Shown: one piece after another, positions 1 through 10,472 of the stretch
Layout of the letters: each line of letters opens with the position of its first letter
How positions within the stretch are numbered: position 1 is the stretch's first letter
Assembly: GCA_043816185.1 (NCBI GenBank)
Contig: JBDRIG010000017.1
Span: 1-10,472, forward strand
Length of the DNA stretch: 10,472 bases
Direction of reading: 5' to 3'
Origin: Elusimicrobiota bacterium
Lineage (GTDB): Bacteria; Elusimicrobiota; UBA8919
The notes under the pieces: generated by a model
The model's database searches: none
What the model was told of the DNA's origin: nothing
What the model saw: only the letters and a program-made list of their open reading frames with translations
Position numbers and translations under genes: made by a program

Positions 1-58
1 TTTAAAATTTTGGTTATTTTTTTTAAAAATTTTTGAAAATCTTTTTATAGCAACTGTT

Positions 59-131
59 GCGGTGGCATTGCTATTGGACTTTCCGTTGGGTTGGGGGGGT
101 TGCAATCCCCCCCCCCCCCCCCCCCCACCGC
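59..131. repeat. G7/C20 homopolymer hairpin just downstream of the YD-repeat gene; possible terminator or sequencing artefact
   Basis: G7 (93-99) and C20 (107-126) flank TTGCAAT. An outer inverted repeat GCGGTGG (59-65) / CCACCGC (125-131) encloses them. The structure lies about 10 nt past the minus-strand stop at 141. Confidence 0.4.
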
Positions 132-140
132 TACACCGAG

Positions 141-1319
141 CTAATTAATTTCAGCCACCACCATATCGGCAGAACCACTATCAACATAAACCTTTTTTAT
201 CTCACCACTATCAATCAATTTCTGAACTTCCACAGCAGTAGGTTTTTCATCTAATTTAATAAGCCTTGCTACTTCTTGAGTATAAATATATACCACTAAT
301 GAGTTGTCTGTTTCGCTCCATACACCAACAAGTTTTCCCTCGTTATATAACCATTCTTTTGATAACTTGTTGTCGTACGACACATATAATGGCTTACCAT
401 CAATACTATACCAAGTAGTCTCATTTGTTTTACGTTCAAATGTAAAACTTAGTGTTTGACTATCGTAAAACCACTCTTTTTCGGTAATCCCATCTTTAGT
501 TTTCATTACTTGTGGTTTACCATTTTTATAATAGGTGATATTACCGTGTAACTCTGTTGTTGTGTCAAGAACATAATTTCCATTATCATCGTTTATATAA
601 TTATATTTCATAACAATTTTTCCATACTTGTCTTCCGTGTGAGTCATATTACCTTTTTTATCAAAATATGTTTTGTTGTCATAAATATCGGTTTTTAATA
701 CTAATCTGCTATTTTCATCATAATAGTAGTGTGCAACCTCGCGATTCTCAAAATTTATATCAACCGACGCCTGTCCCTTTGTGTTATACACAGTCTTTGT
801 CATGGAAAGTTCGTCCAAAACCCATTCTGTATTTTTGCCATACTTATTATACTGGTACGACCTTACTTTGTTCATGTCTTTGTCATACTCTCCTATAGTT
901 TTACCACCAAAACCTAACTCCTGATAACCAAGAATTTCACCTTTCTCATTTTTGATAACACTCATAGTGTTACCTCGTTGCTTTTCTGTTTCTTTTTGCA
1001 AATTCCCTTCCTTATCAACCTCTTTCGATTTAATAGATAACGAGAATTCTTTGGAACCATCATTGTTAATCCTGAGTGTCAATTTACCACTTGGTGTGTA
1101 ATATAGTCGATTGCCATTTTTATCTTTTGCGGCAACGGGTCTGTTGGGAACAATATTCATCATATCCCTTGGTTTGCCAAACTCCGTAGTATCGATGTTG
1201 AGTGTTGCCTCTGGACCAAACCTTTCTTGCTGCGGCATTGGCAAACACAATAGTTCACCAATAGAAAGATGGCACACCAGCACTCCAACAATAATTTTTG
1301 TAGTGATTGTTTTTTTCAT
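141..1319 (-). CDS. Putative secreted protein with YD/RHS-like beta-hairpin repeats (about 392 aa)
   Basis: Start moved from the ORF-track 1523 to ATG 1319 because MKKTITTKIIVGVLVCHLSIGELLC looks like a signal peptide and the upstream 68 codons cross REP and promoter DNA. The body has recurring YD-like hairpins (YYYDENSRLVLKTD, YFDKKGNMTHTEDKYG, YDKDMNKV, YQYNKYGK). No RHS core or toxin tip is visible. Confidence 0.7.
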   Translation of the reverse strand: MKKTITTKIIVGVLVCHLSIGELLCLPMPQQERFGPEATLNIDTTEFGKPRDMMNIVPNRPVAAKDKNGNRLYYTPSGKLTLRINNDGSKEFSLSIKSKEVDKEGNLQKETEKQRGNTMSVIKNEKGEILGYQELGFGGKTIGEYDKDMNKVRSYQYNKYGKNTEWVLDELSMTKTVYNTKGQASVDINFENREVAHYYYDENSRLVLKTDIYDNKTYFDKKGNMTHTEDKYGKIVMKYNYINDDNGNYVLDTTTELHGNITYYKNGKPQVMKTKDGITEKEWFYDSQTLSFTFERKTNETTWYSIDGKPLYVSYDNKLSKEWLYNEGKLVGVWSETDNSLVVYIYTQEVARLIKLDEKPTAVEVQKLIDSGEIKKVYVDSGSADMVVAEIN

Positions 1320-1331
1320 ATTTGTAATGTA

Positions 1332-1388
1332 ACTATACGCTGACTTTGTGAAAAAGTTAGGGAATTTTTGTAAAAAATTTGTGAAAAC
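1332..1388 (-). promoter_or_regulatory. Promoter module 1: three TT(C/T)ACA boxes on an 11-bp phase plus a -10-like TATAGT
   Basis: Plus-strand TTTGTRAAAA at 1345, 1367 and 1378. On the minus strand TTCACA-N9-TATAGT (1352 to 1332) lies upstream of ATG 1319. Confidence 0.55.
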
Positions 1389-1425
1389 TGAAAAATGGCG
1401 GATAATTCCTGTAAATGTGGTAAAT

Positions 1426-1499
1426 GTAGACACGAATTCTACTCGTGCGATTTTGCACGATTGAAACCAACGGCGCACGGTCACACAGACCGTGCCTAC
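1426..1499. repeat. Inverted pair of GTAG-type REP-like hairpins (REPIN-like)
   Basis: Plus strand: GTAG-A-CACGA-attctac-TCGTG (1426-1447). Minus strand: GTAG-GCACGGTC-tgtgt-GACCGTGC (1499 to 1475, perfect 8-bp stem). A GTAG tetranucleotide next to a hairpin is the signature of RAYT-associated REPs. Confidence 0.6.
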
Positions 1500-1536
1500 A
1501 ACAAATGCATATGCACAAACCATGTCAACACAAGCC

Positions 1537-1731
1537 CTAATTGTAGACTTTGTTGTATATTATTTTCAATAATTCCTCTTCTGTTATCTCATAATTATGA
1601 GATTCGGCATAATCGCGTAATTCTCTCGCTATGCCACCGTTTATAATAACATTCAAAATAGTAACCCTATCAAGTATACCAAGTTTCGAAAAGGCATCAT
1701 GTTCAAGTTTTATAAAATCTTTCTGTGACAT
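1537..1731 (-). CDS. Small hypothetical protein (64 aa) with weak resemblance to a Nif11-like domain
   Basis: Strong SD GGGAGG (1742-1737) lies 5 nt before ATG 1731. The sequence MSQKDFIKL...ELRDYAESHNYEITEEEL resembles the Nif11 pattern MS..(helix)..A.e.Gy.fT.eeL. Confidence 0.6.
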   Translation of the reverse strand: MSQKDFIKLEHDAFSKLGILDRVTILNVIINGGIARELRDYAESHNYEITEEELLKIIYNKVYN

Positions 1732-1774
1732 ATTTGCCTCCCTTTTGCCGTTTTTTAATCTCTCTTTCAAGTAT

Positions 1775-1831
1775 CATATACTCTTTCGATGTGAAAAAAT
1801 AATGACAATTTTGTGAAAAATTTGTAAAAAA
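1775..1831 (-). promoter_or_regulatory. Promoter module 2: same three-box 11-bp-phase architecture plus a -10-like TATATG/TATGAT
   Basis: Plus-strand boxes start at 1788, 1810 and 1821, with the same 22+11 spacing as module 1. Minus strand reads TTCACA-N9-TATATG (1795 to 1775). Confidence 0.55.
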
Positions 1832-1967
1832 TGCGGTACATTATTGTGAATGGCAACTGTGCAACAACTCCATTTTTGGTTATTGCTGTAATACTTCACA
1901 ATTTCGGCAACAACTTGGCAACCGAATTAAGTTTATCTAAAGGTGTCTGATAGTTCAGTGCTGAATC

Positions 1968-2106
1968 AGACTGTGTCGCAATTCCACTTTTGACCATTGC
2001 GAGGCTTCCGAAGGAAGCCGTGGCAATCTCTTCCCGACGAGAAATATTTTAAAGATTGTTTCACTTCGCTCGTAATGACACACATTTTACTATTGCGACA
2101 CAGTCT
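1968..2106. mobile_element. 139-bp MITE/REP-like palindromic element with perfect 15-bp terminal inverted repeats
   Basis: AGACTGTGTCGCAAT (1968-1982) / ATTGCGACACAGTCT (2092-2106). Nested stems: CATTGCGAG/CTCGTAATG, GCAATCT/AGATTGT and the hairpin GGCTTCC-gaa-GGAAGCC (2003-2019). It resembles the widespread GTCATTGCGAG...GCAATCT repeat family. Confidence 0.7.
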
Positions 2107-2169
2107 CAATGCCTTCTGATACTTATGCACCATCAACTTTATCAATTTTTTTGCCAACTAAGATAACAC

Positions 2170-2193
2170 ACACTTCCTCGGGATGACAGGCGA
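2170..2193 (+). repeat. Copy 1 of a 24-bp dispersed direct repeat (copy 2 at 3851-3874)
   Basis: ACACTTCCTCGGGATGACAGGCGA versus ACGCTTCCTCGGGACGACAGGCGA (22/24 identical). It overlaps the start of hairpin CGACGGA-cgc-TCCGTCG (2191-2207). Confidence 0.75.
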
Positions 2194-2265
2194 CGGACGC
2201 TCCGTCGAAACAACAGATGCTCTGTCAAGGAATAACAGGTGTTGCACTAACATGTTGAGTCTTAA

Positions 2266-2436
2266 ATATTTCTTGATGAGTATACGGAGTTAGAAAAATT
2301 TAATAGAATATCTTTTTCTGAAAAAGTAAATTTTGTAGGAGAAAAAATAAGGGGAGGTTTTAAAAAAGCAGGTTATACTGAAAAAGATATTCCTCGCTTA
2401 GTCGCAAAGGTACGGGTTGAAAAACACAAAAGATAA
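2266..2436 (+). pseudogene. 5'-truncated type II antitoxin remnant (possibly Phd/YefM-like)
   Basis: Open frame IFLDEYTELEKFNRISFSEKVNFVGEKIRGGFKKAGYTEKDIPRLVAKVRVEKHKR* has an in-frame TAA at 2263-2265 and no proper start. The KKAGYTEKDI..LV.KVR tail is typical of antitoxins paired with PIN toxins. It ends 8 nt before a PIN start. Confidence 0.5.
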
Positions 2437-2444
2437 AAAGTAAA

Positions 2445-2597
2445 ATGATCAAAATTGTGTTAGATACAAATGGGTTTTTGGTTTTGGTTTTGGTTTTGGT
2501 TCTGGTTTTGGTTTTGGAGGGGAATACAAGAGAAATAGTTAATTTTTGGAAAACAGGAAAAATTATACTTTGTGCTTCTGCAGAAGTGTTAGTATGA
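2445..2597 (+). pseudogene. Truncated PIN-domain (VapC-like, COG1569-type) toxin
   Basis: MIKIVLDTN-GFLVLVLVLVLVLVL-EGNTREIVNFWKTGKIILCASAEVLV*. It has the classic xxVLDTN PIN start and a G.p..i...w..gki.l..S.e.l segment, but stops at 50 aa, whereas PIN toxins are about 130-140 aa. Confidence 0.7.
2476..2517 (+). repeat. Hexanucleotide microsatellite (TTTTGG)x7, one unit TTCTGG
   Basis: Read directly from the sequence. It lies in frame inside the PIN remnant and encodes (LV)6. Confidence 0.95.
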
Positions 2598-2626
2598 ATG
2601 TGGCGAGATTTTCAAAACCAAAGATC

Positions 2627-3805
2627 TCAAAGTCCGAGGTCGGCGGGCACCCTACCAAGCGAATGCAATATCGAAATTACCTTTTTTATTCTCTCGTCTA
2701 TTTCTAAATCAGTTCCAGCCCGATTCGGATAGATTTCGTAGAGATCGCGATATTTTTTCGGCGTGAGATTTACCATCAAAGAATTAGCACCCGCAAGCAA
2801 ACCCGATCTTGCAGCATTTTCTTTATCCAATGTCTCTAATGCTGTTGTAACCAAAATTTTACTTTCTGGATAGAGTATTCTTGCCCTCGCAGTTGTTTCC
2901 AAAACCAACTCAAGCGATGGAGATTGAAAATTACTTAATGGTGTATCTGGATGTGGAATAAAAGGCCCAAAAGAAAACAATTCTGTTTTTAAATCGTTCG
3001 ATAATTTGATATTGTTTAGAACATCTTTTTCCGTCTCATCTGGTAGACCAATTAAAAAACCAGTCATAATCAAATACCCAAGTTCGGTTAATTTTTTTAT
3101 TAAATTTAATCTATCGGATAATTTGCACTCGGGCTTTATTTTTTTATAAATTTCTTCGTTGCTCGTCTCAAATCGCAACAGTACTCCCCTAACACCTGCT
3201 TCATATAATTTTACAAAAGTCTGAAGTTCTCTTTCACCTATACTAAAAATAAGCAATATTTTACATTTTTCAAATATTTTTTTTGTTAATGCCAACAATT
3301 TTTCGTCGTCATACCATAAATCTTCGCCTGATTGTAACACCAATGCCTTAAAGCCCAATTTATTTACTGCGTAATCACACAGGTCAACTATTTCGTCAAT
3401 TTCCATTCTGTATCTTTTAAGTTTGCAATTATCTTTTCGCAAACCACAATACAAACAATTACTTCTACAATAATTCGAAAATTCTATAATTCCATGAACA
3501 CAAGATGCGTTGCCAATATGTTTTTGTCTAACGGAGTTTGCAATCTGATAGATATCTTTTGTTTGGCGAGTAAGTCGTAGGTCTGTTTCTTTTAGTTGGA
3601 AGAAAAATTCCTTCCAGGTTTGTAAAATTTCTTTTGCTTCGTCTGGTAAAACTTTTTGTATAACAAATCCACCTTGTGCATATACATAATCGCCTAATGC
3701 GAGTTCAATAAAATCGTTTCGTACTTTTTTGCTTATATCAAAATATTCTATCGTGATAATACTGCCAGTTATTTCAGTTACTTTGCCAGGAATTGCATAA
3801 CACAT
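2627..3805 (-). CDS. hydE: HypC-HydE fusion: N-terminal HypC/HupF chaperone domain plus HydE-like radical SAM maturase (392 aa)
   Basis: Likely start is ATG 3805, giving MCYAIPGKV...LGDYVYAQGGFVIQKV.PDEAKEIL.TW (HypC signature MC.aiPgkv, Cys2, residues about 1-66). It is followed by IANSVRQKHIG...GIIEFSNYCRSNCLYCGLR (CX3CX2C at 113/117/120), VLQSGED, LLRFET, GFLIGLP, GPFIPHPDTPL, TTALETL, and GANSLMVNLTPKKYRDLYEIYPNR (HydE-type C-terminal Yx2YP). Confidence 0.9.
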   Translation of the reverse strand: MCYAIPGKVTEITGSIITIEYFDISKKVRNDFIELALGDYVYAQGGFVIQKVLPDEAKEILQTWKEFFFQLKETDLRLTRQTKDIYQIANSVRQKHIGNASCVHGIIEFSNYCRSNCLYCGLRKDNCKLKRYRMEIDEIVDLCDYAVNKLGFKALVLQSGEDLWYDDEKLLALTKKIFEKCKILLIFSIGERELQTFVKLYEAGVRGVLLRFETSNEEIYKKIKPECKLSDRLNLIKKLTELGYLIMTGFLIGLPDETEKDVLNNIKLSNDLKTELFSFGPFIPHPDTPLSNFQSPSLELVLETTARARILYPESKILVTTALETLDKENAARSGLLAGANSLMVNLTPKKYRDLYEIYPNRAGTDLEIDERIKKVISILHSLGRVPADLGL

Positions 3806-3850
3806 AATAGTTACCAGTTGGCTCGTCTTCAACGAAATTGTTCGGTTGCT

Positions 3851-3909
3851 ACGCTTCCTCGGGACGACAGGCGAGATTGCCACGAGCCGATAAATCGGAC
3901 TCTGGCAAT
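3851..3909 (+). repeat. Degenerate REP-like repeat remnants between hydG and hypC-hydE
   Basis: Copy 2 of the 24-bp repeat (3851-3874). GAGATTGCCACG (3873-3884) is the exact reverse complement of 2019-2030 in the MITE-like element. Hairpin CCGAT-aa-ATCGG at 3887-3898. Confidence 0.65.
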
Positions 3910-3944
3910 AGCTAGCACAGAGCCCATCCGTCCCATAGTCCCTA

Positions 3945-5342
3945 CTAAAAAAATAGGTCTCTTTCGCCGTGTTTAATTTTATTTAATTTTTCTGTTGCTA
4001 ACTTTTTTATATTTTCATCTTCAATTTTATCAAGATAAAAATTTATTACTTCATAACCTTTTTTATAAACACTATCATGTTCAATGCGAGCAAAATCTTC
4101 AAGGTATTCGGCGAATGTTAAACAAGCATTCGGTCGACAAAAATTATGTATTTCACCGTCTTTGGCAAAATTCATAAACGCCTTACCAGTTCTATTTAAG
4201 CGATAGCAAGCAGTACAAAAACTTGGTAATAAATAGTCGTTTAAGACATCTTCAATAACCTCCACTAATGGTCTATGATCAGACAATATAAATTGCCCTG
4301 CATTTTTATGTCCTGCGTTTTCATCCTTTTTACCATACCCACCAGGCGAAGCATTTGAAGCGGCCGATGTTTGTGATATACCAACTTTGAACGCTAATTT
4401 TCTTATTTCTGGTTTTTCACGGGTTGAGATAATCATACCTGTATATGGTACTGCAAGTCGCAACACAGCAATAAGTTTGAGAAAATCGTCGTCGCTAACC
4501 CCATATTCTGGTTTGTAAGTAACCTCTGGTGCATTGCGAAATCTTGGTACAGAAATTGTGTGCGGTCCGACATCATATTTTTTATCAAAATATTGTGCAT
4601 GTGAAATTAAGGACAATACTTCAAATCGCCAATCGTAAAGCCCAAATAAAACTCCAATACCAAAATCATCAATTCCCGCCTCAAATGCGCGTTCATGGGC
4701 AGTAATTTGTCTATCATAATCCGCTTTTGGTCCACGATGCAATTTTCGATATGTTTCACGGTGATATGTTTCCTGAAATAATTGATAAGTACCAATCTTT
4801 GCTTGTTTTAATTTTTTATAATTTTCAACCGTTGTCGCTGCAATGTTTACATTTATCCGATGGATACTACCCTTATCTGTTTTGACAGAATATATTTTTT
4901 CAATCACATTAACGACATAATCAATTGGATTATCGATAGCGTCTTCGCCGAATTCAAGCAAAACTCTTTTATGCCCCATGTTTATTAAAAATTTTATTTG
5001 TTCTTCAATTTCTTCAATCGAAAGTTTTTCGCGAATCAAAATTTTATTTCTTATATGAAAATTGCAATACTCACAATCATTCATACAGTAATTTGAAACA
5101 TATAACGGTGCAAAAAATACCAATCGCTCGCCGTAAATCTCTTCTTTGATATTGGATGCAATACTAAATAATTCCTGAAGCAACTCGGCATCTTTAAAAT
5201 TTATTAAATATCCGATTTCTTTTAATTCCAAACCATTTTTCTTTTTTGCTTTATCTAATATATTTCTAATTATTTCTTTGGTAGGATTTTTTGTTTGAAT
5301 TAAAATATTATTTATTTTTTCTTCGTCTATTATTTTATTCAT
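3945..5342 (-). CDS. hydG: HydG radical SAM maturase (tyrosine lyase, Fe(CO)2CN synthon-forming; [FeFe]-hydrogenase H-cluster family)
   Basis: FAPLYVSNYCMNDCEYC (CX3CX2C), RINVNIAATT, IGTYQLFQETYH, GPHTISVPR (dangler-Fe His), PSFCTAC-X22-C (auxiliary cluster motif, absent from ThiH) and C-terminal GERDLFF. Starts 2 nt after the hypA stop. Confidence 0.95.
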   Translation of the reverse strand: MNKIIDEEKINNILIQTKNPTKEIIRNILDKAKKKNGLELKEIGYLINFKDAELLQELFSIASNIKEEIYGERLVFFAPLYVSNYCMNDCEYCNFHIRNKILIREKLSIEEIEEQIKFLINMGHKRVLLEFGEDAIDNPIDYVVNVIEKIYSVKTDKGSIHRINVNIAATTVENYKKLKQAKIGTYQLFQETYHRETYRKLHRGPKADYDRQITAHERAFEAGIDDFGIGVLFGLYDWRFEVLSLISHAQYFDKKYDVGPHTISVPRFRNAPEVTYKPEYGVSDDDFLKLIAVLRLAVPYTGMIISTREKPEIRKLAFKVGISQTSAASNASPGGYGKKDENAGHKNAGQFILSDHRPLVEVIEDVLNDYLLPSFCTACYRLNRTGKAFMNFAKDGEIHNFCRPNACLTFAEYLEDFARIEHDSVYKKGYEVINFYLDKIEDENIKKLATEKLNKIKHGERDLFF

Positions 5343-5344
5343 TT

Positions 5345-5590
5345 TTAATTTTTCCCTTCAATAGATTTAATAACAATTCCTTTTTCTATGATTTTTTCTA
5401 TCTCCAATTTTACGTTTTCAAGAATTGTTCCTTTAGACAAATACTCAAAACATAATTTTACTGATTCAACTGTTAAATGACCATCTTCACATAATGCAAG
5501 CGAAACGCGCTCTATCTTATTTATATTATTTTTTTGTGCTTGACTGAGAATCTCTTTTATTACCGATTCGGTAATTGACCATTCATGCAT
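5345..5590 (-). CDS. hypA: Short HypA/HybF nickel chaperone lacking the zinc-finger domain (81 aa)
   Basis: ATG 5590 with SD GGAGG 5 nt upstream gives MHEWSI (Ni-binding MHE). It retains CFEYLSKGTILENVKLEIE and the terminal strand IVIKSIE but has no CxxC motifs. The start overlaps the protease stop. Confidence 0.88.
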   Translation of the reverse strand: MHEWSITESVIKEILSQAQKNNINKIERVSLALCEDGHLTVESVKLCFEYLSKGTILENVKLEIEKIIEKGIVIKSIEGKN

Positions 5591-6149
5591 TGTTTCCTCC
5601 AAAATTACTGACTAATTTTAATATCAGTTCACAAGTTTTTGGTATTGCATTTTTTAATGTATCAGATAATTCTGATGTATCTATTTGTGGAATATTTTCT
5701 ACCTGACAAGCAATAATTGCAATATCTATATGACACAGCTCTTTTAGTTCTTTCAATAAATTTGACGTCGGTAGTTGATGCATAGAAAAATCATCAATTT
5801 TATTTTTTGGTAGTTCATCAATCGATATTTCAAAAATTTCACCAGGTTTTTTTTTAGCGTCCACCGAATCAACTATAATAATTTTTTTCGGTTTTGTTTC
5901 AGTGAGAATAACATCAAAAAGTATTTCCCTTATACCAGTTTTAGCATCAATAAAAGCAATATTTTCTGGCAACTTATAATTTTTTTGTAAATATTCAATG
6001 ACTGTGGGGCCAAATCCATCATCGCCAAACAATATATTGCCACATCCTAAAACAAGAATGGTTGGGTTGTTAGAGTGATTGGTAGTTGGAACTGCGATTT
6101 GAGTTGATGGGGTTTTAGAATTGTTGTGATTGAGGTTATTTTTCGACAT
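5583..6149 (-). CDS. [NiFe]-hydrogenase maturation endopeptidase (HycI/HybD family, most like the FrhD type)
   Basis: ILVLGCGNILFGDDGFG, FIDAKTG, IIIVDSVD...PGEI and FSMHQLP motifs. It starts 6 nt after the large-subunit stop and has an N-terminal Asn/Thr/Ser-rich extension of about 30 aa. Confidence 0.93.
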   Translation of the reverse strand: MSKNNLNHNNSKTPSTQIAVPTTNHSNNPTILVLGCGNILFGDDGFGPTVIEYLQKNYKLPENIAFIDAKTGIREILFDVILTETKPKKIIIVDSVDAKKKPGEIFEISIDELPKNKIDDFSMHQLPTSNLLKELKELCHIDIAIIACQVENIPQIDTSELSDTLKNAIPKTCELILKLVSNFGGNNA

Positions 6150-6155
6150 TTATGC

Positions 6156-7457
6156 TCACAAATTATTAATTTTTATCATATGAACGGCACAAGATATACA
6201 AGGGTCATATGTACGAATTACCATCTCTAATTTAAGCTCCATCTCTTTCACCTCTGTTTTATTCTTCAACAGATTTTCCGCTGCTACCTTTAAATCCTTC
6301 TCTATATTTGCACAATTTATCGCTGTTGGAGTTATGATGTCACAAGAAACGCATTTTCCATTTTCATCAAATTCATAGTGATGATAAAGTGTTCCACGAG
6401 GAGCTTCTAATGCACCAGTTCCCTTACATTTTTTTAATTTTATTTTAGGAGCTGGTTCATCTTTGATTCCATCTTTGATAATCTCGTCGATAATCTCCAT
6501 ACTTCTTTGAATAGAATACACCAATTCTACTGCCTGTGCTAAATTATTATAGAGCGGATTTGTATGCTCTTTTGTAAATTTGGCAATATTCATCGCTTCT
6601 TTTGATTCACCGTAAAACATATCCCCAAACAACATAAGTCGTGAAAGGGAGCCAACCATAAATGGTTTTCCTTTGTAGGTTGTATGTTTTGCTCGTGATT
6701 GTTTCAAAACTGCTTCGTTGCACAGTTTTTTATACTCATCTATTTTAAGTTCTACACCGTCGGAAATACTGATACTTTCCCCGTGAAAACTGAATTTTTC
6801 TTTTTCTGGTTTAAGTGCTGTAAGATGTTCTGGGGCATCAATTATCGGAAAAACCTCTAATTCAGAAAAAAACTTTACCGTCTTTAAGCCACTATCAATT
6901 GCTTTTTTTAATCCATCTTTTATTGTAAGTAATTCAATTTCTGAGGGAAGTTTTCCAAAACCACTAATTTTTGTATTTATTGGATGAACTGGTCTTCCAC
7001 CGCCGATTAGTTCTTGAATTGTGTTGCCAAGTTTTTTAAGCGAAAGTCCCATTTTTGCAATGTCAGGATATTTTTGTGCTAATGCTATCACGGAAGTAAA
7101 CCCAAAATGGTCGGGTGCAACTAGACAAAATAGATGAAGTGCGTGGCTTTCAATCATTTCTCCGCAGTGTAAAAGTTCACGCAACAATTTTGTTTGCTTT
7201 GAAACATTTATTCCAAACGCATTTTCAATAGCAGCAAGTGAGGTAAGCATATGCGACGAACTGCATATCGCACAAATTCTGCAAACAATTCCTGGAATCT
7301 CATCATATGATTTACCGACAATTAAAAATTCAAAAAATCTTGAACCTTCAAAAATTTCAAGTTTAACGTCTTGTACAACACCGTCTTTAATATCAACTGT
7401 TACACCACCCGATCCCTCAACCCTGCCTATATGTTCAATCTTTATATTTTCGCTCAT
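6156..7457 (-). CDS. hyhL: Group 3b [NiFe]-hydrogenase large (alpha) subunit (HyhL; HydA in Pyrococcus nomenclature)
   Basis: RVEG, L1 RICAICSSSH, IESHALH, EAPRGTLYH, IITPTAIN and L2 RTYDPCISCAVH, followed by a 7-aa cleavable tail MIKINNL. ATGA overlap with the small subunit. Confidence 0.96.
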   Translation of the reverse strand: MSENIKIEHIGRVEGSGGVTVDIKDGVVQDVKLEIFEGSRFFEFLIVGKSYDEIPGIVCRICAICSSSHMLTSLAAIENAFGINVSKQTKLLRELLHCGEMIESHALHLFCLVAPDHFGFTSVIALAQKYPDIAKMGLSLKKLGNTIQELIGGGRPVHPINTKISGFGKLPSEIELLTIKDGLKKAIDSGLKTVKFFSELEVFPIIDAPEHLTALKPEKEKFSFHGESISISDGVELKIDEYKKLCNEAVLKQSRAKHTTYKGKPFMVGSLSRLMLFGDMFYGESKEAMNIAKFTKEHTNPLYNNLAQAVELVYSIQRSMEIIDEIIKDGIKDEPAPKIKLKKCKGTGALEAPRGTLYHHYEFDENGKCVSCDIITPTAINCANIEKDLKVAAENLLKNKTEVKEMELKLEMVIRTYDPCISCAVHMIKINNL

Positions 7458-8224
7458 TTTTTATTTTCCTCAAATTGGGTCTGTTTTAAGTTGGGATTAA
7501 ATATAAACATACCCATCTTTCTTTTTATATCCTCAATAGAATATCCTTTATCTAAAAGAATCTGAACCTCCGACGCATAATTCGCTTCGACAACGGGCCC
7601 ATGACAACCAGTACACGGAATATTATTTCCAGGACATCTTGCCTTACAACCCTCGACTGTAACGGGACCCAAGCAAAAAAGACCTCTTTCAACCAATAGA
7701 CATTCATACTCCATCATTTTACATTCGCTGCACAAAGCAAAATTTGGAACTTCCAATACATCGCCGTGCAAAAATGCGGTAAAAACACGCAAAAACCATT
7801 TCTTCTCTATAGGACAACCTGGAAGTGATAAATCAACTTTTACGAAATTTTTAAGTGGCTGTGCGGGAATAGAATCAAAATACTCCACGCCTTTTTCTCC
7901 GTAAACATTTTTTAAAAGTTCCTCTCTCGGAACATCGTTTTTCATAGACGAAATTCCGCCACAAATGGCACAGGTTCCGATAGCAACTAAAACACCTGCT
8001 CTACTTCTTATATCTTTAAGATGTTCGAGCTCTTTTTTGGTTGAAACAACCCCTTCAACAAACGCAACATCAATTTCTTTTTCAACATTCCCCGTCTGAG
8101 CAATCACAAATGATTTTATATCAATTTTCGATACAATATCTAAAAACTCGTCTTCACAATTTAGTATCATTAGTTGATCGCCAGCGCAACCAGACAATCC
8201 ATAGATGCCGATTTTTGGTTTCAT
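7454..8224 (-). CDS. hyhS: Group 3b [NiFe]-hydrogenase small (delta) subunit (HyhS/HydD)
   Basis: GLSGCAGDQL (CxxD in place of CxxC), DVAFVEG, AIGTCA, LPGCP, CSEC..C..CLGPVT.EGC.ARCP..C.GC.G. No Tat signal. ATGA overlaps at both ends. Confidence 0.95.
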   Translation of the reverse strand: MKPKIGIYGLSGCAGDQLMILNCEDEFLDIVSKIDIKSFVIAQTGNVEKEIDVAFVEGVVSTKKELEHLKDIRSRAGVLVAIGTCAICGGISSMKNDVPREELLKNVYGEKGVEYFDSIPAQPLKNFVKVDLSLPGCPIEKKWFLRVFTAFLHGDVLEVPNFALCSECKMMEYECLLVERGLFCLGPVTVEGCKARCPGNNIPCTGCHGPVVEANYASEVQILLDKGYSIEDIKRKMGMFIFNPNLKQTQFEENKK

Positions 8225-9051
8225 ACAACCTCCGGCATATTTATAGCATCCCAGTATGTAAAAATGGGGCCATCAGTGCAAGTATATTTATGACCAACGC
8301 CACAATGCAGACACTTCCCAATTCCACATTGCATTCTTCTTTCTAAAGACATCATTATTTTATCTTTGTCAAAACCAATGCTAATAAGTTTCTTTAAGAC
8401 AAATTTGTACATTATGGGTGGTCCACAAATACCTGCATATGTTGTTTTCGCATCAAAGTTCACATAATTAAATAATTCGGTTACCACTCCAATATTAGAT
8501 TTCCATTTTCCCGATTCATCTTTATCAACTGTTAAAAGACATTTTATATCTTTTCTATTTAGAAGTGAGACAAATTCATCCTTAAAAAGTATCTCGTCAG
8601 GATTTTTTGCTCCATACATAAGAGCAATATCCTTAAAATCATTTCTATTATCGAGTGTATACCAAACAAGAGATCTGAGAGGTGCTATACCGATACCACC
8701 TGCAACAATTAATAGATTACTACCCTTTATTTTTTCAATAAAATATCCATTCCCGTAGGGCCCTCTCAAACCGATTATATCGTTTTCTTTTAATTTAAAT
8801 AGAGCACCCGTAACGCTGCCTGCACATCTGACACAGAGTTCTATAATTCCTGGTTTTGTCGGCGATGAAGAAATTGATATTGGTGCTTCGCCAGTTCCCA
8901 AAACAGACAGCATCACAAATTGACCAGGCCTGTGATTAAACTCTTGTCTTACTTTCTCATCTTCAAATCTTATTTGAAACAATTTAGTATCTTCGGTCTG
9001 CGGAATAATACCAATTATTTTTGCTAAATATGGTTGATACGGATTTTTCAC
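8221..9051 (-). CDS. hyhG: Group 3b hydrogenase gamma subunit, FAD/NAD(P)-binding plus [2Fe-2S] (HyhG; AsrB family)
   Basis: PGQFVML, GEAPISISS, RGPYGNG, AGGIGIAPLRS, CGPPIM and ERRMQCGIGKCLHC..CTDGP. SD AGGAGG (9063-9058) fits GTG 9051 (6-nt spacer) better than TTG 9054. Confidence 0.94.
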   Translation of the reverse strand: MKNPYQPYLAKIIGIIPQTEDTKLFQIRFEDEKVRQEFNHRPGQFVMLSVLGTGEAPISISSSPTKPGIIELCVRCAGSVTGALFKLKENDIIGLRGPYGNGYFIEKIKGSNLLIVAGGIGIAPLRSLVWYTLDNRNDFKDIALMYGAKNPDEILFKDEFVSLLNRKDIKCLLTVDKDESGKWKSNIGVVTELFNYVNFDAKTTYAGICGPPIMYKFVLKKLISIGFDKDKIMMSLERRMQCGIGKCLHCGVGHKYTCTDGPIFTYWDAINMPEVV

Positions 9052-9104
9052 CAAACTCCTCCTATAAAATTTTCAATTCTATTTTTTAATTTTTGCGAAT
9101 TACT

Positions 9105-9198
9105 GCAGGATAGATCCTGCGAGCGACTACCAGTATGATTTATTGGTAGATTTATTTGTAGCCGCACCATCTTATGGTACGCAAATCACCACGAGTGA
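9105..9198. other. Cluster of stem-loops, including a GTAG-REP-like remnant, in the beta-gamma intergenic region
   Basis: GCAGGA-taga-TCCTGC (9105-9120), CTACCA...TGGTAG (9127-9149), GTAG-cc-GCACCAT-ctt-ATGGTAC (9158-9180) and TCAC-cacga-GTGA (9186-9198). Confidence 0.5.
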
Positions 9199-9204
9199 CT
9201 TGGT

Positions 9205-10245
9205 TTATTCCAACGTTTCTGCCGTCTGAATTTTATTTAATTCTTCAACAATATTAATTTTTGCAGGACAGAATTCCATACATCTTCCACAGCCAACACA
9301 ACTCGGTCTACCAAAATCGCCAGCAAACGATTGTTGTTTATGTAACCACCTATGTCTAAACCTATCGGAACGGGATTTTCTGAAATTATGCCCTCCGGCA
9401 ACAATGGCATGATCACGAAATAGACAGCAATCCCATTGGCGACTTCTATTGCCTGATTCAAGATTAAGACCAACAATCTCATCGAATATTCTATAACAGT
9501 AGCAAGTTGGGCAAGTCATTGAACAGGTACCACAACTTAAACATTTATTTCCAAGTTCATCCCATAATTTACTTTTGTATTCTAAATCCATAATCTCAGG
9601 CAGGTCTCTTATATCAAGTGATCTCTTGAAACTTTTTTTTCTCAGCAATGAATGATTTTTATATTCGTCAATATCTTCTTTACTTATTTCCACAAATAAT
9701 TCCTTGGAAGAACTCACCATATCATCGCCTTTATTTGTTCCAACTTTAACCATATATGCGTCTGTTATTTCTGATAAAAACAGGTCAAACCCTTTATCGA
9801 CATAATCGGTTCCCATCGAATTGCAAAAACAAAATTCATCAGGTAGACAACTTATGCCTATTAAGAGAATATTTTCTTTTCTTGCAAAATAATATTCATC
9901 TCTGTATTGACCTGAAAAAACCAAATCTAATATCTCGATTCCATAAATATCGCAGGAATGAACGCCAAATATTATATCATGATTTTTAAGCGATTCAATT
10001 GGTTGCACAAAACCACTTTTTGAAAATTTAAACATTGTTTCAGTGGGATGGTAGAAATATTTTTTTAATGGAAGAATGGTTCTTTGATAACCAAGTTGCA
10101 TCTTTGAAACATCAGAATCGTTTTCCATTTTTTTGAAGGCAAAAGATTTTTCACCATTTTTTATTGGAATATGAACTTGACCCATTTTCCTTAAATTAAG
10201 CACAAAACTTGTAAGATTATTTTTAGAGAGTTTTAATGTCTTCAT
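9205..10245 (-). CDS. hyhB: Group 3b hydrogenase beta subunit, 4Fe-4S dicluster protein (HyhB/HydB; AsrA family)
   Basis: FGVHSCD, C..DEFCFC, CLSCGTCSMTCPTCYC, RQWDCC and CVGCGRCMEFCPAKI. SD AGGA lies upstream. First gene of a beta-gamma-delta-alpha order. Confidence 0.94.
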   Translation of the reverse strand: MKTLKLSKNNLTSFVLNLRKMGQVHIPIKNGEKSFAFKKMENDSDVSKMQLGYQRTILPLKKYFYHPTETMFKFSKSGFVQPIESLKNHDIIFGVHSCDIYGIEILDLVFSGQYRDEYYFARKENILLIGISCLPDEFCFCNSMGTDYVDKGFDLFLSEITDAYMVKVGTNKGDDMVSSSKELFVEISKEDIDEYKNHSLLRKKSFKRSLDIRDLPEIMDLEYKSKLWDELGNKCLSCGTCSMTCPTCYCYRIFDEIVGLNLESGNRSRQWDCCLFRDHAIVAGGHNFRKSRSDRFRHRWLHKQQSFAGDFGRPSCVGCGRCMEFCPAKINIVEELNKIQTAETLE

Positions 10246-10299
10246 AATGTTTTTCCTATCTTCCTGTACCGTATTTTCAAATCAATCTTGCGGTGTTAA

Positions 10300-10342
10300 A
10301 TTGCGATCGCAATATTATCAAAAAAATCTGTCTTGTCGTCAT
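10300..10342 (-). promoter_or_regulatory. Candidate operon promoter with an overlapping perfect 14-bp palindrome
   Basis: Minus strand ATGACG-N17-GATAAT, which can also be read as an extended -10 TG-A-TAATAT. The palindrome ATTGCGATCGCAAT (10300-10313) covers the expected start site. Confidence 0.4.
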
Positions 10343-10381
10343 CTATGGAAAAGCATGTCAAGTAGAAAATAGCATCCCCTT

Positions 10382-10406
10382 TGTCAAAAATCAGCATCTT
10401 TTGACA
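10382..10406. promoter_or_regulatory. Inverted repeat TGTCAAAA-N9-TTTTGACA, possible transcription-factor site
   Basis: Perfect 8-bp arms about 140-160 nt upstream of the operon start. Each arm contains TTGACA on one strand. Confidence 0.4.
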
Positions 10407-10472
10407 CGCTTCCTTCCCGCTAAACGGGTGGAGATAAACGAATATAAATTTGTAAATGACACCAATAATAAA

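What the first reader, a model, noticed from the sequence alone, without database searches (positions are those of the whole stretch)
2627..10245. [NiFe]-hydrogenase operon carrying [FeFe]-type radical SAM maturases (HydG + HypC-HydE) instead of HypDEF: candidate new maturation pathway
Seen: eight co-oriented genes (beta, gamma, delta, alpha, endopeptidase, hypA, hydG, hypC-hydE). From gamma to hydG they are joined by overlaps or 2-6 nt gaps, so hydG appears translationally coupled to the NiFe genes. The run starts after promoter-like DNA and ends at 2627, with no hypB, hypD, hypE, hypF, hydF or [FeFe] hydA in it. Established: [NiFe] enzymes get Fe(CN)2CO from a HypCD scaffold with CN made by HypEF from carbamoyl phosphate. 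HydG makes CO and CN from tyrosine as an Fe(CO)2(CN)-cysteine synthon, which HydE processes for HydF and HydA. The two systems are regarded as independent. Inference: here HydG and HydE may build the Fe-CO/CN unit and HypC may deliver it to the NiFe large subunit. That would be a hybrid pathway independent of carbamoyl phosphate. I know of no characterised example.
Basis: partly seen in the sequence, partly recalled or inferred. Interest (0 to 1): 0.96.

Follow-up and report, generated by a model that had tools for sequence, protein, structure and literature searches.

The report
Radical-SAM maturases replacing HypCDEF for [NiFe] hydrogenases
A nickel-iron hydrogenase operon carries HydG and a HypC-HydE fusion, enzymes known only from iron-iron hydrogenase assembly, in a genome that has cleanly deleted its usual hypC-hypD-hypE genes yet keeps two intact hydrogenases, which points to an undescribed second way of building the enzyme's iron-carbonyl-cyanide centre.

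Summary
Eight co-oriented minus-strand genes encode a group 3b-like [NiFe] hydrogenase (beta, gamma, delta, alpha), an endopeptidase, a zinc-less HypA, a canonical HydG and a HypC-HydE fusion. The own genome (94% complete) shows no HypB, D, E or F, no HydF and no [FeFe] HydA. Synteny shows this is real loss: the same-genus genome has surE-hypC-hypD-hypE-tgt, while this genome has surE, 89 bp, tgt. All 10 same-family relatives have HypD and no HydG. A second, family-conserved hydrogenase stays intact here. Nine of nine fusion-bearing genomes in a 301-genome phylum sample lack HypD/E/F and [FeFe] HydA, and all have HydG and genuine [NiFe] large subunits. In 80 metagenome loci, fusion-clade HydE sits beside [NiFe] subunits (11/36) and never beside HydF or HydA (0/36). 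Canonical HydE shows the reverse (1/44, 11/44, 6/44). A genome-specific dispersed repeat ties the contig to this bin. Caveats: the hypF neighbourhood is unassembled here, HydG's known product has the wrong CO:CN ratio, and there is no biochemistry. This scan noted the same module before on other DNA (16 notes, at least 14 genomes). In print I found only one passing mention.

The parts
9205..10245 (-). beta subunit (AsrA/ShyB-like Fe-S protein) of a group 3b-like [NiFe] hydrogenase, 346 aa
   Evidence: PF17179 Fer4_22 106.6 bits; NF040829 ShyB 349.1 bits, below the equivalog cut-off of 690
8221..9054 (-). gamma subunit (FAD/NAD(P)-binding, AsrB/ShyC-like), 277 aa
   Evidence: PF00175, PF10418, PF00970; NF006220 330.8 bits (cut-off 395)
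7454..8224 (-). delta = hydrogenase small subunit, 256 aa
   Evidence: PF01058 Oxidored_q6 91.8 bits; NF040836 196.2 bits; 4-nt overlaps with gamma and alpha
6156..7457 (-). alpha = [NiFe] large subunit, 433 aa, with both cysteine pairs and a 7-residue C-terminal tail after His
   Evidence: PF00374 116.3 bits; NF040828 ShyA 381 bits (cut-off 700); motifs RICAICSSSH and DPCISCAVH followed by MIKINNL
5583..6149 (-). large-subunit C-terminal endopeptidase (FrhD/HycI family), 188 aa
   Evidence: TIGR00130 142.2 bits (cut-off 134.95); PF01750 91.2 bits
5345..5590 (-). zinc-less HypA, 81 aa from the MHE start (the ORF extends to a TTG at 5602)
   Evidence: PF01155 52.2 bits, matching only profile positions 1-67 of 112; MHEWS start and no CxxC; the same short form lies beside the fusion in L086 and L093
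3945..5342 (-). HydG, radical-SAM tyrosine lyase with the C-terminal auxiliary-cluster domain, 465 aa
   Evidence: TIGR03955 531.2 bits (cut-off 312.15); CMNDCEYC and the CX2CX22C motif; 496 bits to T. italicus HydG 4wcx over residues 4-465
3602..3805 (-). HypC domain of the fusion (residues 1 to about 68; N-terminus MCYAIPGK with Cys2)
   Evidence: PF01455 53.6 bits; genome search places PF01455 at 3614-3805; hits to T. kodakarensis HypC 2z1c and 3vyr; M1, C2 and P6 invariant in 28 family members
2627..3571 (-). HydE-like radical-SAM domain of the fusion (residues about 79-392)
   Evidence: TIGR03956 245.5 bits (cut-off 254.6); 230 bits to T. maritima HydE over residues 82-388; CRSNCLYC motif
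2392..2409 (-). terminator-like hairpin about 220 nt downstream of the fusion gene (weak consensus match only)
   Evidence: only 3 terminator-like sites found against 5.0 expected, so not significant on its own
1964..2111 (.). copy of a genome-specific dispersed repeat; it ties this contig to the rest of the genome
   Evidence: 16 matches of at least 80 bp at 86-97% identity on 14 other contigs of G000; 79 matches on 47 contigs in all. Weak in the same-genus genome and absent from 3 distant genomes

Best explanation
The operon encodes a cytoplasmic group 3b-like [NiFe] hydrogenase together with a self-sufficient maturation set: endopeptidase, zinc-less HypA, HydG and HypC-HydE. In this set the two radical-SAM proteins take over the job of HypC, HypD, HypE and HypF.

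Proposed mechanism:
1. HydG cleaves tyrosine and builds Fe-bound CO and CN on its dangler iron. This is established chemistry for HydG. Here it is inferred from full conservation of both cluster motifs and very high similarity to the structurally characterised T. italicus enzyme.
2. The HydE-like domain takes up that organometallic iron-cysteine species and uses SAM radical chemistry to strip the cysteine. This is inferred from the retained radical-SAM site, cavity residues and the M291-equivalent Met.
3. Instead of releasing a diiron product to HydF, it hands a mononuclear Fe(CO)x(CN)y unit to Cys2 of the covalently attached HypC domain. A clade-specific Cys-x-His pair in the remodelled pocket possibly helps. 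This is inference.
4. The HypC domain inserts the unit into apo-large subunits, HypA adds nickel and the protease trims the tail. This is established for canonical HypC, HypA and the protease.

In this genome the module must also serve the second, family-conserved group 1-type hydrogenase on contig C70, because the resident hypC-hypD-hypE genes were deleted.
For: **Own genome (94.28% complete).**
- HypD 0 matches; HypB 0; PF02906 ([FeFe] HydA) 0.
- HypF best 49.8 bits against 466.1; HypE best 39.7 against 251.6; HydF best 46.7 against 325.55.
- The only HypC and HypA copies are those in the window.

**Real deletion.** G001 (same genus) has surE, hypC, hypD, hypE, tgt. G000 contig C61 has surE (18673-19434), 89 bp, tgt (19524-20693).

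**Natural swap.** In family f1, HypD is in 10 of 10 relatives, HydG over cut-off in 0 of 10 and [FeFe] HydA in 0 of 10. In family f13, HypD is in 9 of 10, and the one without is G068, which has the fusion plus HydG.

**The nine fusion-bearing genomes of 301 sampled.** HypD 0/9; HypF 0/9 and HypE 0/9 over cut-off; [FeFe] HydA 0/9; HydG 9/9, adjacent in 8/9. All have large subunits with both Cys motifs.

**Second hydrogenase on C70.** It is intact and syntenic with Hyp-bearing relatives: LSU 88%, SSU 89-91% identity, both Cys pairs, own protease.

**Linkage elsewhere.**
- The fusion is embedded in a 3b operon (L018), next to a 3c/Hdr operon (L016), and at the end of a group 4 operon (G104).
- Metagenome census of 80 loci: fusion-clade n=36 has a [NiFe] subunit in 11, HydF in 0, HydA in 0, HypD/E/F in 0. 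Canonical n=44 has [NiFe] in 1, HydF in 11, HydA in 6.
- A HypC-HydE-HydG triple fusion follows SSU-LSU-protease in L084.

**Contig belongs to the genome.** Tetranucleotide correlation is 0.990, and it carries the genome-specific repeat.

**HydG looks fully functional**.

**The fused HydE is a distinct, conserved clade**.
Against: - No biochemical, expression or labelling data exist.
- HydG's characterised product is Fe(CO)2(CN)(Cys), whereas the [NiFe] site needs Fe(CN)2(CO) (passages of PMC8855341). A different partition of the 2 CO and 2 CN made from two tyrosines has to be assumed.
- Absence of hypF from this genome is not proven. In G001 hypF lies beside tig-clpP-lon, and none of those has a match in G000's assembly.
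- The window's own HydE domain scores just below the HydE cut-off (245.5 against 254.6). It has Leu where 43 of 46 family members and canonical HydE have the Fe(I)-binding Met (Tm M224).
- G015 has the fusion, but its HydG is of the [FeFe]-associated type and sits beside a HydF.
- G014 has 3b and 3c hydrogenases with no HypD, HydG or fusion found, although its 3b operon ends at a contig end.
- In 10 of 21 fusion-clade loci of at least 5 kb, no [NiFe] subunit was seen in the flanks.
- All genomes are draft MAG-type assemblies.
Confidence: 0.65

Rival explanations
1. HydG and HypC-HydE supply only the CO ligand, whose anaerobic source in [NiFe] maturation is unknown. Cyanide still comes from HypE and HypF, and assembly still happens on HypD, all encoded elsewhere.
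For: The anaerobic CO source is a recognised gap (my own knowledge). The hypF neighbourhood of this genome is unassembled. HydG can release free CO (passages of PMC8855341).
Against: hypC, hypD and hypE are deleted between intact flanking genes in this genome. HypD, HypE and HypF are each 0 of 9 in fusion-bearing genomes that are 89-98% complete. HypD/E/F are 0 of 36 in the flanks of fusion-clade loci.
Confidence: 0.07
2. The module matures something other than the [NiFe] hydrogenases. That could be an unrecognised iron-carbonyl enzyme, or a divergent [FeFe]-type hydrogenase that PF02906 does not detect. The operon linkage would then reflect co-regulation only.
For: HydG is indistinguishable from canonical HydG. 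G015 keeps a HydF without a detectable HydA. About half of the longer fusion-clade loci show no [NiFe] gene nearby.
Against: The HydE domain is covalently fused to HypC, a chaperone known only for [NiFe] large subunits, with the essential Cys2 invariant. hydG is 2 nt from hypA and inside the hydrogenase operon. In L018 the fusion lies between structural subunits. HydF is 0/36 and HydA 0/36 in the flanks. The genomes would be left with intact [NiFe] enzymes and no way to mature them.
Confidence: 0.1
3. Assembly or binning artefact. Contig C17 belongs to another organism, and the real genome matures its hydrogenase with ordinary Hyp proteins that were simply not assembled.
For: The genome is a 112-contig draft at 94% completeness. 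C17 is only 10.5 kb. Housekeeping genes tig, clpP and lon are missing from the assembly.
Against: The hypCDE deletion lies on a contiguous 28.6-kb contig. C17's tetranucleotide profile correlates 0.990 with the bin, and 24 of 37 contigs of similar size are lower. C17 carries a dispersed repeat with 16 long copies on 14 other contigs of this genome, weak in the sister genome and absent from distant fusion-bearing genomes. The same gene content recurs in eight other genomes.
Confidence: 0.03
4. Reductive decay. The hydrogenases are on their way out after loss of Hyp, and HydG/HydE are relics of a lost [FeFe] system, so nothing is being matured.
For: Small genome (1.44 Mb). The window's HydE has Leu at the Tm M224 position.
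Against: All eight operon genes and the three C70 hydrogenase genes are intact, with catalytic motifs. C70 subunits are as conserved as RecA relative to Hyp-bearing relatives. The window's family f1 has no [FeFe] system to leave relics: 0 of 10 have HydA and 0 of 10 have HydG over cut-off. The fusion family is conserved at 59-69% identity across many phyla.
Confidence: 0.05

Closest known systems
Canonical [NiFe]-hydrogenase maturation, HypA-F plus endopeptidase (E. coli, T. kodakarensis)
   Same: Same target (large subunit with four Cys ligands and a C-terminal tail). Same HypC N-terminal MCxxxP motif. Same HypA MHE nickel motif. Same family of endopeptidase.
   Different: No HypD scaffold, and no HypE or HypF cyanide synthesis. 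HypC is fused to a radical-SAM enzyme, and its conserved His aligns to Gln. HypA lacks the zinc domain. No HypB, although that is also true of Hyp-bearing relatives.
[FeFe]-hydrogenase H-cluster maturation, HydG-HydE-HydF (T. italicus HydG 4wcx; T. maritima HydE 3cix/7o1o)
   Same: HydG is a full member of the family with both cluster motifs. The HydE domain keeps the radical-SAM Cys triad and the equivalents of V105, L157, T269 and M291.
   Different: No HydF and no HydA in the genome or in any of 36 fusion-clade loci. The HydE pocket is remodelled: R54 to His in 43/46, T134 mostly to Phe, R155 to Gly/Ala, a new Cys two residues before the His in 43/46, no auxiliary-cluster cysteines, K309 mostly Arg. 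The HydE domain is fused to HypC.
HypX-dependent aerobic CO synthesis for [NiFe] hydrogenases
   Same: A dedicated extra enzyme that supplies a diatomic ligand to the Hyp machinery (my own knowledge; PMC6802093 seen only as a search listing and abstract).
   Different: HypX adds to HypCDEF and uses formyl-tetrahydrofolate. Here HypCDEF are missing altogether, and the candidate source is tyrosine through a radical-SAM enzyme.
'Unusual HydE-HypC fusion protein' noted in a Legionellales symbiont [NiFe] operon (bioRxiv 10.64898/2026.04.11.717937)
   Same: The same domain fusion in a [NiFe] operon with protease and HypA (one passage seen).
   Different: That text lists it as part of a 'full maturation machinery' with no analysis. 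The words HydG and HypD do not occur in its main text. HypB is present there.

Membership tests
HydG (TIGR03955) | Whole-protein score over the curated cut-off | tested here: met
   531.2 bits against 312.15; ThiH only 272.9 against 380
HydG (TIGR03955) | Radical-SAM CX3CX2C plus C-terminal CX2CX22C auxiliary-cluster motif | tested here: met
   CMNDCEYC and CTAC...(22)...C. The GPHTISVPR segment is identical to 4wcx; that its His is the dangler-iron ligand is recalled, not tested
HydG (TIGR03955) | Co-occurrence with HydF and [FeFe] HydA | tested here: not met
   HydF best 46.7 bits against 325.55; PF02906 0 matches in the own genome
HydG (TIGR03955) | Tyrosine lyase activity giving Fe-CO/CN | not testable with these tools
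   needs enzyme assay and FTIR
HydE (TIGR03956) | Whole-protein score over the curated cut-off | tested here: not met
   245.5 against 254.6 for the window's protein. Relatives L016 (262.2) and L018 (261.2) pass
HydE (TIGR03956) | Radical-SAM Cys triad and HydE fold | tested here: met
   CRSNCLYC; 230 bits to T. maritima HydE over residues 82-388
HydE (TIGR03956) | Fe(I)-holding methionines M224 and M291 (T. maritima numbering; PMC11826987 passages) | tested here: inconclusive
   The M291 equivalent is Met (45/46 in the clade). The M224 equivalent is Leu in the window but Met in 43/46 of the clade
HydE (TIGR03956) | CN-contacting residues R54, T134, R155, T269 | tested here: not met
   His, Ile (clade mostly Phe) and Gly at the first three; only T269 is kept
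HypC/HupF (PF01455) | Score over cut-off and N-terminal Met-Cys...Pro motif | tested here: met
   53.6 bits against 28.5; MCYAIPGK; M1, C2 and P6 invariant in 28 sequences
HypC/HupF (PF01455) | Works with the HypD scaffold | tested here: not met
   HypD has 0 matches in the own genome and 0 of 9 in fusion-bearing genomes
HypC/HupF (PF01455) | Conserved His in the VHxGFA segment (its role in iron/CO2 binding is recalled, not tested) | tested here: not met
   It aligns to Gln (YAQGGF), and Q44 is near-invariant in the family
HypA (PF01155) | N-terminal MHE nickel motif | tested here: met
   MHEWS; 52.2 bits against 28.9
HypA (PF01155) | Zinc site with two CxxC motifs | tested here: not met
   No CxxC; only profile positions 1-67 of 112 are matched
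Group 3b [NiFe] hydrogenase (sulfhydrogenase type) | Four-subunit beta-gamma-delta-alpha set, and a large subunit with both Cys pairs | tested here: met
Group 3b [NiFe] hydrogenase (sulfhydrogenase type) | Equivalog-level match to the Pyrococcus/Thermococcus Shy or Hyd subunits | tested here: not met
   alpha 381 against 700; beta 349 against 690; gamma 290 against 600; delta 196 against 500. It is a distant member, and no HydDB-type classifier was available
Canonical Hyp pathway (HypCDEF) | HypD, HypE and HypF present in the genome | tested here: not met
   hypCDE deletion shown by synteny. hypF absence not proven

The most novel reading that the evidence does not exclude
Many anaerobic bacteria build the Fe(CN)2(CO) unit of [NiFe] hydrogenases from tyrosine with radical-SAM enzymes (HydG plus a HypC-HydE scaffold-chaperone). 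They do so without carbamoyl phosphate, HypD, HypE or HypF. The module is portable: it serves hydrogenases of groups 1, 3b, 3c and 4, and it can displace a resident Hyp system within a genus-level time span, as caught here.
Probability: 0.6. Interest if true: 0.95.

Novelty: new variant of a known kind. Interest (0 to 1): 0.88.

Why it matters
[NiFe] and [FeFe] hydrogenase maturation are taught as two unrelated pathways, and the source of the CO ligand of [NiFe] enzymes in anaerobes is a long-standing open question. A HydG/HypC-HydE route would be a second, tyrosine-based pathway to Fe(CN)2(CO). It would answer where CO can come from in at least these organisms, and it would show an evolutionary bridge between the two machineries. 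It would also offer a two-gene replacement for four Hyp genes when hydrogenases are expressed in other hosts. This window adds the cleanest genomic argument so far: one genome in which the old system was excised while both hydrogenases were kept.

Tried and rejected
- **IH/IK signature in HydG.** All 8 [NiFe]-linked HydGs read IH and 11 others read IK in the CX2CX22C motif. I took this for a [NiFe]-specific mark and then rejected it: the canonical T. italicus HydG 4wcx also has IH. The HydG split in the tree (SH-aLRT 100, 19 sequences) rests on one phylum plus one outside sequence and an unknown root.
- **G001 hypD frameshift as a sign of decay.** Rejected. It lies in an A10 run and is probably a sequencing error.
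- **HypB absence as part of the swap.** Rejected. HypB was found in 0 of 5 Hyp-bearing relatives as well.
- **Promoter and terminator scans.** Not above chance.
- **Rfam and tRNA scans of the window.** Nothing found.
- **Sequencing runs.** No RNA holder is listed, and one DNA run holds a small share of the words (0.08), which I did not lay. This says nothing about expression or habitat.
- **Complex prediction (HypC domain against HydE domain).** Never accepted because the queue was full. No result of any kind.
- **Classifying HydE by an identity cut-off.** It misplaced a few sequences. I redid it by best reference, which still has some noise (for example L084 and the reference rows).
- **First locus classification in the census.** It was wrong for L120 and L149 because of a second HydE-like ORF. 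Corrected.
- **G180.** It gave a partial 48% match over residues 80-293. I did not resolve it and did not count it among the nine.
- **Supplements.** None were consulted. The bioRxiv preprint's supplements are closed and could hold more on its fusion.

Full report
**1. What is in the window**

The window is the whole of contig C17 of a 1.44-Mb, 112-contig draft genome with 34% G+C and 94.28% estimated completeness.

On the minus strand lie eight genes:

| Gene | Coordinates | Size and key evidence |
|---|---|---|
| beta | 9205-10245 | Fer4_22; ShyB-like |
| gamma | 8221-9054 | FAD/NAD-binding; ShyC-like |
| delta | 7454-8224 | small subunit |
| alpha | 6156-7457 | [NiFe] large subunit |
| endopeptidase | 5583-6149 | FrhD model 142.2 bits, over its cut-off |
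| hypA | 5345-5602 | short form, see below |
| hydG | 3945-5342 | TIGR03955 531.2 bits against a cut-off of 312.15 |
| hypC-hydE | 2627-3883 | PF01455 at residues 27-90; TIGR03956 245.5 bits against 254.6 |

Gene junctions are -4, -4, +6, -8 and +2 nt from gamma to hydG. Beta to gamma is 150 nt and hydG to the fusion is 139 nt.

The alpha subunit has both cysteine pairs (RICAICSSSH, DPCISCAVH) and a 7-residue tail for the protease.

- The fusion almost certainly starts at the internal MCYAIPGK (coordinate 3805). That gives 392 aa, like its homologues.
- HypA is an 81-residue form with the MHE start but no zinc-binding CxxC motifs.
- Promoter-like sites are no more frequent than in shuffled sequence, 38 against 38.4.

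**2. The genome-wide prediction**

In the own genome:
- HypD, HypB and the [FeFe] HydA domain PF02906 give no match.
- HypF, HypE and HydF give only weak paralogue matches far below cut-off: 49.8 against 466.1, 39.7 against 251.6, and 46.7 against 325.55.
- The only HypC and HypA sequences are those of the window.
- There is a second [NiFe] hydrogenase on contig C70: small subunit, large subunit and protease, followed by MetV-MetF-FTCD-FolD. Its large subunit passes the NiFeSe-type model (695 bits against 600). Its small subunit aligns only from profile position about 39-51, so it seems to lack a Tat signal region.

**3. Is the absence real?**

For hypC, hypD and hypE it is.
- In the same-genus genome G001 the order is surE, hypC (MCLAIPGK..., 69 aa), hypD, hypE, tgt.
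- In G000, surE (C61:18673-19434) and tgt (19524-20693) are 89 bp apart in the middle of a 28.6-kb contig.
- The frameshift in G001's hypD lies in an A10 run and is probably a sequencing error.

For hypF the absence is not proven. In G001 a full-length hypA and hypF sit beside tig, clpP and lon. None of those three housekeeping genes has a tblastn match in G000, so that neighbourhood is simply not assembled.

HypB is also missing from 5 of 5 Hyp-bearing relatives tested, so its absence is a lineage trait and not part of the swap.

**4. Does the contig belong to this genome?**

- Its tetranucleotide profile correlates 0.990 with the rest of the bin, and 24 of 37 contigs of 7-15 kb have a lower value.
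- More tellingly, window 1964-2111 is a copy of a dispersed repeat. It has 16 further matches of at least 80 bp (86-97% identity) on 14 other contigs, and 79 matches on 47 contigs in all.
- The repeat is only weakly present in the same-genus genome (3 hits, 78-86%), barely present in a same-family genome, and not found in three more distant genomes, two of which carry the fusion.

**5. Co-variation in relatives**

In 41 genomes (G000 plus 40 relatives):
- The window's family f1 has HypD in 10 of 10 relatives, HydG over cut-off in 0 of 10, [FeFe] HydA in 0 of 10 and [NiFe]-family large subunits in 10 of 10. G000 is the mirror image.
- All 17 HypD-positive genomes are [NiFe]-positive.
- The four [NiFe]-positive, HypD-negative genomes are G000, G015 (also has the fusion), G014 and G021 (78% complete).
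- The HydG-bearing families f2, f4 and f7 have ordinary [FeFe] hydrogenases.

In a 301-genome sample of the phylum the window's fusion finds:
- Matches to the fused form, starting at query residue 1, at 53-63% identity in six genomes: residues 1-391/392 in five, 1-364 in G106.
- The same clade with longer linkers in two more (G015, G068). Pfam confirms the HypC domain in both.
- All other matches are at most 41% identical and start near residue 80. The exception is one unresolved partial 48% match, G180.

For the nine fusion-bearing genomes (89-98% complete):

| Gene | Genomes with it |
|---|---|
| HypD | 0 of 9 (against 98 of 301 overall) |
| HypF over cut-off | 0 of 9 |
| HypE over cut-off | 0 of 9 |
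| [FeFe] HydA | 0 of 9 |
| HydG over cut-off | 9 of 9, next to the fusion in 8 of 9 |

Every one of the nine has at least one large subunit with both RxCGxCxxxH and DPCxxC, so they are true hydrogenases and not NuoD.

Family f13 repeats the swap. HypD is in 9 of 10, and the exception is G068, which has the fusion plus HydG.

These genomes are related to one another, so the counts are not independent trials.

**6. Linkage across wider diversity**

- The protein search found 6,897 proteins at E <= 1e-20 among the 8,000 candidates scored. The best 120 listed all carry both PF04055 and PF01455. The 119 besides the window's own protein (100%) are 59-69% identical to the query. Their source labels include Elusimicrobiota, Omnitrophota, WOR-3, Planctomycetota, Desantisbacteria, Firestonebacteria and Poribacteria.
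- In named genome contigs the fusion lies with HydG about 2 kb from a group 3c/Hdr operon (L016), and between the gamma and delta genes of another 3b operon whose large subunit has no C-terminal tail and no protease (L018).
- In the phylum sample it follows a group 4 Mbh/Mrp-type operon and hypA (G104), follows hypA (G070), or follows a MobB-protease fusion and hypA (G074).

A scan of metagenome contigs kept the best 80 of 582 confirmed loci. HypB was not in that set. I classed each locus by the reference that its main HydE ORF matched best.

| Neighbour in the locus | Fusion-clade, n=36 (30 fused ORFs, 6 cut or split) | Canonical, n=44 |
|---|---|---|
| [NiFe] subunit | 11 | 1 |
| protease | 4 | 0 |
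| HypA | 4 | 0 |
| HydG | 13 | 12 |
| HydF | 0 | 11 |
| [FeFe] HydA | 0 | 6 |
| HypD | 0 | 1 |
| HypE or HypF | 0 | 0 |

For loci of at least 5 kb:

| Neighbour in the locus | Fusion-clade, n=21 | Canonical, n=28 | Fisher p |
|---|---|---|---|
| [NiFe] subunit | 11 | 1 | 1.1e-4 |
| HydF | 0 | 10 | 2.6e-3 |

The loci are not phylogenetically independent. One locus (L084) has a 920-aa HypC-HydE-HydG triple fusion directly after SSU-LSU-protease.

**7. The proteins themselves**

HydG:
- It matches T. italicus HydG (4wcx) at 496 bits over residues 4-465, and it keeps both cluster motifs. Nothing suggests a changed reaction.
- The eight [NiFe]-linked HydGs sit on one side of a branch with SH-aLRT 100 in a 19-sequence tree. 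An apparent signature in the auxiliary motif is shared with 4wcx and is therefore not diagnostic.

HydE domain:
- It aligns with T. maritima HydE over residues 82-388 at 230 bits.
- I used the residues named in PMC11826987 (passages read) and an alignment of 46 fusion-clade and 46 canonical sequences, with some classification noise.
- Kept in the fused clade: the radical-SAM cysteines and the equivalents of V105, L157, T269, M291 and, in 43 of 46, M224.
- Changed in the fused clade: R54 to His (43/46, against Arg in 43/46 canonical), T134 mostly to Phe (33/46, against Thr in 42/46), and R155 to Gly or Ala (43/46, against Arg in 43/46). The clade also gains a Cys two residues before the His (43/46) and mostly has Arg for K309.
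- The window's own protein has Leu at the M224 position and no auxiliary-cluster cysteines.

HypC domain:
- It keeps M1, C2 and P6 invariantly.
- The His of stand-alone HypC (VHAGFA in G001) aligns to a near-invariant Gln.

HypA:
- A zinc-less HypA of 80-81 residues recurs beside the fusion in two metagenome loci: 3 of the 9 HypAs inspected, counting the window.

**8. The second hydrogenase as a natural complementation test**

The C70 locus is collinear with Hyp-bearing relatives G010 and G008. Amino-acid identities are SSU 89-91%, LSU 88% and protease 63-65%, against RecA 88% and MetF 87-89% in the same stretch. Its large subunit keeps both Cys pairs and a 15-residue tail.

So this enzyme is matured by HypCDEF in all relatives and remains under apparent constraint in a genome that has excised hypCDE. 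The simplest reading is that the incoming module now matures it as well.

**9. Mechanism, and what is shown versus inferred**

Shown:
- The gene content, the deletion and the co-variation.
- The linkage to [NiFe] genes and the anti-linkage to HydF and HydA.
- Conservation of the catalytic motifs and a remodelled HydE pocket.

Established elsewhere (passages of PMC8855341 and PMC11826987):
- HydG makes Complex A, Fe(CO)(CN)(Cys), and after a second tyrosine Complex B, Fe(CO)2(CN)(Cys). The second CN goes to the [4Fe-4S] cluster.
- HydE strips the cysteine and holds Fe(I)(CO)2(CN)S species on M224 and M291 before dimerisation.

Inferred:
- In the fused enzyme the mononuclear unit is passed to HypC Cys2 instead of being dimerised.
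- The replaced CN-contacting residues and the new Cys-x-His adapt the pocket to a (CN)2(CO) species or to the hand-over.
- Two tyrosines provide 2 CN and 2 CO, which is enough for Fe(CN)2(CO) plus a spare CO. How the partition is changed is unknown, and that is the weakest step.

**10. Comparison with what is known, and novelty**

Six full-text searches found no description of [NiFe] maturation by HydG/HydE, nor of HypCDEF-less [NiFe] organisms with HydG. [quoted passage not shown] PMC9431212 (outline and passages) treats the two systems separately.

This scan's own notebook holds 16 earlier notes on the same module in at least 14 other genomes, of which eight were shown, all with the same reading. 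They are unchecked AI notes. I reached my reading before seeing them and tested the shared claims independently here.

Relative to known systems this is a new variant: known protein families in a new combination, serving a target they are not known to serve.

**11. Verdict**

- Interest is high, because the idea is directly testable and bears on the long-standing question of the CO and CN source of [NiFe] hydrogenases in anaerobes.

Noticed in passing
window 1964-2111: About 145-bp dispersed repeat. It has 79 further matches on 47 contigs of the own genome, 16 of them at least 80 bp long at 86-97% identity. One copy lies about 100 bp upstream of the second hydrogenase's small-subunit gene (C70:13531-13660) and one at a synteny break on C89. 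It is weak in the same-genus genome and absent from three distant genomes. Probably a MITE- or REP-like element.
   Followed up: partly
window about 2470-2520: Short tandem run of CCAAAA-like units (read on the minus strand) in the non-coding stretch downstream of the operon.
   Followed up: no
window 141-1523 (-): 460-aa ORF with no Pfam family and only a sub-threshold YD-repeat hit. Function unknown.
   Followed up: no
L069 11537-12481 (G074) and L072 8120-9070 (G060): A MobB-type P-loop domain fused to the hydrogenase endopeptidase (G074), or standing alone just upstream of hydG (G060). This could be a substitute for the missing HypB GTPase.
   Followed up: no
L084 3625-6387: 920-aa HypC-HydE-HydG triple fusion directly after the small subunit, large subunit and protease genes.
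   Followed up: partly
L086 428-1726: HypC and HydE parts separated by a single in-frame TAA at the linker. It could be a natural split, readthrough or a sequencing error. A zinc-less 80-aa HypA lies just upstream.
   Followed up: no
L066 5329-8062 (G015): A HydF-HydG pair of the [FeFe]-associated type next to an integrase, in a genome with no detectable [FeFe] HydA. The same genome has a HypC-HydE fusion elsewhere (L065 7314-8609).
   Followed up: partly
L061, L062 (G014): A '100% complete' genome with group 3b and 3c [NiFe] hydrogenases but no HypD, HydG or fusion found. The 3b operon runs off the contig end right after alpha, where the maturase genes would be expected.
   Followed up: partly
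L015 7757-13864 (G000 contig C70): A group 1-type hydrogenase without an apparent Tat signal sits directly upstream of MetV-MetF, FTCD-like cyclodeaminase and FolD. The arrangement is conserved in relatives and suggests H2-linked methyl-branch (Wood-Ljungdahl) metabolism.
   Followed up: partly
G002, G005, G007, G010, G017 (whole genomes): Canonical HypB (TIGR00073) was not found in 5 of 5 HypD-bearing relatives. Nickel insertion in this lineage seems to run without the usual GTPase.
   Followed up: no
L037 about 9265-9275 (G001): The hypD reading frame is broken within an A10 homopolymer run. Probably a sequencing error, conceivably slippage-prone.
   Followed up: partly
L018 13792-15090: This 3b large subunit ends exactly at the His of DPCISCATH, with no C-terminal extension, and the operon has no endopeptidase. 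It would be a protease-independent variant.
   Followed up: no

Follow-up and report, generated by a model that had tools for sequence, protein, structure and literature searches.

HydG and a fusion of the chaperone HypC to a HydE-type radical-SAM enzyme probably replace HypCDEF in making the Fe(CO)(CN)2 half of the [NiFe] site in an Elusimicrobiota bacterium, a reading that rests on comparative sequence evidence and to which we assign a probability of roughly three in four. Textbooks present [NiFe] and [FeFe] hydrogenases as enzymes of separate origin, each with its own line of assembly, and HypCDEF is, to our knowledge, regarded as universal for the [NiFe] enzymes; this genome, however, probably builds its [NiFe] enzymes by an undescribed route. 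The window, that is, the whole stretch of 10,472 nucleotides that was analysed, carries a sulfhydrogenase-like [NiFe] operon on its minus strand, and the fusion is the last gene of this operon, in which protease, zinc-less mini-HypA and orthodox HydG genes precede it:

9208..10245, minus strand: hydrogenase beta subunit (ShyB/HydB-like, 4Fe-4S); Fer4_22 106.6 bits; sulfhyd_ShyB 349, under the equivalog cut-off
8224..9054, minus strand: hydrogenase gamma subunit (FAD/NAD(P)-binding, Fe-S); NAD_binding_1, DHODB_Fe-S_bind and FAD_binding_6; NF006220 330.8 bits
7457..8224, minus strand: [NiFe] hydrogenase small (delta) subunit; Oxidored_q6 91.8 bits; sulfhyd_HydD 196 bits
6156..7457, minus strand: [NiFe] large (alpha) subunit, sulfhydrogenase-like (group 3b-like); NiFeSe_Hases (PF00374) 116.3 bits; ShyA 381 bits
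5583..6149, minus strand: hydrogenase maturation endopeptidase (FrhD/HycI type); HycI 91.2 bits; TIGR00130 142.2, cut-off 134.95
5345..5590, minus strand: mini-HypA, nickel-binding N-domain only, starting M-H-E-W; Pfam HypA 52.2 bits, profile positions 1-67 of 112
3945..5342, minus strand: HydG, orthodox tyrosine lyase and Fe(CO)2(CN) synthon maker; TIGR03955 531.2 bits, cut-off 312.15
3806..3944, no strand: GC-richer 139-base spacer from hydG to the fusion, holding a D11 repeat copy (3851-3874)
3614..3805, minus strand: HypC domain of the fusion (residues 1-64); PF01455 53.9 bits; Cys2 exposed after Met1
3563..3613, minus strand: linker, the end of the HypC C-terminal helix running into the HydE part; AlphaFold2 helix 54-78, pLDDT >90
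2627..3562, minus strand: HydE-type radical-SAM barrel (residues 82-392); HydE family match, fold and clade-specific residues

Translation of 2627-3805 gave a single stop-free frame of 392 residues, from ATG 3805 to the stop at 2627, in the order HypC domain, long helix and HydE-type barrel. An earlier note, made from the letters of the window, had described this uninterrupted HypC-HydE frame, and its reading of the N-terminus as HypC was borne out by HupF_HypC, which matched over its full profile (1-65 of 65; E 2e-14, cut-off 28.5 bits). Radical_SAM (residues 107-266, 66.5 bits) and BATS (residues 282-362, 23.8 bits, cut-off 22.2) also matched, so that all three Pfam domains proposed there were found. 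The NCBIfam models were less generous: HypC (TIGR00074) reached 42.8 bits, under its cut-off of 48, and HydE (TIGR03956) 245.8 bits, slightly under 254.6, whereas longer relatives passed the latter (P0121, 265.4 bits; P0136, 263.4 bits). PylB and BioB models scored 127.5 and 83.4 bits on the same protein. The TIGR03956 match pairs fusion residues 79-384 with model positions 25-330 of 340, and the first ~24 HydE positions are therefore absent from the 392-residue fusion. The suggestion that the first helices of HydE had been replaced thus holds for this form, but a 430-residue form of the same clade retains them.

The AlphaFold2 model of the fusion (pLDDT 95.2, pTM 0.92) runs from five strands through helix 54-78 into the barrel, in line with the helical linker foreseen from the letters, and its closest solved fold is Thermotoga maritima HydE (Foldseek E 9e-34, TM 0.84 to 3cix), followed by PylB (E 2e-22). 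Among aligned fusions, C113, C117 and C120 of the radical-SAM CX3CX2C motif are invariant; auxiliary-cluster cysteines are absent from the C-terminus. All 20 aligned relatives start with M-C-Y, with M1, C2, Y3, I5 and P6 invariant, and the best 120 database matches all contain both domains at 375-415 residues, mostly 392. Relatives' lengths and the shared M-C-Y start support ATG 3805, which exposes Cys2, as the correct start codon, as had been argued before us. The longer frame from GTG 3883 does add repeat-derived residues, since it crosses a 24-base repeat copy (3851-3874) that recurs at 2170-2193 and belongs to a family (D11) with 10 copies on 9 contigs of the genome and none in the reversed control. 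Gln44, invariant in 20/20 aligned fusions, aligns with a His of the canonical HypC from a same-genus genome; we take the canonical histidine, in the V-H-x-G-F strand, to be His51 of Escherichia coli HypC. A predicted complex of the large subunit with HypC residues 1-78, run without controls, reached 0.04 and 0.22, the mark being 0.32, and counts neither for nor against binding. The sole sequencing run containing any of the stretch, a groundwater metatranscriptome, gave one 213-base contig identical over 2812-3021, a match that lies outside the domain junction and cannot prove transcription.

Upstream of the fusion, the large subunit carries R-I-C-A-I-C-S-S-S-H near its N-terminus, and a 7-residue tail comes after its D-P-C-I-S-C-A-V-H. 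Presumably these represent the N-terminal RxCxxCxxxH motif, the C-terminal DPCxxCxxH motif and the tail for the protease, all of which are then present in the alpha subunit of the operon. The mini-HypA lacks the zinc-finger CxxC pairs, its stop overlaps the hydG start, and counterparts of 82-84 residues lie upstream of HydG at three other loci (L056, L026 and L049). HydG holds both its N-terminal CX3CX2C and C-terminal CX2CX22C motifs and matches solved HydG 4wcx end to end (E 8e-148). The hydG-fusion spacer was rejected as a structured RNA, as it folded no better than shuffles (z -1.25) and the window gave no Rfam match. No operon gene follows the fusion, and the next 1.1 kb is non-coding, repeat-bearing DNA. 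Beyond it lies a 460-residue ORF (141-1523; likely start an ATG near 1318, with a hydrophobic segment after it), which belongs to no Pfam or NCBIfam family and was rejected both as a stand-in for HydF or HypD and as part of the system.

We then consider what the genome, 94.3% complete, lacks. Profile searches of it found no HypD, no HypB and no [FeFe] hydrogenase; HypE and HypF gave sub-threshold matches only, which proved to be ThiL, PurM, acylphosphatase, TsaC and TsaD, and no HydF scored over cut-off, the sub-threshold matches covering the GTPase part only. The sole HypC domain of the genome is the one in the fusion, and two intact [NiFe] enzymes are encoded. A same-genus genome has surE, hypC-hypD(frameshifted)-hypE and tgt in that order, whereas in the window's genome the surE and tgt orthologues (75-80% identity, contig C61) are 164 bases apart; hypC-hypD-hypE have thus been cleanly deleted between them. 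The second [NiFe] hydrogenase is vertically inherited: orthologues 80-89% identical to it occur in 5 of the 10 genomes of the family, and HypD is present in all 10. The window contig belongs to this genome, with which it shares the D11 repeat family; its GC is 0.344 (genome, 0.342 +/- 0.010) and its tetranucleotide correlation 0.990 (median, 0.992).

The same architecture recurs widely. From 322 pattern matches on contigs of species representatives, one genome per species, tblastn confirmed 286 fusion loci in many phyla, so the fusion is neither unique to this assembly nor an assembly artefact. In 50 genomes (50 of 80 loci, picked before any result), all of them metagenome bins, a [NiFe] large subunit was found in 48, although many such matches in small genomes span only the first 69 model positions and group 4 and NuoD-like proteins are pooled in this count. 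HydG over cut-off was found in 46, HypD in 1, HypE in 1, HypF over cut-off in 0, [FeFe] hydrogenase in 7 and HydF over cut-off in 4. A sample of 151 genomes from the window's phylum, cross-counted by hand from profile-search results, contained 68 with a [NiFe] large subunit, counted on the same terms with such short matches included: 57 had HypD only, 9 the fusion only, none both and 2 (G053 and G062) neither. Of the other 83, 3 had HypD and none the fusion. HydG and fusion genes lie at most 300 bases apart in 46 of 53 related loci holding HydG, and in P0122 (906 aa) and P0135 (881 aa) HypC, HydE and HydG form a single chain; P0157 is a HydE-HydG fusion without HypC. We favor the [NiFe] reading because HypD occurs in 1/50 fusion genomes, hypCDE is deleted here and such triple fusions exist. 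The earlier proposal that the HydE domain takes the place of HypD survives on this comparative-genomic evidence in a broader form, in which the fusion together with HydG would stand in for the Hyp iron-ligand machinery.

In a tree, one 27-row set with SH-aLRT 98 took in all 22 fusions and left out the 42 canonical HydE proteins. Like T. maritima HydE (3cix/7o1o), the fusion has a (beta-alpha)8 barrel, with ~38% identity over residues 82-388, keeps the CX3CX2C motif, the QSGED strand and the V105, L157, T269 and M291 positions, and is partnered with HydG; T269 and M291 equivalents are kept by the fusions generally. Unlike HydE, it bears HypC, lacks the first ~24 model positions and the auxiliary-cluster cysteines, and scores under the family cut-off. 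The fusion clade further differs at positions 104, 102, 207 and 186, which align with T. maritima R54, H52, R155 and T134, respectively. Position 104 is His in 22/22 fusions but Arg in 41/42 canonical HydE, position 102 is Cys in 22/22 fusions (for H52), position 207 is Gly, Ala or Ser in fusions but Arg in 42/42 canonical HydE, and position 186 is hydrophobic in fusions but Thr in 95% of canonical HydE. In T. maritima HydE, R54, T134, R155 and T269 are said to touch the iron units' CN ligands (PMC11826987). The alignment thus indicates that the cyanide-contacting cavity of HydE has been remodelled in the fusion clade. The equivalent of T. maritima M224, which like M291 is listed among the cavity residues in contact with the iron units and their CN, is Met in most fusions and Leu in the window's protein.

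These residues bear on whether the fusion is simply a HydE that serves [FeFe]-hydrogenase maturation, its HypC-like domain being mere decoration. Its relatives do go by '[FeFe] hydrogenase H-cluster radical SAM maturase HydE' in databases, HydE is the best family and fold match, and the pair lies near HydF and [FeFe] hydrogenase in G006 and G011. Three CN-contacting cavity residues are, however, systematically changed, the window's genome has neither [FeFe] hydrogenase nor HydF, and the former is missing from 43/50 and the latter from 46/50 fusion genomes. Where either occurs, a separate canonical HydE is kept (5/5 tested fusion genomes), and we regard this explanation as highly improbable. 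In two genomes the hydG-fusion pair shares one cluster with HydF, canonical HydE and [FeFe] hydrogenase, so that HydG at least is shared there.

A different target for the pair is also quite unlikely, whether it makes an Fe-CO/CN species for a non-hydrogenase protein or its HypC domain only feeds iron to radical-SAM enzymes. Neighbors do vary, some pairs lie among unrelated genes, and the available flanks of 54/80 loci hold no large subunit (a custom HMM found one in 26/80, and in 16/33 where each flank spans 6 kb or more; a motif scan found one in 19/80). On the genome scale, though, the fusion accompanies a [NiFe] large subunit in 48/50 genomes and is found in 0/83 phylum genomes without one; its N-terminal Met-Cys, which is invariant, is what marks HypC delivery, and here it is the last gene of a hydrogenase operon with protease and HypA genes. 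Somewhat less improbable, but still unlikely, is that HydG and the fusion give only part of the ligands, for example CO, whose source is open in anaerobes, and that Hyp proteins overlooked in incomplete bins, or an unrecognised analogue, provide cyanide and scaffold. The CO:CN ratio of the HydG product is wrong for [NiFe], every genome is a bin, G011 carries HypD and HypE beside the fusion, and proteins of 483-485 residues of no known family precede hydG at two loci (L013 and L021). Against such a partner stand the absence of HypD, HypE and HypF, each from 49-50 of the 50 genomes and all from 9/9 fusion genomes of the phylum sample, the deletion of hypCDE from its syntenic site, and the lack of any gene after the fusion in the operon or the next 1.1 kb.

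Replacement of HypCDEF by HydG and HypC-HydE therefore remains our preferred reading, in which the operon would be a self-contained [NiFe] cassette with a maturation part of protease, mini-HypA, HydG and HypC-HydE. We infer the following five steps throughout. HydG would cleave tyrosine and, as it does in [FeFe] maturation, assemble an Fe-CO/CN synthon at its C-terminal cluster. This synthon would pass to the fusion's HydE-type barrel, where radical-SAM chemistry would remove its cysteine. Two iron units would not be paired into a 2Fe precursor in this barrel; instead, its remodelled lower cavity, with Cys and His for T. maritima His52 and Arg54, Gly for Arg155 and a hydrophobic residue for Thr134, would hold a single Fe-CO/CN unit. 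The tethered HypC domain would accept the unit on Cys2 and insert it into apo large subunits, both of the operon's own enzyme and of the second [NiFe] hydrogenase. Nickel would come from mini-HypA, and each enzyme's own protease would trim the tail.

More tentatively, and with the odds in our view leaning against it, the three diatomic ligands at the [NiFe] site may all originate from tyrosine, with a HydE descendant turned from making a two-iron precursor to acting as an 'unloader' that feeds Cys2 of HypC. Radical chemistry would strip cysteine from the HydG synthon, and the single Fe-CO/CN unit would be parked at the new Cys102/His104 site at the barrel bottom; there a second cyanide would replace one CO before Fe(CO)(CN)2 passes to the tethered HypC Cys2.

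The HydG product is Fe(CO)2(CN), whereas the [NiFe] site is Fe(CO)(CN)2. This mismatch, 2 CO and 1 CN from an orthodox HydG for a site that needs 1 CO and 2 CN, was counted against the reading, as were the presence of both systems in G011 and of neither in G053 and G062, the Gln in place of the HypC His, the Leu at the Met224 position, the linkage to a large subunit in only 26/80 loci, the clusters shared with [FeFe] genes in two genomes, the short [NiFe] matches and the fact that every genome is a metagenome bin.

Compared with HypC, HybG and HupF, the fusion is alike in its PF01455 domain, Met-Cys start, strands and C-terminal helix, in its [NiFe] operon setting with HypA and protease, and presumably in delivery to the large subunit. 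It differs from canonical HypC in having no HypD, HypE or HypF partner in the genome, in Gln for His and in its covalent tie to a radical-SAM enzyme. As in the HydG/HydE/HydF pathway, an orthodox HydG adjoins a HydE-type enzyme, but the genome has neither the HydF scaffold nor the HydA target, and instead of a 2Fe precursor the product would be a unit with one iron, made for [NiFe]; elsewhere, too, the fusion occurs without HydF or [FeFe] hydrogenase, or beside a separate canonical HydE. A HydE-HypC fusion described as unusual, encoded in a [NiFe] operon alongside HybD, HypA and HypB, has been mentioned in a Legionellales symbiont, where one clause lists it as part of the 'full maturation machinery' (bioRxiv 10.64898/2026.04.11.717937); in the text searched, neither the lack of HypDEF nor HydG, the mechanism or the distribution is analysed. 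Apart from this passing mention, our literature search turned up no publication on the assembly of [NiFe] enzymes through HydG and HydE. New here are the hypCDE deletion, the inherited second [NiFe] hydrogenase, the separate canonical HydE in 5/5 tested genomes, the cavity remodelling and the triple fusions.

If true, a radical-SAM, tyrosine-based route would overturn the view of HypCDEF as universal, with two genes replacing four (hypC, D, E and F) and dispensing with carbamoyl phosphate and ATP-dependent cyanation. It would give these anaerobes a concrete source of the CO ligand without HypX and explain how uncultured lineages in their hundreds make active hydrogenases although their hyp sets look 'incomplete'. 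The cassette could also mature a foreign hydrogenase of that cell which formerly depended on Hyp, and as a module of two genes it would serve to produce [NiFe] hydrogenases in heterologous hosts. The genus itself is a natural experiment, one member having hypCDE and another the deletion plus the cassette, with the inherited second hydrogenase intact.

The window makes up the entire contig C17 of a 1.44-Mb genome in 112 contigs (94.3% complete and 0.5% contaminated), and its genes of interest, assigned with Pfam and NCBIfam, all lie on the minus strand.

Genes of interest in the window
10245-9208, minus strand, beta subunit
9054-8224, minus strand, gamma subunit
8224-7457, minus strand, delta (small) subunit
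7457-6156, minus strand, alpha (large) subunit
6149-5583, minus strand, FrhD/HycI-type endopeptidase
5590-5345, minus strand, short HypA
5342-3945, minus strand, HydG
3805-2627, minus strand, HypC-HydE fusion

The four structural genes encode a sulfhydrogenase-like (group 3b-like) [NiFe] hydrogenase, whose large subunit carries both metal-site motifs and a C-terminal tail of 7 residues. HydG is orthodox by score, by motifs, and by its full-length match to 4wcx. Because no credible gene was found in the 1.1 kb downstream of the fusion (1524-2626), the operon terminates with it. Within this downstream stretch, otherwise of 34% GC, lie a short, pentanucleotide-like microsatellite (at about 2470-2520) and, at about 1990-2230, several palindromic elements rich in GC. 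An open reading frame beyond it (141-1523, minus strand, likely start near 1318) has a hydrophobic N terminus and a repetitive Asn/Lys/Tyr-rich sequence; it matched no Pfam or NCBIfam family, and its product is probably secreted and without connection to the operon. Close to the contig end (95-140), about 27 consecutive G precede C-runs, perhaps through an error of sequencing or assembly.

The fusion is read from ATG 3805 as 392 residues without a stop, and the earlier note's description of it as HypC joined to HydE in one uninterrupted frame was correct on all checkable points. Pfam assigned residues 1-64 to HupF/HypC, the domain being complete (53.9 bits against a cut-off of 28.5), and then found Radical_SAM and BATS. 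The best NCBIfam model was HydE (245.8 bits, slightly below the cut-off of 254.6; model positions 25-330 of 340), with PylB (127.5 bits) and BioB (83.4 bits) far behind. A sequence search of solved structures matched residues 1-67 to T. kodakarensis HypC (E 2e-9) and, as the top match, residues 82-388 to T. maritima HydE (E 4e-67). The confident AlphaFold2 model built from 111 aligned sequences (pLDDT 95.2, pTM 0.92) consists of five strands, a single helix at residues 54-78 and then the barrel, for which Foldseek returned HydE first (E 9e-34, TM 0.84) and PylB second (2e-22). The proposed start, which exposes Cys2, is borne out by the best 120 database matches, all two-domain proteins with lengths clustering at 392 residues, and by an M-C-Y N terminus in 20 of 20 aligned relatives.

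The alternative start, GTG 3883, would read through a copy of a GC-rich repeat, as the earlier note had indicated. This copy is inserted in the 139-base spacer that separates hydG from the fusion; at related loci the two genes are almost contiguous. The repeat (21-24 bases, core 21) occurs as 10 copies on 9 contigs of the genome (window 3851-3874 and 2170-2193; C71, C79, C15, C46, C72, C110 twice, and C108), with none for a reversed control, and it showed neither a significant fold nor an Rfam match. A binning error for C17 was ruled out by this genome-wide repeat family, by GC (0.344 versus 0.342 ± 0.010 for the genome) and by tetranucleotides (correlation 0.990 versus a median of 0.992).

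The fusion is not unique to this assembly. Searching one-genome-per-species contigs with two N-terminal peptide patterns yielded 322 matching stretches, 286 of which were confirmed by tblastn. The 80 loci kept came from Omnitrophota, WOR-3, Planctomycetota (including Scalindua), Elusimicrobiota, Firestonebacteria, Ignavibacteria, Lentisphaerae, delta-proteobacterial bins and Margulisiibacteriota, as well as from Altiarchaeota, Woesearchaeota and Nanoarchaeia. A HMMER search run in full against 1.8 billion cluster representatives retrieved 422 proteins at E ≤1e-30; in 22 of the best 150, a HypC domain was recognised with an HMM built from the alignment. In a barrel-domain tree (71 rows; short IQ-TREE search, SH-aLRT support only), all 22 fusions fell inside one 27-row set (support 98) separate from 42 canonical HydE. 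The five unfused rows of this set are two fragments, one probably 5′-truncated protein and two stand-alone proteins. Two lengths occur, 392 and about 430 residues, the shorter nested within the longer (support 99); the suggestion that the first helices of HydE had been replaced holds for the 392-residue form and fails for the longer one, which retains them. HypC, HydE and HydG form a single chain in two representatives (P0122, 906 aa; P0135, 881 aa), and HydE-HydG without HypC in one (P0157, 803 aa).

HydG was detected at 53 of the 80 loci (tblastn, at least 40% identity), and in 46 of these it lay no more than 300 bases away from the fusion. A [NiFe] large subunit lay in the flanks examined at 26 of the 80 (16 of 33 where both flanks reach 6 kb or more; 23 of 50 where the upstream flank does); the fusion is therefore often, though not generally, linked to structural genes. 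Neighbours vary, some pairs lying amid unrelated genes and others adjoining HypA, or HycI and Mrp-type subunits. At two Omnitrophota loci (L013, 7121-8575; L021, 7136-8584), the gene immediately before hydG, itself preceded by that of a molybdopterin oxidoreductase, encodes a 483-485-residue protein that matches no Pfam family and could be a further module partner. The HypA of the window (81-85 residues) keeps the M-H-E nickel-binding start and lacks the cysteines of the zinc finger. At three loci from other phyla (L056, about 8362; L026, about 8252; L049, about 8153), counterparts 82-84 residues long lie upstream of hydG. The protein looks like a conserved zinc-less "mini-HypA" travelling with the module. 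HypB was not found in the window's genome.

The barrel cavities of the 22 fusions and the 42 canonical HydE were compared residue by residue, with T. maritima numbering taken from an alignment to its HydE.

Cavity residues by window position
102: fusions Cys 22/22; canonical His, Tyr or Phe; T. maritima H52
104: fusions His 22/22; canonical Arg 41/42; T. maritima R54
186: fusions Phe, Ile or Val; canonical Thr 95%; T. maritima T134
207: fusions Gly 17, Ala 4, Ser 1; canonical Arg 42/42; T. maritima R155
342: fusions Ser 20/22; canonical Val 98%

The SAM-cluster cysteines and the V105, L157, T269 and M291 positions (T. maritima) are common to both groups, and the M224 position is Met in most fusions and Leu in that of the window. 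In T. maritima HydE, R54, T134 and R155, together with T269, are said to touch the CN ligands of the iron units, and M224 and M291 to keep a pair of Fe(I) units in the lower cavity, where they dimerise (passages of PMC11826987). This cavity also has a functionally important anion site, S3 (passages of PMC10114646). The residue map and these published roles together indicate that the clade swapped an arginine-lined anion pocket for a same-strand Cys/His pair, which may bind a single iron unit. The pair is present in one of the two stand-alone proteins. In the HypC domain, an invariant Gln44 (20 of 20) stands where canonical HypC has His.

Canonical HydE was sought in five fusion genomes, of which four belong to the seven that encode an [FeFe] hydrogenase (three being left out) and one is a further genome with HydF. 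All five encoded a separate canonical HydE (308-386 bits) beside the fusion (230-265 bits), so the fusion is not a spare HydE. A single contig of G006 carries, in order, HydG, the fusion, three other genes, HydF, and then the [FeFe] hydrogenase and canonical HydE. The last two are just past the cluster at locus L017 (G006:C2, 6444-20714), in which NfnAB-like genes are joined by HydG, the fusion, an epimerase, a radical-SAM protein of 730 residues, two regulators resembling Rex, HydF and a sensor kinase. G006 and two further genomes (G011, G012) each have a single HydG, which seems to supply both of their distinct enzymes of the HydE type.

The window's genome has lost hypCDE. In a same-genus genome, surE and tgt flank hypC (79.5 bits), hypD and hypE (455.6 bits); this hypD (L104, G085:C73, 8715-9807) is broken into two frames that overlap (model positions 28-190 and 188-366), reflecting either a frameshift that marks Hyp decay in the genus or a sequencing error. 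In the window's genome, the orthologues of surE (75% identity) and tgt (80%) adjoin each other on C61 across an empty gap of 164 bases, and therefore the absence of hypCDE is a deletion and not an assembly gap. Weak HypE/HypF matches elsewhere proved to be ThiL, PurM, acylphosphatase, TsaC and TsaD, and the only HypC domain is that of the fusion. The other family genomes encode HypD in 10 of 10 cases and the fusion in none. A second intact [NiFe] hydrogenase is retained on C70 (13757-17240; L105, 7757-11241) with its own HyaD-type protease, a large subunit scoring 695 bits to NF033181 and a small subunit without an obvious Tat signal; 5 of the 10 HypD-bearing family genomes have orthologues of this large subunit at 80-89% identity. 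Next after this second hydrogenase comes a 233-residue protein without a family assignment. In the phylum sample, no relative of the window's large subunit exceeds 39% identity, its best relatives overall being at 76% and then 57-61% (Desantisbacteria, unclassified bins); the genes of the cassette were probably acquired together.

The distribution of the fusion is complementary to that of HypD, HypE and HypF. Fifty of the 80 fusion genomes, picked ahead of any result for taxon spread and longer contigs, were searched: 48 had a [NiFe] large subunit and 46 HydG over cut-off, HypD and HypE were each found in one, and HypF over cut-off in none (one partial). An [FeFe] hydrogenase was found in 7 and HydF over cut-off in 4. 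As controls, HypD, HypE and HypF were matched in exactly those four well-known genomes having [NiFe] enzymes. A sample of 151 genomes, drawn evenly from the window's phylum, was tallied by hand.

HypD and fusion in the phylum sample (large-subunit threshold E ≤1e-10; related genomes are not independent, and many large-subunit matches in small genomes span only the first 69 model positions)
With [NiFe] large subunit, 68 genomes: HypD only 57, fusion only 9, both 0, neither 2
Without [NiFe] large subunit, 83 genomes: HypD only 3, fusion only 0, both 0, neither 80

The nine fusion-only genomes represent six families, and the two with neither are one whose operon runs off a contig end (G053) and one 78% complete (G062). 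The sample also gave 35 canonical-HydE-like matches, counted without individual checks for N-terminal domains.

These gene counts contradict the view that the fusion is a plain [FeFe] maturase, which we regard as highly improbable. They also contradict service to a non-hydrogenase target by HydG and the fusion, which is quite unlikely, and a partial, CO-only supply by the two, which is slightly less so and still unlikely. We favour, at roughly three chances in four, replacement of HypCDEF by HydG and the HypC-HydE fusion for the iron half of the [NiFe] site. In the chemical steps that we infer, the fusion would bind the large subunit, a 2CO/1CN synthon would be converted to 1CO/2CN, and the tethered HypC domain would serve as delivery arm.

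The two maturation systems are treated as separate in passages of PMC9431212 and PMC11216029. No study of such a route was found in the main texts of the literature searched. A bioRxiv paper on a Legionellales symbiont (10.64898/2026.04.11.717937) mentions in one clause an unusual HydE-HypC fusion within a [NiFe] hydrogenase operon, alongside HybD, HypA and HypB. Table S3 of PMC11216029 (archaeal HydE/F/G matches) could bear on priority. New here are the syntenic hypCDE deletion with a retained inherited hydrogenase, the two-by-two table of HypD and fusion, the canonical-HydE coexistence test, the residue map of the barrel, and the recurrence of the zinc-less HypA. The window's genome is a natural swap of hypCDE for the cassette.

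Follow-up and report, generated by a model that had tools for sequence, protein, structure and literature searches.

The window analysed here, a stretch of 10,472 nucleotides from an Elusimicrobiota genome, encodes a HydG protein next to a [NiFe] hydrogenase whose large subunit has a pocket for two cyanides. This HydG keeps all known catalytic residues and therefore should make Fe(CO)2(CN), which is the wrong stoichiometry for a [NiFe] enzyme. How can such a HydG serve such a hydrogenase? The puzzle, raised by a sequence-only reading of the same DNA, is real, since an apparently canonical HydG does stand beside a two-cyanide-pocket enzyme, but it is softer than stated. In fact, two tyrosines give 2 CO and 2 CN; therefore, the atoms of Fe(CN)2(CO) are at hand, and the question is one of partition and not of supply. 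On the basis of the comparisons described below, we consider it probable (about 0.6) that HydG, a HypC-HydE fusion, a mini-HypA and an endopeptidase form a self-contained cassette, which would replace HypC, HypD, HypE and HypF (and HypB) for the Fe-CO/CN half of the [NiFe] site by a four-step route.

The hydrogenase operon

The window contains eight intact and closely packed genes, all on one strand (Table 1). Sulfhydrogenase models were the best or second-best match of the four hydrogenase subunits, with scores far below the equivalog cut-offs (381 vs. 700 bits for the alpha subunit), and the best matches of the subunits in the PDB were P. furiosus SHI and the T. kodakarensis cytosolic hydrogenase. 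The large subunit aligned over its full length with the alpha subunit of P. furiosus sulfhydrogenase I (9nez, 342 bits), and also with 5yxy. The sequence-only reading had held that it keeps the four cysteines and the APRG and TPT motifs, and this was confirmed both by the residues found (R60-I-C62-A-I-C65, P353-R354-G355, P377-T378 and D418-P-C420-I-S-C423-A-V-H426, followed by a 7-residue tail) and by the alignment with 9nez, in which EAPRG, DIITPTA and DPCISC are identical. The Arg and Ser/Thr residues of these pocket motifs presumably form hydrogen bonds with the two CN ligands. The mini-HypA, whose ATG at 5590 is preceded by GGAGG, consists of the N-terminal nickel domain only (MHE start), the zinc domain with its two CxxC being missing. 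A tRNA scan of the window gave no hit, and a promoter/terminator scan gave 38 promoter-like sites, as compared to 38.4 expected. For positions 2627-7457, a search for sequencing runs listed none and gave no holder of RNA.

Table 1. Features of the analysed window, with positions counted from its first nucleotide
Feature	Position	Strand	Details
HypC-HydE fusion	2627-3805	-	392 aa; PF01455 53.6 bits, TIGR03956 245.5 bits
HydE domain of the fusion	about 2630-3562	-	Cys102-x-His104 3494-3502; CX3CX2C 3446-3469; Met344 2774-2776
HypC domain of the fusion	3581-3805	-	Cys2; Gln44 at 3674-3676 replaces the HypC His
Dispersed repeat copy	3806-3944	.	GC 53%; inserted between hydG and hypC-hydE
HydG	3945-5342	-	465 aa ORF; TIGR03955 531.2 bits
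HydG auxiliary-cluster motif CX2CX22C	4137-4217	-	C376/C379/C402
HydG dangler-His motif GPHTISVPR	4542-4568	-	residues 259-267, His261
HydG CX3CX2C	5064-5087	-	C86/C90/C93
HydG clade-specific residues	H96 5055-5057; R211-H216 4695-4712; L288 4479-4481	-	
Mini-HypA	5345-5590	-	81 aa; PF01155 profile positions 1-67 of 112
Large-subunit maturation endopeptidase (FrhD/HycI type)	5583-6149	-	TIGR00130 142.2 bits (cut-off 134.95); PF01750
[NiFe] large subunit, group 3b-like	6156-7457	-	NF040828 381 bits
Large-subunit motifs	RICAIC 7263-7280; PRG 6393-6401; PT 6324-6329; DPCISCAVH 6180-6206; C-terminal tail 6159-6179	-	
Delta (small) subunit	7454-8224	-	NF040836 196 bits; PF01058
Gamma subunit (FAD/NAD(P)-binding, 2Fe-2S)	8221-9054	-	NF006220 331 bits; PF00175, PF10418, PF00970
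Hydrogenase beta subunit (ShyB/HydB-like, 4Fe-4S dicluster)	9205-10245	-	NF040829 349 bits (below equivalog cut-off), PF17179

HydG is canonical in its motifs

The hydG ORF scored 531.2 bits against the NCBIfam model TIGR03955 (cut-off 312.15), as compared to 272.9 bits against that of ThiH (cut-off 380), and the alignment of its product with two solved structures of HydG, 4wcx (496 bits) and 4rtb (411 bits), runs from end to end. Profile scores, motifs and structure alignment therefore agree with the earlier claim that this protein is a HydG with all its motifs, neither a ThiH nor a decayed relative. Its dangler His corresponds to the residue that we take to be H265 in T. italicus HydG. The dangler-His motif and both cluster motifs are invariant across the sequences compared, which comprised 52 module-linked HydGs, 11 [FeFe]-type HydGs and 119 database homologues. 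By its motifs, the window HydG is apparently canonical, and Fe(Cys)(CO)2(CN) is its product as predicted from the conserved residues. This agrees with the Fe(CO)2(CN) that the sequence-only reading had assigned to HydG, whereas the simple release of CN- that it also assumed does not hold: according to excerpts of PMC8855341 and PMC10114646, the second cyanide sits on the auxiliary [4Fe-4S] cluster and its binding there triggers the release of Fe(Cys)(CO)2(CN).

In a quick tree rooted on ThiH, 50 of the 52 module-linked HydGs fell into one clade (SH-aLRT 97). A signature of five residues (H96, R211, Q212, H216 and L288) was present in 44 of these 52 proteins and in 104/119 database homologues, but in 0/11 [FeFe]-type HydGs, and it is also missing from both solved [FeFe]-type HydGs when the alignment is read by eye. 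The [FeFe]-type signature was found in two of the 52 HydGs adjacent to a fusion. A search for clade-specific substitutions around the dangler site had been suggested, and the five positions found include none at the dangler His or at the clusters. E130, P135, G158, T170, Y175, L408 and I440, which differ from the Elusimicrobiota [FeFe]-type set, were discarded as clade differences, since T. italicus HydG shares all of them.

The existence of this clade and of its signature, together with the two CN supplied by two tyrosines, might suggest that the partition of ligands is solved within HydG, so that the clade releases an Fe(CO)(CN)2 unit and the HydE domain only strips the cysteine. However, the five positions lie outside the invariant dangler-His and cluster motifs, the alignment with T. 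italicus HydG spans the whole protein, two HydGs next to a fusion retain the [FeFe] signature, and the five residues may equally form a docking surface. Moreover, the remodelled HydE cavity described below would be left unexplained. For these reasons, we regard a solution internal to HydG as unlikely.

The HypC-HydE fusion has a remodelled HydE cavity

The HypC domain of the fusion exceeded the cut-off of PF01455 (53.6 vs. 28.5 bits), stayed below that of TIGR00074 (42.6 vs. 48 bits) and matched the HypC structure 2z1c with an E value of 9e-11. Translation starts at the ATG at 3805 (M-C-Y-A-I-P-G); 12 of 12 aligned fusions begin with M-C, and M1, C2 and P6 are invariant among them. A GTG at 3883 was rejected as start, since it belongs to a spurious ORF extension created by the inserted repeat. 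Among the metagenome fusions, C2 and P6 are found in 76/78, the other two stopping short of the N-terminus, and the full M-C...P...Q signature in 74/78. The conserved His of HypC, a His in T. kodakarensis HypC and presumably His51 in E. coli, aligns to Gln44, and Gln occupies this position in all 78 metagenome fusions and in 11 of the 12 aligned ones. With this His missing from the HypC domain and the HypD partner absent, the iron may not be held as it is by HypC. A complex prediction of the large subunit with the HypC domain (residues 1-75) gave scores of 0.23 and 0.12 with respect to a mark of 0.32, values that neither support nor oppose an interaction.

The HydE domain scored slightly under the cut-off of TIGR03956 (245.5 vs. 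254.6 bits), yet this is its best family by far, and the alignment with the HydE structure 7o1o reached 230 bits. It has the radical-SAM CX3CX2C motif. The equivalent of T. maritima HydE M291 is M344, which is invariant in the fusions, and the equivalent of M224 is position 276, a Met in at least 90% of the fusions and a Leu in the window protein. Four residues of T. maritima HydE, R54, T134, R155 and T269, contact CN according to an excerpt of a computational paper (PMC11826987), and residue roles in this enzyme are also given in an excerpt of PMC10114646. Among these four, the fusions keep only T269. The equivalent of R54 is replaced by His104, in a Cys102-x-His104 motif present in 90/90 fusions, as compared to [H/Y]-x-Arg in 11/11 plain HydEs; the equivalent of T134 is Ile or another mostly hydrophobic residue, and that of R155 is Gly, Ala or Ser. 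Plain HydEs keep R54 in 11/11, T134 in 10/11 and R155 in 11/11 cases. This remodelling at the sites of CN contact makes the HydE domain the best candidate place for a CO-to-CN adjustment. The sequence-only reading had proposed a CO-to-CN exchange in HypC-HydE; the replaced equivalents of R54, T134 and R155 lend indirect weight to this proposal, and the exchange itself would be a step of the putative route.

The fusion gene is separated from hydG by a copy of a dispersed repeat, which gave 38 blastn matches on 32 contigs of the genome, of which 15 lie no more than 400 nt from the end of a contig. The 151-nt spacer between the two genes had a fold z-score of -1.44, and no Rfam match was obtained over the entire window at E up to 1. 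A riboswitch in this spacer was considered and rejected, because BLAST identifies the spacer as the dispersed repeat. Three dispersed repeat families of the window are shared with dozens of other contigs of the genome and, for this reason, the window belongs to this genome.

The genome has lost hypCDE but keeps a second [NiFe] hydrogenase

The window genome is 94.3% complete and free of N. HypD was not found in it, and neither were HypB and [FeFe] HydA; HypE and HypF gave nothing above 50 bits and HydF nothing over the cut-off, and a tblastn search of the genome with HypD, E and F of sibling genomes returned nothing real. Within the whole genome, HydG, the HypC domain and HypA occur in the window only, and HydE occurs only as the HypC fusion. 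The hypCDE genes are cleanly deleted at the syntenic site. In fact, the genes that flank hypCDE in a genome of the same genus (G001) and in one of the same family (G010) are adjacent here on contig C61, 164 bp apart. Where hypF would be expected, its upstream flank is still present, and the contig extends for a further 21 kb without this gene.

A second [NiFe] hydrogenase, encoded on contig C70, is 80-89% identical to its orthologues in five Hyp-bearing sibling genomes, keeps the RICGVC, APRG and DPCLACAVH motifs and is intact after the loss of hyp. This high identity to Hyp-matured enzymes argues that the same cofactor fits both. It is therefore difficult to reconcile with a non-standard ligand set, in which mature enzymes would carry Fe(CO)2(CN) taken unchanged from HydG. 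Such a scheme would be the simplest chemistry; no cassette member has a known role in adding a second cyanide, and HypE and HypF, which canonically make cyanide, are missing. Nevertheless, six module-linked large subunits of the 3b type, when aligned, all have the Arg and Thr of the CN pocket, and 13 of another 14 module-linked large subunits retain PRG, the remaining one showing no match to the pattern. A non-standard ligand set, which the sequence-only reading had listed among its explanations, is thus disfavoured, and we consider it improbable.

Distribution of the module in the phylum and in metagenomes

In a sample of 401 genomes of the phylum, 10 genomes carried the fusion, and they were compared with 10 genomes of the same family without it; all genomes are MAGs and absences are therefore never absolute. 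HydG over the cut-off was found in 10/10 fusion genomes vs. 0/10 genomes without fusion. The opposite was observed for HypD and HypE (each 0/10 vs. 10/10) and for HypF (0/10 vs. 8/10), and [FeFe] HydA was found in neither set (0/10 each). Five control genomes with a plain HydE all contained HydA and HydF. HydF was found in one of the ten fusion genomes (G015), where an [FeFe]-type HydF-HydG pair lies on a separate contig and no module-type HydG is adjacent to the fusion. Three fusion genomes from outside the phylum gave HypD in 0/3 and HydA in 1/3.

In metagenomes, a relative of the fusion was found on 483 stretches. The best 80 of these loci, annotated by BLAST with a handful of reference proteins, so that distant genes may be missed, contained HydG in 58 cases, HypA in 17, the large subunit in 13, the protease in 12, and HypD/E/F and HydF in none. 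In one of the 80 (L068), a true operon for an [FeFe] hydrogenase lies directly upstream of a module that itself contains HypA and a HypB-type GTPase. The module is spread over several phyla (199 cluster representatives), and the carriers are, by public source names, Elusimicrobiota, Omnitrophota, WOR-3, Planctomycetota and others, with Brocadiales and Scalinduaceae among the names given. The link between the fusion module and [NiFe] hydrogenases with Hyp loss is not exclusive, as G015, L068, the HydA-bearing genome and the two HydGs out of 52 with the [FeFe]-type signature demonstrate.

These counts bear on the suggestion that HydG gives only CO, for use by a normal HypCDEF system whose genes lie elsewhere. 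HydG has been proven to make CO, and an excerpt of a 2025 review (PMC12134894) calls the anaerobic origin of CO the most pressing open question. However, HypB, D, E and F are absent from the window genome, with hypCDE deleted at the syntenic site, and neither the fusion genomes inside the phylum (HypD/E/F) nor those outside (HypD) nor the best 80 metagenome loci (HypD/E/F) contained the proteins that HydG would have to serve. This reading, already put forward from the sequence alone, is contradicted in this genome and very improbable.

It might also be supposed that an [FeFe] hydrogenase is the enzyme matured by HydG and the fusion, the [NiFe] neighbourhood being incidental. Public records name both genes [FeFe] maturases, and the [FeFe] operon upstream of the L068 module, the HydA of one fusion genome outside the phylum and the HydF of G015 could be read in the same sense. 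Nonetheless, HydA is missing from all ten fusion genomes of the phylum, as opposed to its presence in every plain-HydE control, and HydF from all but one. In addition, the domain joined to HydE is that of HypC, a chaperone specific for [NiFe] enzymes, and it has the N-terminal Cys; the partners in the loci are HypA and a [NiFe] endopeptidase, and even the L068 module has HypA and a HypB-type GTPase. As for an [FeFe] enzyme encoded elsewhere that HydG might serve, which the sequence-only reading had allowed for, the 94%-complete window genome yielded no HydA or HydF. A role in [FeFe] maturation is therefore contradicted in this genome and hardly credible.

A last alternative is that the cassette or the hydrogenases are non-functional, as a result of recent transfer or decay, or that the cassette serves to make a different Fe-CO/CN product, one not destined for a hydrogenase. 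The operon does lie on a short contig flanked by dispersed repeats, one of which separates hydG from the fusion, and the window fusion has a Leu at the Met224 equivalent. On the other hand, the eight genes are intact, tightly packed and on the same strand, the module is conserved across several phyla, as the 199 cluster representatives and the 483 metagenome stretches attest, and the family-conserved C70 hydrogenase has remained intact despite the loss of hyp. We consider loss of function, or another product, quite improbable.

Proposed route to the Fe-CO/CN unit

If the cassette works in [NiFe] maturation, as we consider probable, HydG would in the first step cleave two tyrosines and assemble Fe(II)(Cys)(CO)2(CN) at the dangler iron, while the auxiliary cluster would hold the second cyanide; canonical HydG is established to work in this way, and the conserved motifs predict the same here. 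In the second step, radical attack by the HydE domain on the cysteine sulfur would remove the cysteine and leave a substitution-labile Fe(I)(CO)2(CN)(S) fragment, as established for T. maritima HydE and extended here to the fusion. Two fragments of this kind form a dimer in [FeFe] maturation. In the third step, the rebuilt cavity, with Cys-x-His in place of Arg and two other CN-contact residues changed, and the tethered HypC Cys2 may capture the single iron, and one CO may be swapped for the second HydG-derived cyanide to give Fe(CN)2(CO). Finally, following the Hyp literature, the HypC domain would hand the unit to the apo large subunit, mini-HypA would insert nickel and the protease would remove the 7-residue tail.

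A more specific version can be put forward only tentatively, and we hold it to be possible although doubtful. According to it, the CO and both CN of these [NiFe] hydrogenases would be tyrosine-derived, via a radical-SAM route without HypD, HypE and HypF, and the HydE domain would have turned from a 'dimeriser' into a 'monomer trap', in which Cys102-x-His104 and HypC Cys2 hold the labile Fe(I) while the second HydG cyanide displaces one CO. If true, this would be the first radical-SAM-dependent synthesis of a [NiFe] cofactor, and it would answer where the CO comes from in these anaerobes.

Comparison with known maturation systems and significance

The locus shares with [FeFe] maturation a HydG with all motifs and full-length alignment, and a HydE domain with the radical-SAM cluster and a counterpart of Met291; that of Met224 is Met in most fusions and Leu in the window. 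Moreover, hydG adjoins the fusion, as would be expected if the unstable Fe(Cys)(CO)2(CN) complex is handed over directly. The locus differs from [FeFe] maturation in that HydF and HydA are both missing from the window genome, HydE forms a fusion with HypC, the equivalents of R54, T134 and R155 are replaced with a gain of Cys-x-His, and the [NiFe] target needs one iron with 1 CO and 2 CN, and not two irons that each carry 2 CO and 1 CN at the HydE stage.

With respect to the HypABCDEF system of E. coli and T. kodakarensis, the common elements are a HypC-type domain with the N-terminal Cys, the nickel domain of HypA, the endopeptidase and a large subunit with a cleavable tail. Unlike that system, the window genome has no HypB, HypD, HypE or HypF, the HypC His is a Gln, and HypA has no zinc domain; whereas HypCD acts there as scaffold and HypEF makes cyanide from carbamoyl phosphate, the ligands would come here from tyrosine via radical SAM chemistry. 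A dedicated extra source of CO for [NiFe] maturation is also known in HypX, which is involved in aerobic CO synthesis. According to excerpts of PMC6802093 and PMC12134894, HypX cooperates with HypCDEF, and the ligand that it makes, from a C1 unit, is CO alone; in the present case, instead, the whole Hyp core is lacking, and HydG makes CN as well.

Our literature search, confined to openly accessible papers without their supplements, found no description of HydG or HydE acting on [NiFe] enzymes, and a single mention of a HypC-HydE fusion. A 2026 preprint (bioRxiv 10.64898/2026.04.11.717937) lists a fusion of HydE with HypC, described as unusual, among the maturation genes of a [NiFe] operon in an anaerobic Legionellales symbiont. 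This is the same kind of fusion; the preprint gives it one sentence with no mechanism, and its text has 0 occurrences of HydG.

A genome without HypB, HypD, HypE and HypF that encodes HydG and HypC-HydE beside a [NiFe] hydrogenase points to an undescribed route to the Fe-CO/CN centre. The ligand stoichiometry is the sharpest experimental handle on its mechanism, and the cassette is a four-gene candidate for a simpler heterologous production of [NiFe] hydrogenases. Public labels call the cassette genes [FeFe] maturases, 'biotin synthase' and 'HypC', and such labels mislead metabolic reconstructions of the carrier organisms. According to an excerpt of the review PMC8855341, no radical SAM enzyme takes part in making the [NiFe] centre; a cassette that replaces HypB-F would, if true, overturn this statement for a wide range of uncultured anaerobes, and it would provide a defined and testable source of both CO and CN.

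Hydrogenase genes of the window and of contig C70

The genome that carries the window measures 1.44 Mb in 112 contigs (estimated completeness 94.3%, contamination 0.54%), and the window is the whole of its contig C17 (10,472 bases). Eight genes are arranged head to tail, encoding the four subunits of a [NiFe] hydrogenase and then an endopeptidase, a mini-HypA, HydG and a HypC-HydE fusion, hereafter the module or cassette (see table). A HypA of 82 residues occupies the equivalent position in one metagenome locus (L056), whose gene order is that of the window, whereas most other module loci encode a full-length HypA. Elusimicrobia or Elusimicrobiota appears among the public names of the nearest HydG and fusion homologues. 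Copies of three dispersed repeat families lie in the window, where they interrupt and flank the operon, just upstream of a second hydrogenase on contig C70 and at the hypF breakpoint on contig C89. Since these repeats are common to dozens of the other contigs, the window belongs to this genome and mis-binning is ruled out. Fragmentation of the assembly is probably due to these repeats, which may also have brought about the rearrangements.

Coordinates of the features described in the text
Feature	Sequence	Position	Strand	Remarks
Beta subunit, sulfhydrogenase-like group 3b-type [NiFe] hydrogenase	window	10245-9205	minus	
Gamma subunit, same hydrogenase	window	9054-8221	minus	
Delta subunit, same hydrogenase	window	8224-7454	minus	
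Alpha (large) subunit, same hydrogenase	window	7457-6156	minus	
FrhD/HycI-type endopeptidase	window	6149-5583	minus	
Mini-HypA	window	5590-5345	minus	81 residues; N-terminal nickel domain only, zinc domain missing
HydG	window	5342-3945	minus	
HypC-HydE fusion	window	3805-2627	minus	139-nt spacer after hydG
ORF of 460 residues	window	141-1523	minus	no Pfam family; weak YD-repeat match, the only one for the two ORFs
ORF of 77 residues	window	1537-1770	minus	no Pfam family
Repeat copy, hydG/fusion spacer	window	3806-3944		38 blastn matches on 32 contigs, 15 of them <400 nt from a contig end
Repeat copy	window	~1964-2112		
Stretch with genomic matches	window	1771-2626		66 blastn matches in genome
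Repeat copy, right end	window	10246-10472		46 blastn matches in genome
Second [NiFe] hydrogenase, small subunit	C70	13756-14571		
Second [NiFe] hydrogenase, large subunit	C70	14568-16061		
Region of second hydrogenase and two downstream ORFs	C70	13756-18305		ORF starts resemble MetV-type zinc-ribbon protein and MetF; names are a guess
Repeat copy upstream of second hydrogenase	C70	13524-13660		
Flank genes of the hypCDE site	C61	18685-19401; 19566-20681		164 AT-rich bases between
Repeat copy, hypF breakpoint	C89	21041-21185		
Split hypD of same-genus genome G001 (locus L047)	G001:C73	2716-3808		two overlapping ORFs in different frames, stops inside family match
Bifurcating-type [FeFe] operon	locus L068	1288-14167		
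MobB-HycI protein of genome G074	locus L029	11537-12481		MobB-type P-loop domain joined to HycI endopeptidase; immediately precedes HypA and HydG
MobB-HycI protein of genome G060	locus L032	7120-8070		likewise, but Pfam match for MobB part only
HydF-HydG pair of genome G015 (locus L035)	G015:C2	7329-10062		[FeFe]-type; beside integrase gene

The large subunit encoded in the window contains the motifs RICAIC, PRG (Arg354), PT (Thr378) and DPCISCAVH, the last followed by a 7-residue tail. The cytosolic hydrogenases of P. furiosus and T. kodakarensis match it over the full length and are identical in these stretches, and the same residues are invariant in six module-linked 3b-type large subunits. 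The canonical two-cyanide pocket described in the sequence-only reading is therefore borne out. The C70 hydrogenase, which has its own protease and is vertically inherited, retains RICGVC, APRG and DPCLACAVH in its large subunit, 80-89% identical to orthologues in five sibling genomes; HypC, D and E are found in all five and HypF in four (G006 gave no HypF match).

The known HydG product is Fe(CO)2(CN), as compared to Fe(CN)2(CO) in NiFe sites. One way out would be mature enzymes with a non-standard ligand set. This explanation is disfavoured, mainly because the C70 hydrogenase is close kin of the enzymes of Hyp-bearing siblings: judging from this kinship, if it still reaches its active form, the cassette has to provide a cofactor acceptable to a canonical Hyp-type enzyme.

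Hyp and [FeFe] maturation genes in the genome

Family searches of the whole genome, the sequence of which contains no N, found no HypB, no HypD and no [FeFe] hydrogenase domain. HypE and HydF gave no match over cut-off (best scores 39.7 vs. 252 and 46.7 vs. 326 bits, respectively), and HypF only a 49.8-bit acylphosphatase-like piece. A tblastn search with the siblings' HypD, E and F and the phylum's HydF and HydA confirmed these absences; the sole HydG, HypC domain and HypA of the genome are those of the window. In G001 and in G010, a genome of the same family, hypC-hypD-hypE lies between two conserved genes that are adjacent here on contig C61. On C89, both genes upstream of the hypF site are retained, and 21 kb of unrelated genes follow them. 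An assembly gap as the cause of the missing genes is ruled out by the adjacency of the flanks and by the continuation of C89 past the hypF site. The suggestion that HydG supplies only CO to a Hyp system encoded elsewhere thus fails, with HypB, D, E and F not found genome-wide and hypCDE gone from its syntenic site; so does the alternative that HydG serves an [FeFe] enzyme encoded elsewhere, given the lack of a HydA domain and of a HydF over cut-off in the genome. The split hypD of G001 reflects either a sequencing error or early Hyp decay in the genus.

Distribution of the HypC-HydE fusion

A HydE relative (E ≤1e-40) was found in 211 of 401 sampled Elusimicrobiota genomes, and the HypC-HydE form in 10 of the 401, this one included, from seven families; all carriers are metagenome-assembled genomes. 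These 10 were compared to 10 other genomes of this genome's own family that do not have the fusion. HydG over cut-off was found in 10/10 fusion genomes vs. 0/10, HypD and HypE each in 0/10 vs. 10/10, HypF in 0/10 vs. 8/10, and [FeFe] HydA in none of either set. The [NiFe] large-subunit family PF00374 was matched in all 20; several of these matches span the first 69 profile positions only and might represent group 4 or complex-I-like proteins. HydF was detected in one of the fusion genomes (G015); all five control genomes with plain HydE, that is without the HypC domain, contained both HydF and HydA, so that the searches do detect these genes in the phylum. G015 carries an [FeFe]-type HydF-HydG pair and, alone on contig C41 (locus L034), the fusion; no HydA was found in this genome.

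HydG adjoins the fusion in eight of the nine other fusion genomes. Further neighbours include HypA in its full-length form, a MobB-HycI fusion and an operon for a group 4 Mrp-type [NiFe] enzyme. The MobB-HycI protein, encoded in G074 and G060, may substitute for the HypB GTPase that is missing. Outside the phylum, three fusion genomes of unstated completeness gave HypD in 0/3 and HydA in 1/3.

A scan with an alignment of 12 fusions retrieved 483 metagenome stretches encoding a relative. The best 80 of these (1.4-17.7 kb) were annotated by BLAST against reference proteins: 58 contained HydG, 17 HypA, 13 a [NiFe] large subunit and 12 the endopeptidase, and none contained HypD, E or F, or HydF. 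A true [FeFe] hydrogenase was found in one (L068), the only locus of the 80 that joins such an enzyme to the module. There, a bifurcating-type operon (HydB with a fused GltD-like part, HydA and HydC) with two response regulators lies immediately before the fusion; next come HypA, a HypB-type GTPase, a SPASM radical-SAM gene, ThiF and HydG. A 'HydA' match in L087 is just a 63-residue Fe-S match and was rejected. Public names of the fusion conflict ('[FeFe] hydrogenase maturase HydE', 'radical SAM protein', 'HypC/HybG/HupF family chaperone', 'biotin synthase'; entries P0125-P0243); those of the linked HydGs are [FeFe] maturase or '2-iminoacetate synthase'.

Conserved core and signature of HydG

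The window HydG scored 531 bits on the HydG model (cut-off 312) and stays under the cut-off of the ThiH model. All cluster motifs (C86/C90/C93 and C376-X2-C379-X22-C402) and the dangler-His motif (GPHTISVPR, His261) are present, and both solved HydGs align with it end to end, so that the protein is indeed intact. We compared 52 full-length HydGs encoded at most 1.5 kb from a fusion with 11 [FeFe]-type HydGs (10 of them encoded in plain-HydE genomes of Elusimicrobiota and one in a Lachnospiraceae MAG). Neither set shows any variation in the six cluster cysteines or in the dangler His; the suggested search for clade-specific substitutions at the dangler site thus found none. Once differences common to T. 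italicus HydG were dropped, reading the alignment by eye, five positions separated the sets: H96, R211, Q212, H216 and L288. H96, three residues past the radical-SAM motif, is Arg in both solved HydGs, and L288 is Lys in these and in 10 of the 11 [FeFe]-type sequences. The whole signature occurs in 44/52 module HydGs and 104/119 database homologues as compared to 0/11 [FeFe]-type; its residues may border a channel or belong to a docking surface. A quick tree, with four ThiH-like proteins as the root, places 50 of the 52 in a single clade (SH-aLRT 97) that is nested among [FeFe]-type sequences. The other two (L112 and L127) fall outside this clade and carry the [FeFe] signature.

Residues of the HypC-HydE fusion

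The start codon of the fusion is the ATG at 3805 (M-C-Y-A-I-P-G) and not an upstream GTG. The M-C-x-x-x-P start, the HypC signature that exposes Cys2, is present in 12/12 aligned fusions, and the whole M-C-x-x-x-P...Q pattern in 74 of the 78 metagenome fusions that are 380 residues or longer. Gln44, which aligns with the His of T. kodakarensis HypC (GDWVIVHTGF), is Gln in all 78 and in 11 of the 12.

T. maritima HydE aligns with the HydE domain at 230 bits, and residue roles were taken from PMC10114646 and PMC11826987, the latter a computational study, and come partly from simulation. For iron handling, M291 is kept as an invariant Met344, and M224 is kept in at least 90% of fusions (Leu in the window). 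Among contacts of a CN ligand, T269 is kept and T134 is mostly hydrophobic; R155 is replaced by Gly, Ala or Ser, with Arg (more rarely Tyr, Asn or Lys) one position earlier. R54, which contacts a CN ligand of the Fe(I) product, becomes His104 with Cys102 ahead: C-x-H in 90/90 fusions vs. [H/Y]-x-R in 11/11 plain HydE. K309, the proposed radical relay, is mostly Arg. By these alignments, the radical-starting part of HydE is kept, and the region in which products are held and paired is rebuilt; the fusion looks like the place where the chemistry has changed. In every member HypC is tethered to HydE, which fits interception of a short-lived intermediate.

Ligand stoichiometry and a possible maturation route

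One tyrosine yields one CO and one CN, and two turnovers yield 2 CO and 2 CN; therefore the atoms for Fe(CN)2(CO) are produced. A cyanide source is not what is missing; the difference lies in which diatomic ends on iron. In canonical HydG, as described in PMC8855341 and PMC10114646, 2 CO and 1 CN are on iron and the second CN is parked on the auxiliary cluster. The same sources correct our initial statement that this second cyanide is simply released, since it first binds that cluster and triggers product release.

The route that we prefer would begin with HydG acting as usual. From the Fe(II) complex, which is inert, the HydE domain would then produce a labile Fe(I) fragment; in a computational study (PMC11826987), the HydE Fe(I) species are described as highly labile. 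The rebuilt cavity and the tethered HypC Cys2 would trap a single iron, instead of two dimerising. From Fe(I) carbonyl thiolates CO is readily displaced by cyanide, and the second cyanide would take the place of one CO, either while the unit is passed to the large subunit or earlier. That the exchange occurs in the HydE/HypC part is a tentative and rather doubtful proposal.

In the literature searched, neither HydG nor HydE was found to be described as taking part in [NiFe] maturation. A 2025 minireview (PMC12134894) holds that six Hyp proteins are required and names the source of CO in anaerobes as the most pressing question; the words HydG, radical SAM and tyrosine are absent from it. According to a 2021 perspective (PMC8855341), no radical SAM enzyme is involved in making the [NiFe] centre. 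On the sequence evidence, we consider that the cassette is probably (about 0.75) the Fe-CO/CN supply for this genome's [NiFe] enzymes, and we lean, with less assurance, towards its product also being the canonical ligand set.
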